This document shows, piece by piece, positions 1 through 64,000 of a stretch of 64,000 bases of DNA (positions within the stretch are counted from its first letter, which is position 1; every line of letters starts with the position of its first letter). The DNA lies in NCBI GenBank assembly GCA_016932575.1, contig JAFGCO010000011.1, positions 108,321 to 172,320 on the forward strand, in the 5' to 3' direction. The notes beneath the pieces were generated by a model. That model was given only the letters and a program-made list of their open reading frames with translations, had not been told where the DNA came from and made no database searches. The position numbers and the translations under genes were made by a program. Source of the DNA: a bacterium. Its GTDB lineage: Bacteria; Zhuqueibacterota; QNDG01; JAFGCO01.

Positions 1-5
1 CTTCT

Positions 6-764
6 TTACCCAAACCGACCCGTTACATAATCTTCGGTTTTCTTTTGGGAAGGATTGGTGAATATTTTGTCGGTTTCGTCAAACTCGATCAGTTCACCCA
101 GATAGAAAAAAGCCGTAAAGTCAGACACACGGGCGGCCTGCTGCATATTGTGCGTCACAATAACAATCGTATATTCATTTTTCAATTCAAAAATAAGCTC
201 TTCTATTTTCTGAGTGGCGATCGGATCCAGCGCCGAGGCCGGTTCGTCCATTAATATCACTTCGGGCTGAACCGCCAGAGCCCGGGCGATACAGAGACGC
301 TGCTGCTGCCCGCCTGACAGGTCCATCGCGGATGTGTCCAGACGATCTTTCACTTCCTCCCAAAGTGCGGCATTTTTCAGGCTTTCCTCAACACGATGGG
401 CGATTTTACCCCGGTTTCTTTCTCCATTGATGCGCAGACCGTACGCGACATTCTCGAAAATCGATTTCGGAAAAGGATTGCTTTTCTGAAATACCATGCC
501 CACCCGCCTCCGCAGGTCTACCACATCTATATTTTTGTCGTAAATATCCTTCCCATCCAGAGCGACTGTACCTTCAATAATCGTTCCCGGAATGATATCG
601 TTCATCCGGTTGAGCGACCGTAAAAAAGTGGACTTTCCGCATCCGGATGGACCGATCAGGGCTGTGACTTTGTTCTTTTGAATTTCAAGGTTGATATCTG
701 TCAAAGCCTTTAAATGGCCATAATAGAAATCGAATTTTTTTGTATACAGTTTTATCTCTGACAT
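6..764 (-). CDS. pstB: phosphate ABC transporter ATP-binding protein PstB
   Basis: 252-aa ORF; Walker [13 protein letters not shown] signature LSGGQQQR, Walker [12 protein letters not shown]; ATG start; last gene of pst operon. Confidence 0.93.
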
Positions 765-821
765 GCAGTTCCCCGATTTTAATTTCCTTCAGAAGTCTTT
801 TGACTCTCCCTGAATAGAACT

Positions 822-1697
822 CTATATGCGTTTATATTTTTTTCTGAACCGGTACCGTATCCAGATTGCCACGGTATTCATCAGAAGAATCAAAACGATT
901 AAAATAAATGCGGTTCCATAGGCCAGCGGCCGTACCTTGACAATCTCATGATGCTGCGTGGACATGATAAACAGATGATAGGGAAGCGCCATAAACTGTT
1001 TAAAAAGCGCATCCGGAAATTTCGGCAGGATGGGCCAGAAAAACGCAACTCCCGTAAACAGAATGGGGGCTGTTTCGCCCGCGGCGCGCGCCAATCCTAA
1101 AATGGTTCCGGTCAGCATGCCCGGCACGGCATAAGGAAGCACATTGGACCGGATGGTCTGCCACTTGGTCGCGCCTAATGCCAGTGCGCCTTCCCGGTAA
1201 GACATGGGAACGGTTTTTAAAGCCTCTTCACTGGCCGTGATGGTCCAGGGCAGGGTCAGCAGACCCAGAGTCAGCCCGGAAGACAAAACCGACAATCCGA
1301 AATTCAGCATCAATACAAAGAGTGAAAAACCGAACAATCCATAAACGATGGAAGGAACCCCGGATAAATTACGAATGGCCAGGCGGATGAGCCGGACAAT
1401 CCGGCCCTGGTGAGCGTATTCATTCAGATAAATAGCAGCAAACATCCCGATCGGCACGGAAAATATCACCGTGACCAGACTCACCCAGAATGTGCCGACA
1501 ATGGCCGGCCAGATGCCCCCTTCTGTCATGCCTTTGCGGGGCTTATCCGTAACAAACTCCCAATTAACCGAACTGATCCCTTTGGAGACAATATCATAAA
1601 TGATAAAAAACAGGATAAATATCACGACCAGGGTCGCCAGCCGGAGAACCGAGAATCCCAGTTTCTCATTCATTTTTTTCCAGTTTATTTTCATCAT
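822..1697 (-). CDS. pstA: phosphate ABC transporter permease PstA
   Basis: 291-aa polytopic membrane protein of the PstA/PstC permease type; start overlaps pstC stop by 4 nt. Confidence 0.88.
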   Translation of the reverse strand: MMKINWKKMNEKLGFSVLRLATLVVIFILFFIIYDIVSKGISSVNWEFVTDKPRKGMTEGGIWPAIVGTFWVSLVTVIFSVPIGMFAAIYLNEYAHQGRIVRLIRLAIRNLSGVPSIVYGLFGFSLFVLMLNFGLSVLSSGLTLGLLTLPWTITASEEALKTVPMSYREGALALGATKWQTIRSNVLPYAVPGMLTGTILGLARAAGETAPILFTGVAFFWPILPKFPDALFKQFMALPYHLFIMSTQHHEIVKVRPLAYGTAFILIVLILLMNTVAIWIRYRFRKKYKRI

Positions 1698-2614
1698 CGG
1701 TTCACCTTCTGGTATTTTTCCAAAACAAGATCCGAAATCAGATTGACAAAAAAGGTCATCAGAAACAGAATAAATCCGATAACAAACAGCGAGCGATAAT
1801 GAATACCGCCCTGGACGGTTTCTCCTAATTCGATCGCGATGGTTGCGGTCATGGTGCGGATGGAATCGAGAAAAGAATGCGGCATGGCCGGTGCGTTTCC
1901 GGTTGCCATGAGGACTGTCATGGTTTCACCAATCGCACGTCCCATACCCAGCATCACGGCGGCGATAATTCCGGACATGGCCGACGGGATGGTCACCCGG
2001 ATCAGGGTCTGCCATTTGTTGGCGCCCAGTGCCAGTGAAGCATTTTTGTATTCCTGAGGAATAGAAAGAATGGCATCTTCCGAAATACTGATAATGGTGG
2101 GAAGCGCCATGACGGCCAGCAGAATGGATCCATTGATGGCATTAAGCCCGTTTGAGGTTCCAAAAAGTCTGGAAAGAAGCGGACCTACCACAATAATTCC
2201 CAGGAATCCCACGACAACCGACGGGATGCCGGCTAAAACCTCGATCACCGGTTTAATGACTTCACGCACCCTGGGAGGGGCGACATCCGCAATATAGGCA
2301 GCTGTGGCAATACCGATGGGCACAGCGATCAGCAGCGCGCCGAATGTCACCATGAGGGTGCTGATCAGAATGGAAAGGATTCCGTACGATTCCTGGACGA
2401 ATGAAGTGGGATTCCATTTTGTGCTGAAGAAAAATGATTTCAATCCTAATGCTTTAAACGCAGGGAAACCCTCGATAAAAAGCAGGGAAAAAATCCCCAT
2501 CAATATCAGCACAGCCAGCATTCCATGCACAAGAAAAAATTTCTCGATCACCTGTTCCTTGAGCCGCCGCCACCAGACCGGTGTTTGATGTAATTTATTT
2601 TTTTTCAGTTCCAT
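1694..2614 (-). CDS. pstC: phosphate ABC transporter permease PstC
   Basis: 306-aa polytopic permease paralogous to PstA, positioned between pstS and pstA. Confidence 0.88.
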   Translation of the reverse strand: MELKKNKLHQTPVWWRRLKEQVIEKFFLVHGMLAVLILMGIFSLLFIEGFPAFKALGLKSFFFSTKWNPTSFVQESYGILSILISTLMVTFGALLIAVPIGIATAAYIADVAPPRVREVIKPVIEVLAGIPSVVVGFLGIIVVGPLLSRLFGTSNGLNAINGSILLAVMALPTIISISEDAILSIPQEYKNASLALGANKWQTLIRVTIPSAMSGIIAAVMLGMGRAIGETMTVLMATGNAPAMPHSFLDSIRTMTATIAIELGETVQGGIHYRSLFVIGFILFLMTFFVNLISDLVLEKYQKVNR

Positions 2615-2710
2615 CTCTCTTTTATCGATGATTAAAACCGGCTGCCGTAAAACCGTTTTTTCAGGCAGTTTGATACGCCATTAACAAGATTGTCAATCAA
2701 GTCGCAAATG

Positions 2711-2745
2711 AACCTCCGGGCGGTTTTTAAAACCTCCCGGAGGTT
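2711..2745. repeat. GC-rich palindromic hairpin element (AACCTCCGGG ... CCCGGAGGTT) in pstS-pstC intergenic region
   Basis: 10-bp arms 2711-2720 and 2736-2745 are exact reverse complements; related to the doublet at 58397-58461. Confidence 0.5.
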
Positions 2746-2822
2746 TAAAACATCATTTTTAAATGTATATGACACGAGCTTCAACGATAATGACACGTCA
2801 CTCAGTCAAATTTTATCTCTTA

Positions 2823-3707
2823 TTAAAATCCGGCCTTTTTATTCTGTTCAAGATACTCGCCGGCCACCGGATAAAAGGACATTTCTTCGACAATTTTCTG
2901 TCCTTCACCCAGCTCAAATGCAATAAAATCCTTGACCTCGCCGGTTGGTTTGCCGTTCACATACTGATACAAAGCGCGGGTAATCGGATATTTACCGGAT
3001 TTTACATTCTCTGCGTTCAAAGGATCCACAGGCTCCGAATCCAGATCCCGGGCGACTTTCAATACCTTTAATCCTTCACGAACATTGCCTGCATCATCAT
3101 AAACATAGCCCACACCCACATAACCAATACCCGCTTTATCCGCAAGCACGCCTTCGACAATCTGGGCGTTTCCGTTCATGCGTTTCATCCGGGCCGAATA
3201 GTCTTTTTTGCCTAACACATGCTCCTGAAAAAAGACGAATGTCCCTGAATTGGCCTGCCGGCCGTAAAGCGAAACCGGCATATCCGGTCCGCCTACTTGA
3301 TTCCAGTTCAGTATTTCACCCCGGAAGATTTTACCGATCTGATTCACCGTTAAATGGCCGATTGGATTGTCACCGTGAACAATCACGGACAGCCCGTCGA
3401 TACCGACCACAATCTCATAAGGCATAACACCATTCTCTTTGGCCGCGGTCTTTTCTTTATCTTTCATGGGACGTGATGCATTGGCGATCTGTATGCGGTC
3501 GGCGATTAAAGCGGCGATACCCACACCCGAACCGCCACCTGTTGTGGCAATCATGGTTTCAGGATTTTGTTCCATATACACTTCGGACAGACGCTGCACC
3601 AGATTGATCAGTGTGTCAGAGCCTTTGATCTGAATGAAGCCCTGAGCGAATCCCTGAGCTGCAAGCAAGCTCAGCATGATCACTGTGAGTAAACATTTTC
3701 GAATCAT
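2823..3707 (-). CDS. pstS: phosphate-binding protein PstS
   Basis: 294-aa ORF with signal peptide and PstS-like sequence (TTGGGSGVG); SD AAGGAG upstream of ATG. Confidence 0.88.
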   Translation of the reverse strand: MIRKCLLTVIMLSLLAAQGFAQGFIQIKGSDTLINLVQRLSEVYMEQNPETMIATTGGGSGVGIAALIADRIQIANASRPMKDKEKTAAKENGVMPYEIVVGIDGLSVIVHGDNPIGHLTVNQIGKIFRGEILNWNQVGGPDMPVSLYGRQANSGTFVFFQEHVLGKKDYSARMKRMNGNAQIVEGVLADKAGIGYVGVGYVYDDAGNVREGLKVLKVARDLDSEPVDPLNAENVKSGKYPITRALYQYVNGKPTGEVKDFIAFELGEGQKIVEEMSFYPVAGEYLEQNKKAGF

Positions 3708-3768
3708 CTGAATCTCCTTGTTTGTTTAATGGATACTTGTAAAATTCTAATAACCATCAATCATTCGA

Positions 3769-4908
3769 TTACTCGATCAAGATTTTTCCTGTATCATACT
3801 TGTAATAGAGGGTCAGCCGGATCGTCATATCTGAATCTTTACCCTCTTTTGTATAGGACCTGATCATCACATTAGGCATGACATGCAGGTTTCCTGCAGG
3901 AATAAAATCCAGGCCCGCAATGATCAGAGACGTTTCATTATCCTTTCCGTTCGTAACCGTGAGAACATCTTTATCAAATTCTGTTGCAACATGATCACTG
4001 GTATTCGCATCGAACCAGTCATACCGGGCGAACAGTATTAATTTGGGAATCGGAGTCATCCAGGATCCGAATGCGGAAAATCCGGATTTCACGACATCTG
4101 CCTTTGTTCCTGAAATCACACTGTCGACAACCGAAGGATTATTCAAACCGGATTTCAGCCGGGTTTGCTGGAAGATCTCCAGTCCAATGCTGTAACTCAT
4201 GCCTGATAAACCCGCCAGCCCTTTCATGGTATAATAGCCTTTACTGACAAAAAGATCCTTGACCAGATAGTTGTCGGAATTTGGATCCTGCTTTTCATAA
4301 TCGGCATACCCTTCCAGGATCAGTCCTTCGGCCGGTGTCAGCCAGAATGCATAGCCGACTTTTTTGAACCGGTCTTTTTCTGCGGAACCATAACCCGGGC
4401 CGTTCATCACAGTCAGCCAGTGATGCACACTTTCAGAAAGGTCCCCTTTCATTGCGATCCCCATATCGGCGGAAGAACTGATTTTATTCAGGTCCATAAT
4501 GGTCTTTTCGACGGACCGGTATCCCCACAGGTTTTCCGCATTTTTAAATGCGTTCGTCTCCGCAATACCGAGATAGAGTTTATGATTGGGAATCAGATTG
4601 GACCATTCAAGGTAGGCATGTTTGACAAACGGATTGATTTTCGCTTTTTCACCGAAATCACCATGACTCGACTCCAGCCGGAACCGGGTTTTGATATCTT
4701 TTGTCAGATTGTTCTCAAATGTAAAATAGACCCGCCGTATCGAAAATGCATTGAGATCTTTCTGAGCGACATCATGATTCTGGGCGTTGTAATAATAATC
4801 ACCGTAAAAAACGCCCTTGATTTTTGAAACAGTCTCAGCCTGTGTCCACCCGGAAAAAATCAAACAGACCATACATGCGAAATACCAATGTCTTAAAAAA
4901 TTTTTCAT
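3769..4908 (-). CDS. outer-membrane porin, possibly phosphate-selective (OprO/OprP-like)
   Basis: 379-aa ORF with signal peptide and aromatic-rich beta-strand pattern; first gene of the pst operon; SD AAGGAG. Confidence 0.5.
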   Translation of the reverse strand: MKNFLRHWYFACMVCLIFSGWTQAETVSKIKGVFYGDYYYNAQNHDVAQKDLNAFSIRRVYFTFENNLTKDIKTRFRLESSHGDFGEKAKINPFVKHAYLEWSNLIPNHKLYLGIAETNAFKNAENLWGYRSVEKTIMDLNKISSSADMGIAMKGDLSESVHHWLTVMNGPGYGSAEKDRFKKVGYAFWLTPAEGLILEGYADYEKQDPNSDNYLVKDLFVSKGYYTMKGLAGLSGMSYSIGLEIFQQTRLKSGLNNPSVVDSVISGTKADVVKSGFSAFGSWMTPIPKLILFARYDWFDANTSDHVATEFDKDVLTVTNGKDNETSLIIAGLDFIPAGNLHVMPNVMIRSYTKEGKDSDMTIRLTLYYKYDTGKILIE

Positions 4909-5136
4909 ACTTTACTCCTTCCTTACAGTGTTAATAACAATGTTCGATCAAATGCCACCATTCAGGATAAAGATGAATGCATCACTTTTTTTCATCCTGA
5001 ACAATTTCAAACTAAAATCCATTCGTTAATATATCATTTGCGTTTTGTTAGAATTATGTTAGGATGATAAAACCATTTGCATTTCTTGCTGAGTTCCACT
5101 ATTTTCTTGAAAATATTTTTAATACAGGACAATAAA

Positions 5137-5814
5137 ATGACATCACGATTACAGCATGAATTAAATCAGCTTAAAAAGAGTGTTCTTACTCTGGGTGCTG
5201 CTGTCGAAGACGGACTGCACCGGGCTGTGAAAGCATTGCAGGAAAGAGACGAAAAAATCGCACAGAAAATAATCGAATCGGATCATGAAATCGACAATAT
5301 GGAAGTGGATCTTGAAGAGGAATGTCTGAAACTGCTCGCCCTGCATCAGCCCGTGGCCACGGATCTTCGGTTTATTGTGGCAGTGCTGAAGATCAACAAC
5401 GATCTGGAACGGATCGGCGACCTTTCCGTCAATATTGCTGAAAGGGCCAAATTTCTAGCGTTTCAGCCTCCCGTCAACCTGCCTCTGGATTTTCGAAGCA
5501 TGGCCGACGCGGTTCAGAAAATGCTGAAGAAAAGTCTGGATGCCCTGGTGAATATGGATGAACAACTGGCCGGTGAAGTGATCGATACGGATGATCGGGT
5601 TGACAACATGAACCGGGACATGTATCAGCAAATTCAGGAGGCCATTATTAAAAATCCCGGTCAGATTGAAAGTCTCATCCATCTGCTCAGCACATCCAGA
5701 CACCTGGAGCGCATCGCCGACCAGACGACCAATATAGCAGAGGATGTGATTTACATGATCAAAGGCGAAATTGTCCGGCATAAGACAGAGGAGTATCAGC
5801 ATAAAAAGAAATAG
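5137..5814 (+). CDS. phoU: phosphate signalling regulator PhoU
   Basis: Two PhoU repeats (DxxxDxxE-type helices, ERIGD/ERIAD motifs); start moved to ATG at 5137 (M21 of the track ORF). Confidence 0.88.
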   Translation: MTSRLQHELNQLKKSVLTLGAAVEDGLHRAVKALQERDEKIAQKIIESDHEIDNMEVDLEEECLKLLALHQPVATDLRFIVAVLKINNDLERIGDLSVNIAERAKFLAFQPPVNLPLDFRSMADAVQKMLKKSLDALVNMDEQLAGEVIDTDDRVDNMNRDMYQQIQEAIIKNPGQIESLIHLLSTSRHLERIADQTTNIAEDVIYMIKGEIVRHKTEEYQHKKK

Positions 5815-5848
5815 AGCTGTATTGAAGCCCAAAAGTAGTAAACACTTG

Positions 5849-6330
5849 TTTCTTGATTCTTATTTCCTGATTCTTGTCTCTTTGTCTTGTTTCTTTTTCT
5901 CCGCCTCTCCGACACTCCCGCGCTCCGTTTCTGTCTCTCGACCGCAGACCGCAGACCGGAGACCGCAAAGAATTAGTAGATGGGTAAATGTGTATATGGG
6001 TAGATGCGTCCACCACTTCTCCCCACCAAATACACAAATAGGATGAATTTCCACGGCGGCAGGAATGAAGGGAACTCATTTACTCATTTTTTAAATTTCT
6101 TGATTCTTATTTCCTGATTCTTGTCTCTTTGTCTTGTTTCTTCTTCTCCGCCTCTCCGACACTCCCATGCTCCGTTTCTGTCTCTCGACCAACGACTAAT
6201 GGACTCTCTGACTCTACGACCCTGCTTGCTGCCGCTTTTGATTCTTGATTCCTGTTTCTTGATTCTTGTTTTTTCTCCGCCTCTCCGACACTCCCATGCT
6301 CCGTTTCTGTCTCTCGACCAACGACCAAAT
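5849..6330. repeat. three tandem copies of a CT-rich ~80-95 bp repeat unit
   Basis: Near-identical cores CTCCGCCTCTCCGACACTCCC(GC/AT)GCTCCGTTTCTGTCTCTCGACC at about 5895-5942, 6142-6189 and 6272-6319, each preceded by CTTGATTCTTATTTCCTGATTCTTGTCT-type leader. Confidence 0.75.
5940..5967. repeat. heptanucleotide microsatellite (GACCGCA)x4, one unit GACCGGA
   Basis: Direct reading of 5940-5967 at the 3' end of repeat copy A. Confidence 0.7.
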
Positions 6331-7020
6331 GAAAAAAAGCTGTCGTATCGACCGAAGCGGAGAGACTCGGGATCTTAAGAGACTTTGGATGTGCACCATC
6401 ACCGGCTTGATAAATACAATACTCTTTGCAGACCACAGATCCCTCTACTGTGATACTGTTTAAAAACCCCGGGTGCCGAGCGAAGCGAGTCCCCGGGTGT
6501 TTTAAAATACATTATTTTTAATGAAATTAGTGACTATACAATAGCTATGGAATCCAAAGAACACCGTGGATCTATTCGTTTTCACACAGTCACTTCGCTC
6601 AGACCCAAACCAGACGAAAGCGACAGGATGACCGAACCGGAAACGAGGGTTGTCATCCTGAAGGAGTGAAGCGACTGAAGGATCTGTTACTGCCTAAGGC
6701 CCATAAAGACAATAATCCTTGCTTCAACTGCACAATGCTTCTGATAAAACAACCATTTGTCCTGATGTTACTGAAGCCTCTTTAAAACCCGTCGCATCGC
6801 AGGTTCAGATTCTTCGCTCCTTTCAGTCGCTATGAATGACAAAGAGCGTGGTTTTATTATGTCATCCCTACACCAAACTGGCATACCCTGAGTTTATCAA
6901 AGGATAAGTCTCCGAGGAGAATTCCAGCTTCACTCGATTCTTTAATTTCTGATCATAATTTCTCCACGGCTTCCTTATTCTTTTAGTTTAATCTTCACGT
7001 ATATCCCCTATTTCCCCCTT

Positions 7021-7125
7021 GTTTCTTGATTCTTATTTCTTGTCTTGTCTTTTGACTCAACGACCAACGACTCCATAACTCTATGACTCTACGACTCAAT
7101 GACCCAACAACTCAAAGACTCCTCA
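7021..7125. repeat. degenerate copy of the same repeat family with octamer-periodic GACTCNAN tract
   Basis: Shares the leader TTTCTTGATTCTTATTTC and the tail CGACCAACGACTCC...GACTCTACGAC with copy B (6098-6228) but lacks the core. Confidence 0.5.
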
Positions 7126-7180
7126 GAACTATTTCCCATATTTCCTTATATCCCCTATTTCTCCATTCCTTTACTTTCAC

Positions 7181-7220
7181 AAAAAAAGCCCCTTAAGACA
7201 ATCCTTAAGGGGCTTTTTTA
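7181..7220 (-). terminator. intrinsic terminator (bidirectional hairpin) downstream of 7236..8669
   Basis: AGCCCCTTAAG-loop-CTTAAGGGGCT stem flanked by A-run and T-run. Confidence 0.65.
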
Positions 7221-7235
7221 TTCGATATGATTTTA

Positions 7236-8669
7236 TTATAAATTAAACGGATACCTGAACGCGAGCCTCGGCTGCACCCGTTCCTGTGAAATATACTTCA
7301 TGTGTTTGTCGCTCCACACAAAATTCCAGATATAATCCATATAAATCAGCAGATAGGGCTTAACCTTATATCCCACGCCAACGCGTGCCACGGACCGGTT
7401 ATCCAGAGTGCGCACATCTTCGAAGTCGTCAATGCCGATTTTATCATAAGTGGCTTCTGCCTGGATAAACGGAATATTGTCTGAGAGTCCGGCACCGAAA
7501 TGCAAAGCCCCGCTGTTATCCTGATCGTCAATCCGCTGATAGGATCCCATAACCTTCACAAACTTGAAAAAATCAAGATAAAGTGCCCCGTACCAGCCAT
7601 GGCGTTTTTCAGTAATCATGGGCAGCAGCATTTTCTGTGTGATGGGAATATCCAGATCCCGGATAAAATCATATTCTTCCGGTAAAATCCCGCCATTGGC
7701 TTCATAAAAATCCACCAATTGAGCAATCGATGTCTGCCTAAGAACTTCATACATCGGCCCGTAATAATTCGCAATAAAATGCTTGCCGAGGAACCGGCGT
7801 TCAAAATTCACACTCAGGTTAAGGTTGTTCCAGAGCGCATTGAGATCGGCGCGAATACCAATGGTCTGGCCGCTTCCCGTTTTATCACTGCTGATGCCAT
7901 CATCCATCTGAGGAACCGAAACGACAATTTCGTTGAGGGAATTAATCATGTCTTTCTGGCTTTGAGGATCAACAATCGCAGCGTGATCTGCATAGAGCAG
8001 TAAATTCAGCAGATCTGTTTTTACAAGCGGCAGATCAACATCGACGCCCCAGACTCCTATACTTTCATCCTCGCCAAACGCATCTTTTAAATCCACATCC
8101 GTCACATAACTGGCACCGAATCCCAGATTACGAAGCACAGGGATGGATTTGGAATACATCGGACGTACATAGACACGACCGCCGATCACCTGCAAACGGC
8201 CCAGGTTGTTGGTCATGCTTTCAAATCCGGCCATACCAAAATCAACATCGAAAGAAAGCCCGAGCTTTCGTTTATCATAATTGATTTGATTGTTGTAAAA
8301 ATTCAGAATAAAGCCATGTCCGATTCGGGCGGCATCGAGGGCACCGATCCTTGCATAAACCTTGTCCCCCTTAAGCCCCCATCGTAAATAACGGATCATT
8401 CGGGCATAATCATAATCTTCATCCCAATCCTCAGAACGGATCTTTCCGGTATCTGTATTGATCAGCAGATCCAGATTTAATCCGATCCCCAGTTTGCCAA
8501 TACTGATATCAGGCTGGAAAGAAATATTGTAATACGGCTGCTCATCAATCCATGTCATCCCGACGCCGCCGTCCAATTCACTGCCGCCGGTTGCCATATA
8601 ACCGGACCATTGACCATAAACCAGACTTATAAAACACATCAGGCACAGCACAGCAAGGATTCTTTTCAT
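7236..8669 (-). CDS. hypothetical secreted / outer-membrane protein
   Basis: 477-aa ORF, N-terminal signal peptide, SD AGGAGG, own terminator; no family recognised. Confidence 0.6.
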   Translation of the reverse strand: MKRILAVLCLMCFISLVYGQWSGYMATGGSELDGGVGMTWIDEQPYYNISFQPDISIGKLGIGLNLDLLINTDTGKIRSEDWDEDYDYARMIRYLRWGLKGDKVYARIGALDAARIGHGFILNFYNNQINYDKRKLGLSFDVDFGMAGFESMTNNLGRLQVIGGRVYVRPMYSKSIPVLRNLGFGASYVTDVDLKDAFGEDESIGVWGVDVDLPLVKTDLLNLLLYADHAAIVDPQSQKDMINSLNEIVVSVPQMDDGISSDKTGSGQTIGIRADLNALWNNLNLSVNFERRFLGKHFIANYYGPMYEVLRQTSIAQLVDFYEANGGILPEEYDFIRDLDIPITQKMLLPMITEKRHGWYGALYLDFFKFVKVMGSYQRIDDQDNSGALHFGAGLSDNIPFIQAEATYDKIGIDDFEDVRTLDNRSVARVGVGYKVKPYLLIYMDYIWNFVWSDKHMKYISQERVQPRLAFRYPFNL

Positions 8670-8851
8670 TTTCCGGCCCTCCTATGTTTGATTGAGTTTC
8701 GATTTATTTTTTTCAGTTTACTAAATAAATGTGGTATTGTCAAGTTAAAAGGATATTTTAACGGACAGGTGTATTTATAATGAAAAAAATCCTTCGCTTG
8801 GTCTTGTTTCACGGACAAAGCGGATGATTTATCGCTCTATATTCAAATAAT

Positions 8852-9820
8852 TTATTCAATGAATGATCCGGCAAAATCCATTAACTGATGAATCACCTCC
8901 TGAGGATCATCCACGGTCATCAGGTGAGAGCGCATCCTGGAAACGCCGGGCATTCCTTTCAAATACCAGCCGATATGTTTCCTCATTTCTCTTAGCCCCC
9001 GGGAGGCACCCAGTTTTTCAAGAGCCAAATGATAGTGCTGAATACAAACCCGCACGCGGTCTTCGAAAGAAAGATCCGGCAATAGTTCGCCGGTCCTGAG
9101 AAAATGATCTATTTTCGAGCATATCCAGGGTCGCCCCATGACTGCCCTGCCGACCATAACCGCGTCACATCCGGTGGTATCCAGCATGCGTTTTGCATCC
9201 CGGGGAGAACTGACGTCACCATTCCCAATCACGGGGATACTTACCGTGGCTTTCACCTGCCTGATAAGATGCCAGTCCGCCGATCCTGAGAATCCCTGCA
9301 TCCGGGTTCGGGGATGCACCGTGATCATACACGCTCCCTCTCCCTCAATAATTCGCGCTGCTTCAGGAGCAACGACAGAGGATTCATCCCAACCGCTGCG
9401 GATTTTACAGGAAACAGGCGTATCAACCGCGTTCACCACGGAACGGACAATGGTTTTCATAAGCTTCAAATCTTTTAAAACCGCCGCTCCGGAACCGCCA
9501 TTGACGACCTTTTTTGAAGGACATCCAAAATTAAGATCGATCAGCTCGGGAGACAAAGGCGCCACTATCTTTACAGCTTCTGACATCGCATCGGGCCGGC
9601 ATCCGAAAACCTGAATACCTATCGGCCTTTCTTTTTCGGAAAAAACAAGAAGCGTTTTTGTTTTTGCGCTGTTGCGGACCAGTCCTTCCGCACTGACCAG
9701 CTCACTGAACATCAGGGAAACACCGAATCCTTTGACCATACATCGAAAAGATTGATCCGTGATTCCCGCCATAGGCGCCAGGACCGATCGCCCCGTTATC
9801 TTTTCTGTGATTGGTTTCAA
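8852..9820 (-). CDS. dusB: tRNA-dihydrouridine synthase (DusB-like)
   Basis: 322 aa; LAPMAGITD N-terminal motif and FGCP active-site region typical of Dus family; TTG start in track, true start uncertain. Confidence 0.8.
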   Translation of the reverse strand: MKPITEKITGRSVLAPMAGITDQSFRCMVKGFGVSLMFSELVSAEGLVRNSAKTKTLLVFSEKERPIGIQVFGCRPDAMSEAVKIVAPLSPELIDLNFGCPSKKVVNGGSGAAVLKDLKLMKTIVRSVVNAVDTPVSCKIRSGWDESSVVAPEAARIIEGEGACMITVHPRTRMQGFSGSADWHLIRQVKATVSIPVIGNGDVSSPRDAKRMLDTTGCDAVMVGRAVMGRPWICSKIDHFLRTGELLPDLSFEDRVRVCIQHYHLALEKLGASRGLREMRKHIGWYLKGMPGVSRMRSHLMTVDDPQEVIHQLMDFAGSFIE

Positions 9821-9866
9821 AACGAAATAAGTTACAGGACGAAAACGGGTTATGCAAGAATTTTAT

Positions 9867-9895
9867 TTGCATTTTAAAGAAATATTTTGTATAAT
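9867..9895 (+). promoter_or_regulatory. sigma70-type promoter for rpmB (TTGCAT-17 bp-TATAAT)
   Basis: Consensus-like -35/-10 hexamers with 17-bp spacer about 55 bp upstream of rpmB ATG. Confidence 0.5.
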
Positions 9896-9952
9896 TTATG
9901 ACACTTTTAGGGAATGAACCGAATAAATACCATATTACTTTGAGGAAGACCC

Positions 9953-10138
9953 ATGTCAAGAAAATGTGAAATTTGCGGTAAGGGGCCCGTTACAGGCAAT
10001 AATGTCAGCCATGCACATAATTTAACCAAACGCCGCTGGCTGCCGAATTTAAAAAAGGTGCGAACAAAAATAAATGGAAGAACCAGGCGAATCACAGTCT
10101 GTACCTCCTGTATTCGTTCAGGGGCCATTAATAAATAG
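9953..10138 (+). CDS. rpmB: 50S ribosomal protein L28
   Basis: 61-aa ORF with the L28 signature (CxxCGK...[16 protein letters not shown]); SD GAGGAAG. Confidence 0.92.
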
Positions 10139-10154
10139 ACCATTCATATAGAAC

Positions 10155-10185
10155 AGGCACTCTTCGAGTGCCTTTATTCATTTTT
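10155..10185 (+). terminator. intrinsic terminator after rpmB
   Basis: AGGCACTC-TTC-GAGTGCCT hairpin followed by T-rich tract. Confidence 0.6.
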
Positions 10186-10334
10186 CCTTCCATCAAAACT
10201 TCGCATTAACAATACGCTCAATATTCCGTACCCGGTTAAATTTTTAAATTCTTGCTTGCGTTTCATATGATTGCATTGTAAATTTTGTTAAAGTTAAAAT
10301 CGAATCGAATGATATTAGCCAAGGGAGGTGTTAC

Positions 10335-11810
10335 ATGCATCATTTAAAACAATGTTTTTATCATGGATTCTTTGGGTTTGCCGTTTTAATATTTATCACT
10401 ATCATATTCATAACTGCATCCCTGAACGCGCAAAATCCCAAAACCCTGCTTTTTCAAGACGTGGATACGGCTAAAAAAGAGGCTGAAGCTGCTGAAGCGC
10501 CTCTCTATTCTCCCGGACAATACGAAACAGCTGAAAAAAATTATATGGAAGCTGAAGAAGGATTCAAAAAAGGGAAAAATCTGGAAGACCTGAAAAAAAG
10601 AATTGAAATGTCGCGCATTTATTATCTTAAAGCCATTGAAACCACCAATCAGTTTAAAAATAACTTTGTGAATTGTGTGAATGCACGCTCGGATGCATTG
10701 GCCGTAGATGCACCCGCCTTTCGCCCGGAGAAATGGGGAGACGCGGAAAAAGCACTTGAAAAAGCCGCCAGGACACTCGAGGACGGCAACCTGAAAAGCG
10801 CAAAAGACAGAGCCACCAAAGCGGAAGAACTTTACAGGAAAGTGGAGCTTGAGGCCATCAAAGCCAATTATCTGGATAAAACCCGTGTGCTGATTAAAGA
10901 AGGAAAAAACAGCGATGTAAAAAAGAAAGCGCCGAATACATTGATGACTGCCGAAGAGCTTGCTGACAAGGCCGAAAAACAACTGGTAGAGAATCGGTAT
11001 GATACGGATGAAGCACGGCAGCTCGCTCAGGAAGCCCGGTATTTGGCGGAGCTTGCCAAAACCATTACATTTACCATCAAGCAATGGGAAGATGATGACA
11101 AATCCATGGAAACGATTATTCTGGAGAGTCAGGAACCCATTCAAAAAATATCCGACGCTTTGGATTTGAATGCACGTTTTCATAACGGCATTGATGAACC
11201 CACGGATGCCGTTCTGCGTAAAATCAGACGTATGCAGCAATCCATTGCCACACTGGAACAGGATGTTTCCGACCGTGACGAACAGATTAAGGCACTGTCC
11301 GCTCATGTGGAAAAACTTGAATCACAACTGGGTGATCTGAAAATAAAAGAAGAATCTCTGTCCCAGCTTATGGAACAGCAGCGGCTCTGGCGGGAAAAAT
11401 ATAAACAGGTGGAACAGATGTTCACCCTTCAGGAAGCCCAGGTGCTTCGATCCAAAGACGACGTGATTATCAGACTCTACGGTCTTTCGTTTGATGTGGG
11501 AAAGTCCACAATTCAGCCGGAATATTTCAGTCTGCTGAAAAAGGTTGTGGAAGCATTTCAACTTTACTCCAAAGCTACAATTACGGTTGAGGGGCACACA
11601 GACTCACGGGGCGGCGATGAAGCCAATCAAAAGCTCTCAACCAAACGGGCGGATGCGGTACGTGAATATCTTTTAGCGACCGGCAACATCGAACCGGGTC
11701 TTGTCAGGGCCGACGGTTATGGCGAAAACAAACCGATTGCCAGCAACGACACCCGTGACGGCCGCCGTAAAAACCGCCGGATCGATGTGGTCATCCATCC
11801 GCAAAAATAA
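10335..11810 (+). CDS. OmpA-family protein with long coiled-coil region
   Basis: 491 aa; N-terminal hydrophobic segment, extended charged helical region, C-terminal OmpA/MotB peptidoglycan-binding domain (TVEGHTDSRG...NRRIDVVI). Confidence 0.8.
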   Translation: MHHLKQCFYHGFFGFAVLIFITIIFITASLNAQNPKTLLFQDVDTAKKEAEAAEAPLYSPGQYETAEKNYMEAEEGFKKGKNLEDLKKRIEMSRIYYLKAIETTNQFKNNFVNCVNARSDALAVDAPAFRPEKWGDAEKALEKAARTLEDGNLKSAKDRATKAEELYRKVELEAIKANYLDKTRVLIKEGKNSDVKKKAPNTLMTAEELADKAEKQLVENRYDTDEARQLAQEARYLAELAKTITFTIKQWEDDDKSMETIILESQEPIQKISDALDLNARFHNGIDEPTDAVLRKIRRMQQSIATLEQDVSDRDEQIKALSAHVEKLESQLGDLKIKEESLSQLMEQQRLWREKYKQVEQMFTLQEAQVLRSKDDVIIRLYGLSFDVGKSTIQPEYFSLLKKVVEAFQLYSKATITVEGHTDSRGGDEANQKLSTKRADAVREYLLATGNIEPGLVRADGYGENKPIASNDTRDGRRKNRRIDVVIHPQK

Positions 11811-11832
11811 AGAAGCATACTCTGCATATCAT

Positions 11833-11866
11833 AAAAAAGGCTGTCCATAAGGACAGCCTTTTTTAT
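11833..11866. terminator. bidirectional intrinsic terminator between convergent genes
   Basis: A5-AGGCTGTCC-ATAA-GGACAGCCT-T6. Confidence 0.7.
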
Positions 11867-11919
11867 ATTTTCCGTTTCGGCTTCAGCTTACTATAAAAAT
11901 GAGCCCCTTGAATAACGCC

Positions 11920-13107
11920 TTACTTTTTTGCCATCAAGTCAAGATTCTTTTGAATAAGTGCTGTTCGCTGCTCAACGCAGGCACGGGATCGCATCGGATC
12001 CGGCGGGGTATTTATGCAATAATCGACCAGCTTATCGATGGCAGATGTTGCCACATGCATCCTTGTGTCCGATGAGGCGTAATAAATCAGGATTTCCCCG
12101 TTTTCTCTGGCGACCCATCCGTTGGAAAACAGCACATTGGATACATCACCCACACGTTCTTCTCCCTTGGGCGCCATAAAATATCCACCCGGCTCATAAA
12201 TGAGCCTGGCGGGATCATTTAAATCTGTCATAAACAGATACAGCACATAGCGCAGTCCGGCTGCGCAGTTGCGAACACCATGCGCCATATGCAGCCAACC
12301 CCGCTCTGTTTTAATGGGAGGTGGTCCCTGACCATTTTTGGACTCTTTAATTGTATGATATGCCCGTGCATTGATAATGCTTGAGGATTTTACTTCGGGA
12401 TTGTTAATATCATCGCAAAGGCCGAATCCAACGCCACCACCGCCTCCGGCTTCGATAAAAGAATCCTGAGGCCGCGTGTAAAACGCATATTTGCCGTTGA
12501 CAAACTCTGGATGCAGCACCACATTGCGCTGCTGTGCAGCGGCTGTTTTTAAATCCGGCAACCGCTCCCAGTTTTTAAAATCTTTAGTCCGGACAATGCC
12601 AGCCTGCGCAACGGCACTGGATAAATCGTGAGTAGGAGCATCGGGATCTTTCCGTTCCGTACAGAAAACCCCATAAATCCAGCCGTCTTCATGAAATGTC
12701 AATCTCATATCATACACATTCACATCCGGATTATCGGTTTCAGGCAGCAGTATCGGAAAATCCCAGAACCGGAATCCGTCAATGCCACTATCGCTCTCTG
12801 CAACTGCGAAAAATGATTTCCGATCGTATCCTTCGACTCTTGCAATAAGAATAATCTTACCCTGCCATTCAAGCGCGCCTGCATTAAACACCGCATTGAC
12901 GCCCATTCTTTGCATCAGATGGGGATTGGTTTTCATATCCAGATCATACCGCCAGAAAACAGGCGCATGTTTATCTGTTAAAACGGGATACTGATAACGG
13001 CTGAAAATGCCGTTATCTTCACTTACTTTCACATTTTTCCGCAGGATAAATTGTTCGTGGTCAGAAAGAAGTTGCCGAACTTTCTCATTAAACTGATCTT
13101 GGTTCAT
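11920..13107 (-). CDS. glycoside hydrolase family 130 protein (beta-mannoside phosphorylase-like)
   Basis: 395-aa ORF whose length and conserved blocks ([48 protein letters not shown]) resemble GH130 phosphorylases. Confidence 0.65.
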
Positions 13108-13305
13108 ATGACTTTCCCTGTGCTTGATTCGAGCTTCATGTTTGAGAGAAGATCTTGTTAAAAGTTACGTTTAATAAAAAATGCAATTCAGTGCGGCACT
13201 TTGATTTTGTGCCATGTTGTCATCCGTAAAAAATCATAACCACAGGGACTCTCCGGTCCGCCCGCCCGTCCTTGTGGCAGGTTATGTTCGCATATAAATC
13301 ATTAA

Positions 13306-15153
13306 TTATGTTTCAAGATGATCGTACCAGGTTTTTTTCAATATAAAACACGTAATTACAATAATGGCGATGGTGATTGCTAGAGCGCCGAATTTCTGTA
13401 TGACAATAAAAATAGGCAAGGCAACCAATGCGGTCTGCGCAATAATACCAATGATAATATTAAACATATCCCGCTTGAAATTCATATTCTTCTGGAATGC
13501 CGGATCTTCAGCAATCACCTTTTCATAGATCGGCTTCCAGAATCCCCACGGGCGAACCGACTTATAAAACTTTTTCAGGGTTCCTTCATCCGTGGGGGGG
13601 GTCATGATTGTACCCAAAATACAGCCTATAGCAGATATAACCAGAATAACGGGGAAGAAATAGAGTAAAATGATATCCTTAGGAATATCCGGAAACATCG
13701 GGGGCAGTATTTTAGGAAATATTAAAGCAGGAATAATTCCGGTGAGCATACCCCAGAAGTAGCCGTGCCCGTTAAACCGCCACCAGTACCATTTCAAGAC
13801 ATTGGCTGCGATGTATCCGCCCCATAATCCCGAAACAAGCCAAATCAGCACGCTGTTGATATTTTTTGCAAATACACCAAAAACAATACTGACTGCGACC
13901 ACGATTAAACCAATCGTGTAATTTGCCACTTTCACCTGTTTATCCGTAGCTTCCGGTTTGATATATTTTAAATAGATATCATTAATGACATAAGCCTGGG
14001 CGGCATTAAGTGTACCTGCAAATGTCGAATTAAACGCTGCCAAAAGACCGGCCAGGATCAGGCCCAATATGCCCAACGGGGCGAACTGATTGATAGATGA
14101 AGGCAAAATCTGTTCAAAATCAATTTTTCCTGCCACAATCAAATCCAGCTTATCGTAGAACAAAAGAGCCAGAACACCGAATCCGGCAATCATAAAATAT
14201 CGAATCGGATTTAAAATCACCGAAACAAATCCGCTCATTTTAGCAGCCTCTTTCGGATTCTTCGTGGCCAGGATCTTTTGCATATCATAATTCGGAGCGG
14301 GTCCTGCGGCACTGACAAGCACGCCTTTGAATATTAACATCCCGATAAACAGAGAGAACAATGAATATCCGTCTGTAGCAATTTTTGTATTCACTTCATT
14401 AATCACACCGGTCCAGTCAAGATTTAAATTCCATCCAAAAAACGGTGTTTCCCAGCCATTCGGAACCATAAGATGATTTGAAGCAAGGGCATGCATTGCG
14501 ATTATGCCAATAACCAGAGAAGAAACAGTCATGATCAGATATTGAACCAGGTCGGCCCAGACAATACTGATCATACCGCCGATAATTGTATAGAAAACCG
14601 CAAATGCCGTAAAAACCAAACCGTATAAATGCGGAACATATTCTGGTGCCACATGAAATGGAACATATTGAGAAACAATTTCCCAGGGAATAAAGATTTC
14701 AATAAATTTCCCCAGCCCGACAAATCCGTAAGCCAGAAAACCGAGGCAGCTGATAAGCGCAAATACAACCACGATATTATGTGAAAGCTGGGCGTCTCTT
14801 TTTTCTCCAAAACGGGTACTGATCCACTCTGCACCTGTAGTGACATTGGACCGCCTCAGCCAGGCGGAAAGATAAACCATCAGAAAAATCTGGTTAAAAA
14901 TCGGCCATAACCAGGGAATCCAAATACTCTTGAGTCCGTAAACAAACATCAATGTTACAAGCCACATGGTTCCGGAAATATCAAACATTCCCGAAGCATT
15001 GGACAGCCCTAATAAATACCATGGCAATTCATTACCACCCAATAGATAAGAACTTTTACTCTTCTGGGCTCTCTTTCTCAGGATGAGCCCGATGATCACT
15101 GTTGATAAGAGATAAATACCGATGATCAGAATATCGATCAAACGCAGGTTCAT
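13306..15153 (-). CDS. sodium:solute symporter family transporter
   Basis: 615 aa, 13-14 predicted TM helices, SSF-type sequence; SD AAGGAG. Confidence 0.85.
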   Translation of the reverse strand: MNLRLIDILIIGIYLLSTVIIGLILRKRAQKSKSSYLLGGNELPWYLLGLSNASGMFDISGTMWLVTLMFVYGLKSIWIPWLWPIFNQIFLMVYLSAWLRRSNVTTGAEWISTRFGEKRDAQLSHNIVVVFALISCLGFLAYGFVGLGKFIEIFIPWEIVSQYVPFHVAPEYVPHLYGLVFTAFAVFYTIIGGMISIVWADLVQYLIMTVSSLVIGIIAMHALASNHLMVPNGWETPFFGWNLNLDWTGVINEVNTKIATDGYSLFSLFIGMLIFKGVLVSAAGPAPNYDMQKILATKNPKEAAKMSGFVSVILNPIRYFMIAGFGVLALLFYDKLDLIVAGKIDFEQILPSSINQFAPLGILGLILAGLLAAFNSTFAGTLNAAQAYVINDIYLKYIKPEATDKQVKVANYTIGLIVVAVSIVFGVFAKNINSVLIWLVSGLWGGYIAANVLKWYWWRFNGHGYFWGMLTGIIPALIFPKILPPMFPDIPKDIILLYFFPVILVISAIGCILGTIMTPPTDEGTLKKFYKSVRPWGFWKPIYEKVIAEDPAFQKNMNFKRDMFNIIIGIIAQTALVALPIFIVIQKFGALAITIAIIVITCFILKKTWYDHLET

Positions 15154-15351
15154 GTATTGTCTCCTTGATGTATAATGAAAATATAAAAACAGGTCCTGAA
15201 TTCACTGGAATTATCAGGATGAATTCAGCGATTAATATAGTAAATCACCCTTATAAATGCAAGCGCAATCGTTTGCGAAAACCGATTTTTGCCTGAAAAG
15301 TGAATTTTTTCAATTGAAATGACTCATTTTGTTTTTGTGCTTATTCTTTAA

Positions 15352-15400
15352 GCTCCGTTTCAGTCAACCAGCCAACGACCCCATGACTCTACGATCCTCA
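15352..15400. repeat. dispersed partial copy of the 5849-6330 repeat family
   Basis: GCTCCGTTTC...CCAACGACC...GACTCTACGA matches copy B core-tail. Confidence 0.5.
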
Positions 15401-15420
15401 TTTTTCCTGGATCCTGATTC

Positions 15421-16665
15421 TCACTCCTTCCCGCAGCATTGTTTAAATTTTTTTCCGCTGCCACAGGGACACGGCTCGTTGCGTCTTATTCTCAATCCGG
15501 AAGCAATCTGCTCTTTGATCTTCTGCTTTTTCTGTTGAATCTGCCAGATCTCGGCCATTTTTCGAAAGACCGGATCCGCATGCTTAAAAAACATTTGGTA
15601 ACTCTGACATAAATAATTTAATCCGGGTGTATTGTTATGGAAAACACGGTTTTTCGGACAGCCGCCCTGACAATGAACTAACCATGGGCATTTTTGACAC
15701 ACATCCGGTAAATTGCTTTTTACCGACCCGAATTTATTTTGTAACGGGGAATTCAGACAATCTGAAAGGCTGTCCTGTATAATATTTCCCAGCCGCCACT
15801 TTGGATGGACAAAAAAATCGCAGGCATAAATATCTCCGTTATGTTCAATGACTGTATAAATGCCGCATTCAGGCAGCAATGTGCATTCCGGCGGACTCAG
15901 GTGAACATAAGTGAAAAACAAGGATTCAAACCACCGGATATAGGTTGATGGTTTTCCATCAATAAAATCATCATGCCATCGATTAAATAATCGGATCAGA
16001 AATCGACCGTATAATTCCGGGGACACAGTAAAAAAAGCCGGCTCGCCCTTACGATTTGGATGGAATTCAACACAGGGAATAAATTGCATGAATTTGAGGC
16101 CGTTTTCCTTATGAAACGTATAAATCTCATCGGGATACCGCACAGAATGATCATTCACCACAATCAGCGCATTGACATCGACATCCGCTTCGAGCAAAAT
16201 ATCCCTGGCCCGGATAACCCGGGACCAGGTCGGCTGTCCGTTACTGAAACGCCGGTAATGATCATGAACGAATTCCGGTCCGTCCAGAGAAAGTCCCACC
16301 AGAATTCCGGTATCACGGAAAAATCGTGCCCAATCCGAATCGATGAGGATACCGTTGGTCTGCAAGCCATTGCCGCAGTGCTGTCCGGACCGCTGGAATT
16401 TCTGCTGAAATTCAACCGCTTTCTTAAAAAAGGAAATACCCATCAGTGTCGGCTCACCGCCCTGCCATCCAAAAGAAATGTTATTTTCTCCCTGGTCCAT
16501 AACTTGACGCACCAGCATGCGCAAAAGCTCGATTGTCATGCGATGTGTTTTTGATTCAGGAAATAAAGCGGATTTTTGCAGATAAAAGCAGTAAGTGCAT
16601 TCCAGATTGCAATCCGGTCCGGCCGGTTTCACAAGAACAGATTGAATGCCTTTTTTCTTTATCAT
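15421..16665 (-). CDS. radical SAM/SPASM protein, anaerobic sulfatase-maturating enzyme-like, with C-terminal SEC-C motif
   Basis: CNLECTYC (CX3CX2C) cluster, QGGEPTL, Cys-rich SPASM region, C-terminal PCPCGSGKKFKQCCG. Confidence 0.8.
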   Translation of the reverse strand: MIKKKGIQSVLVKPAGPDCNLECTYCFYLQKSALFPESKTHRMTIELLRMLVRQVMDQGENNISFGWQGGEPTLMGISFFKKAVEFQQKFQRSGQHCGNGLQTNGILIDSDWARFFRDTGILVGLSLDGPEFVHDHYRRFSNGQPTWSRVIRARDILLEADVDVNALIVVNDHSVRYPDEIYTFHKENGLKFMQFIPCVEFHPNRKGEPAFFTVSPELYGRFLIRLFNRWHDDFIDGKPSTYIRWFESLFFTYVHLSPPECTLLPECGIYTVIEHNGDIYACDFFVHPKWRLGNIIQDSLSDCLNSPLQNKFGSVKSNLPDVCQKCPWLVHCQGGCPKNRVFHNNTPGLNYLCQSYQMFFKHADPVFRKMAEIWQIQQKKQKIKEQIASGLRIRRNEPCPCGSGKKFKQCCGKE

Positions 16666-16776
16666 CTGTCTATTGCAAAGTAACCTGATCCGTCACCCTG
16701 CAATCCATATCATTTCAGGCCTTTACAGGTATTATTAAACAAAACAAGTGATTATGATTTTAAAATTATCTCACAA

Positions 16777-18807
16777 TTACGACTCATTATCCGCTGCGGA
16801 AGGCCTTGCTTCTGTTGTCCGAATCATCCGGCCCAAAACCACAGTATACTGATGACGCGGATTTATCGTCCGCATCCGCTGATATATCAGAACGGCCTGC
16901 TTATTTTGCTTTTGATTCAGGTATGCCCTCCCCAGATTAAATAAAACCTGAATATCACCGGGAGCCAGGGTATGCGCTCTTTCCAGTATGGGAATCGCTT
17001 CTTCGACATGTCCCTGCATATACTGAATCTGACCGATCCATTTTGTATTAAACGGGGTTTCCCGTAATTGAACGGACTGTTCCAAAATAGAAAATGCCTT
17101 TTTCCAGTCCTGACTTTTCAGACACATTTCCGCAGCTTTTTCATAGAATTCCATTTCTTGAGGAACGATGGTCATTAATGCATTATATTCCCGGAATGCT
17201 TTTTGATACTGTTTTCTGGCCATGTAATATTGCCCCAGTTGCAAATGCGCTTTTTCAAGATTCAGATCCGGATCCGTCATAATTTTAACAGACAGGCTCT
17301 CAGGCAATGTCTTGGGAGTGTAATTGGTCAGGGCATGATTGGGCTGAGATTCCGGCTGAAACGGCCAGCCGCCTTTTAGATAAGCGATACTCAAATCCGC
17401 GTTTGCAGAATCCAGAGCCGTAATGCCCCATGTTTTTTTATATAATTCCATGGAAAAAACACGGGCACTGTCCCATTGGGCCGAAACGTAACTATGGGAA
17501 CGCATGCTCTCGAAAAACGCATCGGCCATTAAAAAATAGCCGTCTATATTGGGATGAAGATGATCCGTCATCAGAGAATTACCGATCATTCCGTGATCCG
17601 AGACAGTCTCAAATGTTCGTTTCACAGGCACAACAACCGCCCTGTATTGCTCTGCGAGATTATGGATAATATGATTCATTATCTCTGGCGCACGAAATCT
17701 CAGCGCATCAAGATCCTTGGCCTGGGTGTAGAGATGATAGGCTTTATCGAAATCTCCTGCGCTTTCGCAGCGCCGTGCCTGATTGAAAACATCTCCGGCC
17801 GGCGGATAATTTTCGGTGGCTTCCGAGACAAACGGCATTTGATCATGAATGTTGCTGACCAGTTCCCCAATCATTACCGGTACACCCGCTTTTTGACACT
17901 TGCTGAATATCAGTTCAAGATTGCCCCTGAACTGGATCAGCCCCTGATTATACAAATTACTTTCAAACGGAATGGACTTTCTGCCGACGATACGGGCCAT
18001 GAGGGTAGCTGTGGGATCCGTTTCACTTGCACCGTGCACTGCATGACTGAACGACTGACGAAAACAACCGGCAACATTCCGTATCAACAGGAAAATACGG
18101 AATTTCCTGAGCTTCATTGTGAATCGTACGACACCAGGATGTCTTCCCAGAGATTCCATGGATCCGACGCCCATGGCGCCGTAATATTCATTATGCCCGG
18201 CATAAATCAAAATCAGGTCAGGATCCTGGCGAATAATTTCATCCGTAAAATCCATCAGTGTATAACTGTTGATCGCAGACATGGCCACATTCACCACTTC
18301 GATAACCCGATCGGGAAATGCATCGGAAAGCCGCTTTTGCAGAATCCGGGAAAACATCAAATTATTGCCATAGGGATATCCAGCAGTAGTGGATCCTCCC
18401 ATCACAAAAATACGGTAACCGTTCTCAGGTTTTTTCTTTAAAAACAGATCGCGTCCGGGAGTCGGTACGGTTTCCTGCATGAAAAAATAGCGTCGGGCCA
18501 CCTCATGATTGATCTGAAAGTAACCGGACATATCACCCTTCATGGGCAAAAACAAACGCAAATCACCGCCATATTGAAACAATCGTAAAGCCAGCTCAAG
18601 CAAAAGAATCATAAAAACGGGAAGGCTTAACGCAATCATGGAAAAAATTCGCAGCTTCCTGGGACTCATTTTTAATGTTATGGATTCCAGATAATCGGCA
18701 ATATCCTGTGTATCCGCCTTGATTGCCCGTGCCAGTTGTTCCGGCGATTGCCGGCGTGCATGTGTTTTGATAAAATGCTTCTGTTTCTCAGTCAGTGCTT
18801 TTTTCAT
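16777..18807 (-). CDS. membrane-anchored SGNH/GDSL-type hydrolase with C-terminal TPR repeats
   Basis: 676 aa; one TM helix; GGSTT and AGHNEY blocks; C-terminal TPR-like helices. Confidence 0.55.
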   Translation of the reverse strand: MKKALTEKQKHFIKTHARRQSPEQLARAIKADTQDIADYLESITLKMSPRKLRIFSMIALSLPVFMILLLELALRLFQYGGDLRLFLPMKGDMSGYFQINHEVARRYFFMQETVPTPGRDLFLKKKPENGYRIFVMGGSTTAGYPYGNNLMFSRILQKRLSDAFPDRVIEVVNVAMSAINSYTLMDFTDEIIRQDPDLILIYAGHNEYYGAMGVGSMESLGRHPGVVRFTMKLRKFRIFLLIRNVAGCFRQSFSHAVHGASETDPTATLMARIVGRKSIPFESNLYNQGLIQFRGNLELIFSKCQKAGVPVMIGELVSNIHDQMPFVSEATENYPPAGDVFNQARRCESAGDFDKAYHLYTQAKDLDALRFRAPEIMNHIIHNLAEQYRAVVVPVKRTFETVSDHGMIGNSLMTDHLHPNIDGYFLMADAFFESMRSHSYVSAQWDSARVFSMELYKKTWGITALDSANADLSIAYLKGGWPFQPESQPNHALTNYTPKTLPESLSVKIMTDPDLNLEKAHLQLGQYYMARKQYQKAFREYNALMTIVPQEMEFYEKAAEMCLKSQDWKKAFSILEQSVQLRETPFNTKWIGQIQYMQGHVEEAIPILERAHTLAPGDIQVLFNLGRAYLNQKQNKQAVLIYQRMRTINPRHQYTVVLGRMIRTTEARPSAADNES

Positions 18808-18998
18808 CCATTAAACTCCGGTGCAATGATATTCCCAACAAATTTACATTTATTTCAAATAATAACTGGAGCAGACGAATGCTGCTGTATCAAAAAATTA
18901 AACATATCTGTCAGGAAGTGCAATCCTTAAATGGATCGCATTCCTGTTACGGTTAAATATTAAACATATTCATTCGAATGATTCAACCAAGGTCCATA

Positions 18999-19037
18999 CA
19001 AAAAAGCCTGTGGTCATAAAACCACAGGCTTTTTTTA
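18999..19037 (-). terminator. intrinsic terminator (bidirectional) downstream of 19062..20669
   Basis: AGCCTGTGGT-CATAAA-ACCACAGGCT followed by T7. Confidence 0.7.
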
Positions 19038-19061
19038 AAAACTTAAATATAATTCTGCAAC

Positions 19062-20669
19062 TTATTTCATCAGCATCATCTTGTTGGTGATAACTTCCGT
19101 TGCTGTTTCCAGCGTGTAGAAGTAAACACCACTGCTGAAGTTAGAACCGTCAAATGTGACGGTGTTCAAACCGGCCTGACGTACATCATTCACCAGTGTG
19201 GCAACTTCGTTGCCCAGAACATCGTACACGGTCAGTTTCACAGCACTCTTCTGAAGCAGGTTGAACTGAATCGTGGTAGACGGGTTGAAAGGATTGGGGA
19301 AGTTCTGAGCCAGAGCGAATTCATCCGGCTGTGCAATATCTTCGACCGCATCGCCACCGACGAGCATGGCTGTTCCCATGCGGGAGGCATCGGCCCAGGT
19401 CATATTGTCACTGCCCCACCAGCGCAGCATGTCTTCGCGTTTGTCCGTTCCGTCACGGTCGTTGATCTGAATTTCGAAGCCAATTTCTGTATCCGCTTCC
19501 AGATCCATCGGCAGATCGGCTGCAGGAATCGTCAATTCACAGGTATAGCCTTCGAGGTCTTCTGCCAGCTCGCCCCAGGCAAAGACACTGTTGGGAGAGT
19601 TGTAATCGTTGACCGGATTGTCCCAGACCCAGCGCATCTGAAGGTCATTGGCATCATAAGAGGTGGCTTTTTCATTGCCGCCGTCGAAACAGAGCTCGAT
19701 ACTGTCGTTCTCATAGCTGTTGGCGCCGCTTGTGTCGAGAACGTCATCAATGATTTCAAACCACAGATAGAGGGCGTCGGCATCCCAGGCGGCCCTGAAT
19801 TCCATCTGAAGGTCTTCCCATTCTTCGATCTCGGTAAAGCTGCCGTCCACCTGATCGGCATTGGTATACACATAGGTGCCTGCTTCGATGACGGGAACAT
19901 CCTGCCACGCAGCATCCAGCTCGCCGTCGACTTCCAGGGCTGCAGGAGCCGGTCCGATATTCAGGACATCGTCAGCTTCATAACCGATCAGCTCGGCAGT
20001 TCCGAACAAAGAAGGATCCTGCCATGCCATGTTGTCTGTACCCCACCAGCGGTACATGTGTTCGCGGCTTTCATTGTCACGGTCATTAATCTGAATCTCG
20101 AAACCGAAAACTTCACCCTCTTCGGCCACAATGCCCAGGGGGTCCAGAGGAAATGCGACTTCGAGGATCCAGCCAAAAGCATCACCGTCAATGGCTTCCC
20201 ATTCGGCTGTGGCGGCTTCGGTGCCTTCTGGACAACTGTCATACAGTGAGGCGTCCGAACCATCCTGAAGCTCGATACGTGTCTGAACGTCATCGGCTCC
20301 GTAGGTGGTTTCTTTATCGTTTCCGGCATCAAAATAAATCTCGGCGCTGTCATTCTCGTAAGAGTTGGCTGAACTTGAGCTGAGTTCATCATCCACAACT
20401 TTGATGAAAATATAAAGATTGGTGTCATCCCACAAAACACGGGATTCAACGAACAGATCAAGATAGCCATCGACTTCTATAGATTCGCCATCGAGCTTTA
20501 CGCAGCGTTCGGTCGAAGCTGCCCAGTAAACAACATCCATGTCACCATCGATAACCGGTGCAGTGGCGGCTTTGTGAACCTGCCATACATCATCTTTAAC
20601 ATAGGCCATCGAGGCTGCAACAAAAATAATCATTGACAAACAAATCAGTGCGGATAACACTCTTTTCAT
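19062..20669 (-). CDS. secreted protein with two CBM9-like carbohydrate-binding domains and T9SS C-terminal sorting domain
   Basis: 535 aa; signal peptide; duplicated module (..WDDTNLYIFIKVVDD.., ..WDADALYLWFEIIDD..); C-terminal NFPNPFNPSTTIQF...GVYFYTLE. Confidence 0.75.
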   Translation of the reverse strand: MKRVLSALICLSMIIFVAASMAYVKDDVWQVHKAATAPVIDGDMDVVYWAASTERCVKLDGESIEVDGYLDLFVESRVLWDDTNLYIFIKVVDDELSSSSANSYENDSAEIYFDAGNDKETTYGADDVQTRIELQDGSDASLYDSCPEGTEAATAEWEAIDGDAFGWILEVAFPLDPLGIVAEEGEVFGFEIQINDRDNESREHMYRWWGTDNMAWQDPSLFGTAELIGYEADDVLNIGPAPAALEVDGELDAAWQDVPVIEAGTYVYTNADQVDGSFTEIEEWEDLQMEFRAAWDADALYLWFEIIDDVLDTSGANSYENDSIELCFDGGNEKATSYDANDLQMRWVWDNPVNDYNSPNSVFAWGELAEDLEGYTCELTIPAADLPMDLEADTEIGFEIQINDRDGTDKREDMLRWWGSDNMTWADASRMGTAMLVGGDAVEDIAQPDEFALAQNFPNPFNPSTTIQFNLLQKSAVKLTVYDVLGNEVATLVNDVRQAGLNTVTFDGSNFSSGVYFYTLETATEVITNKMMLMK

Positions 20670-21338
20670 GGCTTACTCCTTTAGTTGAATAACAAAATTA
20701 AAATCACCCTCCATCATCTGATTGGAAGCATGAAAGACAATTCCCTTCCTTCTCATCCGAAAAGAAAGGGGTCAACCGGGTAGTTTCAAACATGTCAGCA
20801 TCCTCATGGACAGTCACCTCCTTTCAATAAGAATCACACGTGAATAATAGGGGATTTTCTGTAACATAAAAAACATCTCCCGCTCAGAAATTCTTCATTA
20901 TTTCACATGAAAAATCAACCGATGAGTTAATCTGCCCTTCCCACTGAATATTAATATTTCAACTTGATAACAATGCGATGATTCAAATTATCTGTTTTTT
21001 TATGCAATCGTTTGAAATAAACGGCCTTCCGTAAATATACGCCCCATGATTTCATCGGTGCGCGCGCTATTGCGCTCCCTTATATAAAAATACAGGTTGC
21101 TTTTTATAACGTATATTTTTTTGGAGCCGTTCATAGATATTAATAACAGATCAATCAGAAAATAACTTGTCTATTATAGTATTTTTTAAGACTTTTGTCA
21201 AGTAAATTTTTTTTCAGCAATAAAAATAATAGGCTCTGCAATATTCAGTTACATTTTACTATAATAAAAAAATTTAAGAAAAACAAGACGATTTTTATGC
21301 TTCTGTGAGGTAAAAAACAGGATAAAATGAACATATAA

Positions 21339-21761
21339 TCACTCAGAAGAAACCATCTCCTGGATGGCTCTTTTTAAAACATCAATATTAAAAGGTTTGG
21401 CAAAATATGGCAATTTCATTCGTTTAAAAAAGGCGAGGGCATGGCGGTTCACCGCATCTCCCGTGATAAAAATTGTTTTGCGTGCCAATGCTGCATTTTG
21501 ATGAATAATTTTATTATAGAACAATTCTCCTGTCATCCCCGGCAATCGAAAATCAGATACAATGACATCATACTTCTGATTTTTCATCTTACTCAGGGCA
21601 GTTTGACAATCGCGCACCCAATCCACTTTATATCCCAGCTCATCGACAACACGCTGAATCAAATATCCCATGACTTCTTCATCGTCCACCGCCAGAACTT
21701 TGAAAGCGGAAGAATTATTTTTTCTCTTGATTCTTGACGGTTTTTTCTGTTCTGAAGTCAT
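21339..21761 (-). CDS. response regulator (stand-alone receiver domain)
   Basis: 140 aa CheY-like REC (VLAVDDE...DVIVSDFRLPGMTG). Confidence 0.85.
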   Translation of the reverse strand: MTSEQKKPSRIKRKNNSSAFKVLAVDDEEVMGYLIQRVVDELGYKVDWVRDCQTALSKMKNQKYDVIVSDFRLPGMTGELFYNKIIHQNAALARKTIFITGDAVNRHALAFFKRMKLPYFAKPFNIDVLKRAIQEMVSSE

Positions 21762-21803
21762 TATCTCAAATTACCGATATCTTGAAGACAAACCTTTCGA
21801 TCA

Positions 21804-22553
21804 TCATGCACTTTGCTTTAAATGATTATGAATATACTTTTCCATCCAACCACGATCTTTAAAAAATGTATTTCGATTCAACATAATGACCCCCGTGTCC
21901 TTCACTGTATGTTGTAAATTCGCTCCCTGGCTTTCTACCAGCAATATCACGGGTTTGCCGGGGGCTCGTGAATCAATATCGTTTAAAATTTTCCATTGTG
22001 ATTGATCCAGATAAAGCTCGTCGATTAAAAAACAGTCAATCGTACCAGCATCAAGATATTGTAAAAAAGCGTCGCGGGAACCGAAGCCCACAATCTCCAA
22101 ACCGGTGCCCTTTAAATGCGAACGAATTTTTTCAAGTGTCTTCTCATCACTAAAAAGTAAAATTTTAAATGAGACCTTTTTGGTTCCGGGATTCCATGTG
22201 TTTTCCACTTCTTTCACCTTATCCACCAGTTGATGTACAGAAAAAGGTTTGGTAATCTTTGGATAAATGACACCATCCCTTTCCTCAACCTGCTGACTCT
22301 CAAATCCATAAGCAGACATTAAAATTACCGGAATTTGAGGGTGAAGTTTTTTAATTTCTGAAGCGAGAGTATATCCGTCCATCGGGCTCATACGTATGTC
22401 CGAAACCACAACGTCCACAGACTTCTTTCCTAAAAGTTCCAATGCTTCAGGACCCGTCTGCGCTTCTTCAACACCGTAATCCAGCCGTCTTAATCCCATG
22501 GACAGTGTTTTTAAAACATTTTTCTCGTCATCTACAAGTAATATACAGGACAT
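21804..22553 (-). CDS. response regulator with receiver domain plus degenerate second receiver-like domain
   Basis: 249 aa; N-terminal REC (LLVDDE...VVVSDIRMSPMDG); C-terminal half REC-like without obvious phospho-Asp. Confidence 0.75.
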   Translation of the reverse strand: MSCILLVDDEKNVLKTLSMGLRRLDYGVEEAQTGPEALELLGKKSVDVVVSDIRMSPMDGYTLASEIKKLHPQIPVILMSAYGFESQQVEERDGVIYPKITKPFSVHQLVDKVKEVENTWNPGTKKVSFKILLFSDEKTLEKIRSHLKGTGLEIVGFGSRDAFLQYLDAGTIDCFLIDELYLDQSQWKILNDIDSRAPGKPVILLVESQGANLQHTVKDTGVIMLNRNTFFKDRGWMEKYIHNHLKQSA

Positions 22554-22773
22554 ATCCCACTCCTGTTGCCTACATCATTTAAACTTAAAACAAATATTAT
22601 GCCATTTATGTAATGAAAATTAAAAAATGGATTTTATTAAATAAAATATGGATTTCAAACAACATTCCGAATATACATAGACGGGCAGGGCAAATCAGAA
22701 TTTCCATAATGGAATGTTTCTCTTCACAGATTGAAAATAATCACTGCTGTTAAAACGGCATCAATTCCTGCAA

Positions 22774-24162
22774 TCAACCGGCAATCGATTCTTCCTTGCG
22801 CTTTGGTTCAATACCATACAGTTTCAATTTTCGCCAAAGGGTGGTGGTGGAAATACCCAGAATTTCAGACGCCTTCTTTTGATTCCAGACACATTTATCC
22901 AAAGTCATCAGTATATGTTTTTTCTCTAAAACTTCCAGAGTTTGTCCGCCGCCAACCAGCATTTCAGGTTCTTCGATGATCGGCTGCTGTTCATTGCTTA
23001 AAATACTGCTGGGCAGATCTTCGGGTAAAATCACATTTTTAGAAGCTAAAATTAAAGCCCGCTCAATAACATTTTCCAGCTCGCGCACATTGCCTGGCCA
23101 ATCGTATTGCATTAAGCACTTCATGGCCTCTGGAGAAATTGACGGATTGCTCTTCTTGGTACGTTCCTGATATGTTTTTAAAAAATGATCGGCCAATAAA
23201 GGAATATCATCCCTTCGGTCCCGTAATGGAGGAAGATCAATAGGAATCACATTCAAACGATAATAAAGATCTTCACGAAATCTGCCTTCCTCTATGAGTT
23301 TCTTAAGATCCTGATTGGTCGCAGCGATCAACCGGACATCAACATACAACGGCTCATTTTCACCAACCCGTCGAATTTCACCATCCTGAAGAAAACGAAG
23401 CAATTTTACTTGTGTTGAAAGGGCCGTCTCTCCAATTTCATCTAAAAACAGTGTGCCGCCATTGGCTTCCTGAAACAGGCCGCGCTTATCTTTGATGGCG
23501 CCTGTAAAAGCACCCCGGACATGACCGAATAATTCACTTTCCTGAAGATTCTCCGGCAATGCTCCGCAATTAATTGTGATAAACGCCCGGTTCTTTCGCC
23601 GGCTATTCAAATGGGTAGCCTTGGCAATCAGCTCTTTTCCTGTGCCGCTGTCTCCAGAAATAAGTACCGTGCTATCGGTTTTCGCAACTTTCGAAACCAG
23701 TGCAAGTACCTCCATCATACGATTTGAATTGCCAATAATATTCTCAAACCGATATTTTTCCCGAAGCTCATCCTGAAGTTGTTCTACTTCATTGATCAAT
23801 TCCCGGCGCTCGATTGCTTTCTTGACCAAAATTAAAAACTCATCTTTGTCAAATGGCTTCTGAATATAATCATATGCACCCAGCTTCATAGCCTCAACAC
23901 CGCTCTCGACAGTACTGAATGCCGTCATGACCATGACTTCAGTTGTATCGTAAGCACTTTTGACTTTGCGTAAAACTTCCATCCCATCGATCGGTTCCAT
24001 TTTTAAATCGGTAATAACCAGATCAAAAAACTTATTTTTCAGTATTTCCAGAGCCTTTTCACCATTCATTGCTTCTTCTACCTGATACCCAACTCGCTTC
24101 AGCATAAGAGACAGGGTTGTACGCACTGATTTTTCATCATCAACGAGTAATATATCTGTCAT
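22774..24162 (-). CDS. sigma-54-dependent transcriptional regulator (NtrC family)
   Basis: REC + AAA+ (GDSGTGKE Walker A, GAFTGA sigma54-contact motif) + C-terminal HTH. Confidence 0.9.
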   Translation of the reverse strand: MTDILLVDDEKSVRTTLSLMLKRVGYQVEEAMNGEKALEILKNKFFDLVITDLKMEPIDGMEVLRKVKSAYDTTEVMVMTAFSTVESGVEAMKLGAYDYIQKPFDKDEFLILVKKAIERRELINEVEQLQDELREKYRFENIIGNSNRMMEVLALVSKVAKTDSTVLISGDSGTGKELIAKATHLNSRRKNRAFITINCGALPENLQESELFGHVRGAFTGAIKDKRGLFQEANGGTLFLDEIGETALSTQVKLLRFLQDGEIRRVGENEPLYVDVRLIAATNQDLKKLIEEGRFREDLYYRLNVIPIDLPPLRDRRDDIPLLADHFLKTYQERTKKSNPSISPEAMKCLMQYDWPGNVRELENVIERALILASKNVILPEDLPSSILSNEQQPIIEEPEMLVGGGQTLEVLEKKHILMTLDKCVWNQKKASEILGISTTTLWRKLKLYGIEPKRKEESIAG

Positions 24163-24197
24163 AAAAATTAGCCCCTTATTTTTTAAGGTTCAATTAT

Positions 24198-26261
24198 TTA
24201 CGATGACTTCTTTTCAAAAATCGGCAAAATCACCGAAAAACTGGTCCCCTTCCCTGATTCACTTTCAACTTGAATATCTCCCCCATGCTGGTCAATAATA
24301 CGGCGGCAAATGGCCAATCCCATACCCGTCCCCTTTTCTTTGGTCGAATAAAACGGCTGAAATATTTTTTTCAGATGATCGGAATGAATACCAATACCCG
24401 TATCGGAAACAACAATCTGAATCTGGTCGCTCGAATCGACATCTGTCCGTTTATTAGAGGATACCTGCAAAGTACCGCCGCTCTCCATGGCATCCAGACT
24501 GTTCAGGACCAGATTGGTAAACACTTGTTGAATCTGATATCTGTCCAGCCACAGTTTTGGCAAATCATCATTCAGATTCTCTACCCATTTAACTTTTTTA
24601 TTATTGTTCACCTCTTTATATCTTTTGACAACATCCCTGATTACCTGATTAATTTCGACTTCCTCAAATGAGGGTGGCCGGGGACGAGCAAATTGCAAAA
24701 AATCCTCAATAATGGCAGCCATTTGATCGGTTTCTTCCTTGACCACACACAATAACTGTTGTCCCTCATCCGAAAGCTGTGATTCATCCTGCAACAATCC
24801 CACAGATGTTTTAAGTGCGACCAGAGGATTTCGAATCTCATGCGCAATTCCAGCAGAAAGTTCACCGATTGCAGCCAGCTCTTCACTACGGTAAAGTCTA
24901 CGCTCCAACTCCCTCTGATTGGTCATATCAATTAATGAAACCAGCGTCTGTTGTGTGCCGGGAATTGCAGTACTGCTCATATGAATCTGCAGGGTATGCC
25001 CGTCACGATTCACAAACTCTGTCTCAAAATGGCCTGTTTTCGCCGAATTCGAAAATTTCACTTTTCTGTTTTCTGATTTCAAAAAAAGATCCAGAGTCCG
25101 TTTGCCAATCAAATCCTTGCGCTTATAGCCACAGAGCTTTTCAAATGCACAATTAACCAGCTGAAAACACTGCCTCTGATCAATAATGGCCAGACTGGGG
25201 CCTGCAGATTCAAACAGATTCCGATATCGAACTTCCGACTGCTTCGTCTCTTCATACAGACGGGAATTTTCAATGGCAATAGTCGTTTGTTCAGCGATAC
25301 TCACCAATGCTTTAATCGTTCCTTCATCAATGGATTGATCATGACAGAAAAACGCGGCCATCACTCCCAAAGCCTGTTTTCCACTGATAATCGGAACAAA
25401 AGCGACACTTTGGACCTTCAGACTGTTCAGCCATTTTTTATAAGGTTCATCCGATACATCTTCGGTAAAATGAAATATAAGGGGTTCCTGTAAAATCAAT
25501 GTCCGGCCAACTGGATTCTTGGATCTGGCTGTCATTGAATATTTAAGACCGAGAGACTTTGTCTTTAAACCAATACCAAAACCGGCACGTCCCTCAATCA
25601 ATTTGGCTTCGTCATTCACCATACCGATCCAGGCGCCGTCAAAACCCAGTGATTGGACCACTACCTTCGCCAAATTTTCCAGTACCGTATTTAAATGGTC
25701 GATTTTCTGTGTAACCGTAATCGCCCGGCTGACAGCAATAAATCGTTGGGCACGGAGCGCTGCCTCTTCATAAATTAAGCTGTTATAAATGGCCTGGCCT
25801 AAAATTTCACCCGTCTCTAACAATAACTGCTGTTCTTCAGTCTTGAATGTTCGTGCCACTCGTGTGTATAATCCCAGTACGCCTACCAGTTTACGTTTCT
25901 GTACAAGGGGAATACCGGCATAAGATACTAAATTTTCTTTTTTAATAATTTTAAAAGGAATTCCGCATTTTGAATCTAATGCATCGATAAAAAGAGGCGT
26001 ATTATTTTTGGCAATCTGTCCCGCCAATCCCTCTCCCATTTGAATAACACCGACACCAACCATGTCAGGCGATAGGCCCCTATGGGCTTTTATGGTCAGC
26101 AAATGGGCATCCGGCTCATAAATCAATATTTCTGCAGCCGGAATATTAAATATCGGGAGCAAATCATCTAAAGCGCTATGTAAAATCTCATCCAGTTGCA
26201 GACTTTGCTGCACTGACACTGCAATATTGTTTAGATTTTTATAATAATCGTCGATTTGCAT
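24198..26261 (-). CDS. GAF-domain sensor histidine kinase
   Basis: 687 aa; GAF/PAS-like N-terminal modules, H-box AGIAHEIRNPL, HATPase G-boxes DTGIGI / GTGMGLAI. Confidence 0.9.
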   Translation of the reverse strand: MQIDDYYKNLNNIAVSVQQSLQLDEILHSALDDLLPIFNIPAAEILIYEPDAHLLTIKAHRGLSPDMVGVGVIQMGEGLAGQIAKNNTPLFIDALDSKCGIPFKIIKKENLVSYAGIPLVQKRKLVGVLGLYTRVARTFKTEEQQLLLETGEILGQAIYNSLIYEEAALRAQRFIAVSRAITVTQKIDHLNTVLENLAKVVVQSLGFDGAWIGMVNDEAKLIEGRAGFGIGLKTKSLGLKYSMTARSKNPVGRTLILQEPLIFHFTEDVSDEPYKKWLNSLKVQSVAFVPIISGKQALGVMAAFFCHDQSIDEGTIKALVSIAEQTTIAIENSRLYEETKQSEVRYRNLFESAGPSLAIIDQRQCFQLVNCAFEKLCGYKRKDLIGKRTLDLFLKSENRKVKFSNSAKTGHFETEFVNRDGHTLQIHMSSTAIPGTQQTLVSLIDMTNQRELERRLYRSEELAAIGELSAGIAHEIRNPLVALKTSVGLLQDESQLSDEGQQLLCVVKEETDQMAAIIEDFLQFARPRPPSFEEVEINQVIRDVVKRYKEVNNNKKVKWVENLNDDLPKLWLDRYQIQQVFTNLVLNSLDAMESGGTLQVSSNKRTDVDSSDQIQIVVSDTGIGIHSDHLKKIFQPFYSTKEKGTGMGLAICRRIIDQHGGDIQVESESGKGTSFSVILPIFEKKSS

Positions 26262-26278
26262 ATATAATTTGATTTTTC

Positions 26279-26854
26279 TTAGGATATATATTTCGGTAAA
26301 AATAATCCGCCGGAGAGTGCTCCTATCACCCAGACACCGAATACCATCGCAAATCCGACCACGATTAAAAACAGAATTTTGTTTTTCAGGGATAGAAAAT
26401 GAACCTCTACCCCATGATAGAAAATGTACAGACCGAAAAGTGAAATAATTGGCACAAGAACGCCCAGAAGTGGATTGACATAAAGCACTCCCACCATGAG
26501 CAGCGGTAAAAAACTGAAAAATGATAATTGCATGCCTATTGTCTCATCGATTTCTGTCTCAAAAAGAATGGCCAGTATATGAATGAATTTACCGATGCCT
26601 GCCATCAAGGCCAGCAGAAGTATATACCATACAAACGCCTTGAGAAGTGCTGCTCCGAACTGCCAATATCCCCAGCACAGGAATCGTGCAATGGCCGACG
26701 GCAGAGCCCAGACAGCCATTTCTCTGATCACTTTCCATTCATCTTCCGGAGTCTGGAGCTGAGACCATGTCTGTGATGGATTTTTATAAAAAGCAATTAA
26801 TTTCAGACACACATCGCGATACTGACTGATCGTCTGATATATAAACGAAGCCAT
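26279..26854 (-). CDS. small polytopic membrane protein (Yip1-like?)
   Basis: ORF with 4-5 TM helices; start moved to first ATG (M9) at 26854. Confidence 0.5.
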   Translation of the reverse strand: MASFIYQTISQYRDVCLKLIAFYKNPSQTWSQLQTPEDEWKVIREMAVWALPSAIARFLCWGYWQFGAALLKAFVWYILLLALMAGIGKFIHILAILFETEIDETIGMQLSFFSFLPLLMVGVLYVNPLLGVLVPIISLFGLYIFYHGVEVHFLSLKNKILFLIVVGFAMVFGVWVIGALSGGLFLPKYIS

Positions 26855-26917
26855 ACTTTGTTTCCACCCTATTGCCAAAAATTAAATTTATTCGGATTAA
26901 CTTTATGAAATAACACC

Positions 26918-27448
26918 CTAGTTCTCACGCCGGATAATGTGATAACCTAAGGGTGTCTTGATAACACTGCTGATCTCACCCGATTTAAGTTTCAGAGCCG
27001 CCTGCTCAAAGGCCGGCAGTAAATCTCCCCGTTTAAACGAGCCCAGATAACCGCCTTTTGTTGCGCTGGCTTTGTCTGTAGAATATTTTTTGGCCAATTC
27101 ATCAAAACTGGCACCGCTTTTCAATTGCTTTAATATATCCCTTGCTTCCGATTCAGTTTTTAATAAAATATGACTCGCTGACAAAGCAAAACCCTCTACA
27201 AGTGTCGGATCATCCGTTAAAGAGGATTCCCAAACCCACCCTGTAATCTGAACTTTCACCCAATTAGGACGTTTCTCTAATACTTCTACTTGTGTGCCGC
27301 TATTCAATATACCGATTTTTTGACCACTGGGAGAATCGCGTAAATTTTCATTTTTTACTTTAACATACTGAACACCCCCCTGACCGAACAGCAGCGCTTG
27401 AAACAGAATAAATATGCAGAAAAAAATCGGATGCCGATGAATTCGCAT
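26918..27448 (-). CDS. secreted SH3b-domain / PpiC-type peptidyl-prolyl isomerase
   Basis: Signal peptide, SH3b-like segment, parvulin-type C-terminus; start at ATG 27448 preceded by GAGGAG. Confidence 0.7.
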   Translation of the reverse strand: MRIHRHPIFFCIFILFQALLFGQGGVQYVKVKNENLRDSPSGQKIGILNSGTQVEVLEKRPNWVKVQITGWVWESSLTDDPTLVEGFALSASHILLKTESEARDILKQLKSGASFDELAKKYSTDKASATKGGYLGSFKRGDLLPAFEQAALKLKSGEISSVIKTPLGYHIIRREN

Positions 27449-27845
27449 AATCTCCTCACTCACTTTGTTTATCCTTTCATATTAACAAAACAATATATCT
27501 TCCAAAACAACGACAATAATCATTTTGAATTCAGACTCTGTATCTATGTTCATTTCATTTTGAAAATAATCATTTCTTGTTAAAAATTCAAGATATTTAT
27601 AATGAAATTTTATTTGATCAGCGTTAAAATCAATTTGATAAAGATTGATAATACATAACTGCTTCGTTATTCCATAGTCGTCAATAAATACAGGGTATAT
27701 CATTTTTACGAACAAATATTCAATATTTTTAAAGAATTGAACGATAAAACCGACCATTTCTTGACAATAATATGTTTAAATCGTATATTCTAAAAAATAC
27801 AGAATTAAAGTGAGTCACGAGCCAAATCCTCAGGGGATCACTTCA

Positions 27846-29456
27846 ATGAAACGAATACGCAGGCACCATATTTTCATTCTATTCTTCATCAGTCTGTTAT
27901 GGATCACAGGAGCCACGTCTTATCTGTATGAATCAGGACGGTCGCTGTATGCAAAAATTGAACTCTTCAGCACAATATTCAGAACCATTCAGGAACAATA
28001 TGTTGATGAAACTGATTCCCAGGATTTAATAGAAAACGCCATTGAAGGCATGGTATCAAGCCTGGATCCTCATACCATGTACTTTACCAAAGAAAAATTT
28101 CAGGAATGGAATCAGGATTTTGAGGGATATTCAGGGATTGGAATTTATTTTGATGTGATTCGTGGCAAAATAACCATTCTGTCTGTGATTTCCGGAGGAC
28201 CTTCGGACAAAGTGGGACTTCATACAAGTGATAAAATTATTGGAATCAACGGAAAATCTGCAATCGGTATCAAACGGGATGAAGTCCCTCTTAAATTAAA
28301 GGGCCCACGAGGATCACAGGTTGAAATACTGGTGGAACGCAAAGGATGGAAAAATCCCAAATCATTTACAATCATCCGGGATGAAGTGCACATTGAAAGT
28401 GTCCCGTATTCATTTATGATTCAACCTCAAACCGGGTATATCAATATCGCCCGTTTTTCCGCTACCACGGAAAAAGAATTTCAAGACGCACTCGAAAAAC
28501 TGGATGCTCAGGGAATGCAGAGACTGGTTTTGGATCTGCGGCAAAACGGCGGAGGCTATCTCGAAAGTGCGGTTAAGGTGGTGGACCGCTTTTTACCAGG
28601 AGGACATCGAATTGTATATACAAAGGGGCGGGTGAAAAATACATTCCGGGAGTACTTTTCCACTTCACGCACATCACATGCCCATTTACCCTTAGTCGTA
28701 CTGATCGACAGAGCCTCTGCTTCTGCTTCTGAAATTGTCGCCGGTGCGCTTCAGGACTGGGACCGCGCTCTGATTATCGGTGAGACCAGTTTTGGCAAAG
28801 GATTGGTTCAGGGACAATTTCCAATGCGGGACGGATCAGCGCTGCTGATGACTACCGCGCGTTATTACACCCCCTCGGGCCGTATGATCCAGCGTCCCTA
28901 TGATCAGAAAACACACCATGAATATTTTACTGAAATTTTTAACGATGACCGGCGAGACCAGCTCGAAGAAGACACATCCCGGCCAATGAAATATACATTG
29001 ATCCTGAACAGGAAGGTTCTTGGCGGGGGAGGTATTATGCCGGATATTGAATTTTCTGTTGAAAATGATACCCTCAGTGATGTTATTCGGCGGCTGGTTT
29101 ATTCTCCTGAACGGTTTTTCTTTACCTATGTAGATCTCAATATGAGGAGCAACCTGAAAACCAAAATAGAATTTAATGACTTCCTGAAAAGCTATCATGT
29201 CAATGGTAACAATCTTCAAAAATTTCTTGAATACATCAGGAAACAGGGATTTAAAATCAGCAACCGTGAATTTGTAAAAAATAAAAAGGACATCGAATTC
29301 TTTTTAAAATTATCAATGGCATCGGTTATCTGGGGGGACGAAGCCCGCTATAAACTGCAGATGACCCGTGACAGGCAGCTTATGGAAGCGCTGACCCATT
29401 TATCATCTTCGGAAAAAATATTAAAACGAGCCTATGCCGTCGGCCAAAAAAGTTAA
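27846..29456 (+). CDS. S41 family C-terminal processing peptidase
   Basis: PDZ domain plus catalytic block LVVLIDRASASASEIVAGALQDW...GETSFGKG; start moved to ATG at 27846 giving a signal peptide. Confidence 0.85.
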   Translation: MKRIRRHHIFILFFISLLWITGATSYLYESGRSLYAKIELFSTIFRTIQEQYVDETDSQDLIENAIEGMVSSLDPHTMYFTKEKFQEWNQDFEGYSGIGIYFDVIRGKITILSVISGGPSDKVGLHTSDKIIGINGKSAIGIKRDEVPLKLKGPRGSQVEILVERKGWKNPKSFTIIRDEVHIESVPYSFMIQPQTGYINIARFSATTEKEFQDALEKLDAQGMQRLVLDLRQNGGGYLESAVKVVDRFLPGGHRIVYTKGRVKNTFREYFSTSRTSHAHLPLVVLIDRASASASEIVAGALQDWDRALIIGETSFGKGLVQGQFPMRDGSALLMTTARYYTPSGRMIQRPYDQKTHHEYFTEIFNDDRRDQLEEDTSRPMKYTLILNRKVLGGGGIMPDIEFSVENDTLSDVIRRLVYSPERFFFTYVDLNMRSNLKTKIEFNDFLKSYHVNGNNLQKFLEYIRKQGFKISNREFVKNKKDIEFFLKLSMASVIWGDEARYKLQMTRDRQLMEALTHLSSSEKILKRAYAVGQKS

Positions 29457-29507
29457 AAACGAAAGGATGGATCAAGCGCGCGAGAAAATATAGTCGGAGA
29501 GTAAAGA

Positions 29508-31181
29508 TTAATATATAATTCTTAAATCATCATCGTATATCGCTGTTTTTGAAGTATCTGCATTTTTAATTATCTGTGCTACGGCCTGAAGTAAATCCGT
29601 TAAGGTATACGGCTTCTGAAGAAAGGGTATACTTTTTTCTTTTATCACAGACCATTGAGATTTTGAATCTGTATAACCACTTGTAAGCAGCACTCTCAGG
29701 TCTTTTCGTTGTTTTTGCATTTGTTCAATCAGTTGCACACCACTCAGATCAGGCAGTACAACATCGCAAAGGATAAGATCGATTTTATCCTTGATTTTAT
29801 TAAACTGCTTTAAGGCTTCACCTGCATCTTTTGCCACGTCAACCTTATAACCATTCCGTTCCAAAGCCCGAGTTGTAAACTCGCGAACGCACCTTTCATC
29901 TTCAATCAGTAAAACATGTTCTGAATTGCCCTTTAAATTTTTTATCTTTACTGTATCCTTATGCGTCTCAGGAATCTCTATTTTTTTACCCGGGAGATAG
30001 ATTCGGAAAACACATCCTTTTTTTGATTCACTGTAAACATTTATCCATCCCTTGTGGTCCTTTACAATCCCATAAACCACGGACAGTCCCAGGCCCGTTC
30101 CTTTATTGGGTCCCTTGGTGCTAAAGAATGGCTCGAATATACGATCCATATGTTTTTTATCAATGCCCGGTCCCGTATCCGTAACACTCAGGCGTACAAA
30201 ATGTCCCGGATAGGCTTCGGGAATCATTTCACAATCGATTTCCTTCAGATGGACCATATCCGTCTGAATCGTAATCTGACCACCATCCGGCATCACATCC
30301 CGCGCATTGACAGTCAGGTTTAAAATCACCTGTTCCAGAGTACCGGGATCGCCGTATACTGCCCATAATTTTGAATCCAGCGCAGTCACAATACTGATAT
30401 CCTCACCAATCAACCGATGCAGCATTTTAAGCAATCCAACGATCAGTTTATTTAAATCCAAATATGAAAAACGAGTCAAATGTTTTCTGCTGAAAAGCAA
30501 CAGTTGCCTTGTCAGGTCAGCGGCTCCTGTTGTCGCGATATTGATCTCTTCCAATTCTTCATAAACAGGATGCGATTTTCCAATTGCCTGCAGGGCCAGA
30601 TCGAGAGAACCACGAATAGCCGTCAACAGATTATTGAAATCATGGGCAATGCCCCCTGCCAAAGTGCCAATCGCTTCCATTTTTTGCATATGGAGCAACT
30701 GCTCCTGCATCTTTTCATTTTCTATTTCAGCTCGTTTTCGTTCTGTCACATCTTGAGAAGTGATAATTGCCCCGTTTGGAAATGGTGCAATATTGATACA
30801 AAGATAGCGATCTTTATATTTTTGTTCAGCAAACTGTTTGGTCTCCCCGCTTTCAATACAGTGCATTAATTCTTTGTACATATCAATCTCATGTTTTGCC
30901 GCATAATCTTTGTACATCACTTCGCCAATAAATGGCAAACGTTCGCCCGATTTTCGTTTTGCAAGATTATACCCGGTAACATGTCCCTCACGATCCACAA
31001 CCACTGTTTCAATAGGATTGTAATGGAATAAAGCATAATTGAACGATTCGCTCTCCTGCAGTGCCCCTTCGAGACGCGCCCGTTCTTTCTCGGCACGCTC
31101 TAGACGTTCAATCCTTTGTTGAAGGCGTTTATTTTCTTCAAGAAGTTCCTGCTTGGAATTACTTTTTTCGTGTTTTGACAT
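29508..31181 (-). CDS. hybrid sensor histidine kinase / response regulator
   Basis: Coiled coil + PAS, H-box GGIAHDFNNLL, HATPase (GTGLGLSVVYGIV), C-terminal REC. Confidence 0.9.
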   Translation of the reverse strand: MSKHEKSNSKQELLEENKRLQQRIERLERAEKERARLEGALQESESFNYALFHYNPIETVVVDREGHVTGYNLAKRKSGERLPFIGEVMYKDYAAKHEIDMYKELMHCIESGETKQFAEQKYKDRYLCINIAPFPNGAIITSQDVTERKRAEIENEKMQEQLLHMQKMEAIGTLAGGIAHDFNNLLTAIRGSLDLALQAIGKSHPVYEELEEINIATTGAADLTRQLLLFSRKHLTRFSYLDLNKLIVGLLKMLHRLIGEDISIVTALDSKLWAVYGDPGTLEQVILNLTVNARDVMPDGGQITIQTDMVHLKEIDCEMIPEAYPGHFVRLSVTDTGPGIDKKHMDRIFEPFFSTKGPNKGTGLGLSVVYGIVKDHKGWINVYSESKKGCVFRIYLPGKKIEIPETHKDTVKIKNLKGNSEHVLLIEDERCVREFTTRALERNGYKVDVAKDAGEALKQFNKIKDKIDLILCDVVLPDLSGVQLIEQMQKQRKDLRVLLTSGYTDSKSQWSVIKEKSIPFLQKPYTLTDLLQAVAQIIKNADTSKTAIYDDDLRIIY

Positions 31182-31265
31182 TTAATACGGTTCCTGTTGC
31201 ACTCAATAAACACAAAACGAATTTCATTTTACGGATAATTCTTTTAAAAAACAAACTGAATTATG

Positions 31266-32162
31266 TTAATTTTTTGTCATATTTCTCAAACGCAGGGATC
31301 CGATCAACACACCTCCAATGATCAGACATAACCCGATCACAGATGAGATTAAAATATGTTCCTTAAGTATCAATTTTAAAAATATAAGAGATAAAAAAGG
31401 ACTCAAATAGACCACATGGCTGATGGAACCGGCAGACGGAGCCAGTTCCAATGCCCGCATCCACAAAACGAATGTAAGTCCCATTTCACCTAAGCCTATC
31501 CATATTGCACAAATCATACCAGAATATGAAGGCAAATAAATATTATTCCGGAAAAATAAATACAGAAAAAGATAGCAAAATCCGAAAATAAAATTCATCC
31601 TCATCTTCTGAAGCGCCGGTCGGTCTTCATGCATATTGCCAATCCAGTACACTGCCCAAATTACTGAACTGCCCACAGCGAGCAGCATACCGGTCGTATG
31701 AGAAAAATGAAAACCAAAATGCCCCCTTGTAGAAATCACCAGGACGCCGAATAATCCGCATCCCAATGCAACAATATGTCGCATATGCAGCCGTTGTTTG
31801 AAAATAATCGACGAAAAAATTGATAATGTAATGGGCCATGTATAATTTAAGGGCTGGGCTTCACTCGCTGGTAATAGATCATATGCCTTGAATAACACCA
31901 GGTAATATAAAAATGGATTTAATAATCCCAGAAGGGCTGAACGGTATATTGCCTGTCGGGAAAGGACCTTCAAATGCTCCTTTTCTCTGCAAAAAATTGC
32001 TGCTGCCAGAAGAAAAAGAACTGACCAGAACGTGGACCATCCCAAAAGGGCTGAACTGTCATGATGGAAATACTGCAATCCCAATTTAAATGCCGTGGCA
32101 ACTGTTGACCATAACAATGTAGCCAACATCGCATAGAAATAGGATTTATACAGGTGAGTCAT
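31266..32162 (-). CDS. DMT superfamily (EamA-like) transporter
   Basis: 298 aa, 10 TM helices in two EamA-like halves. Confidence 0.8.
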   Translation of the reverse strand: MTHLYKSYFYAMLATLLWSTVATAFKLGLQYFHHDSSALLGWSTFWSVLFLLAAAIFCREKEHLKVLSRQAIYRSALLGLLNPFLYYLVLFKAYDLLPASEAQPLNYTWPITLSIFSSIIFKQRLHMRHIVALGCGLFGVLVISTRGHFGFHFSHTTGMLLAVGSSVIWAVYWIGNMHEDRPALQKMRMNFIFGFCYLFLYLFFRNNIYLPSYSGMICAIWIGLGEMGLTFVLWMRALELAPSAGSISHVVYLSPFLSLIFLKLILKEHILISSVIGLCLIIGGVLIGSLRLRNMTKN

Positions 32163-32204
32163 AAATATTCAGGAGACATGAATATGTGAAAAGGGATATT
32201 CCTT

Positions 32205-32588
32205 TTACTCTGCACGAAGCCGATGATCACGTGTTGACAGTCCGGTTCCGATCAAATCCTGAAGTTGTACCAGATCAATCGGTTTGGCCAGATAGGTATA
32301 CCCGTCTTCTTCAATGGTTTTAACAATACTTTCTGCGGAAGGATAACCGGTGATAATAATAATTACGGCGTTTGGATCGATTTCCTTGGCAGCATGAAGG
32401 AAACTCAATCCATCCATCTCCGGCATATTCACATCGACAATCGAAAGATCGATTGGACTTTCCCGGAAAATTCTTAAGGCCTCTTTTCCATTGGATGCCC
32501 TGACACTTTCATGTCCCATCATATGAATAACTTTGTGAAGATAATGACAAATCCCTTCTTCATCATCAGCAATGAGTATCTGTGCCAA
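32205..32588 (-). CDS. response regulator (stand-alone receiver domain)
   Basis: 127 aa REC (ILIADDEEG...DLSIVDVNMPEMDG). Confidence 0.85.
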   Translation of the reverse strand: MAQILIADDEEGICHYLHKVIHMMGHESVRASNGKEALRIFRESPIDLSIVDVNMPEMDGLSFLHAAKEIDPNAVIIIITGYPSAESIVKTIEEDGYTYLAKPIDLVQLQDLIGTGLSTRDHRLRAE

Positions 32589-32708
32589 AACTGCCTCCTC
32601 AAATCACTTATCAGACAACGTTCTGAAAGAAAACGGGCAATCTGAAATGACTCTCTTGTTAAAAAAGTACTGCCTCAATCTGTCTGCTAAAGAGAAAACA
32701 AACACGCC

Positions 32709-34580
32709 TCATTCAAACTTCGCCGGATGAATAAAATTTCCATACGCCGCCTGAGCCGCCTCCAGCCTCTCAACTTCCGCGTTGAGTGTATCAAAAATGA
32801 TTTCCGGTGCATTTGGAACTTCGTTATATATATCTAAAATACGGTGAATCTTGGATAAAAACGGCATCACGCGCAAACTGAATTGCTGAATATAGTCTCC
32901 TTCGCTGAAGGATTTGCTAAGGATATCCCCGAATAACTTTTTAAGATCCGGATATTTTGGAATAAAACCGACAGGGGTCATAATCGCGTCGACATCTCCG
33001 TGAACTCTGAGATCCATCCATTTCAACCAGACTGATTTATCGTTCCGCTCGTTTAACCAGTTGCCTGAATCATCTCTTAAAAAATAATTCACACCAAAAA
33101 TCTTTGGTACGACGTCGGCTTTGCGGCCAAAATCCAAATTGCTCTGAATGTAGTCACTTAATGGAACGGATACGAAATCCAGATTGGACATGGGATTAAA
33201 TTTCGGTACGCCCTCCCTGCCTAAAGTCGCCGCCGTTGTTTCCGATTCAAGTGACGCTCCGATGGTAATAATGCCATGTTCCCAGTCAAATGCTTCGCGG
33301 AGAGGCATCCATGCGTACGAATCCCGTCCGCCGTAAATAATCCCGCCCACTTCGACTCCCGTGGGATCTTCGATTCTGGAATCATAATTTTCCAGACAAT
33401 CAAGAGACAGGGTAAAACGGGCATTTTTATGTGAAGGGGGAATGATATTTCCTGAATTATCCTTTTTATCAGGTGTCCACTCTCCAGAATAATTAACTCC
33501 CTTTTCAGGCATTGAAACATCTTTATCGATCCAGTAAACCTCGCCATCTTCGGTTGTCAGCACATTGGAAAAAATAATTTCATTGGGCGTATGAAGGGTT
33601 TTGTAAATAATCGGATCATCTTTTGAATTAATGCCCATAATGATGCCGAACATCCCCTTTTCCACGTTCACAGCGCGCACTTTGCCATCGATAACCTTTA
33701 AATAGGCGATATCATCACCAACAATTTTTTCACCGGGCATCATTGAAGTGGATGTTTTACCGCAAAGTGAGGGAAATGCGCCAGTAAAATAGGTTTTCCG
33801 GTTACCGGGCCCATGTACACCCATCACGAACATATGCTCACACAGCCAGTCTTCATCTGTGGCCCGTTTAATAGCCAACCGCATGGCCAGCTTTTTTAAT
33901 CCGAGTGTATTCCCGCCGTATTGCGTATTGGCGCTGTATACAATTTTATCTTCCGGATCAATATAAATACGCCGTTTGAACACATGCTTACTCACAACAT
34001 TCTCCAGTTCACCCTGACTGTGCACAATCCTGAAAAATTGCTCGGACGGATCCGCATGACGAAAGGCTTCATAGCCCTGACGATAAAGCAGATCAAGGCT
34101 GTGAGCCACATAAGCCGAATCCGTCAACTGGCAGGTCAGAATCGAGAAAGGAGAATCCACGGGACCCAGGCAAAAAAACCGGACATACATATGATGCCCC
34201 TTCATGATGCCCTTCATGATCGATTTAATTTCCTTTTCGCCTTCATCCTTATCCATACTGTTAATATTTTTACTGAATGTTTGTCCCCTGGGCAATAACA
34301 ATTTTGTGTTTTCCTTGTCACGTGCCTGATCATAAAATCCATCAAAATGAACTGTATGTCCTTTAATGTTTAATTCAGATTCTTCACCTGTTTGAATGGC
34401 CTGCTCACGAATATAATTCAGATCATCTGCAGAATCTGTAATGACAGCAACCCGACCCGGCTGACATAATTCGACATATTGCGCCACAAAATCATGAAGT
34501 ACCGGGCTTTGAATCTCCATCAATTTATTATAATTGATATCATCTAAATGTTCTTTCAAAATATGTAAAGCTTGCTTCAT
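32709..34580 (-). CDS. pckG: phosphoenolpyruvate carboxykinase (GTP)
   Basis: 623 aa; kinase-1a motif FPSLCGKTS, VGDDIAYLK, length typical of GTP-PEPCK; ATG at 34580 preceded by AAGGAG. Confidence 0.85.
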   Translation of the reverse strand: MKQALHILKEHLDDINYNKLMEIQSPVLHDFVAQYVELCQPGRVAVITDSADDLNYIREQAIQTGEESELNIKGHTVHFDGFYDQARDKENTKLLLPRGQTFSKNINSMDKDEGEKEIKSIMKGIMKGHHMYVRFFCLGPVDSPFSILTCQLTDSAYVAHSLDLLYRQGYEAFRHADPSEQFFRIVHSQGELENVVSKHVFKRRIYIDPEDKIVYSANTQYGGNTLGLKKLAMRLAIKRATDEDWLCEHMFVMGVHGPGNRKTYFTGAFPSLCGKTSTSMMPGEKIVGDDIAYLKVIDGKVRAVNVEKGMFGIIMGINSKDDPIIYKTLHTPNEIIFSNVLTTEDGEVYWIDKDVSMPEKGVNYSGEWTPDKKDNSGNIIPPSHKNARFTLSLDCLENYDSRIEDPTGVEVGGIIYGGRDSYAWMPLREAFDWEHGIITIGASLESETTAATLGREGVPKFNPMSNLDFVSVPLSDYIQSNLDFGRKADVVPKIFGVNYFLRDDSGNWLNERNDKSVWLKWMDLRVHGDVDAIMTPVGFIPKYPDLKKLFGDILSKSFSEGDYIQQFSLRVMPFLSKIHRILDIYNEVPNAPEIIFDTLNAEVERLEAAQAAYGNFIHPAKFE

Positions 34581-34708
34581 CAATCATCTCCTTGTCTGTA
34601 AAATATTAAATAATACTTATTTTTTATAAAAAAATTCCATAAGACAGAATAATTTAATAGTTGAAATATGCCCTGTCAAGGAATATATTCGCCTTTATTA
34701 TTTATAGC

Positions 34709-34873
34709 CTAATATGATTCCGCTTCATCAATCAGCATCACAGGAATATCATCGCGAACAGGATATTTCAAACGGCACGAATGACAAATAAGCAGATCAT
34801 CCTTTGATTTGTACTCCAGATCCCCCTTGCATTTGGGACAAACCAGAATATCCAGCAATTCTTGATTCAGCAT
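34709..34873 (-). CDS. Trm112-family small zinc-ribbon protein (YcaR-like)
   Basis: 54-aa ORF below the track cut-off: [54 protein letters not shown]; SD AAGGAG 7 nt upstream. Confidence 0.55.
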
Positions 34874-34970
34874 TGAACACTCCTTTTAACAAACGGTAAT
34901 CATAGAATAAATCTGATATCTGCCAGAATGAAACCTGCCTTCCGACAACGGTTCTTTTCTTGTAATATAG

Positions 34971-35438
34971 TCAATCCTGTTTATTCAAAATAAATTCCGG
35001 ATCGGAAAAAATTGACGTATCATGTGGATTTGACTTTCCAATAATAAAATCAGCCAGACGGCGATCAACACGGACGGGCCTCCCCTGATGATTAACAAAA
35101 CAATGAAGCGAATATCCATTGGCGCGCAGAACATCATCAGACTCACCATATACTTCATAAACCAAATGCAATTTAAGCCGGTTGGCATGACTGACAGATG
35201 TATGTACGGTAATCAGCTCATCATATAGAACAGGTTTATAATAACGGCAATGAATCTCGATAACAGGCAATGAGATGCCCTGTGCTTCCAGCTGATTGTA
35301 TGGCAGTCCCCTCTCGCGAAGCATGTCTGTCCGGGCAGCTTCAAACCATTCGATATATCTGGAATGATATGCCACGCCCATCCGGTCAATCTCAGCATAA
35401 CGCACACGTGTCTGGTATCGATAAATGATCGGATTCAC
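34971..35438 (-). CDS. acyl-CoA thioesterase (hotdog fold, YbgC-like)
   Basis: RVRYAEIDRMGVAYHSRY motif; track ORF extends to 35483 (GTG) overlapping accA; GTG at 35438 with AAGGA upstream leaves a 4-nt gap to accA stop. Confidence 0.65.
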   Translation of the reverse strand: MNPIIYRYQTRVRYAEIDRMGVAYHSRYIEWFEAARTDMLRERGLPYNQLEAQGISLPVIEIHCRYYKPVLYDELITVHTSVSHANRLKLHLVYEVYGESDDVLRANGYSLHCFVNHQGRPVRVDRRLADFIIGKSNPHDTSIFSDPEFILNKQD

Positions 35439-35442
35439 AATA

Positions 35443-36405
35443 CTATTCCTTATAGAATCCAATTTTACCGTATTTTTCAACACGCTGATTGACCAGCTGC
35501 TGTGGCGTTAATTTGCTGAGCTGATTGAGATGCAGCCGGATGCGTTCTTTGACAATTTGAGCTGCTTTATCATAGTTACGGTGTGCACCTCCCATCGGTT
35601 CCGGAACCACTTCGTCAATAACACCGAGCTCCAGTAAATCAGAAGCTGTTACCTTCAACATCTCAGCAGCATGAGGAATCATTTCAGATGGATTTTGTTT
35701 CCATAGAATGGCTGCACAGCCTTCAGGAGAAATGACAGAGTACCAGCCGTTTTCCATCATCAGAATCCGGTCTCCCATGCCAATGCCCAACGCCCCTCCT
35801 GAGGCACCTTCTCCGATAATCACTGCAACAATGGGCACTTTTAAATGAGCCATTTCAAACAAATTTTTTGCAATAGCTTCACCCTGGCCCCTTTCTTCTG
35901 CACCCAAACCGGGATAGGCACCCATTGTATCAATCAGTGATATCACGGGTTTATTAAATTTTTCCGCCAATTTCATTAAACGTAAAGCACGGCGGTATCC
36001 TTCCGGATTCATCATTCCAAAATTGCGATGCAGCTTTTCTTTTGTGGTTCTGCCCTTTTGCTGACCGATAACCATCACAGGCTTTCCATCCAGTTTAGCC
36101 AGTCCGCCGACCATGGCCGGATCATCAGCAAAATGCCGGTCTCCGTGCAATTCCACATAATCAGTAAACATCCGCTCGATATAATCCAAGGCATAAGGTC
36201 GATCGGGATGGCGGGAAAGCAAAACACGCTGCCATCGGGTTAATTTTGCATACGTGTCGACCATCAATTTATTTAACTTTTGCTCAAGACGATGAATTTC
36301 TTCGTCCATATTGATATTTTCCGAGACCGAATAAGCTTTCATCTCGGCAATTTTCTTTTCAAGCTCAACAATTGGTTTTTCAAATTCCAGTGTGTAACCT
36401 GACAT
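35443..36405 (-). CDS. accA: acetyl-CoA carboxylase carboxyltransferase subunit alpha
   Basis: AccA-type sequence throughout; start moved to ATG at 36405 (M8), the track start is TTG. Confidence 0.9.
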   Translation of the reverse strand: MSGYTLEFEKPIVELEKKIAEMKAYSVSENINMDEEIHRLEQKLNKLMVDTYAKLTRWQRVLLSRHPDRPYALDYIERMFTDYVELHGDRHFADDPAMVGGLAKLDGKPVMVIGQQKGRTTKEKLHRNFGMMNPEGYRRALRLMKLAEKFNKPVISLIDTMGAYPGLGAEERGQGEAIAKNLFEMAHLKVPIVAVIIGEGASGGALGIGMGDRILMMENGWYSVISPEGCAAILWKQNPSEMIPHAAEMLKVTASDLLELGVIDEVVPEPMGGAHRNYDKAAQIVKERIRLHLNQLSKLTPQQLVNQRVEKYGKIGFYKE

Positions 36406-36562
36406 ACCGTCTCCCGCATTAACCAAACCAATATAATATAAGGAATTGAATCATAAGATCAAAGAAAAAGAGACTGATGAGCCCTGCATATAAAAGGAAC
36501 GTATTTATGGATGTCATATGAGGATTAAAGCAGTAACGATAAAATTGATATCTCTTCGATGG

Positions 36563-38497
36563 TTATGCTCGAAAAAACGCTTTAAGAAGGATTTCTATAT
36601 CCAGAAAAATCGAATAATTTTTCATATAATAATGTCTGTATTTCATTTTCTCTTCATCGGTCAGCTGCTTGGAACGGTGAATCTGGACCATACCGGTTAA
36701 TCCGGGTTTGAAGCCCATAGGGGCCATATCTGGTTCGAACGGGATCATTTCTGTACCAACGACGCTCATCTGCCCAAAAAGAATCGGAATTATCAAGAAG
36801 AGAATTTGCACCAGACCATGCATTTTCTTCTCCCGCCTCCAAACCTGAATAATCAACAATTTCTGTCCCATACCATTTGATATATACTCTTTCTGAAACC
36901 GTAATCCCGGTGCGACAAGAATCCATAAACCGGTGATCAAGGAAAAAGGTGCAAGAACAATCACCCACACCAGATCGAATAATCTTTTAAACAACAGGTT
37001 CCATCCCTGAAAAATGGGATAATCCAGATCCATCAATGCGATATCATCAAAAGTATCCACATTTGAATGCCCGATCAGTACATCCATTTGACGCGGAACC
37101 ATCTTAAAATCCAGATGTAAATCCTTTCCCCGGCTCATGAGTTTTAAAATACGGTTATAGCTGACTGATTCTGCAGGAAAAATCACTTCATGAATACGAT
37201 GGGCCACAGCCACACGCTCGATATCTTCAAGGCTCCCCAGAAGCGGTACAGATTTCACTTTCACATCTTTTTCAGTCGCTTCATCAAGAGAAACAACGCC
37301 GACTACCTCATAGCCGGTATCAGGATGTCGTCGCAGGTTTTTAAGAATACGTTGACTTGCACTGCCTGTGCCCACAACAATAACCCTGCGATTGACCATG
37401 GACCGGCCCAGTCTGCTGAACAGAACAAACCGGCTTTTTTGGGTGGCAATACGGATCATAAAGCGCCATCCGCTTAAAAAAACAGCATCCAGGAATGCTG
37501 CGATCAACAGCACTGCCCGGCTGAACTGATATTCCGGAAGAAAAAAAGTTACCGACGTATTCAAGACAAACCCGAAGAAAACAGCACCGATGGCATTGCT
37601 GACACTCACCAGGCTCCGGCGGTAAAGTCCCATGCCCCAAAAACAACCCAGCCAGATCGTGGAATAGATCACATTGACCCAACCATATCTTGGCCAATAA
37701 GCGGGATTTTTCAACCAGACAAGAATCGCGATGAAAAGTCCGATTTGAAGAAAAAGCAGATCAATAACCGGTACGAATATCCGTTGAAAAAGGTGTGATA
37801 AAAAACCAATCCCTCCGCGAAGCCAAATACCGATCATTAAAAACCATTGCGGTAAAAACGCCCATCCTGATTGAAAGTGTTTACGTACAAAAAGCTGCAT
37901 GGCTCCGTAAAAAATACGCAGATTATCAAAGGGTGCTTCATTTGCGCTGCGCCCTTTGTAATGGATGATCTGAGTGGTTGGCAGATAGATAATTCTCCAT
38001 CCTGTTTTGCGTATCCGGTAGCACCAATCCAGATCTTCACCATACAAAAAAAATTGTTCATCTAATAATCCGGCTTCATCCACTGCTTTTTTACGAACAA
38101 ACATGAATGAACCGGAGATGGCTTCCACTTCGGTTGTATCATCAGGATCAAGATAGGTTAAATTATACCGGCCGAATAACCGGCTTTTCGGAAAAAGCCT
38201 GTTCAAACCTATCGCTTTCGTGAATCCGACCCATGGCGTCGGATAACTACGCCGGCAGGCCAGCTGCAGGCTGCCGTCAGGATTGAGAATCTTACATCCC
38301 GTCATACCGACTTCAGTATGGGCCTCCATATAATTCAGACACACCCGGAATGTGTCCTCACGTACCAGAGTATCAGGATTAATCAGACAAATATATTTTC
38401 CTGTTGCTGTTTTTAAAGCCTGATTATTGGCTTTTGCAAATCCTAGATTTTCTGAATTGGTAATGAGTTGAACCGTACGAAACCGCTTCCGGACCAT
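36563..38497 (-). CDS. bifunctional GT2 glycosyltransferase / polyprenyl glycosylphosphotransferase (bacterial sugar transferase) fusion
   Basis: N-terminal GT2 (YGEDLDWCYR), central TM region, C-terminal sugar-transferase domain (PGLTGMVQIHRSKQLTDEEKMKYRHYYMKNYSIFLDIEILLK); see start-codon anomaly in findings. Confidence 0.7.
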   Translation of the reverse strand: MVRKRFRTVQLITNSENLGFAKANNQALKTATGKYICLINPDTLVREDTFRVCLNYMEAHTEVGMTGCKILNPDGSLQLACRRSYPTPWVGFTKAIGLNRLFPKSRLFGRYNLTYLDPDDTTEVEAISGSFMFVRKKAVDEAGLLDEQFFLYGEDLDWCYRIRKTGWRIIYLPTTQIIHYKGRSANEAPFDNLRIFYGAMQLFVRKHFQSGWAFLPQWFLMIGIWLRGGIGFLSHLFQRIFVPVIDLLFLQIGLFIAILVWLKNPAYWPRYGWVNVIYSTIWLGCFWGMGLYRRSLVSVSNAIGAVFFGFVLNTSVTFFLPEYQFSRAVLLIAAFLDAVFLSGWRFMIRIATQKSRFVLFSRLGRSMVNRRVIVVGTGSASQRILKNLRRHPDTGYEVVGVVSLDEATEKDVKVKSVPLLGSLEDIERVAVAHRIHEVIFPAESVSYNRILKLMSRGKDLHLDFKMVPRQMDVLIGHSNVDTFDDIALMDLDYPIFQGWNLLFKRLFDLVWVIVLAPFSLITGLWILVAPGLRFQKEYISNGMGQKLLIIQVWRREKKMHGLVQILFLIIPILFGQMSVVGTEMIPFEPDMAPMGFKPGLTGMVQIHRSKQLTDEEKMKYRHYYMKNYSIFLDIEILLKAFFRA

Positions 38498-38650
38498 TGC
38501 CTGACTGCCATCCGTAGATGCATTGTCTACAACAATAATTTCGGAAGGGATACCTTTTAGTGCCTTGACAATTGATTGAATCGCCTGCTCAAGATAGGAT
38601 TTAACATTGTAATTGACAATAATAACGGATATGTCATTGGAACGCGCGAT

Positions 38651-39376
38651 TTATAACCTCCCCAGGATACTGAGAAAACGCAGTTTCCATACCATCCAGG
38701 CCGCTTCACTCACTATGCCTGAATGCATCTTTGAACTCCCTATATTGCGGTCTACAAAAATAATAGGAATTTCTTTCAGTCGGAATCCGTGCTTCCAGGC
38801 TTTAAAGCTCATTTCAATTTGAAAGGCATAACCGTCAGAATGAATATCATTCAAATTAATATTTTCCAGCACACGCCGATGATAACATTTGAATCCACCG
38901 GTCGCATCCCGAACCGGCATGCCCGTGACAATCCGGGAATAAAGATTGGCAAACCAGGAAAGAAGCAGACGCGACATGGGCCAGTTCACCACATTGACAC
39001 CCTTGATGTAACGGGATCCCAATATAAAATCGTACTGATTAATAATTTTCAAGAAATTAGGAATTTCATTCGGATCATGAGAAAGATCGGCATCCATCTG
39101 AAATATTATCTGATAATCATGTTCCAGAGCATATCGAAATCCTTCTACATAGGCGGTTCCAAGCCCCAATTTACAGGATCGTTTGAGTAAATGCGTTCTC
39201 GACGTCTTTTTGCACCAGCGTTCGACGATTTCGGCTGTCCCATCCGGAGAATTATCATCGACGACCAAAATTTCTATCGCCGGTTCCTGCTGTAAAACCA
39301 GGGGAATCACCTTCTGGATATTCTGTACCTCGTTATAAGTCGGAATAATAACAAGGATGGAATCACTTTTTTGCAC
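38651..39376 (-). CDS. GT2 polyprenol-phosphate glycosyltransferase (Dpm1/GtrB/ArnC-like)
   Basis: 241 aa; ILVIIPTYNE...VVDDNSPDGT...QMDADLSHDP. Confidence 0.8.
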   Translation of the reverse strand: MQKSDSILVIIPTYNEVQNIQKVIPLVLQQEPAIEILVVDDNSPDGTAEIVERWCKKTSRTHLLKRSCKLGLGTAYVEGFRYALEHDYQIIFQMDADLSHDPNEIPNFLKIINQYDFILGSRYIKGVNVVNWPMSRLLLSWFANLYSRIVTGMPVRDATGGFKCYHRRVLENINLNDIHSDGYAFQIEMSFKAWKHGFRLKEIPIIFVDRNIGSSKMHSGIVSEAAWMVWKLRFLSILGRL

Positions 39377-39396
39377 GGGTCTGCCGTTTTATTATT

Positions 39397-39870
39397 TTAT
39401 GGTTTTTGGGGGATTTTACTGCCGGAGTTCCTGAAATCCAACAATTTCTGCTTCAATTCATCGTCTTGAAGCGCCAGAATCTGAACGGCTAAAATTGCCG
39501 CGTTTTTTGCACCGGCCTTGCCAATGGCTACAGTTGCCACAGGAATACCCGGAGGCATCTGAACAATGGAACAAAGCGCATCCAATCCGCTCAGAGGTGA
39601 AGCATCCAGAGGCACACCAATGACCGGAAGCACAGTCTGAGCGGCTACAACTCCGGGAAGATGTGCTGCCATGCCCGCACCGGCAATAATAACACCATAG
39701 CCCTTGTTTTCTGCCGAGGTGGCAAATGCTGTTACTTTATCCGGATCCCGATGGGCAGACATCACATAAACTTCATAGGGAATACCAAAAAAATCTAAAG
39801 CATCGGCGCAAGCCTGCATGACCTCTTCATCAGAGGTGCTGCCCATTAATATTGCTGCCTTTTTTACCAT
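39397..39870 (-). CDS. purE: 5-(carboxyamino)imidazole ribonucleotide mutase PurE
   Basis: 157 aa; PurE sequence (ILMGSTSD, SAHRDP, AGMAAHLPGVVAA); SD AAGGA. Confidence 0.9.
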   Translation of the reverse strand: MVKKAAILMGSTSDEEVMQACADALDFFGIPYEVYVMSAHRDPDKVTAFATSAENKGYGVIIAGAGMAAHLPGVVAAQTVLPVIGVPLDASPLSGLDALCSIVQMPPGIPVATVAIGKAGAKNAAILAVQILALQDDELKQKLLDFRNSGSKIPQKP

Positions 39871-40296
39871 GAATTTATTCCTTATCTGACACGGATATTT
39901 GGATTCATATACTTAATCGATTTTATCTGACGAAAATGAAAGATAAAAATAATCATCCCACTCTTTTTGATTTTTCAATCTTAAATACAACAGATCAATC
40001 GGTATTATCGGAAATTCACCCCTCATCCTCTCTTCCAAATAATCTTTCCTGAAACATGGCTCATCGAATAAACTGGCGGGAAAACAGACTGACCCGCCTG
40101 AAAATTACCATGCCGAAGACAGATAAACGGGAACCTGATGAATATCATCAGCACTAAAAACCTGCCAAAGTTCAGTATTTCATCAAGAATCGTGATAAAA
40201 AAATACAAAATATTTGGACTGCATGCAATAATAAATATGAGACTCTGGTCCACAACATATACACAACCGCAGTGTATAATACTCACATGTATTCGT

Positions 40297-41325
40297 TTAT
40301 TCCGAATCAAACTGGGTGCGAAATGTCTCTGCAATAACCTCCATTCGCCGCAGATAAGGCAGCTTTTCTTTACCCGGGGCGAATAATGCGATATCAATCA
40401 TATAAATCCGTTCTGTTACTGCATCGTAAAATGTATAATTCTTAAAAGGTCCGCCTGCTGCCTCATCCACATGCTCCCATAATCCGGCAGTGATTAATGC
40501 AGGCCGACCCCTGAAAGAACCTTCATGCGAAAAAAGATACCGGTCAGCAACCTGTTCTGAAAAATCCTTATAATAGGTTCGGCCAATTCGATTTCGCTCT
40601 TGAACAACCCATGCCTGATTGAGCAAAGAGATGTCACCGTTGTCTATCCATCGAATAAAAATCCATCGGTCCGGTAAAACCCGCCGCATCCATATAAAGT
40701 TATCGGCAGGAAAAGCTTCTGCTATAAAATAATCTTTCTGTATTCGCAGAGTCCAGCCGTAATTATCCATTAAATCTGTCTCAAGTTTCCTGTTTTCTCT
40801 GCCCTCTAACACCTCATCCGTAAGATAGCGCTCCATTTCTTTATGCATCAAATCATACAGCATAATCGAATGGTTTACAATCTTATCATGCAACGCGGTA
40901 ATATCGTTGCTTACCAGAATCATCATTACTTGATTTCTGGCCCATTCATTTTTCTTGAGGAAAACAAAGTTCTCTCCCTGTTCGATACTTTTCCGCAATG
41001 AAGGATCAACGGTTACATTTCGAATCATATCACCAATGCGGCCTTCTGAACGCAATGTGGATGCCACGATTAAAAAATGCGCACGGCTGTAATAATCAAT
41101 CAGGGAATCAGGCACGTGACGACATTTGAACCGATATTCCTTCTGAGGTGTTCGTACTACCTTTTCAAAAGTCGATCGCAGGGCGCCCTGAATGCCTTCC
41201 CAATCTTCATCTTCTGCCATAACGGAAATGACGCCCTCCTGCCACAGACTCCTGGGTTTTGGACTGCAATGATGAAATATGAGGAGACAAAGCACAAACA
41301 GGATCGATCGTATTAAAGTTCGCAT
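40297..41325 (-). CDS. hypothetical secreted protein
   Basis: 342-aa ORF with N-terminal signal peptide inside the glycosylation operon; family not confidently assigned. Confidence 0.6.
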   Translation of the reverse strand: MRTLIRSILFVLCLLIFHHCSPKPRSLWQEGVISVMAEDEDWEGIQGALRSTFEKVVRTPQKEYRFKCRHVPDSLIDYYSRAHFLIVASTLRSEGRIGDMIRNVTVDPSLRKSIEQGENFVFLKKNEWARNQVMMILVSNDITALHDKIVNHSIMLYDLMHKEMERYLTDEVLEGRENRKLETDLMDNYGWTLRIQKDYFIAEAFPADNFIWMRRVLPDRWIFIRWIDNGDISLLNQAWVVQERNRIGRTYYKDFSEQVADRYLFSHEGSFRGRPALITAGLWEHVDEAAGGPFKNYTFYDAVTERIYMIDIALFAPGKEKLPYLRRMEVIAETFRTQFDSE

Positions 41326-41382
41326 TCAATCATCCCCCTTTCTGATTCTGCATAACATAAAATTAACAATAGAAAATAATAT

Positions 41383-42339
41383 TTAATCGGTTTTTCTATC
41401 CCCACCCTTACGTGAAATAAACAAAATCCCGCCCGGCAGACTGGAAGCCACTGCCACAATAAACGCCAGGAATTCCATGGTGAAAGCATCCATGGCTGCC
41501 ATACCTGCCGTACCAAATAGTAAAACACCGGATTGTTCGCGAATGCCGATGCCCCCCAGACTGACCGGCAGGCTGGCCAATATAGCTATGACCGGAACAA
41601 ACAGAAAAAAATAGACAGGCGATACTGTACAGCCCAGGGATTTTCCTAATAAAAAATGCATCATAATCCGGGCGGATTGAACACACAGAGAGATCAATAA
41701 AACCTCAATAAATAAATGACGCCGCCGTCCAAAGTAATAAATATTGTTGTAAACATCTTTTGCTTTTAAATGCAAAGATTCGGGAATCATTTTTTTTATA
41801 AGCCAGAAAAAAAGTCTGGCAAACCTTCGAATAAAAAAGAAACATAGAATAAAAATCCAGGCACCAAGTAAACCAAGATAAAGGGTTCGAAATATCGGAT
41901 CGAGTTTTTTCTGAAGCAGTAAATAAGGCGATGCAAACAGCGCCATGCTCGATAAAACCAAAAGGCCCATTACACGATCCATAAAAACAGTGGAAACCGA
42001 AGCCGCTCCGTTTCGGGACAACCGGCGTACATCTAACATTCGGTAAAAGTCTCCTCCCACACCCCCGATTAAAAAATTATTAAAAAACAAGCCGGTAAAA
42101 TACATTGAAAGTGTTTTCCGAAAAGGCAAATTCACCGATTCGGCTCTCAACATATGCCACCATTGAAGACTGCCAAGAACATGGCTCAGCATAAACAGGA
42201 TCAGCGCTGCAAAAAACCAGAAAGGCTGTACCTGTTTCAGCGTATGTAAAACCCTCTCAATACCAATTCGGTTCAACAGAAAAATGATTAACGCACCGCT
42301 GATCACAATTTTGGCAATTTGAATAAATATTCTTCTCAT
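41383..42339 (-). CDS. flippase-like membrane protein (lysylphosphatidylglycerol-synthase TM-domain / UPF0104 type)
   Basis: 318 aa, about 8 TM helices, positively charged loops. Confidence 0.6.
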   Translation of the reverse strand: MRRIFIQIAKIVISGALIIFLLNRIGIERVLHTLKQVQPFWFFAALILFMLSHVLGSLQWWHMLRAESVNLPFRKTLSMYFTGLFFNNFLIGGVGGDFYRMLDVRRLSRNGAASVSTVFMDRVMGLLVLSSMALFASPYLLLQKKLDPIFRTLYLGLLGAWIFILCFFFIRRFARLFFWLIKKMIPESLHLKAKDVYNNIYYFGRRRHLFIEVLLISLCVQSARIMMHFLLGKSLGCTVSPVYFFLFVPVIAILASLPVSLGGIGIREQSGVLLFGTAGMAAMDAFTMEFLAFIVAVASSLPGGILFISRKGGDRKTD

Positions 42340-42370
42340 AAATTATAATGAAAAATAATGAATGGACGTT

Positions 42371-43426
42371 TCAAAAACCAGGCAAATCCCGATATCTCTT
42401 TTTCCTCATCACGAAAAATAAAAACGCTACACTGCCATGATACATCCGTCTCATGACGCGTGTGTCTTTCAATTTTCGAATACGTTTTACATCACTTCTG
42501 CCCCGGATCACGGTTTTCCATTGCCGAATAACACCGAATAAACCTATCGGTACAGCAAGAACCCGTTTGTATTGTCCAGAGACCCCCCCAAAAATCATAG
42601 TGCCTAATTCAAGTATCAGCCTCATGGGAAAAAGCCAAAGCAATGTTAATAATGAATAATTTCTCAATATCATCAGCAGATTATTACGATGATTCAGCAC
42701 CATTTTCATTAAATGCTCCTGACCCAGCGTGCCTCCGGTTTGATGGTATACCACTGACTGCGGTGCTGTGCATACCCGATATCCCGCCAGATGGAAACGC
42801 CAGCACAAATCGATCTCCTCCATATGTGCAAAAAACGATTCTTCAAAAACACCCACAGCATTTAAAACCTCACGTCTTAAAATCATGGCCGCTCCGGTCG
42901 CCCAAAAAATATCCCGTGTTTCATCATATTGGCCTGTGTCTTTTTCCATTATATGAAAAAGACGGCCTCTCGCGAAAGGATATCCGAAAATGTCCATTTC
43001 GCCACCGGCCGCACCGCAATAATCGAATTTTTGCCGATTGTCAATCGATCTGACCTTGGGTTGAACCGCGGCAACATCCGGATTTTCTTTCATAAGCTCA
43101 ACAAGGGAACCGAGCCAGCTTTCTGTCACTTCCGCATCATTGTTTAAAAGAGCAATCAAATCCGATGCGGAGTGTGATATACCATAATTGCATCCCCCGG
43201 CATACCCCCGATTCACTCTGCTTTTTAAAATTTGAACCTTTGGAAATTCCCGCTCGACCATACTTAGGCTGTTATCTGTGGAACCGTTATCCACAATCAG
43301 AACAGAATAATGAGGATATCGGGTTTTTTTCAGGGAAAGCAGACAACGGCGAAGGATGGCTTCGCCGTTGTAATGAGGAATAATGATGATAACGTTGTAT
43401 TCGTCGGAATCCAATGCATAAACCAC
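42371..43426 (-). CDS. GT2 family glycosyltransferase
   Basis: 351 aa; IIIPHYNGE...VDNGSTD...NNDAEV...EEIDLCWR. Confidence 0.85.
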   Translation of the reverse strand: MVYALDSDEYNVIIIIPHYNGEAILRRCLLSLKKTRYPHYSVLIVDNGSTDNSLSMVEREFPKVQILKSRVNRGYAGGCNYGISHSASDLIALLNNDAEVTESWLGSLVELMKENPDVAAVQPKVRSIDNRQKFDYCGAAGGEMDIFGYPFARGRLFHIMEKDTGQYDETRDIFWATGAAMILRREVLNAVGVFEESFFAHMEEIDLCWRFHLAGYRVCTAPQSVVYHQTGGTLGQEHLMKMVLNHRNNLLMILRNYSLLTLLWLFPMRLILELGTMIFGGVSGQYKRVLAVPIGLFGVIRQWKTVIRGRSDVKRIRKLKDTRVMRRMYHGSVAFLFFVMRKKRYRDLPGF

Positions 43427-43434
43427 AATTTCTC

Positions 43435-46197
43435 TTAGGGAAGCATATCGGCTGTCGATCCGGTCGTGGTGTCATTTCCCATGAGCCTCATTAAAGATTC
43501 CAGCTCTTTTTTCGCATTGGGATCACCCGGATTCTGTTGCAGCCATTCTTCCAGAAACGCAACAGCGCGCTCATATTGACCGGATTGTCTATATAGGTAA
43601 AACAATTCTGACTGTGTACGCATATCATTGGGATCATCCTCTATCAATTCATTGAGAACCTCTTCAGCATAGTCGTACATTCGAAACACATAAGCCGCAT
43701 AGCTGGCTGTTTCCCGGGTTTCCTGTTTTGATTTGATACGGCCAGGAATTACATTTTTAATTCTTTCTTCGATATCGACATCCATACCCAGATCGCGTGC
43801 CACCTTATTCAGCAACATTGCTGTCAACTCACTGGGATAATAAATTTTTTCTGGAGGCATGAGCTCATCCATGGTCTGATATACCTCGACTGCCAGGTCT
43901 CTCTCACCTTCACTCTGATAGGTCTGCGCCAATCGAATAAACGCGGATCGATAATTACCCAGCAATTTTAAAATATTGGTATTTAAATGGACCGAAGGAT
44001 CATTCAGCCCTCGATACTGATATTTTTCCAAAATGTTTCTGTGCAACACATCCGGATTGACATTGTCATTCACTTCGTACGGCATCACCCGAAAAGCCAG
44101 CCCGTCCATACGTAAATAAGAATCCAGATTGATCATATTATTATTGGCCACTGTAACAGCAAAATACACAGGTCGCTGCCACATGTTGTCATACAAAATT
44201 CTAAGAATCATTAAATCCTGCACCCGAAGCACCATCGGATTATTCTCAGGATACGTGGGCTCCAGCCTGAACGTGATTTTGTCAGGAATGCCTTCGAGTA
44301 TTTTCTTGCGTTCGTTCAGTTCCATGGTTTTGGATGCATCCCGCTGATTTTGATCCGTTCCCAAAAGCGCATCGGCTTCACGCTCCCGGATTTGCGGCGG
44401 TACCGGAATGGAAATATCCTGGGATTCCCACTGACGGTAATTGATCTCATCAATTTCCCTGTTTTTCAAGCGTATGGGTACTTTAGGTTCTTCATCACGC
44501 AATTGATAAATATACCAGGGCGTATTCAGCAGGGACAAATTTACAACCCGGACATCTTTCCGAATACCCTCCACTTCCTGCAGGTACCAAAGCGGGAACG
44601 TGTCATTGTCACCGTTTGTAAAAATTATGGCATTGGGTTCACAAGTTTGAAGAATGTTATAAGAATAATCATAAGCGACATAATTGCCGGACCGGTTATG
44701 TGATTCATAATTAAATGCGATCAGATTCACCGGAACGATAATGAGAAGAATGATTGTAACAAGCCCAAAAATCGCCTTTTTAAGCGCAATTCTATCCTTG
44801 ACCGCTTCTGAAATCCATTCCAGAATGCCTGCCATGCCGATACCGATCCAGAGTGCAAAAGCAAAGAAGCTGCCGACATACGAATAGTCACGCTCCCGGG
44901 GCTGGGGGTCGGGCTGGTTCAAATAGATAATAATGGCATATCCGGTAATCAGAAAGAACACAAGAACAGCGACTGCCCGTTTCCAGTCCCTGCTGAAATG
45001 GTGTACCGCACCCCAGACACCCACAAAAAAAGGCAAGCCGTACAATCCGCGCACACTGATAATATCGACCAGACGGTCGTGATAATCCATCGCAATGCCT
45101 TTGCCGATAAACTGCCAGCCGAAATAACGAGTATACATCATCTGTATCTGATAATTCCAAAAATCGGCTTTGCGGTATAAAAATGTCAGGAGCATGCTCT
45201 CCTGACCATACTGTTTCCTTCCAAGGTAATCCATCATCGCCTGAAACGTGGATGGATTATTTTCATTGATCGGCGGATTCATACCCGCACGAACATAGAT
45301 CATGAGATACGTTGAATATCCGACAATAACGAGTACGGGTAAAACCCACCAGGCGGCAAAAGCTTTCCGGTCTTTATAGTACATATACATAAGGGTGATA
45401 ACGACCCAAATGCCGCCAAACCATTTCAGAAAATTCCAGGCTTGAGCCTGGTGCTCGAGCATGTTTACACCCATTTTTTCAGGATCGTACTGATAAATCA
45501 GAATGTATAAAGTGATCGGTACAATGCCCTGAATAATAATCAGCATTAACAAATTGCGTACAGATTGATTATGATGAAAATAGGCAATAAGCAGCACAAA
45601 AGGAAATGCCAGAATATTCAGTAAATGGACGCCTGCGGCCAGACCGAAAAGATAGAAAATAAAAAAGATAAGCAACATGCTTCCCGTTTTTTCAGAGCGC
45701 TCGCCCCATAACAGGGCCAGCCAGATGACCAGTGCCGTGAAGAATATGGAAAATCCATAGACCTCAGCTTCAACTGCATTAAACCAGTGGCTGTCCGTAA
45801 ATGCAAAGGCCAGGGCGCCGAACAATGCACTTCCGTACATGATCCAGAGATCCTCCCAGGTCCTGGCTTCGCCCCGCCAGCGGCGGATCAACTGAACGAT
45901 AATTAAAAAAGTCAGGAACACTGTAGCCGCACTGATAAAAACCGTAAACATGTTTACTCTCAGACCAATATCCTCAAAAAAGGGCAGCATGGTCATGATC
46001 CGTCCGATCAGCAGATAAAGAGGCGCACCCGGGGGGTGAATGACACCGAGAATATATGATGACGCGATAAATTCGCCACAATCCCAAAATGAGGTGGTCG
46101 GCGCAACAGTGCTGTAATACACCAAAAAGGAAATGATAAAAACCAGCCCGCCAAAAATATATTGTATGCGACGATTTAAAGATTCAACGAATTGCAT
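43435..46197 (-). CDS. DUF2723-type GT-C fold membrane glycosyltransferase with C-terminal TPR repeats (PMT/ArnT/TMTC-like)
   Basis: 920 aa; N-terminal FWDCGEF...HPPGAPLY, about 11 TM helices, large periplasmic loops, C-terminal TPR-like helices; SD GGAGG. Confidence 0.7.
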   Translation of the reverse strand: MQFVESLNRRIQYIFGGLVFIISFLVYYSTVAPTTSFWDCGEFIASSYILGVIHPPGAPLYLLIGRIMTMLPFFEDIGLRVNMFTVFISAATVFLTFLIIVQLIRRWRGEARTWEDLWIMYGSALFGALAFAFTDSHWFNAVEAEVYGFSIFFTALVIWLALLWGERSEKTGSMLLIFFIFYLFGLAAGVHLLNILAFPFVLLIAYFHHNQSVRNLLMLIIIQGIVPITLYILIYQYDPEKMGVNMLEHQAQAWNFLKWFGGIWVVITLMYMYYKDRKAFAAWWVLPVLVIVGYSTYLMIYVRAGMNPPINENNPSTFQAMMDYLGRKQYGQESMLLTFLYRKADFWNYQIQMMYTRYFGWQFIGKGIAMDYHDRLVDIISVRGLYGLPFFVGVWGAVHHFSRDWKRAVAVLVFFLITGYAIIIYLNQPDPQPRERDYSYVGSFFAFALWIGIGMAGILEWISEAVKDRIALKKAIFGLVTIILLIIVPVNLIAFNYESHNRSGNYVAYDYSYNILQTCEPNAIIFTNGDNDTFPLWYLQEVEGIRKDVRVVNLSLLNTPWYIYQLRDEEPKVPIRLKNREIDEINYRQWESQDISIPVPPQIREREADALLGTDQNQRDASKTMELNERKKILEGIPDKITFRLEPTYPENNPMVLRVQDLMILRILYDNMWQRPVYFAVTVANNNMINLDSYLRMDGLAFRVMPYEVNDNVNPDVLHRNILEKYQYRGLNDPSVHLNTNILKLLGNYRSAFIRLAQTYQSEGERDLAVEVYQTMDELMPPEKIYYPSELTAMLLNKVARDLGMDVDIEERIKNVIPGRIKSKQETRETASYAAYVFRMYDYAEEVLNELIEDDPNDMRTQSELFYLYRQSGQYERAVAFLEEWLQQNPGDPNAKKELESLMRLMGNDTTTGSTADMLP

Positions 46198-46618
46198 GCA
46201 ATGCCTCCATTAATGCTTTTTGAACCTATTGCAACGAAAAATGTTAAAAATATATACAGCCGTTTTTAAAATAATAAACTGATCCATGATTCAGACGGGA
46301 TTCAGGCTTTTTCAATCCCTTGCTTTGAACTGCCTTGTTTTTTCGAGAACTCATCCAGGTTTTGATAAACAAGATGAAAGCTGTTTAAGATACGGCAAAA
46401 TTTCATTGAAATCAAGAAATAACATGATTTCATAAAAGACAAAATAAGGACGAAAGAAAACAAAAAAAAGTTTTTATAAGTTGTTTTTCAAAGGAACTTC
46501 AATTGGTTCTGTGCATAAAATTATAAGCGGTAAAAATTCAGGTCTTGTCTTTCACATTAAGCAAGGAGCTTTATCATCCTTCAGCCTGCAATAAAAACAA
46601 ATTCCATGGTGAGTAAAA

Positions 46619-49600
46619 ATGAAGAAAAAAAATCATTTCATTTCAAGACGATCCTTTTTCAACAAAAGCGCCGCCGGAACACTGGGTTTCATCCTGTCTC
46701 CCTCATCATTCAATCGATTGTTCAGTGCTTCTCTTTCTGACGGAGATAAATCATCTGTGGTAGTGGTGACAGATGAAAATGTGGTGGGTTCAAATCAGGA
46801 AGGAATCGATTCCGCAGTGGTTCAATCCATGATAGACGCCGCGATTCGGATTCTTACAGGAATCAATGATCTCGGAAATGCCTGGAAAACCCTTTTTCCC
46901 GGAATCACATCAAAAAGCATCATCAGTATTAAGGTCAATTGTATCAACAGACGTATGGCAAGCCATAAAAAAGTTGCCTATGCGATTGCGCATGGACTGA
47001 CTCAAATGCAATTCGATGGAATGTCATTTGCCGAAAACAATATCATCATTTGGGATCGCAAAGAAGGTGAACTGAAAAATGCTGGATACACATTAAATAC
47101 ATCTTCCAAAGGAATTCGTTGCTATGCCAGCAACAGTTCCTGTGCCGGTTATTCAAAAAAAAATTATAACGTCTATGGCAGTCGCCAGGCCCTGAGTCGT
47201 ATACTGACCGATCAGACAGATTTTCTTATTAACCTGTCTATACTGAAAAATCATGGATCAGCCGGTGTCACCCTGAGCATGAAGAACCATTTGGGATCCT
47301 GCGACGATCCGGCGAAATTGCACCCCAATTACTGCAGTCCCTACATTGCAGCATTAAACGATAAAGACGCAATCAAGACGAAACAAATGCTCTGCATATG
47401 CGATGCCCTCTATGGCATCGTTTCTGGCGGCCCCTCCGGATCTCCTCAGGTGGCACCTAAATCCCTGATTGTAAGCCGGGATCCGGTGGCGCACGATACG
47501 ATTGGTTCTCAGATATTAGAGCAATTTGGATGCAGGACAGTACACAAAGCCATTCATATTGCCGCGGCGGCTTCAACCGGTTATTATCTTGGCACCAATG
47601 ATCCTGCTAAAATCGATCTGCTGGAAATTAAAAATCCATCATCACAGATTATTGAAAATCCGCCTTCTGAAAAAAGCCGGGTTGTCAGTGTGTCTGACGA
47701 CAGAGCTGTACAGAAAAAGGAAGACCAGATATCAATTCGGGAAGACATTATCCAGGTGATGGTGGATGAAGGTATCTGCCGCACCATGCAGAAAACAGAT
47801 GTGGGTGAAGCATGGAAGAAGCTGTTTCCCGGGCTCACCCGGGACAGTGTGATCGGAATCAAGGTGAACTGCGAAAATAACCACCTTTCCAGCCATTCTG
47901 AAGTTGCCATGTCTATTGTCAACGGATTAAAACGGATGGAGGTTAACGGCAGCGGCTTTCCTGAAAAAAACATTCTGATTTGGGATCGCAATGAATCGAA
48001 TCTGACATCGGCGGGGTATTCACTGAATCAAGGGGGGAGCGGTGTGCAGATTTATGGTACCGACAGGGAGGGTGTTGGCTATTCAGATCCGCCTTACACG
48101 GTTTGCGGTCAATCTCAGAGATTAAGTGCTATTCTGACGGAAAAAACCGACTACTTAATCAATCTTTCGGTATTAAGCAATCACGAAATTCTGGGTGCGG
48201 CTCTGGGAATGTACAGTCAAACAAGAAGCTGTGAATATCCTGAACTTCTTTATGAAAATGCCGGTAATCCCGGCATTCCCGCTCTGAATAACCTCTCTCC
48301 CATCCGGGACAAACAGGTGATATCTGTTTGCGATGCTGTTTTAGGAATCATCAGTGATGGATCCCAGGGAAAAATACCTGTCACATCCAGACAGCTTCTT
48401 TTCAGCCGGGATCCGGTCGCCAATGACTGGGTCGCTTCTGAAATTCTGAGAAATCATGGATGCAATACTGTGGATAAAGCTGCTTATATCGAAACCGCAT
48501 CGCATATTCCGTATAATCTCGGTACCAATGATCCTGAATGGATAGAACTGGAAAATGTGATCAATCCGTCACTCGGAATCATTGAAGATCCGCCTGAAGC
48601 CAAAAGCACGGTGGTGAAGGTTTATGATGAGCATGCAATTGCAGGTACAGGGAATTCTGAACAATTGAATGCCGCAGTGATTCAGGCCATGGTGGATGCG
48701 GGGATTTGCAGGTTGACAGGGATGACACATGTCGGAGAAGCCTGGAAAAGCATGTTTCCAGAAATCACCCGAAACAGTATCATCGGAATACGGATAAACT
48801 GTGACAACCATCCTTCCAGTCATCCGGAAGTTGTCCGTGCAGTCATCAACGGGATTGTCCAGATGCAAGTCGAAGAAAGTCCGTTTCCGGAAGAGCATAT
48901 CATTGTTTGGGCATCTTCGGAAGCAGACCTTCTTGCTTCAGGTTATACAATCAGAAAGCAGGGAAACGGATATCGATGCTATGCCACAGACAGTTCCGGA
49001 AAAGGATACACAACGTCCACATTGACAGTGATGAATTCAGAGCAGAAATTAAGCAGGATACTAATGGACGAGATCGATTATTGTATTAATTTGCCTGTAC
49101 TGCGGTCTCATGATACGGCGGGTGTGTCTTTGGGATTGATGAACAGTCTGAAAGATTGCCATAATCCGGAAGCACTCTCCGGTAATCATTACGATCCAGG
49201 CATTGCCGAGCTTAATTATCTTTCTGTGATTCGTGAAAAGCAGGTTGTCACGCTTTGCGACGCCATTTACGGCCGGATATCGGCGGCATCAGACAATCTG
49301 GTAATGCCTCGGACACTGACCATCAGCCGGGATCCTGTAGCGCACGACATGGTGGCATCCGAAATATTAAAAACACAGGGATGCGAAACCACAGAAGAAG
49401 CTACATATATCGATACGGCTGCACATTATCCTTACCGGCTCGGAACCAATGATCCGGATTGGATGAGGTTAGTGGAGGTGCAGAATCCCGCCGGAAATAA
49501 CGGAACCGGCACTTCAACAGTTGCGCAAAAAGATTATAACGGGATCAACCATCCAGGCACATTCCAGCTTTATCCAAATTATCCCAATCCTTTTAATGGG

Positions 49601-49834
49601 CAAACACAGCTGATGTATTATTTGCCCGGATCGCAATATGTTGAACTGGATATTCTGGACGTGCAGGGACAGCGGGTCAAACGCCTGATAAATCGCATTC
49701 AGGAGCAGGGCATGCATCGGGTATTATGGAACGGCCGTTCCTCACGGGGAATGGCGCTTCCGACCGGGACCTATATTGCGCGAATCCGGTCGAATGGCAT
49801 CCATCAAACTCGTAAAATGACCCTGATCCAGTAA
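46619..49834 (+). CDS. secreted protein: twin-arginine signal + three tandem DUF362-like domains + T9SS C-terminal sorting domain
   Basis: 1071 aa; SRRSFFNK Tat motif; three ~290-aa paralogous repeats with conserved KVNC, CDA[LVI]xG, SRDPVA[HN]D, LGTNDP; C-terminal YPNYPNPFNGQT...GTYIARIRS. Confidence 0.75.
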   Translation: MKKKNHFISRRSFFNKSAAGTLGFILSPSSFNRLFSASLSDGDKSSVVVVTDENVVGSNQEGIDSAVVQSMIDAAIRILTGINDLGNAWKTLFPGITSKSIISIKVNCINRRMASHKKVAYAIAHGLTQMQFDGMSFAENNIIIWDRKEGELKNAGYTLNTSSKGIRCYASNSSCAGYSKKNYNVYGSRQALSRILTDQTDFLINLSILKNHGSAGVTLSMKNHLGSCDDPAKLHPNYCSPYIAALNDKDAIKTKQMLCICDALYGIVSGGPSGSPQVAPKSLIVSRDPVAHDTIGSQILEQFGCRTVHKAIHIAAAASTGYYLGTNDPAKIDLLEIKNPSSQIIENPPSEKSRVVSVSDDRAVQKKEDQISIREDIIQVMVDEGICRTMQKTDVGEAWKKLFPGLTRDSVIGIKVNCENNHLSSHSEVAMSIVNGLKRMEVNGSGFPEKNILIWDRNESNLTSAGYSLNQGGSGVQIYGTDREGVGYSDPPYTVCGQSQRLSAILTEKTDYLINLSVLSNHEILGAALGMYSQTRSCEYPELLYENAGNPGIPALNNLSPIRDKQVISVCDAVLGIISDGSQGKIPVTSRQLLFSRDPVANDWVASEILRNHGCNTVDKAAYIETASHIPYNLGTNDPEWIELENVINPSLGIIEDPPEAKSTVVKVYDEHAIAGTGNSEQLNAAVIQAMVDAGICRLTGMTHVGEAWKSMFPEITRNSIIGIRINCDNHPSSHPEVVRAVINGIVQMQVEESPFPEEHIIVWASSEADLLASGYTIRKQGNGYRCYATDSSGKGYTTSTLTVMNSEQKLSRILMDEIDYCINLPVLRSHDTAGVSLGLMNSLKDCHNPEALSGNHYDPGIAELNYLSVIREKQVVTLCDAIYGRISAASDNLVMPRTLTISRDPVAHDMVASEILKTQGCETTEEATYIDTAAHYPYRLGTNDPDWMRLVEVQNPAGNNGTGTSTVAQKDYNGINHPGTFQLYPNYPNPFNGQTQLMYYLPGSQYVELDILDVQGQRVKRLINRIQEQGMHRVLWNGRSSRGMALPTGTYIARIRSNGIHQTRKMTLIQ

Positions 49835-50079
49835 AGACAGCAACGGCCGGTAAAACATGTCAGAACTTTCATCTGGAACATGTCAGAAGGAAACAGAGAA
49901 AACAGTAAACAAAAATACAATCAATATCAAAATTTGCCTGAATTCAGAATATCGTTATTTAGTCAATCACCAATGGCTCAGAAAGTGGCTTGTAATATAT
50001 GCCCTAATGAAACGGTTGTAAAACAATTTTAAACAGTAAATATGATTCTGCCTCTCCCGATTTAAGAGGCTTTGGAGGC

Positions 50080-51312
50080 TTACGTCTTCAGCTTAAACAC
50101 GATATTCATATCAATCCCCTGAGTGTTCCGGACCGTCCAAAAATCTCCCCGCAATTGAACATCTATCAGTTCGCGAAACCATTGATACTCAGTTCGGATT
50201 TTGTCTTTTTCAATATCAGGCAGCAATTCGGCGTCTTTATGACGAATCTTAACTGAGAGAGCGGAATCATCGGTGCGTTTTATCAGAATTTGAAACCGAT
50301 CTGAATCCTGATATAATTCGCGCTTTTTATTGGCTAAAAAAAGAATTTCGGAAATCACAAAAGCGAAAGGGACTGCTTGAGAAATCGGAATTAAAATATG
50401 CGGATTATCAATATGGATTTGAATTTCATTTGTCAAATGTGCATGAAAAAAATAATTGGCGATTTCAGTTAAATACTCTGAAAGATTGACCTGGTTGAAA
50501 CGATCAGACTGATGCAATTGCATATGCATCAAAATCAGAGAATAAATCATCACTCGAATTTCAGTATACAGTTTCCTTTGCGTTTCCTGCTCCGCTTGCA
50601 TAATATGTATATCCAGCAGACTGCATAAATGCTGCAGATGGGTTCTCGAGGATTGATGAACCGTACGAATGTAAGAAGACTTCTGGCGTAAAAGTTCTCG
50701 CAGCTCCTCTTCTTCCCATTTTTTTGACTTTATCTTTTTCTGATTGTCTTCACGCTCCAGTTCCATTTCTTTGATCTTGCGTTCCAGATCTTTGATCTGT
50801 GAATCACGGATCGTTTTCAGCATATCCTTGGCTTTTTGCCGGTCTTCAATCAAGGTTTTTACATAAGCACCGAACAAAACAAGCATGCAGATCGCAAAAA
50901 TCCGCATCCAGAAGCCCAGAGGATCCGGTTTAAAAATTTGCTGAAGCAAACTCCCGCGATTATAAATAAACACATCCCGTATTGCTTCCAGAATCCAGTA
51001 AATAAGACCAAACACCAGACTGAGAAGAATAATCGTCCCCTTGCCTAAAAAATCGAGATCTTTGTCCTTGGCTTCTGCTTTTTGCCTCATGGATTGAATA
51101 ATGGCACTGAATGCCATAATAATGCAAATGACCATAATCCGCATCCATAGGGACATGCTTTCCGGTGCAAAAATTCGCTGAACGAGACTGCCTTTTTCAA
51201 AGGCAATGACATCCCGGACCGATTCAAGCACCCAGTAAACCCCGGAAAAGAACAAGCCGATCCAGATAAAATTAACAACATGTTTGGACTTGATATTCAC
51301 TTGAGATGACAT
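50080..51312 (-). CDS. membrane sensor histidine kinase-like protein (HisKA_2-type H-box) with duplicated N-terminal membrane module
   Basis: Two repeats of WxLExxRDV...GSLxQxIFxP...WMRIxxIC; coiled coil; HQSSRTHLQ H-box-like and ATPase-like C-terminus; start moved to ATG 51312 preceded by AAGGAG. Confidence 0.5.
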   Translation of the reverse strand: MSSQVNIKSKHVVNFIWIGLFFSGVYWVLESVRDVIAFEKGSLVQRIFAPESMSLWMRIMVICIIMAFSAIIQSMRQKAEAKDKDLDFLGKGTIILLSLVFGLIYWILEAIRDVFIYNRGSLLQQIFKPDPLGFWMRIFAICMLVLFGAYVKTLIEDRQKAKDMLKTIRDSQIKDLERKIKEMELEREDNQKKIKSKKWEEEELRELLRQKSSYIRTVHQSSRTHLQHLCSLLDIHIMQAEQETQRKLYTEIRVMIYSLILMHMQLHQSDRFNQVNLSEYLTEIANYFFHAHLTNEIQIHIDNPHILIPISQAVPFAFVISEILFLANKKRELYQDSDRFQILIKRTDDSALSVKIRHKDAELLPDIEKDKIRTEYQWFRELIDVQLRGDFWTVRNTQGIDMNIVFKLKT

Positions 51313-51570
51313 TTTTCCACTCCTTAAAGTGAACGGATATTTCACCTCATTCACGGTAAAAATGAATAAAAAAACAGCTCTCTGGATTTAAAAGTACAAC
51401 GGAAGACTGTTGAATTATTGAAATCCTTTCACTGAGCATCTGTATTTTTTAATTTATACAAAATTAATGACATATCTGATACAGGTCATCCTTTTCAACA
51501 TCAGCAATTATCGATTTTTATCTGCAGTCCGGACCGCATGAGATCCCCTACATTTTTTGCTTGTGTTTTT

Positions 51571-53664
51571 TCATCCGACTTCAATCAATCCAAACATCCC
51601 TTTATATCGATTTTGATACGTATGTCGCACCATCGCATGTTCCTGTCTTTCAATACCCGGATCGTCCTGAATCAGTGAAAACGCCTCTTTCCTGGCCTTT
51701 TCCAGAATAGGACCGTCTGTGGCCAGATTTGCAATTTTGAAATTCAGCAGCCCATGCTGCCGTGTACCAAACAGCTCACCGGGGCCGCGAATTTCCAGAT
51801 CCTTTTCCGCGATTTCAAATCCGTCATCGGTTCGAACCATTGTCTCCAACCGCTTTCCGGCATCATCGGAAAGCGGATACTGAGCTAAAAGAATGCAGGT
51901 GGATGCCTCACTCCCCCGGCCCACGCGCCCTCGAAGTTGATGCAACTGAGTCAATCCGAACCGCTCCGCGTGCTCAATCAGCATGACCGTGGCATTGGGA
52001 GCATCGACTCCCACCTCAATCACTGTAGTACTGACCAATACATCAATATCCCCGGCTTGAAAAGCCCGCATTGTCCTGTCTTTTTCATCACTCTTCATTC
52101 GTCCGTGCAACAGTCCCACCCGATAGTCTGAAAAAACCGATTTGGATAATGTATGATATCCTTCGGTGGCAGCCGCCAGATCGACTTTTTCGGATTCTTC
52201 AACCAATGGATAAACAATGTAAGCCTGTCTGCCTTTTTCGAGTTCAGAACGGATATATTCATAAATAGCATCACGCTTTCCTTCGCTTCGCCAGGCCGTT
52301 CGTACCGGTTTTCTTCCGGCAGGCATCTCATCCAGAATGCTGACATCAAGATCGCCATACAGCGTAAGGGCCAGAGTCCGGGGAATCGGCGTGGCAGTCA
52401 TGACCAGCACATCCGGATAAATCCCCTTTTTTCTCAGAAACGCCCGCTGCAGCACGCCAAATCGGTGTTGTTCATCAATCACAACCAGACCCAGTTTATC
52501 AAACTCAACACCTTCCTGTACCAGAGCGTGTGTACCAATGACAATCTGAATTTCTCCGTCATTCAATCCGGACAGGACGTTTTGCCGCTCCTTTGCGGTT
52601 TGCCCTCCCTTCAATAACACCACCCGAACGCCGTACTGTTCAAGCCAGGTATGAATGGTTAAATAATGTTGCTCTGCAAGAATTTCCGTGGGGGCCATCA
52701 GGGCGGTCTGATACCCATTTTCCACAGCGATCAGCATGGCGATACAGGCCACGACGGTCTTTCCGCTGCCGACATCCCCCTGGAGCAGCCGGTTCATGGG
52801 TTTACCGGATTTCATGTCTTGCCGAATTTCTCGGAGTACCCGCTTCTGGGCGGCTGTTAATTCAAATGGCAGTTTGCTCACCAGACTGCGGGTATATTCT
52901 CCCACACGCTGAAATGATATCCCTTTATCTTCGCGGGCCACCATTTTGCGCTGCAGAGCCAGATAAAGCTGCAGATAGAAAAGCTCTTCAAACTTCAACC
53001 GGGTCTGCGCCTGTCTGAGGCGCCGCCAATCAGACGGATAGTGCATATGTTGAAGAGATTCGCATAACGCCATGAATTGGTGCCTCGAAAGAAGGTTGAG
53101 AGGAAGTGTTTCTTCCATAGGCGGCATGCTGCTTAATACCTGGTGAATCACCCTTCGAAATCCCCGGCTGTCAAATCCTCCCTTTTTCAACGCTTCGGTG
53201 GACGGATATAACGGAATGATTCCCCCCGTATGCAGGGGATCAGTTTCATTCTCTCCGGAAATGATATCATATTCAGGATGCACCATCTGGGGTCCCCTGA
53301 AAACTGTCACTTTACCGCTAAAAGCCACTGTATCACCTGCCTTAAAAACTTTGGCTACATATTGCACCGCCTGAAACCAGACACAGCTCAGAAAGCCGCT
53401 GCCGTCCCCCACCAGGACCACCAGCCGCTTCCTTCGGCCGGAAACCATATCCACAGAATAGATCCGGCCTGCGATTGTGGCTGAAACATCCGGTTTGAGC
53501 TGTGCGATTTTAATTAAATTTGAGCGGTCAAGGTAACGCCTCGGAAAATAGAAAAGCAGGTCTTCAACAGTTTCGATACCAATTTTATGAAGCAGGCCGG
53601 CCCGTTTGGGTCCGATGCCTTTGATATATTGAACCGAAGTGTCTGTCAATAACGGGCGGCTCAT
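51571..53664 (-). CDS. recG: ATP-dependent DNA helicase RecG
   Basis: 697 aa; wedge domain, Walker A GDVGSGKT, VIDEQHRFG, helicase C motifs. Confidence 0.9.
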   Translation of the reverse strand: MSRPLLTDTSVQYIKGIGPKRAGLLHKIGIETVEDLLFYFPRRYLDRSNLIKIAQLKPDVSATIAGRIYSVDMVSGRRKRLVVLVGDGSGFLSCVWFQAVQYVAKVFKAGDTVAFSGKVTVFRGPQMVHPEYDIISGENETDPLHTGGIIPLYPSTEALKKGGFDSRGFRRVIHQVLSSMPPMEETLPLNLLSRHQFMALCESLQHMHYPSDWRRLRQAQTRLKFEELFYLQLYLALQRKMVAREDKGISFQRVGEYTRSLVSKLPFELTAAQKRVLREIRQDMKSGKPMNRLLQGDVGSGKTVVACIAMLIAVENGYQTALMAPTEILAEQHYLTIHTWLEQYGVRVVLLKGGQTAKERQNVLSGLNDGEIQIVIGTHALVQEGVEFDKLGLVVIDEQHRFGVLQRAFLRKKGIYPDVLVMTATPIPRTLALTLYGDLDVSILDEMPAGRKPVRTAWRSEGKRDAIYEYIRSELEKGRQAYIVYPLVEESEKVDLAAATEGYHTLSKSVFSDYRVGLLHGRMKSDEKDRTMRAFQAGDIDVLVSTTVIEVGVDAPNATVMLIEHAERFGLTQLHQLRGRVGRGSEASTCILLAQYPLSDDAGKRLETMVRTDDGFEIAEKDLEIRGPGELFGTRQHGLLNFKIANLATDGPILEKARKEAFSLIQDDPGIERQEHAMVRHTYQNRYKGMFGLIEVG

Positions 53665-53676
53665 GCCTCAGATCCT

Positions 53677-55020
53677 CTACCAGTTCAGAAGTACTGTATA
53701 AGTGAGCATTGTCTCTCCGCCCGCCGACACAGGCACATCAAACTCGGCCGTTTCAGCATCCTTCTTTTGGTGCTTTTTTGAGGCCCCGGTGATCTGCCAG
53801 TCCGTGCCAAACCGCTCGACGACAGTGATACTTACAGATTCTTTTTTGTGGTTTTTTATAACAATCTCCACAGATTCCTGGCGGGAACGCTGTGATATTT
53901 TTCTGCTCTCTTTTACGATCCGCTCACCGATGATATCAAAGGCATTGCCGATAAATAACCGGACCGTTTCGTCTTCGGGCGTATGATCGATCCTGTCTTC
54001 GCCGATAAATTCCAATGCCCCGTCAGTATCCGCCTGATACACACGGACCACGCCTTTGGGTAATGGTATGCCAAGGCCGTCAGCTTTGCTGTTTTTAAAC
54101 TCCAAATGAACACGAACCTTTTCACCATAACGACTGCCGTCATAGATATAAACTTTTTCAGTTTTTGTTGCCGTCGGGGGAAATAATGAAATTTGCTTGG
54201 TCTGATTGTCTTTGAGTGTACTTTTTCGCTGCAAGGTGTACAGGTGGTATTCAAAAAATGATTTTTCTTCGAACTGATGATCCTCTCCTTCGGCTGCACC
54301 CAGAATTTGCAATCTCTCATCGGATTTCAATCTTCTTTGCCGAATCACATTCACATCTCCGGCCACCAGCTTTAATTTTGCATTCTCATAGGTTGCCCCG
54401 GAACGATTATCAATCGATACCCATCCGCTTAAATCCAGACGCGAATTCCCTTCATTCAAAAGAGCCACATATTCAGCATGCCAGTTCATTCCCCTTGTTA
54501 AATAGCTGATTTCAGTTTTCTGTTCTTCAGGACCGTGATTGCGGACCTGCCATACCAGTGTGGGACGCGTAATTAATCCCCGCGGCAATCTGGGCAGATC
54601 AAAATGCTGGATCTGATCATGCTTCAGTATTTTAATGCCGCCGCTGTCATCCTGAATGACAATCTCTTGCGAGGCACTGAGAAGCATTCCTTGAAATAAA
54701 TCTCCCTTCTCTGTGACCAGACGAATATCCTGATCGGTGTATTTGGATAAAATTTTAGATCCGCTGACCAGGTCATATTCGTAATTCTGTTCTAAAATTT
54801 GAACTTTATCTGTTGCGGTAAGAGATTTGAAATGCACAGATGTCGGATCGATCTGCGAGGCAACATCCGTAAATGATACTTCTGAAATACCCTTGCTCAA
54901 CTCAAGGGACCGGACATCTTTCACCAATGCCTGATTTTGATTATACACTGTAATGGAAACGTTCTGAGAAAATAAACCGGACATTGACAGGGCCAGGCTA
55001 AAAACAATAATTTGTTTCAT
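53677..55020 (-). CDS. DUF4139-family secreted protein (mucoidy-inhibitor MuiA-like)
   Basis: 447 aa, signal peptide, N-terminal VSITVYNQNQALVKDVR block typical of the DUF4140/DUF4139 family. Confidence 0.6.
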   Translation of the reverse strand: MKQIIVFSLALSMSGLFSQNVSITVYNQNQALVKDVRSLELSKGISEVSFTDVASQIDPTSVHFKSLTATDKVQILEQNYEYDLVSGSKILSKYTDQDIRLVTEKGDLFQGMLLSASQEIVIQDDSGGIKILKHDQIQHFDLPRLPRGLITRPTLVWQVRNHGPEEQKTEISYLTRGMNWHAEYVALLNEGNSRLDLSGWVSIDNRSGATYENAKLKLVAGDVNVIRQRRLKSDERLQILGAAEGEDHQFEEKSFFEYHLYTLQRKSTLKDNQTKQISLFPPTATKTEKVYIYDGSRYGEKVRVHLEFKNSKADGLGIPLPKGVVRVYQADTDGALEFIGEDRIDHTPEDETVRLFIGNAFDIIGERIVKESRKISQRSRQESVEIVIKNHKKESVSITVVERFGTDWQITGASKKHQKKDAETAEFDVPVSAGGETMLTYTVLLNW

Positions 55021-55280
55021 GATTCTGTCCCCCCAAATAATGAATTGAAATCACAAAATAAATAAAATCAACAAAAACAAAATAGAAATCCTTTTTAATA
55101 TTGTCAAGATCGTTCTTGATCATTAAAAAAGACAATTTTTGTTTTTTATTTCTGGAATTTGGAATTTTTTATTTGATTTTTATAATTTGAGGTTTTATCT
55201 GAATTTTGAGAAATATCATTATTTGGGTCAAATATTAAGCTGTCAGTAATAAAACCGATGAGAACTGTTTATTTCTGGTT

Positions 55281-58007
55281 TTATTCATTCAATACGGCCA
55301 GATTCGCTTTCAGCTTCTCCAGCTTTTGCTGTGTGTCTTTCTCTTTCTGCTTCTCTCTTTCAACCACTGACCCAGGCGCGCGTCCGATAAAATTTTTATT
55401 TTTTAATTTTGCCGAGATGCCTTTTAGCAATCCTTCCAGACGCAGGATTTCCTTTTGAATACGGTCTTTTTCTTTATCGATATCAATCAATCCGCCTAAG
55501 GGAATAAATAACTCCAGATTTTTCACCACACTGGCCGCGGCTGATTCGGGACGCTGAAGTCCGGCACCGGTTTCAAGATGATCCACATTTGCCAGCCGAC
55601 GGATATGAAGTGCGTACTGATCGACAGATTTAATAGCCTCTGCATCCCCACGTATAAAAAGGCTGGCTTTTTTATCCTGAGGCACATTCATTTCTCCGCG
55701 GATATTTCGAACTGAAGTAATCACCTGCTGCAAAAGCTCCATTGATATTTCTGCATCATCATCCACAAATCCGGATTCGAAAACAGGATATTGCTGCGTC
55801 ATAATTGTTTTCATTCCTTCGGAATTTTCAGATGAATGCAGTGCCTGCCAGACCTCTTCTGTAATAAATGGAATAAATGGATGAAGCAGGCGCAGAATCC
55901 GCTCCAGAGTATACAATACGACAGACTGTGCTTTCTTTCTGACTTCTGACTGATTCCGGACATATAACCGCGGTTTAATCAATTCCAGATACCAGTCACA
56001 AAATTCTCCCCAGACAAATCCATGAATTGTATGCGCTGCCTCATTGAACCTGAATTGTTCCAAATCCTGATGAACTTGCCTGATGCTTTTTTGAAGCCTG
56101 CTCAGTATCCAGCGATCAGTGATGTCCAGAGAAGTAAAATGCAAGTCATGGTTATGAGGCAGTTTGTCTGTCTCATCCAGATTCATCAGAACAAAACGGG
56201 AAGCATTCCATAATTTATTGCAAAACTTCTGTCCCATCTCAACAAGTGTATGATCAAAATGAACATCTCCGCCGAGAGGCGTCAAATAAACCATGGTCAA
56301 TCGGATCGCGTCCGCGCCATAAGCAGGCACGCCTTTTTTATATGATGGATTTTTTTTTGCAAACTCCTTTACGATTTCGGAGTCAGCCCCCTGAATCAGC
56401 CAGAGCGGATCCGGTGAATTTCCAAGCGATTTAGACATTTTCCGGCCGGATAAATCCCGAATCATCCCATTGAAATATACATCAGTAAACGGCACATCAC
56501 CCATAAATTCCAAAGAGGCCATAATCATACGTGCCACCCAAAAAAAGATAATATCCGGTCCTGTGGCCAGCGTATTGGTGGGGAAAAACTTGCATAGTTC
56601 CGGCTCTTCCTCAGGCCAGCCCAATGTACTGAATGGCCACAACCAGGATGAGAACCAGGTATCCAGCACATCCGGATCTTGTGTTAATTTTGTACTGCCG
56701 CACTCTGAACAAACCGTCGGGATTTTACGGGATACATTAAGATGACCATTGTCACAGGTCCATACCGGAATCCGGTGTCCCCACCAGATCTGACGACTGA
56801 TGCACCAGTCCCTGATATTCTCCATCCAATGAAAATAAGTGTCTTCCCAATGTTTGGGATAAAATTTAATTTTGCCCTCTTTCACAGCATGAACAGCAGG
56901 TTCGGCCAACGGTTTCATTTTCACAAACCACTGGTCGGACAAATAGGGTTCAACAACAGTATCACATCGATAGCAGTGGGGCACCGGTGTCAGACGGGGC
57001 TCTTCTCCCGCTAAAAAATCCGATTTTGCCAGATCATTGAGTACTTGCTTTCTTGCTTCAAACCTGTCCAGTCCCTTGTAGGGACCTGCCTGATCATTCA
57101 TCACACCCGCTTCATCCATGATTTGTATTTGTTCCAGATGGTGACGTTCTCCCACTTCAAAATCATCAAAATCATGAGCGGGCGTGATCTTGACGGCACC
57201 GCTCCCCTTTTCCGGATCCGCATGCTCATCGGCAATAACCGGAATCTCGCGGTTCATCAATGGCAGGATTACGGTTTGTCCAATAAGCTTCTTATACCGT
57301 TCATCTTCCGGATGAACCGCAACGGCTGTATCACCCAGCATGGTTTCAGGACGGGTTGTTGAAACAATGATAACCTCCCCTGAATTCTTCACTGGATATT
57401 TGATATGCCAGAATTTTCCATTGATATCCCTGCTCGGTGCCTCCTCATCTGCCAGGGCCGTATGACATCTCGGGCACCAGTTAATTAATCGCCGTCCTCT
57501 ATAAATATATCCTTTTTCATAAAGACGAATAAATACTTCTTTCACTGCATTACTGAGGCCTGAATCCATCGTAAATCGCTCACGTTCCCAATCACAGGCA
57601 GCCCCCAGTTTTCTGAGCTGCTGAAGGATAATGCCGCCAAATTTTTCTTTCCATTGCCAGACGCGTTCGATTAATTTTTCCCTGCCAAGATCGTAACGGG
57701 TCAATCCTTCCTCACGCAATGCGGCCTCGACTTTATTCTGTGTGGCGATACCTGCATGATCGGTTCCGGGCATCCATAGCGTTTCACAGCCCTCCATTTT
57801 TTTCCATCGAATAAGTAAATCCTGGATTGTATTATTAAGAATATGCCCCATCGTCAGCATGCCTGTGACATTGGGAGGCGGAATCATGATGGTATATTTC
57901 GGTTTCTCTGAATCAGGATCGGCATGAAATAATCGGTTCTTCATCCAATAATCATACCATTTATTTTCAACTTGAGCAGGATGATACACTTTATCCAGCG
58001 TTTTCAT
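55281..58007 (-). CDS. valS: valine--tRNA ligase
   Basis: PPPNVTGMLTMGH (HIGH-type) and KMSKSLGN motifs, C-terminal coiled coil; start moved to ATG 58007 (M26 of the track ORF). Confidence 0.9.
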   Translation of the reverse strand: MKTLDKVYHPAQVENKWYDYWMKNRLFHADPDSEKPKYTIMIPPPNVTGMLTMGHILNNTIQDLLIRWKKMEGCETLWMPGTDHAGIATQNKVEAALREEGLTRYDLGREKLIERVWQWKEKFGGIILQQLRKLGAACDWERERFTMDSGLSNAVKEVFIRLYEKGYIYRGRRLINWCPRCHTALADEEAPSRDINGKFWHIKYPVKNSGEVIIVSTTRPETMLGDTAVAVHPEDERYKKLIGQTVILPLMNREIPVIADEHADPEKGSGAVKITPAHDFDDFEVGERHHLEQIQIMDEAGVMNDQAGPYKGLDRFEARKQVLNDLAKSDFLAGEEPRLTPVPHCYRCDTVVEPYLSDQWFVKMKPLAEPAVHAVKEGKIKFYPKHWEDTYFHWMENIRDWCISRQIWWGHRIPVWTCDNGHLNVSRKIPTVCSECGSTKLTQDPDVLDTWFSSWLWPFSTLGWPEEEPELCKFFPTNTLATGPDIIFFWVARMIMASLEFMGDVPFTDVYFNGMIRDLSGRKMSKSLGNSPDPLWLIQGADSEIVKEFAKKNPSYKKGVPAYGADAIRLTMVYLTPLGGDVHFDHTLVEMGQKFCNKLWNASRFVLMNLDETDKLPHNHDLHFTSLDITDRWILSRLQKSIRQVHQDLEQFRFNEAAHTIHGFVWGEFCDWYLELIKPRLYVRNQSEVRKKAQSVVLYTLERILRLLHPFIPFITEEVWQALHSSENSEGMKTIMTQQYPVFESGFVDDDAEISMELLQQVITSVRNIRGEMNVPQDKKASLFIRGDAEAIKSVDQYALHIRRLANVDHLETGAGLQRPESAAASVVKNLELFIPLGGLIDIDKEKDRIQKEILRLEGLLKGISAKLKNKNFIGRAPGSVVEREKQKEKDTQQKLEKLKANLAVLNE

Positions 58008-58213
58008 GTATTTCTGTCTCCATATCAGGAATATTATTTTGCAAGGGTTGTAAAAGATACGGAAAATGCGGTTTATTGTCAATGACCAATAAAATCAGAT
58101 TCCTAACAAAATGAAATAATTATTTCATTTCGTTAACATTTGTAAAATGATTGTGAATCAGTGGGCGGTTATAAGAATTTATTATTATGGGAGTTATGAT
58201 ATTTTTTAAAAAA

Positions 58214-58230
58214 TTGGCACAATATCTGCA
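58214..58230 (+). promoter_or_regulatory. candidate sigma54-type promoter (TTGGCAC-N5-CTGCA)
   Basis: GG and GC dinucleotides spaced as in the -24/-12 consensus; intergenic; a sigma54 activator is encoded in the window. Confidence 0.25.
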
Positions 58231-58285
58231 TTTTCATCAGTCAGGAAAGCATAACCTCCTTTCCTCAATTTAACCCCTTGTGATC

Positions 58286-58324
58286 GGGTCCGTGTCCCCC
58301 CGCACGGACCCATTTTTTTTAAAA
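58286..58324 (+). terminator. intrinsic terminator-like hairpin (plus-strand orientation)
   Basis: GGGTCCGTG-loop-CACGGACCC followed by ATTTTTTTT. Confidence 0.55.
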
Positions 58325-58396
58325 TCAGAGACCGTTATCCGATCTTAAATTCATTCCATTTTTGAGACTGTTGAAAAATCATTCTAAACATTATTC

Positions 58397-58461
58397 TTAG
58401 CCTCCCGGAGGTTGAATATTTCCAATAGGCAATTTTGCTTATATAACCTCCAGGAGGCTAA
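58397..58461. repeat. REP-like inverted doublet TTAGCCTCCCGGAGGTT / AACCTCCAGGAGGCTAA
   Basis: Two 17-bp near-palindromic units in opposite orientation separated by 31 bp; same motif class as 2711-2745. Confidence 0.5.
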
Positions 58462-58768
58462 ATTTACAACTTTTTCGACAGTCTCGTTATGTTTTATAAG
58501 AAATAATCACCTTCATCGAATTCATCATCATAATGCCACAACTCCAATTTTATCCTGAATAATTCAAAATTTTCTTGCTCTCGTTCTTCGGCTAATTTCT
58601 CAATAATTTTTAAATCTGTTTCTCTTCTCATATTAATGCTTTCTTTACAATATAAGTCTTGGCTAACTGGATTAAAATAAAACGATAGCCTTAAGAAAGA
58701 ACAATTCCACCAAACTTAAATCAATGAGAAATCGTATGCATATATTTTCTGTTGAATTTGTTAATATA

Positions 58769-59077
58769 TCAAATCGCTTCTGAATATACTTTAACTTCGT
58801 CTTCAAGTTTATCACCCAATTTATCTAACTCCACTTCTAAATCGTAATGTGATTGCAGATTAGTCCAAAATTGCGGTGAAATATTGAAGAAGCGACCTAG
58901 TCTTAAAGCCGTATCCGCACTGAAAGATCGTTTACAGTGTACTATCTCATTTATACGTCGAGGGGGAACATTTATATCTTTTGATAATCTGTATTGTGAG
59001 ATCCCCATCGCATCCAGAAATTCTTCCTTTAATATTTCCCCGGGGTGTATGGGTGGTATCTTATTTTCTTTAATCAT
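58769..59077 (-). CDS. higA: HigA-family antitoxin (XRE-type HTH)
   Basis: 102 aa; IHPGEILKEEFLDAMGISQYRLSKDINVPPRRINEIV...SADTALRLGRFFNISPQFWTNLQSHYDL. Confidence 0.8.
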   Translation of the reverse strand: MIKENKIPPIHPGEILKEEFLDAMGISQYRLSKDINVPPRRINEIVHCKRSFSADTALRLGRFFNISPQFWTNLQSHYDLEVELDKLGDKLEDEVKVYSEAI

Positions 59078-59256
59078 TTATAATCTCCTAATGGTAACGA
59101 TTTCAACATTATATGCATTTCCACCCTTCCCCTGTCATTCCGGTAGTGTTTTGAGCCGGAATCCACCTTTACCCTGTTGGATATTTTTATTTATCCAACA
59201 GGGTGAACCTTGAACCTGAAGAATATGCCCTGTGAAATAATGAATCAAACCATTTC
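59078..59256 (-). pseudogene. decayed higB toxin remnant
   Basis: Frame ending directly at higA start encodes ...GKGGNAYNVEIVTIRRL (compare HigB C-terminus GNAYDVEIVDYH) but is closed by an in-frame TGA (59135-59137) 18 codons upstream; upstream sequence is frame-broken. Confidence 0.35.
59171..59204. repeat. perfect 13-bp-stem palindrome ACCCTGTTGGATA-N8-TATCCAACAGGGT
   Basis: Direct reading; lies inside the higB remnant. Confidence 0.6.
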
Positions 59257-59426
59257 CTATTTTGGACAAGAGTGATTTCGTGTAATATTTTTAATTTTAG
59301 TCATCTCATTTTTAGAGGGTGTTTTTGTTTTAATATTTCCTTTATCATACTCCTCTAAAACATATTTCTCTTCTTTATTCAGTTTCATGGCTTTTTTCAA
59401 TTTCTTTAAGAAAATCTCTTGCATTC

Positions 59427-60644
59427 TCAATTAAGTTGTTTTTTAATATTCACGTGAACCGCAATAAATGCAAGCGGATGCAAAATGCCCATTAAGACAA
59501 AAATCGGAACATATCCAAAGTAAGTTACAATATATCCTGGAGCCATTGTTGCTATTAAAAGTCCGCCTAAACCTCCTGCAAATCCGCCCAGCCCAGTGAC
59601 CGACCCTACAGCTTTTGACGGGAAGCAGTCAGCCACGAGGGTGAAAATATTGGCAGACCAGCTGCTATGAGCGCCAAGGGCCAGACCAACCAGTAGAATC
59701 GCCGCCCAGGGATTGCCGGCAATGACAGCAAAAGCGGTTACAGGAAGACAGGCGGCAGAAATCCCCATAATTAATTTTCTGGCTTTTATCACAGGGCAGC
59801 CCCGTTTTACCAGATAACCGGAAAACCATCCCCCGACCCAGCTGAGCAGGATGGCGATAATATAAATGATTGGCACGGCAATGGCGATGGATTTTATATC
59901 AAATCCGCGTTGAGAAGACAGGTAGTTAGGCATCCAGTATAGATAAAACCACCAGACAGGATCTGTCAGAAATTTTCCGATCATAAAACCATAGGTTTCC
60001 CTCTGCTTCAGGAGCAATTTCCAGGGAACCGTTTGTTCTTCATTTTTTTCCGCCTGCCGATCCATTTTTTCTTTTGGTGTCTGATAGACAAATTGCCAGA
60101 TGATAACAAGTAAGAAACCCAGCAATCCAAAAAAGAAGAATGTCCAGCGCCAGCCTGCGACTGTAAAAATAATTGCCATTAAGGGAGGCCCGACGATCGA
60201 AGCCACACTGGGTCCGCTATTGAAAAGAGATGTGGCAAAAGCCCTGTCTTTAACGTTAAACCATTCAGAAACAGATTTGATTGCAGCAGGAAAGTTGCCT
60301 GCCTCAGTAAGACCCAGGAAACCACGCCAGACACTCATGCATAAGGGTGTTCTGCAAATTGCATGCATTGAAGCACTGATGGACCAGGTCAGAATGGAAA
60401 GCAAATATCCCAGTTTGGTGCCCAGCCTGTCAATAATTCGTCCGGCTGCCAGAAATCCCAGCATATACATTAATTGAAAAGCGCTTAAAATATGACTATA
60501 GGCAATGTCATCAATATCCAGGTCATTTTTAATTTCAGGAATTAATACAGACAGGACAATACGGTTAAAATAATTGAAAGTTGTTGCAGAAAACACGAGG
60601 GACAGAATCACCCAGCGGTATTTGTTCAAATATTTTTTTTGCAT
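59427..60644 (-). CDS. MFS transporter (hexuronate/ACS-family-like)
   Basis: 12 TM helices, MFS signature; start moved to ATG 60644 (M16) preceded by AAGGAAGG. Confidence 0.85.
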   Translation of the reverse strand: MQKKYLNKYRWVILSLVFSATTFNYFNRIVLSVLIPEIKNDLDIDDIAYSHILSAFQLMYMLGFLAAGRIIDRLGTKLGYLLSILTWSISASMHAICRTPLCMSVWRGFLGLTEAGNFPAAIKSVSEWFNVKDRAFATSLFNSGPSVASIVGPPLMAIIFTVAGWRWTFFFFGLLGFLLVIIWQFVYQTPKEKMDRQAEKNEEQTVPWKLLLKQRETYGFMIGKFLTDPVWWFYLYWMPNYLSSQRGFDIKSIAIAVPIIYIIAILLSWVGGWFSGYLVKRGCPVIKARKLIMGISAACLPVTAFAVIAGNPWAAILLVGLALGAHSSWSANIFTLVADCFPSKAVGSVTGLGGFAGGLGGLLIATMAPGYIVTYFGYVPIFVLMGILHPLAFIAVHVNIKKQLN

Positions 60645-60823
60645 CCAGCCTTCCTTGGTATGTGTTGGTGGATTCACTCTGAGTTTCAAAACACAGGACG
60701 TGGACCTCGCCCCGGAAATGTAAATCCGGAGCGGGTGAATCTGAACAGCGAGCGAATATAAATTATTTTTACTTTACAGATGAAGATTCCCCGTGGCAAG
60801 CCACGGGGTGCTTCAATTCAGGG

Positions 60824-61714
60824 CTATTCTTCCTTTAGATACTTTTCAATATCTAAGGAATTTAGAAATTTTTCCAGGGTATTCAATTTTTCATCTCTTT
60901 CACTGACAGAAGAGATCCAGGTTGTCAGTTGCTTGCCCGGTTTTGAAATTAATAAAATTTGTTTACCATCATCCTGTTTGTCTATGTAATCAGAGGGATC
61001 ATAAATAATCGCTGCGCCTATATTAATCAATTCTGCAGCAACATCTTCGGGATGCACGCCCCATGTGGCAATTAAACCGTCATGATTCCGAACTTCTGAT
61101 CCATCGTGATAATTGATTCCGGTCACAAACTGAACAGGCTCGTCGGCCAATGCAAAGGCTTCAACTTTTGCTTCTCTTATTCCGGAATAAACAGTCACGC
61201 GCACCAGGATATCCACAGTTCTGTCTTTGTAGGGAACATCTTCTGAAAGCAATTCCATATACGAGGATAACCTTTCTTTCACAACCCGGGCTGTTCTGTT
61301 CGTCACAGGATTTAAAAAGACAACCTTTTCTCCATCCCACAAACGAACACCACCAAGGCCAACAGTTTGACCTGCTTTATAATAATCGGCTCCCCATCCG
61401 TTTTTTTGTTGTTCAACTGTGGGATACCAGCGACCTTTTTTGAGTTCAAGGCCCGGTTTTGTTTTATTGTAAACATCGATAGCTGCTTTTTTATCGAAGT
61501 AGAAACGAAGACCTATCCATTCATTTTCGACAGCCGGGCCGTGATGACCGATGGTTTGAAACAGATCCCCGGATTTCGAACTTACTTCGCTTAAATAAGT
61601 GGTGCTATCTGCTCTCATAAACATACTAATATCAGTTTTATTTTCGGTTTTACTTTCAGATTGGCAACAACAAAGGCTTCCAAAAATCAATGGTATAATC
61701 ATTAATTTTTTCAT
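60824..61714 (-). CDS. hypothetical secreted lipoprotein-like protein
   Basis: Signal peptide with Cys-rich end (LIFGSLCCCQS); start at ATG 61714 (M8) with AAGGAG 7 nt upstream; family not confidently assigned. Confidence 0.6.
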   Translation of the reverse strand: MKKLMIIPLIFGSLCCCQSESKTENKTDISMFMRADSTTYLSEVSSKSGDLFQTIGHHGPAVENEWIGLRFYFDKKAAIDVYNKTKPGLELKKGRWYPTVEQQKNGWGADYYKAGQTVGLGGVRLWDGEKVVFLNPVTNRTARVVKERLSSYMELLSEDVPYKDRTVDILVRVTVYSGIREAKVEAFALADEPVQFVTGINYHDGSEVRNHDGLIATWGVHPEDVAAELINIGAAIIYDPSDYIDKQDDGKQILLISKPGKQLTTWISSVSERDEKLNTLEKFLNSLDIEKYLKEE

Positions 61715-62026
61715 AACTGACACTCCTTTAAACATTAATTGTGCGTTGTTTTGGACTTATGATTTAATAAAATAAGGGACACATTTTTCAAATTCAAATG
61801 TTTTTTTTATGAGAAACAGTTAGTTATTGAGACATTCTTCAACATCACGGAATGGTGACCTTAACAGTAACCTGTTTTTTGGGTTTGCCATCACATCATA
61901 GCGACCTTTATCATTAAATGTGATCGTACTCATAAAAACGCCTCTGTAAACTTTAATCTAAAATATACATAATATCTGTTTCAGCGGTCGCGATCCAAAA
62001 GCGACTGTCCCGAATGTTGTGTTTTT

Positions 62027-62050
62027 GAATTCCGCATCCGTGCGGAATTC
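62027..62050. repeat. 10-bp-stem palindrome GAATTCCGCA-TCCG-TGCGGAATTC
   Basis: Direct reading, intergenic. Confidence 0.5.
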
Positions 62051-62081
62051 GCGGAGCGCTTTAGCGATCCACTGCGAACAT

Positions 62082-62094
62082 GGGTTCTACGATT
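62082..62094. repeat. left 13-bp inverted repeat (GGGTTCTACGATT) flanking TA cassette
   Basis: Exact reverse complement of 62766-62778. Confidence 0.6.
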
Positions 62095-62399
62095 TAATAT
62101 TTGTCTTGATAAATTTCAGCTTTTCGAATTTGACGATGACCTTCAAACACAGTCAAAATATTAATTCTTCCCTCACCGAGGCCATATACTATTCGATATC
62201 CTTTAATCAATAATTCCCGGATATTGCTATCCATGAATTCAGGCACAATGCGGCCCATTTTTGGATTATCTACAATCATCAGCGTTTGATCAACCAAATA
62301 ATCCGTGAACTCAACAGCTTTTACTTCATTATCTTCAGCGATGAAGGCTTCTATTTCGATAAGCCTGTGTAAAGCTTCCTTCGACCAGACAATCTTCAT
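62094..62399 (-). CDS. type II toxin, RelE/ParE family
   Basis: 101 aa; ParE/RelE-like C-terminus (YRIVYGLGEGRINILTVFEGHRQ); overlaps antitoxin stop by 4 nt. Confidence 0.85.
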   Translation of the reverse strand: MKIVWSKEALHRLIEIEAFIAEDNEVKAVEFTDYLVDQTLMIVDNPKMGRIVPEFMDSNIRELLIKGYRIVYGLGEGRINILTVFEGHRQIRKAEIYQDKY

Positions 62400-62689
62400 T
62401 GAGAATTCCTTGCAGTTCTGGCCATTTTGATTTTCTCTTTCACCTGATCAGTTGTATAGTATTCACCTGATTCAATGTCCTGCTGCCCCTGGTTAACCGA
62501 GTTAACAAAGGAATTTTGATATGTCAACTTATCGTATTCATTGGGTGTTAAAACAACGCCGGCCGGTCTGCCATTTTGAGTAATAACAAGATGGCGCCCT
62601 GTTTCATTCAACGATTTAAGAAATTTTGATATACCCGTCTTAAATTCACCCATGGGGATAATATCTTCTGAAATTGTAAGCTTTTTCAT
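62396..62689 (-). CDS. type II antitoxin, Phd/YefM family
   Basis: VITQNGRPAGVVLTPNEYDKL core; start at ATG 62689 (M12) with AGGAG upstream; palindromic operator-like site ATACCTAAATATAGGTAT upstream. Confidence 0.75.
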   Translation of the reverse strand: MKKLTISEDIIPMGEFKTGISKFLKSLNETGRHLVITQNGRPAGVVLTPNEYDKLTYQNSFVNSVNQGQQDIESGEYYTTDQVKEKIKMARTARNSQ

Positions 62690-62765
62690 GTTTTTTACTC
62701 CTATATTTAAGCCTATATTCATACCTAAATATAGGTATTTATTTTGATCAATTCAAGATATTCTT

Positions 62766-62778
62766 AATCGTAGAACCC
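62766..62778. repeat. right 13-bp inverted repeat (AATCGTAGAACCC) flanking TA cassette
   Basis: Exact reverse complement of 62082-62094. Confidence 0.6.
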
Positions 62779-63080
62779 CTAAACATAACTTGCGCAAAAG
62801 CAACCGATCACATATCGAAGCTGATATTTGGACACCACATTCAAAAATGAAATTCAAGTACCGCTTTTGCATCCAGTTTATGTTTTTGTTGAGACTGTCA
62901 AAAAACCTGTATATTTCCCAATTTATTCCACTTGTCAAACAATTCAATCACTCATTAAGCAAATCTTTTCATCACAACCCGGAAATCCTTCATTATATCT
63001 CCGGGGCTACCCATTTTCCTGATATCCTTATGCAAAACCTGCCCCATAATTCACGATCTTCTCAATGTTGTGAATATGAT

Positions 63081-63131
63081 CGTTCCAGGGTTGTACCCTG
63101 GAACGCACTATGTTGGAGGGCTGTGCCCTCC
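63081..63131. repeat. pair of REP-like hairpins immediately 3' of RAYT gene
   Basis: CGTTCCAGGG-TTGTA-CCCTGGAACG and GGAGGGC-TGT-GCCCTCC; second overlaps the RAYT stop codon. Confidence 0.55.
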
Positions 63132-63676
63132 TACTTCAAACAATCCTTGTTGAGGGATATAATGCTTTCATCATCCAGTATCCAGTTTCTGGCACTGCTG
63201 TATTTCCAATGCTCCGGTTTTTCCACAAATCCCTTTCGGACTGGATTATAATGGAGATAATCCATTTTTTCATTGAACCATTTTTCGGATAATAAAGCGA
63301 CAGGATGATAATCATCCTTCCATATCTTGTACTTTTGTTTGGGAAGATTACAGGCAGCTTTTTCAAATACTTCCAGATATTGGATCCGTTTATCATATAC
63401 AAGTAAATCTTTAATTCTTTTTGAAGTGAATTGTCGAAAATCTCTCATGATATCTGATAAATTTGTTTCATCAGAATTTGAAGTAATTAAATGTAAATGT
63501 GTTGGCATGATGATAAATCCCAGAAGATATAACCCCTTGTTTTCCTGACAATATTTCAAACTGTCAATGATGACCTGAAAGTATTTGTCCTCCTGAAATA
63601 TCGGAATCCAGGCAATGATTGTGCAGGTTGAATAATAGAAACCTGTTTCAGCGGTGTATATTCTGTATCGTTTCAT
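63131..63676 (-). CDS. REP-associated tyrosine transposase (RAYT, IS200/IS605-like Y1 HUH enzyme)
   Basis: 181 aa; HUH motif MPTHLHLI, C-terminal YNPVRKGFVEKPEHWKYSS block. Confidence 0.8.
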   Translation of the reverse strand: MKRYRIYTAETGFYYSTCTIIAWIPIFQEDKYFQVIIDSLKYCQENKGLYLLGFIIMPTHLHLITSNSDETNLSDIMRDFRQFTSKRIKDLLVYDKRIQYLEVFEKAACNLPKQKYKIWKDDYHPVALLSEKWFNEKMDYLHYNPVRKGFVEKPEHWKYSSARNWILDDESIISLNKDCLK

Positions 63677-63698
63677 TTAGTCGATTCTGGTCATTCAT

Positions 63699-63715
63699 GG
63701 AAGGCACAGCCTTCC
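63699..63715. repeat. REP-like hairpin GGAAGGC-ACA-GCCTTCC
   Basis: Same family as 63115-63131 in opposite orientation, one base-pair difference. Confidence 0.5.
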
Positions 63716-63718
63716 TTT

Positions 63719-64000
63719 TTATCCGCCCAGAGGTAGGAACCTCTGAGCGATCAGATACTCGTCCTGCCATATCTTGATTTTTGTACCCTGACGCTTGCCG
63801 GCTTTCCGAAATATGTGAAGTAACAATCTTTCATTGTTCTGTTCAAGAAGTTTTACTGTTTCAGTGGATGTATAGCGTTTGAAATCGCGAATGATTCCGG
63901 TTAAATCGTAACCTTCTTTGCATGAAATCATATAATGGATATGGTTCAGCATAACAACGAGTCCAAATAGAAGAAGTCCCTTTTCTTTTCTGCAATAATT
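63719..64000 (-). CDS. second RAYT paralog, C-terminally truncated, 5' end beyond window
   Basis: HUH region MLNHIHYMIS and ...KIKIWQDEY aligns with the intact RAYT but stops about 55 codons early; reading frame continues to the window edge. Confidence 0.65.
   Translation of the reverse strand, partial: NYCRKEKGLLLFGLVVMLNHIHYMISCKEGYDLTGIIRDFKRYTSTETVKLLEQNNERLLLHIFRKAGKRQGTKIKIWQDEYLIAQRFLPLGG

Follow-up and report, generated by a model that had tools for sequence, protein, structure and literature searches.

An intact higA antitoxin gene that has no toxin gene to serve raises two questions, namely, how the toxin was lost and why the antitoxin is still present. In the window, i.e., the whole 64-kb stretch of DNA analyzed here, such a gene lies on the minus strand downstream of a gene on the same strand that encodes an MFS transporter (59427 to 60689; PF07690 MFS_1, E = 9.8e-57). 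The original prediction described it as an orphan higA next to a decayed higB toxin gene, and this headline holds, since the 3' end of higB was detected and the rest of it is absent. The approximately 350 bp between the transporter gene and higA very probably represents the remains of two type II toxin-antitoxin cassettes once arranged in tandem, of which higA alone is still intact.

The higA gene (58769 to 59077, minus strand), identified by family models and alignment with its homologues, is an intact gene with its own ribosome-binding site and encodes a protein of 102 amino acids. HigA scores 101.4 bits with the NCBIfam model TIGR02607 (HigA family addiction module antitoxin; cutoff of 47.7) and 27.6 bits with Pfam PF01381 HTH_3 (cutoff of 23), which places it by curated cutoffs in the HigA family of XRE-HTH antitoxins. 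Its best database homologues share 83% to 88% identity with it and come from uncultured bacteria, e.g., candidate division KSB1, Calditrichaceae, and Chitinivibrionales. In an alignment of 85 homologues, HigA keeps all 30 invariant and all 27 near-invariant columns and departs from the majority residue at only 16 positions, most of which are variable. The nearest solved structure is 3TRB from Coxiella (E = 1.6e-24), and other close structures include 6JPI/7CSV (HigA of P. aeruginosa), 6F8S (GraA of P. putida), and 4MCX (HigBA of P. vulgaris). The ribosome-binding site, AGGAG (59085 to 59089, minus strand), was read directly from the sequence 7 nt 5' of the ATG, as had been proposed for this gene. 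The ancestral stop codon of higB, TAG (59090 to 59088), shares bases with this site, and the resulting TAGGAG junction also occurs in intact relatives in the multiple alignment.

To characterize the DNA upstream, relatives of higA were collected at 38 related loci from genomes, with more from assemblies. A HigB protein HMM was built from 15 intact HigB proteins of these relatives, such as that of locus L039 (PF05015, 67.7 bits), and a DNA profile was built from the 3'-terminal 63 nt of 16 related higB genes, with the intergenic region and higA left out. The frame ending at the higA start, QGKGGNAYNVEIVTIRRL, comprises 18 codons (59134 to 59081) bounded by an in-frame TGA (59137 to 59135) and a TAA (59080 to 59078), in line with the 18 codons and the in-frame stop of the original prediction. 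This fragment ranked first among the 3,615 six-frame fragments of the window with the protein HMM, at an E value of 1.6 that is not significant alone. The DNA profile matched positions 59131 to 59089 of the minus strand (nhmmer; E = 1.3e-6, 24.5 bits, with a 4-nt gap), and its second-best match in the 64 kb had an E value of 0.75. The HigB-like C terminus that had been recognized in this frame is thus real, and significant HigB similarity is present directly beside higA. When compared with intact higBA loci, the higB 3' end of the window aligns base for base (window GGAAATGCATATAATGTTGAAATCGTT----ACCATTAGGAG versus L039 GGAAATGCATTTGAAGTCGAAATTGTTGATTATCATTAGGAG), except that a 4-bp deletion near 59096 (GTT[GATT]ACCATTAG) removes the conserved DYH-stop ending, so that the frame now closes with TIRRL-stop.

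According to the DNA profile and the alignment, the higB pseudogene stub (59088 to 59134, minus strand) corresponds to approximately the last 16 codons of the 93-codon HigB. Within the HigB domain (PF05015, approximately 91 positions), only model positions 78 to 93 remain, and these carry the 4-bp deletion. Farther 5' than about 59134, the protein HMM, the DNA profile, and the alignment revealed no higB similarity in any frame; the protein HMM detected no HigB-like sequence elsewhere in the six frames of the 64-kb window, and Pfam gave no match on the frames upstream of higA. The locus has no intact toxin gene; a 16-codon stub, with no full higB, now stands directly 5' of higA. About 77 of the 93 higB codons and the higB promoter are missing, and since most of the gene and its promoter are simply absent, the sequence indicates that the toxin was lost by deletion and not by a frameshift, insertion, or duplication within higB. 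The locus resembles known HigBA type II systems in its antitoxin family, its toxin-first gene order, and its toxin-antitoxin junction (..VEIVDYH-stop-GGAG..ATG), which is that of intact relatives. Ancestrally, higA was clearly placed behind higB, and it is an orphan today. The locus differs from known HigBA systems in retaining just 16 toxin codons, in having lost the autoregulated promoter-operator, and in no longer forming a working pair.

A common promoter is found at intact higBA loci from many phyla and consists of TTGACA, then TAACG-N5-CGTTA, and then a -10 element. A near-identical form lies approximately 60 to 20 nt 5' of higB in loci L001 to L013, L039, and L040, with TAACGCTTGACA, TAACG-N5-CGTTA, and TATTAT in order. 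Since HigA-family antitoxins are known for autoregulation, HigA presumably uses this palindrome, located between the -35 and -10 elements, as its operator. In the 64-kb window, TAACG-N5-CGTTA has a single one-mismatch match, located far off at 54128, versus 0.75 expected. A separate one-mismatch match to the higBA promoter at 38613 to 38627 was dismissed, as it comes without the operator palindrome. Judging from these searches, the shared autoregulated promoter upstream of the toxin is not present at the locus. From the transporter gene to higA, a consensus scan of the minus strand called neither a sigma-70-like promoter nor a terminator. By eye, a possible weak promoter can be discerned inside the stub (59108 to 59138, minus strand), consisting of ATGACA (59138 to 59133), a 19-nt spacer, and TATAAT (59113 to 59108), which the scan did not call because the spacer exceeds 18 nt. 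Transcription might also read through into higA from the transporter gene. The G+C content of the islet from 58083 to 59426 is 29% to 37%, in comparison with 41% to 49% in the flanking genes, and no tRNA gene was found in the window.

What lies between the higB stub and the transporter gene was read differently in the original prediction, which saw there a frame-broken continuation of higB; that is, the whole of 59078 to 59400 would be a toxin gene inactivated by an insertion or duplication around a palindrome. The C-terminal stub is truly higB, and RKGQYSIRI in HigB looks weakly similar by eye to GKGGFRLKT in the window. However, both profiles are empty past about 59134, and the DNA beyond that point matches two other sequences. 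The first match concerns positions 59421 to 59268, which share 84% DNA identity with positions 367 to 519 of contig L042 (154-nt alignment, E = 1e-40). L042 encodes an 88-amino-acid antitoxin, P0121, and a 97-amino-acid toxin gene overlapping that of the antitoxin. The toxin matches PF04365 (BrnT) at an E value of 2.5e-5, below the curated cutoff, and P0121 matches PF12441 (CopG_antitoxin) and NF047399 (BrnA) weakly, also below the curated cutoffs. P0121 is the single database relative of the 57-amino-acid ORF at 59257 to 59430 (79% protein identity, E = 9.9e-9).

On the basis of the L042 alignment, the segment adjoining the transporter gene (59375 to 59421, minus strand) contains the 3' end of a BrnT-like toxin gene, approximately 12 codons long (ARDFLKEIEKSHETE-stop), beginning 5 nt past the stop codon of the transporter gene. 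After it comes a CopG/BrnA-like antitoxin gene, of which the first 38 codons are present (59268 to 59388, minus strand) and which appears from P0121 and L042 to be cut at approximately 59276 to 59268 by a repeat resembling a miniature inverted-repeat transposable element (MITE). The similarity to L042 stops abruptly at this junction (approximately 59268 to 59276). Like BrnT/BrnA systems (PF04365 with PF14384/PF12441), L042 combines a BrnT-like toxin with an overlapping ribbon-helix-helix antitoxin of the CopG/BrnA type. In contrast to them, all of its family matches are below the curated cutoffs, which indicates a distant relative of BrnT/BrnA, and the window holds stubs only.

The second match concerns the repeat itself. 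Positions 59276 to 59155 share 88.5% identity over 122 nt with positions 493 to 614 of L049 (E of about 2e-40), an unrelated metagenome contig in which the segment has a glycosyltransferase gene as its neighbor and toxin-antitoxin genes are absent from the vicinity. In L049, the element (493 to 700) runs 86 bp further, and its far end repeats its start in inverted orientation. When reverse complemented, L049 positions 676 to 700 match the left end of the window copy (59276 to 59252) at 22 of 25 positions, and the two ends of the L049 element match each other at 17 of 25, a level at which, or above which, matches occur approximately 1.7 times per shuffled 64 kb. Based on L049, the window therefore appears to carry the first 122 bp (59155 to 59276, minus strand) of a MITE-like repeat of approximately 208 bp with 25-bp terminal inverted repeats (ATCAYTSYTGTCCAAAATAGGAAAT), with its left inverted end at 59276 to 59252 and its right part and right end missing. 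In the L049 copy, inverted ends bound a short noncoding element, as in a MITE.

With these two matches and the higB 3'-end profile, the reading of 59078 to 59400 as a frame-broken higB is refuted and retains almost no probability. The duplication of the GKGG-coding segment that had been proposed in its support does not stand up either. It consists of a direct repeat of 14 of 16 nt (59120 to 59135 and 59162 to 59177), a level equaled in 9 of 100 shuffles of the region. One of the copies lies within the repeat element and is conserved in L049, the other corresponds in the alignment to the higB codons for W-x-x-G, and the similarity is treated here as chance microhomology. The suggestion that an insertion or duplication inactivated the toxin is right in that a MITE-like insertion exists, but this insertion interrupts the CopG/BrnA-like antitoxin gene, not higB, and the duplication is without statistical support. 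Similarly, the perfect palindrome with a 13-bp stem (59171 to 59204) is present at the coordinates given, but it belongs to the separate repeat rather than to the HigB remnant.

Another origin of the 122-bp segment has to be considered, namely, that it represents the 3' end of the CopG-like antitoxin gene in diverged form, followed by a downstream hairpin, with the TAA in the loop as the natural stop codon. The frame-0 peptide GLIHYFTGHIL resembles GMIHRYVEGDL in P0121 and also the CopG protein of L040, and 17 of 23 nt match between the window (CTGTTGGATAAATAAAAATATCC) and the antitoxin stop region of L042 (E = 0.96). However, the L042 DNA matches in the 122-bp part are not significant, and L049 has the same 122 bp without the antitoxin N terminus or a nearby toxin-antitoxin gene, in a copy bounded by the inverted 25 nt described above. 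GLIHYFTGHIL was dropped as a CopG-like antitoxin C terminus on account of L049, and this origin of the segment is considered improbable.

The palindrome itself, found by a sequence scan, forms a perfect hairpin internal to the repeat, with arms at 59171 to 59183 and 59192 to 59204 and an 8-nt loop. It occurs once in the window, and L049 carries the identical 13-bp stem at 565 to 598. HigA proteins bind palindromes, and a hairpin so stable, with its stem exactly conserved in two copies, might be a functional site, either a new operator of HigA or a terminator insulating higA from the transporter gene. Its sequence, however, is unrelated to the TAACG-N5-CGTTA of intact relatives, no T-run follows it on either strand, the terminator scan made no call, and it is part of a repeat that is also present without higA in L049. 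A functional role is therefore very improbable. Of the seven loci retrieved when metagenomes were scanned for the palindrome, L049 alone is homologous, and the other six are unrelated chance palindromes.

In total, two copies of the repeat were found, in two unrelated contexts, and one of them is truncated. No further copies were detected in the window, the fetched loci, plasmids, or viral contigs. No clear target-site duplication flanks the L049 copy, the window copy is without a right end, and no parent insertion sequence was identified. The repeat had no Rfam match at gathering thresholds; matches at E values up to 1 (an enteroviral 3' untranslated region element, GAIT, and a plant microRNA) were attributed to chance. 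It resembles bacterial MITEs in its size of approximately 208 bp, lack of coding capacity, 25-bp inverted ends, internal stable hairpin, and unrelated contexts, and differs from them in having two copies only, with neither a target-site duplication nor a parent insertion sequence identified. Because it is known from one truncated copy and one other, and a target-site duplication was not identified, its mobility can only be inferred, and it may be regarded as a minor candidate for a new MITE-like repeat family. The 44-amino-acid ORF overlapping the repeat (59135 to 59269) had no word-sharing match as a protein query, and phmmer with this ORF against 1.8 billion representatives returned repetitive chance matches only, one of which was a translated CRISPR-like array. 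Pfam and NCBIfam gave no match for the upstream frames and small ORFs. The approximately 20 nt between the truncated repeat and the higB stub (59154 to 59135) can form a 7-bp stem with the repeat (59137 to 59143 with 59156 to 59162), which is not significant by itself.

The arrangement of these remnants suggests the following history. One ancestral cassette would have consisted of a BrnT-like toxin and a CopG/BrnA-like antitoxin and the other of higB and higA. A MITE-like repeat may have inserted into the CopG-like antitoxin gene, and a later deletion, extending from within the repeat to approximately codon 77 of higB, would have removed most of higB, together with the higBA promoter-operator and what remained of the CopG-like antitoxin gene. 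The truncation of the BrnT-like toxin gene and the 4-bp deletion in the higB stub were probably separate events. The ancestral adjacency of the two cassettes and the order of events are inferences from the sequence; an exact-sequence look-up of HigA found no syntenic relative. Close HigA relatives at L039 and L040 are flanked by dense toxin-antitoxin arrays (BrnT/BrnA, Gp49/HTH_37, PIN, PemK, and DUF4160/DUF2442), which fits the islet of the window being a former tandem array.

The region 3' of higA (58083 to 58790) showed no similarity to any fetched locus and contains several features of its own. A 32-nt palindrome at 58104 to 58135 (TAACAAAATGAAATAA/TTATTTCATTTCGTTA; 94% self-complementary) lies in the region upstream of valS and overlaps a minus-strand promoter-like site, and it may be an operator. 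On the plus strand, a strong terminator-like hairpin at 58286 to 58320 (GGGTCCGTG..CACGGACCC) is followed by T8; no obvious plus-strand gene lies 5' of it and it has no Rfam match, and it may end a small RNA or short ORF located in 58150 to 58285. A long hairpin at 58397 to 58461, located in the low-G+C spacer and unique in the window, has 22-nt arms that are 86% complementary (TTAGCCTCCCGGAGGTT... / ...AACCTCCAGGAGGCTAA) and a 21-nt loop. Searches of Pfam, NCBIfam, PADLOC, and PHROGs yielded nothing for a 45-amino-acid acidic ORF (MRRETDLKIIEKLAEEREQENFELFRIKLELWHYDDEFDEGDYFL) on the minus strand at 58494 to 58631, which could be either a spurious ORF or one more remnant; in PADLOC and PHROGs, the same was true of the small ORFs 3' of higA as a group.

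To place the locus among its relatives, the 450 nt 5' of higA was surveyed with the HigB HMM at 40 related loci. The toxin gene was full length at 25 loci, truncated or frameshifted at 6 (L015, L017, L018, L020, L028, and L040), without a trace at 7, and cut by the contig end at 2, which indicates that higA is an orphan in about a third of the evaluable relatives. At L015, L017, and L018, C-terminal higB stubs (model positions 74 to 93 or 85 to 93) lie beside an intact higA. At L020, an N-terminal HigB fragment is fused to the C terminus, and in a KSB1 genome (L040/L041), higB has lost 1 nt in an A-run.

Whether HigA is now a leftover or is kept by selection is the second question. No toxin remains, so the locus is unable to act as an addiction or growth-arrest module. 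The higA gene would still be translatable from its own AGGAG site, with transcription probably provided by read-through from the transporter gene or by the weak promoter in the stub, and HigA could still serve as a free HTH repressor or as a neutralizer of HigB toxins made elsewhere. Selection might therefore maintain HigA as a stand-alone factor, conferring anti-addiction or immunity against a plasmid, phage, or paralogous HigB, or as a domesticated HTH repressor. All 57 invariant or near-invariant positions are kept, the ribosome-binding site has been retained despite several surrounding deletions, the recurrence of higB 3' stubs at L015, L017, and L018 fits selection for higA expression signals, and an anti-addiction role of orphan antitoxins has been discussed previously (PMC7354431). 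The pairwise dN/dS of the window higA versus its nearest relatives, 0.07 to 0.10, would also agree with selection and is within the range of intact pairs, but with dS saturated, this ratio would fail to reveal any recent relaxation of constraint. No sign of decay is apparent in higA, and recent toxin loss would account for this, as for the low dN/dS, just as well as continued selection for a function. Further points against a selected HigA are that no HigB-like gene lies within the 64 kb and that the match to TAACG-N5-CGTTA in the window is not beyond chance.

An intact antitoxin is also predicted by neutral decay. A toxin must go before its antitoxin, and an intact antitoxin beside a dead toxin is consequently an expected intermediate stage. 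HigA is most likely a leftover, and its neutral persistence is the preferred reading, with a selected stand-alone HigA as an unlikely alternative. The more specific idea that HigA is actively maintained as an anti-addiction factor or rewired regulator, with recurrent stubs persisting in several lineages because they carry what would express higA after loss of the shared promoter, namely, the ribosome-binding site and a cryptic -10 element in the A-Y-N-V codons, is a little less likely again.

The neutral reading agrees with a review according to which orphan antitoxins are mostly degraded former pairs (PMC7354431). Like the orphan antitoxins of Klebsiella, Mycobacterium, and Acinetobacter discussed there, the window contains an intact antitoxin beside toxin debris, for which the same roles have been proposed, i.e., relic, regulator, or anti-addiction factor. 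There is no difference in principle, and the debris of two cassettes and a repeat can here be mapped to the base. For annotation, higA is fittingly described as an orphan antitoxin beside a higB pseudogene, and the ORFs of 57 (59257 to 59430) and 44 (59135 to 59269) amino acids, being either chimeric or spurious, do not merit gene calls. Should HigA prove to be retained for an anti-addiction role, the locus would provide one more example for a debated idea. The locus is a fresh instance of a well-known kind of genomic decay, in which the erosion of a toxin-antitoxin islet can be followed base by base, with the toxins probably going first, through deletion and the insertion of a mobile repeat, and the antitoxin surviving.

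Follow-up and report, generated by a model that had tools for sequence, protein, structure and literature searches.

The RAYT locus described here is best fitted, with good probability, by TnpA_Y1 subclass 2.6 (Quentin et al. 2018), which is the same as RAYT group 5 (Bertels et al. 2017; PMC5581495). [quoted passage not shown] Subclass 2.6 (group 5) comprises the least characterised REP-associated transposases, and their cognate repeats have been described only in the words just quoted. To our knowledge, no biochemistry exists for this group. The locus analysed here and its relatives provide an end model supported by covariation (a foot, an 11-bp hairpin, a spacer and a 7-bp hairpin, mirrored at the other end), a breakpoint defined at the nucleotide level, and full, decayed and gene-less derivatives. 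Such material is a basis for cleavage and strand-transfer assays and for asking whether some RAYT units still move whole; its practical meaning for the source genome is modest. The reading that we favour, with a probability of about 0.72, is that the 64-kb window (the whole stretch of DNA that was analysed) contains a REPtron-type RAYT cassette of 677 bp, which has the size of IS200, is bordered by inverted 58-nt modules and abuts a RAYT gene of another lineage truncated at the cassette end.

The intact gene of the locus (63131-63676, minus strand) is a RAYT or TnpA_REP-like ORF encoding 181 aa. The histidines of its HUH motif PTHLHLI are H60 and H62, the putative catalytic tyrosine Y140 lies 78 aa beyond H62 in the motif YLHYNPVRKGF and thus in a Y-x3-N-P context, and the C-terminal block is WKYSSARNW. 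When the protein was aligned with 40 homologues (41 sequences in all), H60, H62, Y140 and the WKYSS tail were found to be invariant or almost so. The score against the NCBIfam model NF047646 (REP_Tyr_transpos) was 106.6 bits, which is above the cutoff of 80, the score against Pfam Y1_Tnp (23.0) exactly equalled the cutoff, and the NCBIfam IS200 model (transpos_IS200) gave no match to the intact protein. E. coli TnpA_REP (4ER8) was the sole solved structure matched by sequence; the E value of 2e-3 is marginal, and the HUH motif and the tyrosine line up with HMH and DYIYINP of 4ER8, respectively. The features named in the first-pass annotation of the window (the intact ORF, the HUH motif, YNPVR, WKYSS, the KIKIWQDEY end of the neighbouring gene and two hairpins) are all present where it had placed them, and the comparisons with Pfam, NCBIfam and 4ER8 confirmed that both genes are of the RAYT-type HUH/Y1 class. 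The feature is real, well defined and an ordinary member of the described RAYT/REP family, and the locus comprises one probably functional and one dead transposase gene at the contig end. Relatives in the genome collection were at most 67% identical and were concentrated in Bacteroidota and the FCB group. Among 72,556 plasmids, 5 carried a relative, all with identity of 39% or less, and plasmid carriage was rejected on account of these matches being so few and distant. The RAYT locus adjoins a toxin-antitoxin pair.

The complete cassette (63077-63753, minus strand), which runs from TGATCG to CGATCA, was delimited by blastn homology to an ENA metagenome contig (L002) and by its inverted 58-nt ends. 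The layout of the 58-nt module comprises a TGAT foot, an 11-bp hairpin opening with C-G, a spacer of about 9 nt and a 7-bp hairpin GGRGGC-N3-GCCYCC. In the 5' (left-end) module (63697-63755, minus strand), the foot occupies 63750-63753 and the outer 11-bp hairpin 63724-63749, and beyond the spacer follows the inner 7-bp hairpin (63699-63715). The 3' (right-end) module (63075-63133, plus strand) is an inverted copy of the left one, with the foot TGAT at 63077-63080 (read on the plus strand), the outer 11-bp hairpin at 63081-63105 and the inner hairpin at 63115-63131. A covariance model of the module (R1) recognized the left module with 60.6 bits (E 1.4e-13 / 6.5e-15) and the right one with 66.7 bits (E 3e-15 / 1.4e-16), and their folds reached -31.9 and -32.4 kcal/mol, respectively. 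The two double-hairpin blocks thus bracket the intact gene as inverted copies in which inner hairpin pairs with inner and outer with outer. The loops of the inner hairpins (TGT and ACA) are reverse complements of each other, and the differences between the outer stems, seen on aligning the left flank with the reverse-complemented right flank, are compensating substitutions. On the side of the gene, the inner right-end hairpin overlaps the RAYT stop codon, and 22 nt separate the inner left-end hairpin from the ATG downstream of it. The pattern GGARGGCNNNGCCYTCC (GGARGGC-N3-GCCYTCC) occurs in exactly 2 copies in the 64 kb, which are the two inner hairpins, and the number expected by chance from dinucleotide-preserving shuffles was 0.00. 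No known RNA family (Rfam) and no tRNA was found. The other long hairpins of the window are A/T-flanked, terminator-like stems that are unrelated to the module. A Logan contig (L001) matches 62006-63057 with 100% identity and ends 17-20 nt short of the cassette; as this end point is unlike a repeat-induced break, it was set aside as evidence.

The L002 contig matches positions 63074-63753 of the window over 680 nt with 95.6% identity. Both modules are present there together with a RAYT protein 96% identical to the intact one, and the upstream neighbour of the RAYT gene is a SnoaL-like gene, with no other RAYT and no truncated gene. The homology stops 0-3 nt from the module feet on both sides and the flanks are unrelated. 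Since the homology halts at both ends and the neighbour is different, the 677-bp unit is a cassette with defined limits, present in two unrelated settings. In L005, a contig of 13.5 kb, there are solo ends and two complete cassettes, which share 96% identity over 682 nt and are separated by unrelated DNA. The double-hairpin layout was observed at 12 loci around RAYTs with identities of 45-96%, and modules with different stem sequences flank RAYTs of 45-75% identity in KSB1, Ignavibacteriota, Cytophagia and unclassified MAGs. The two contexts found for this cassette type and the duplicates found in relatives suggest that the cassette may move as a unit.

The hairpins are under selection for structure. 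In a plain MAFFT alignment of 25 modules, which was not fitted to structure, compensatory two-sided changes were found in 13 of the 18 base pairs, 83% of the cells were paired in comparison with at most 54% when the partners were slid, and the observed covariation was reached by none of 500 shuffles. In the alignment of 62 model hits, which was fitted to the model, 17 of the 18 pairs covary. The foot (T)GAT followed by C-G is present in 22 of the 25 modules.

Within the 64-kb window, the hairpin is a single-locus feature: searches with R1 (filters off) and with mismatch-tolerant patterns revealed no modules beyond the two flanking copies. In relatives, by contrast, gene-less copies are dispersed. 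Three elements of about 80 nt were found in L006, solo modules and a 136-nt mini-element in L003, and tandem arrays in L009 and L010. A scan of JGI metagenomes with the right-end outer stem CGTTCCAGGG-N5-CCCTGGAACG as the query provided at least 146 matches at at least 120 loci, which were picked by the hairpin stem itself and represent mostly other organisms and mostly the higher-GC YCTC subtype. Among the matches listed, a RAYT-like protein was encoded in only 8 of the 120 hairpin-bearing loci, and of the first 100 loci, 78 yielded complete two-hairpin modules with R1, 130 in all. The convergent module pairs in these 100 loci (43 among the matches listed) were mostly short, 40 of them spanning 98-162 nt and 1 spanning 364 nt, and the other 2 were full cassettes of 676 and 714 nt. 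The ratio of gene-less mini-elements to full cassettes among the listed metagenome matches was about 20 : 1. Two subtypes could be distinguished. The low-GC subtype has a GATC foot like that in the window and is represented by mini-elements in L155 (two), L115 and L141 and by decayed cassettes in L180, L181 and L191; the higher-GC subtype with the YCTC foot was more numerous among the matches listed. The dispersed gene-less copies in relatives support the view that the hairpins are part of a repeat system tied to this RAYT clade.

True CGTC-type repeats (CGTCATTCCCGC...GCGGGAATCCAG) occur as separate neighbours in some of the metagenome loci. The described CGTC-tagged REPs have a CGTC tag, an 8-9-bp stem opening with A-T pairs and a CCA tail (Di Nocera 2013, PMC3733652). 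A link of the modules to these 'orphan', transposase-less REPs was rejected, since the modules lack a CCA tail and their CG forms the first base pair of a G+C-rich stem of 11 bp.

The ORF of the second RAYT gene (minus strand), including its tail, covers 63719 to 64000 and runs off the window end there. The coding sequence derived from the paralog (63754-64000, minus strand) has kept the HUH motif (NHIH) and lacks the catalytic tyrosine, and its 5' end lies beyond both the window and the contig. After ...KIKIWQDEY, the gene continues with 11 unrelated codons and a stop. This read-through tail, LIAQRFLPLGG and TAA (63719-63753, minus strand), is encoded by the left module of the cassette and is not RAYT sequence. 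The aligned tyrosine of the truncated gene corresponds to residue 123 of the 181 residues of the intact RAYT, so that about 58 residues including the catalytic tyrosine are missing. Because it is incomplete, the paralog remained below the NF047646 cutoff (31.7 bits, cutoff 80); its score with the IS200 model was 20.6 bits (cutoff 55). The truncated gene is 100% identical to the NCBI entry P0121 ('transposase, partial') from a 172,371-bp contig, and since P0121 extends just 17 residues past the window, the contig ends inside this gene.

In P0122 and P0123, which are full-length relatives of the paralog, WQD(G/D)(Y/F) is followed by HPVAI(L/V)SEKWF...NPVRKG...WKYSSARNW. The paralog itself displays the motifs NHIH and WQ, and its relatives display YMH[AE]NP. 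An apparent match of 'DHIHNIEKIV' to a WQxxYxDHI motif was dropped, the real continuation in the full-length relatives being HPVAILSEKWF. The contig which encodes P0122 (L204) contains the paralog lineage with its own cassette and its own double-hairpin modules (outer stem CGCCCGGGAT...), and the RAYT gene in it is a pseudogene that has in-frame stops and reads NPIH instead of NHIH. L204 matches the truncated paralog with 85% nucleotide identity and this homology ends exactly at 63754. As the homology to L002 starts at 63753, the breakpoint between the paralog and the cassette end (63753-63754) is base-exact, with no filler and no overlap. Neither a 3' remnant of the paralog (three minus-strand frames downstream and tblastn with three C-terminal queries) nor its right-end module was found beyond the cassette; the paralog's own 3' module is gone. 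The two RAYT genes are only 37% identical, and the truncated gene is therefore not a recent tandem duplicate. The best stretch common to both is 23 nt with 87% identity and there is no long exact k-mer. Judged by these sequences, the truncated gene is anciently diverged and belongs to a cassette lineage different from that of the intact RAYT.

The paralog stops one base before the left end of the cassette, which argues that the truncation was made at the cassette end. We infer the order of events that removed the 3' end of the paralog, which may have been either of two: the whole cassette may have inserted into the older gene, the distal part being lost afterwards, or the transposase may have mediated an adjacent deletion at the cassette end. 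A simple insertion with both halves kept was rejected because no 3' remainder of the paralog is present. A mechanism can be modelled on IS608 TnpA and E. coli TnpA_REP (PMC6006769, PMC3479197). By this analogy, the enzyme would most likely recognise the hairpins as folded single-stranded DNA and Y140 would most likely cleave at the foot beside the outer hairpin; the subsequent rejoining would mobilise the DNA enclosed by a left and a right module, be it the full cassette or the gene-less left-right derivatives. The conserved 4-nt foot occupies the place of the GT[AG]G guide in canonical REPs. A more far-reaching proposal is tentative, and we would put the odds somewhat against it: the clade may not be domesticated and may represent an autonomous IS200-sized element, whose bipartite ends with the GATC or YCTC foot let one enzyme move both the cassette and the gene-less doublets. 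It would then be a living intermediate between IS200 and REP/RAYT which prefers landing in or beside other RAYT cassettes.

The different contexts and the truncation might also result from ordinary rearrangement and deletion around a domesticated, immobile REPtron, in which the RAYT is a vertically inherited single-copy host gene and only the gene-less doublets move. According to the literature (PMC5581495, PMC6006769), a RAYT gene is as a rule present in one copy and passed on vertically, and the REPtron does not move as a whole; the excess of mini-elements over full cassettes among the listed metagenome matches, the 5 plasmids with only distant relatives and the lack of extra module copies in the 64-kb window are in agreement with this. 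We nevertheless consider it unlikely, since the homology to L002 ends 0-3 nt from the module feet on both sides, the two L005 cassettes are nearly identical over their full length with unrelated DNA between them, and the breakpoint of the paralog coincides with the cassette end to the base. A function of the hairpins exclusively at the RNA level, as terminators, mRNA stabilisers or translational occluders as in IS200, with no role in DNA mobility, would suit the position of the inner hairpins at the stop codon and just upstream of the ATG. IS200 uses its left-end hairpins for such RNA-level control. The single terminator-like site detected in the window (63699-63715, plus strand) might be added in favour of such a role; 1.4 intrinsic terminators were expected, however, and the site is oriented opposite to the genes, so that the reading of the hairpins as intrinsic terminators was rejected. 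Because mirror-image modules stand on either side of the gene and also occur without genes, as convergent pairs over many contigs, and because the lone terminator call is on the opposite strand and not above chance, a purely RNA-level role is unlikely, and very much so; the lack of an Rfam match also speaks against it.

The first-pass annotation had described two tandem paralogs, each followed by REP-like hairpins of its own, and had suggested that a REP insertion truncated the upstream gene. Hairpins do lie directly 3' of both coding sequences, and REP insertions into RAYT genes are known from subclass 2.4 (PMC6006769); a similar case was found in L008, where a hairpin interrupts the RAYT at ...NPVRKGFVE. 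The hairpins beside the truncated gene, however, belong to the 5' module of the intact cassette: the sequence is contiguous with the cassette and 95.6% identical to L002, where this module precedes the RAYT and no truncated gene exists. R1 found no second module between the two genes and there is no independent REP at 63677-63760. A local duplication disagrees with the low identity of the two genes and with their different cassette lineages, of which that of the paralog has different hairpin sequences (L204). A solo REP insertion disagrees with the breakpoint at 63754/63753, which is the boundary of the complete 677-bp cassette, and with the missing downstream remnant, the C-terminal codons of the paralog not resuming after the hairpin. 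What stands of the earlier description is that both genes are of the RAYT type, that one of them is truncated and that the hairpins are tied to the RAYT; the statement that REP-like hairpins follow each gene is not supported, and the scenario built on it appears highly improbable. Finally, the junction might be a chimeric join in a MAG contig whose end falls within the paralog. Such assemblies are often broken or wrongly joined at repeats, and the public contig does stop 17 codons past the window inside a gene of a repeat family. The two genes have no long exact k-mer in common, though, and the junction lies at a biologically meaningful boundary outside the shared sequence, which leaves an assembly artefact with hardly any probability.

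The cassette resembles subclass 2.6 in protein length (181 vs. 179 aa), HuH-Y spacing (78 vs. 82 aa), the HUH...W...Y-x3-NP layout, the WKYSS serine motif, the occurrence of relatives mostly in Bacteroidota and the FCB group, and the hairpins on either side of the gene, which have no GT[AG]G tag and are found at other places in genomes. The probable assignment is based on these traits (length, spacing, motifs, tail and flanking hairpins). The intact copy with THLH, WK and YLHYNP deviates slightly from the subclass consensus NH[LIV]H, WQ and YIH[QN]NP. The bipartite double-hairpin module with its GATC or YCTC foot and the near-identical duplicate cassettes in L005 go beyond the description of the subclass. 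The GT[AG]G guide of the canonical subclasses 2.2, 2.4, 2.5 and 2.7 is absent, the foot being (T)GAT or, in the high-GC subtype, YCTC.

The E. coli REPtron (TnpA_REP/YafM with REP/BIME; 4ER8) shares with the cassette a monomer-type HUH/Y1 gene with aligning catalytic motifs, inverted flanking hairpins and dispersed inverted doublets. It differs in that the sequence similarity is limited to E = 2e-3, the GTAG guide is missing in the cassette, each cassette end is built of two unlike hairpins instead of REP pairs, and the copy number within the 64 kb is not high. As to the genes, two adjacent RAYTs that are 37% identical are present in the window and two nearly identical cassettes in L005. In common with IS200/IS608, the cassette is a unit of about 0.7 kb with a single Y1 gene, subterminal hairpins, near-identical copies in at least one relative and no obvious target duplication. 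Its protein, however, has Y-x3-N-P where IS200/IS608 have Y-x3-Q and does not match the IS200 model, and its ends are inverted copies, whereas IS200/IS608 have unlike left and right ends that do not form inverted repeats.

TIRtrons (Di Nocera et al. 2013, PMC3733652) likewise contain RAYT-like genes (TIRYT) with long TIRs, some of them 'double palindromic', and moderately abundant dispersed dimers and clusters. Unlike several TIRs, which contain GGGGWSAS, the modules do not have this motif, and neither 58-nt module of the window contains GGGG. Most TIRYTs were later placed in subclass 2.1, whose proteins are longer (about 238 aa) (PMC6006769). The gene-less pairs of the relatives (98-162 nt) are similar to REPINs (Bertels and Rainey 2011, PMC3116915) in being inverted intergenic doublets that far outnumber the transposase gene; unlike in REPINs, each arm is itself a two-hairpin module, and the window contains no doublet. 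The cassette works like a REPtron, or a TIRtron in the sense of Di Nocera et al. (2013; PMC3733652). Its resolved bipartite ends, the near-identical duplicates and different contexts of some cassettes, and the base-exact truncation of another RAYT at a cassette end are what this locus and its relatives add to the literature with which they were compared.

In the RAYT-bearing relative L008 (JAFGDT010000037.1), the RAYT gene is cut short within the sequence ...NPVRKGFVE at about 520-560 by an inserted outer-type hairpin, the 11-bp type of the terminal modules, which ends in CGATCAG. This interruption is a second case of self-targeting inside the RAYT family. The nearest full-length relative of the truncated paralog (locus L204, 120-290) is a pseudogene too, with TAA and TAG codons in frame at positions 2 and 7 and with the HUH motif changed to NPIH, although its terminal modules are still intact.

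Decayed cassettes of the low-GC type, to which the window cassette belongs, were found at three loci (L181, 1407-1591; L180, 298-443; L191, 677-816). In L180 and L191, the right-end module is followed only by the last ~28 codons of the RAYT gene, and in L181 by a fragment corresponding to RAYT residues 25-53, which shares 96% nucleotide identity with window positions 63519-63600. These decayed cassettes look like intermediates between a full cassette and a mini-element, the gene-less pair of left and right modules.

Directly downstream of the RAYT cassette, the window carries a pair of genes for a ParE toxin (101 aa) and a Phd/YefM antitoxin (108 aa) on the minus strand (62094-62722), and the 350-bp spacer between this pair and the cassette contains no ORFs in the window. 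L001, a Logan contig, matches window positions 62006-63057 with 100% identity and ends 17-20 nt before the cassette end. A perfect 10-bp hairpin, GAATTCCGCA-TCCG-TGCGGAATTC, is located just 3' of the ParE gene (62027-62050), ~20 nt away from an end of L001; it is without a T-run and has no relation to the RAYT modules. A 1.3-kb stretch of low GC content (0.32-0.36) lies between the genes for valyl-tRNA synthetase and an MFS transporter (58083-59426). It includes a 102-aa ORF on the minus strand (58769-59077) which, judged by eye from its sequence, resembles an HTH antitoxin of the HigA type; an ORF for a partner toxin was not evident. Three long perfect hairpins of 14-16 bp (7182-7219, 11831-11866 and 19000-19035), each between runs of A at one flank and runs of T at the other, resemble intrinsic terminators that act in both directions; they have no relation to the RAYT cassette.

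Gene-less elements also form head-to-tail arrays directly adjoining a RAYT cassette in two RAYT-bearing relatives (L009, 580-1740; L010, 9790-10670), with short AT-rich spacers, for example AGTAAAATATAAMAC, between them. In the high-GC subtype, solo outer hairpins lie inside extended inverted sequence, TTCTTCT...AGAAGAA (L089, 3708-3752, and L111, 1612-1656, among others), and left feet are generally rich in pyrimidines and right flanks in purines. Longer termini or a target preference may lie behind the extended inverted flanks and this bias. The flanks of module matches at several high-GC metagenome loci (L092, L106, L111, L121, L163, L166 and L188) contain REPs with the classical CGTC tag, such as CGTCATTCCCGC...GCGGGAATCCAG or CGTCATTCTGGC...GCCAGAATCCAG, at most about 60 nt from the mini-elements. 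The same intergenic spots appear to hold clusters of both repeat families, the classical CGTC-tagged REPs and the mini-elements.
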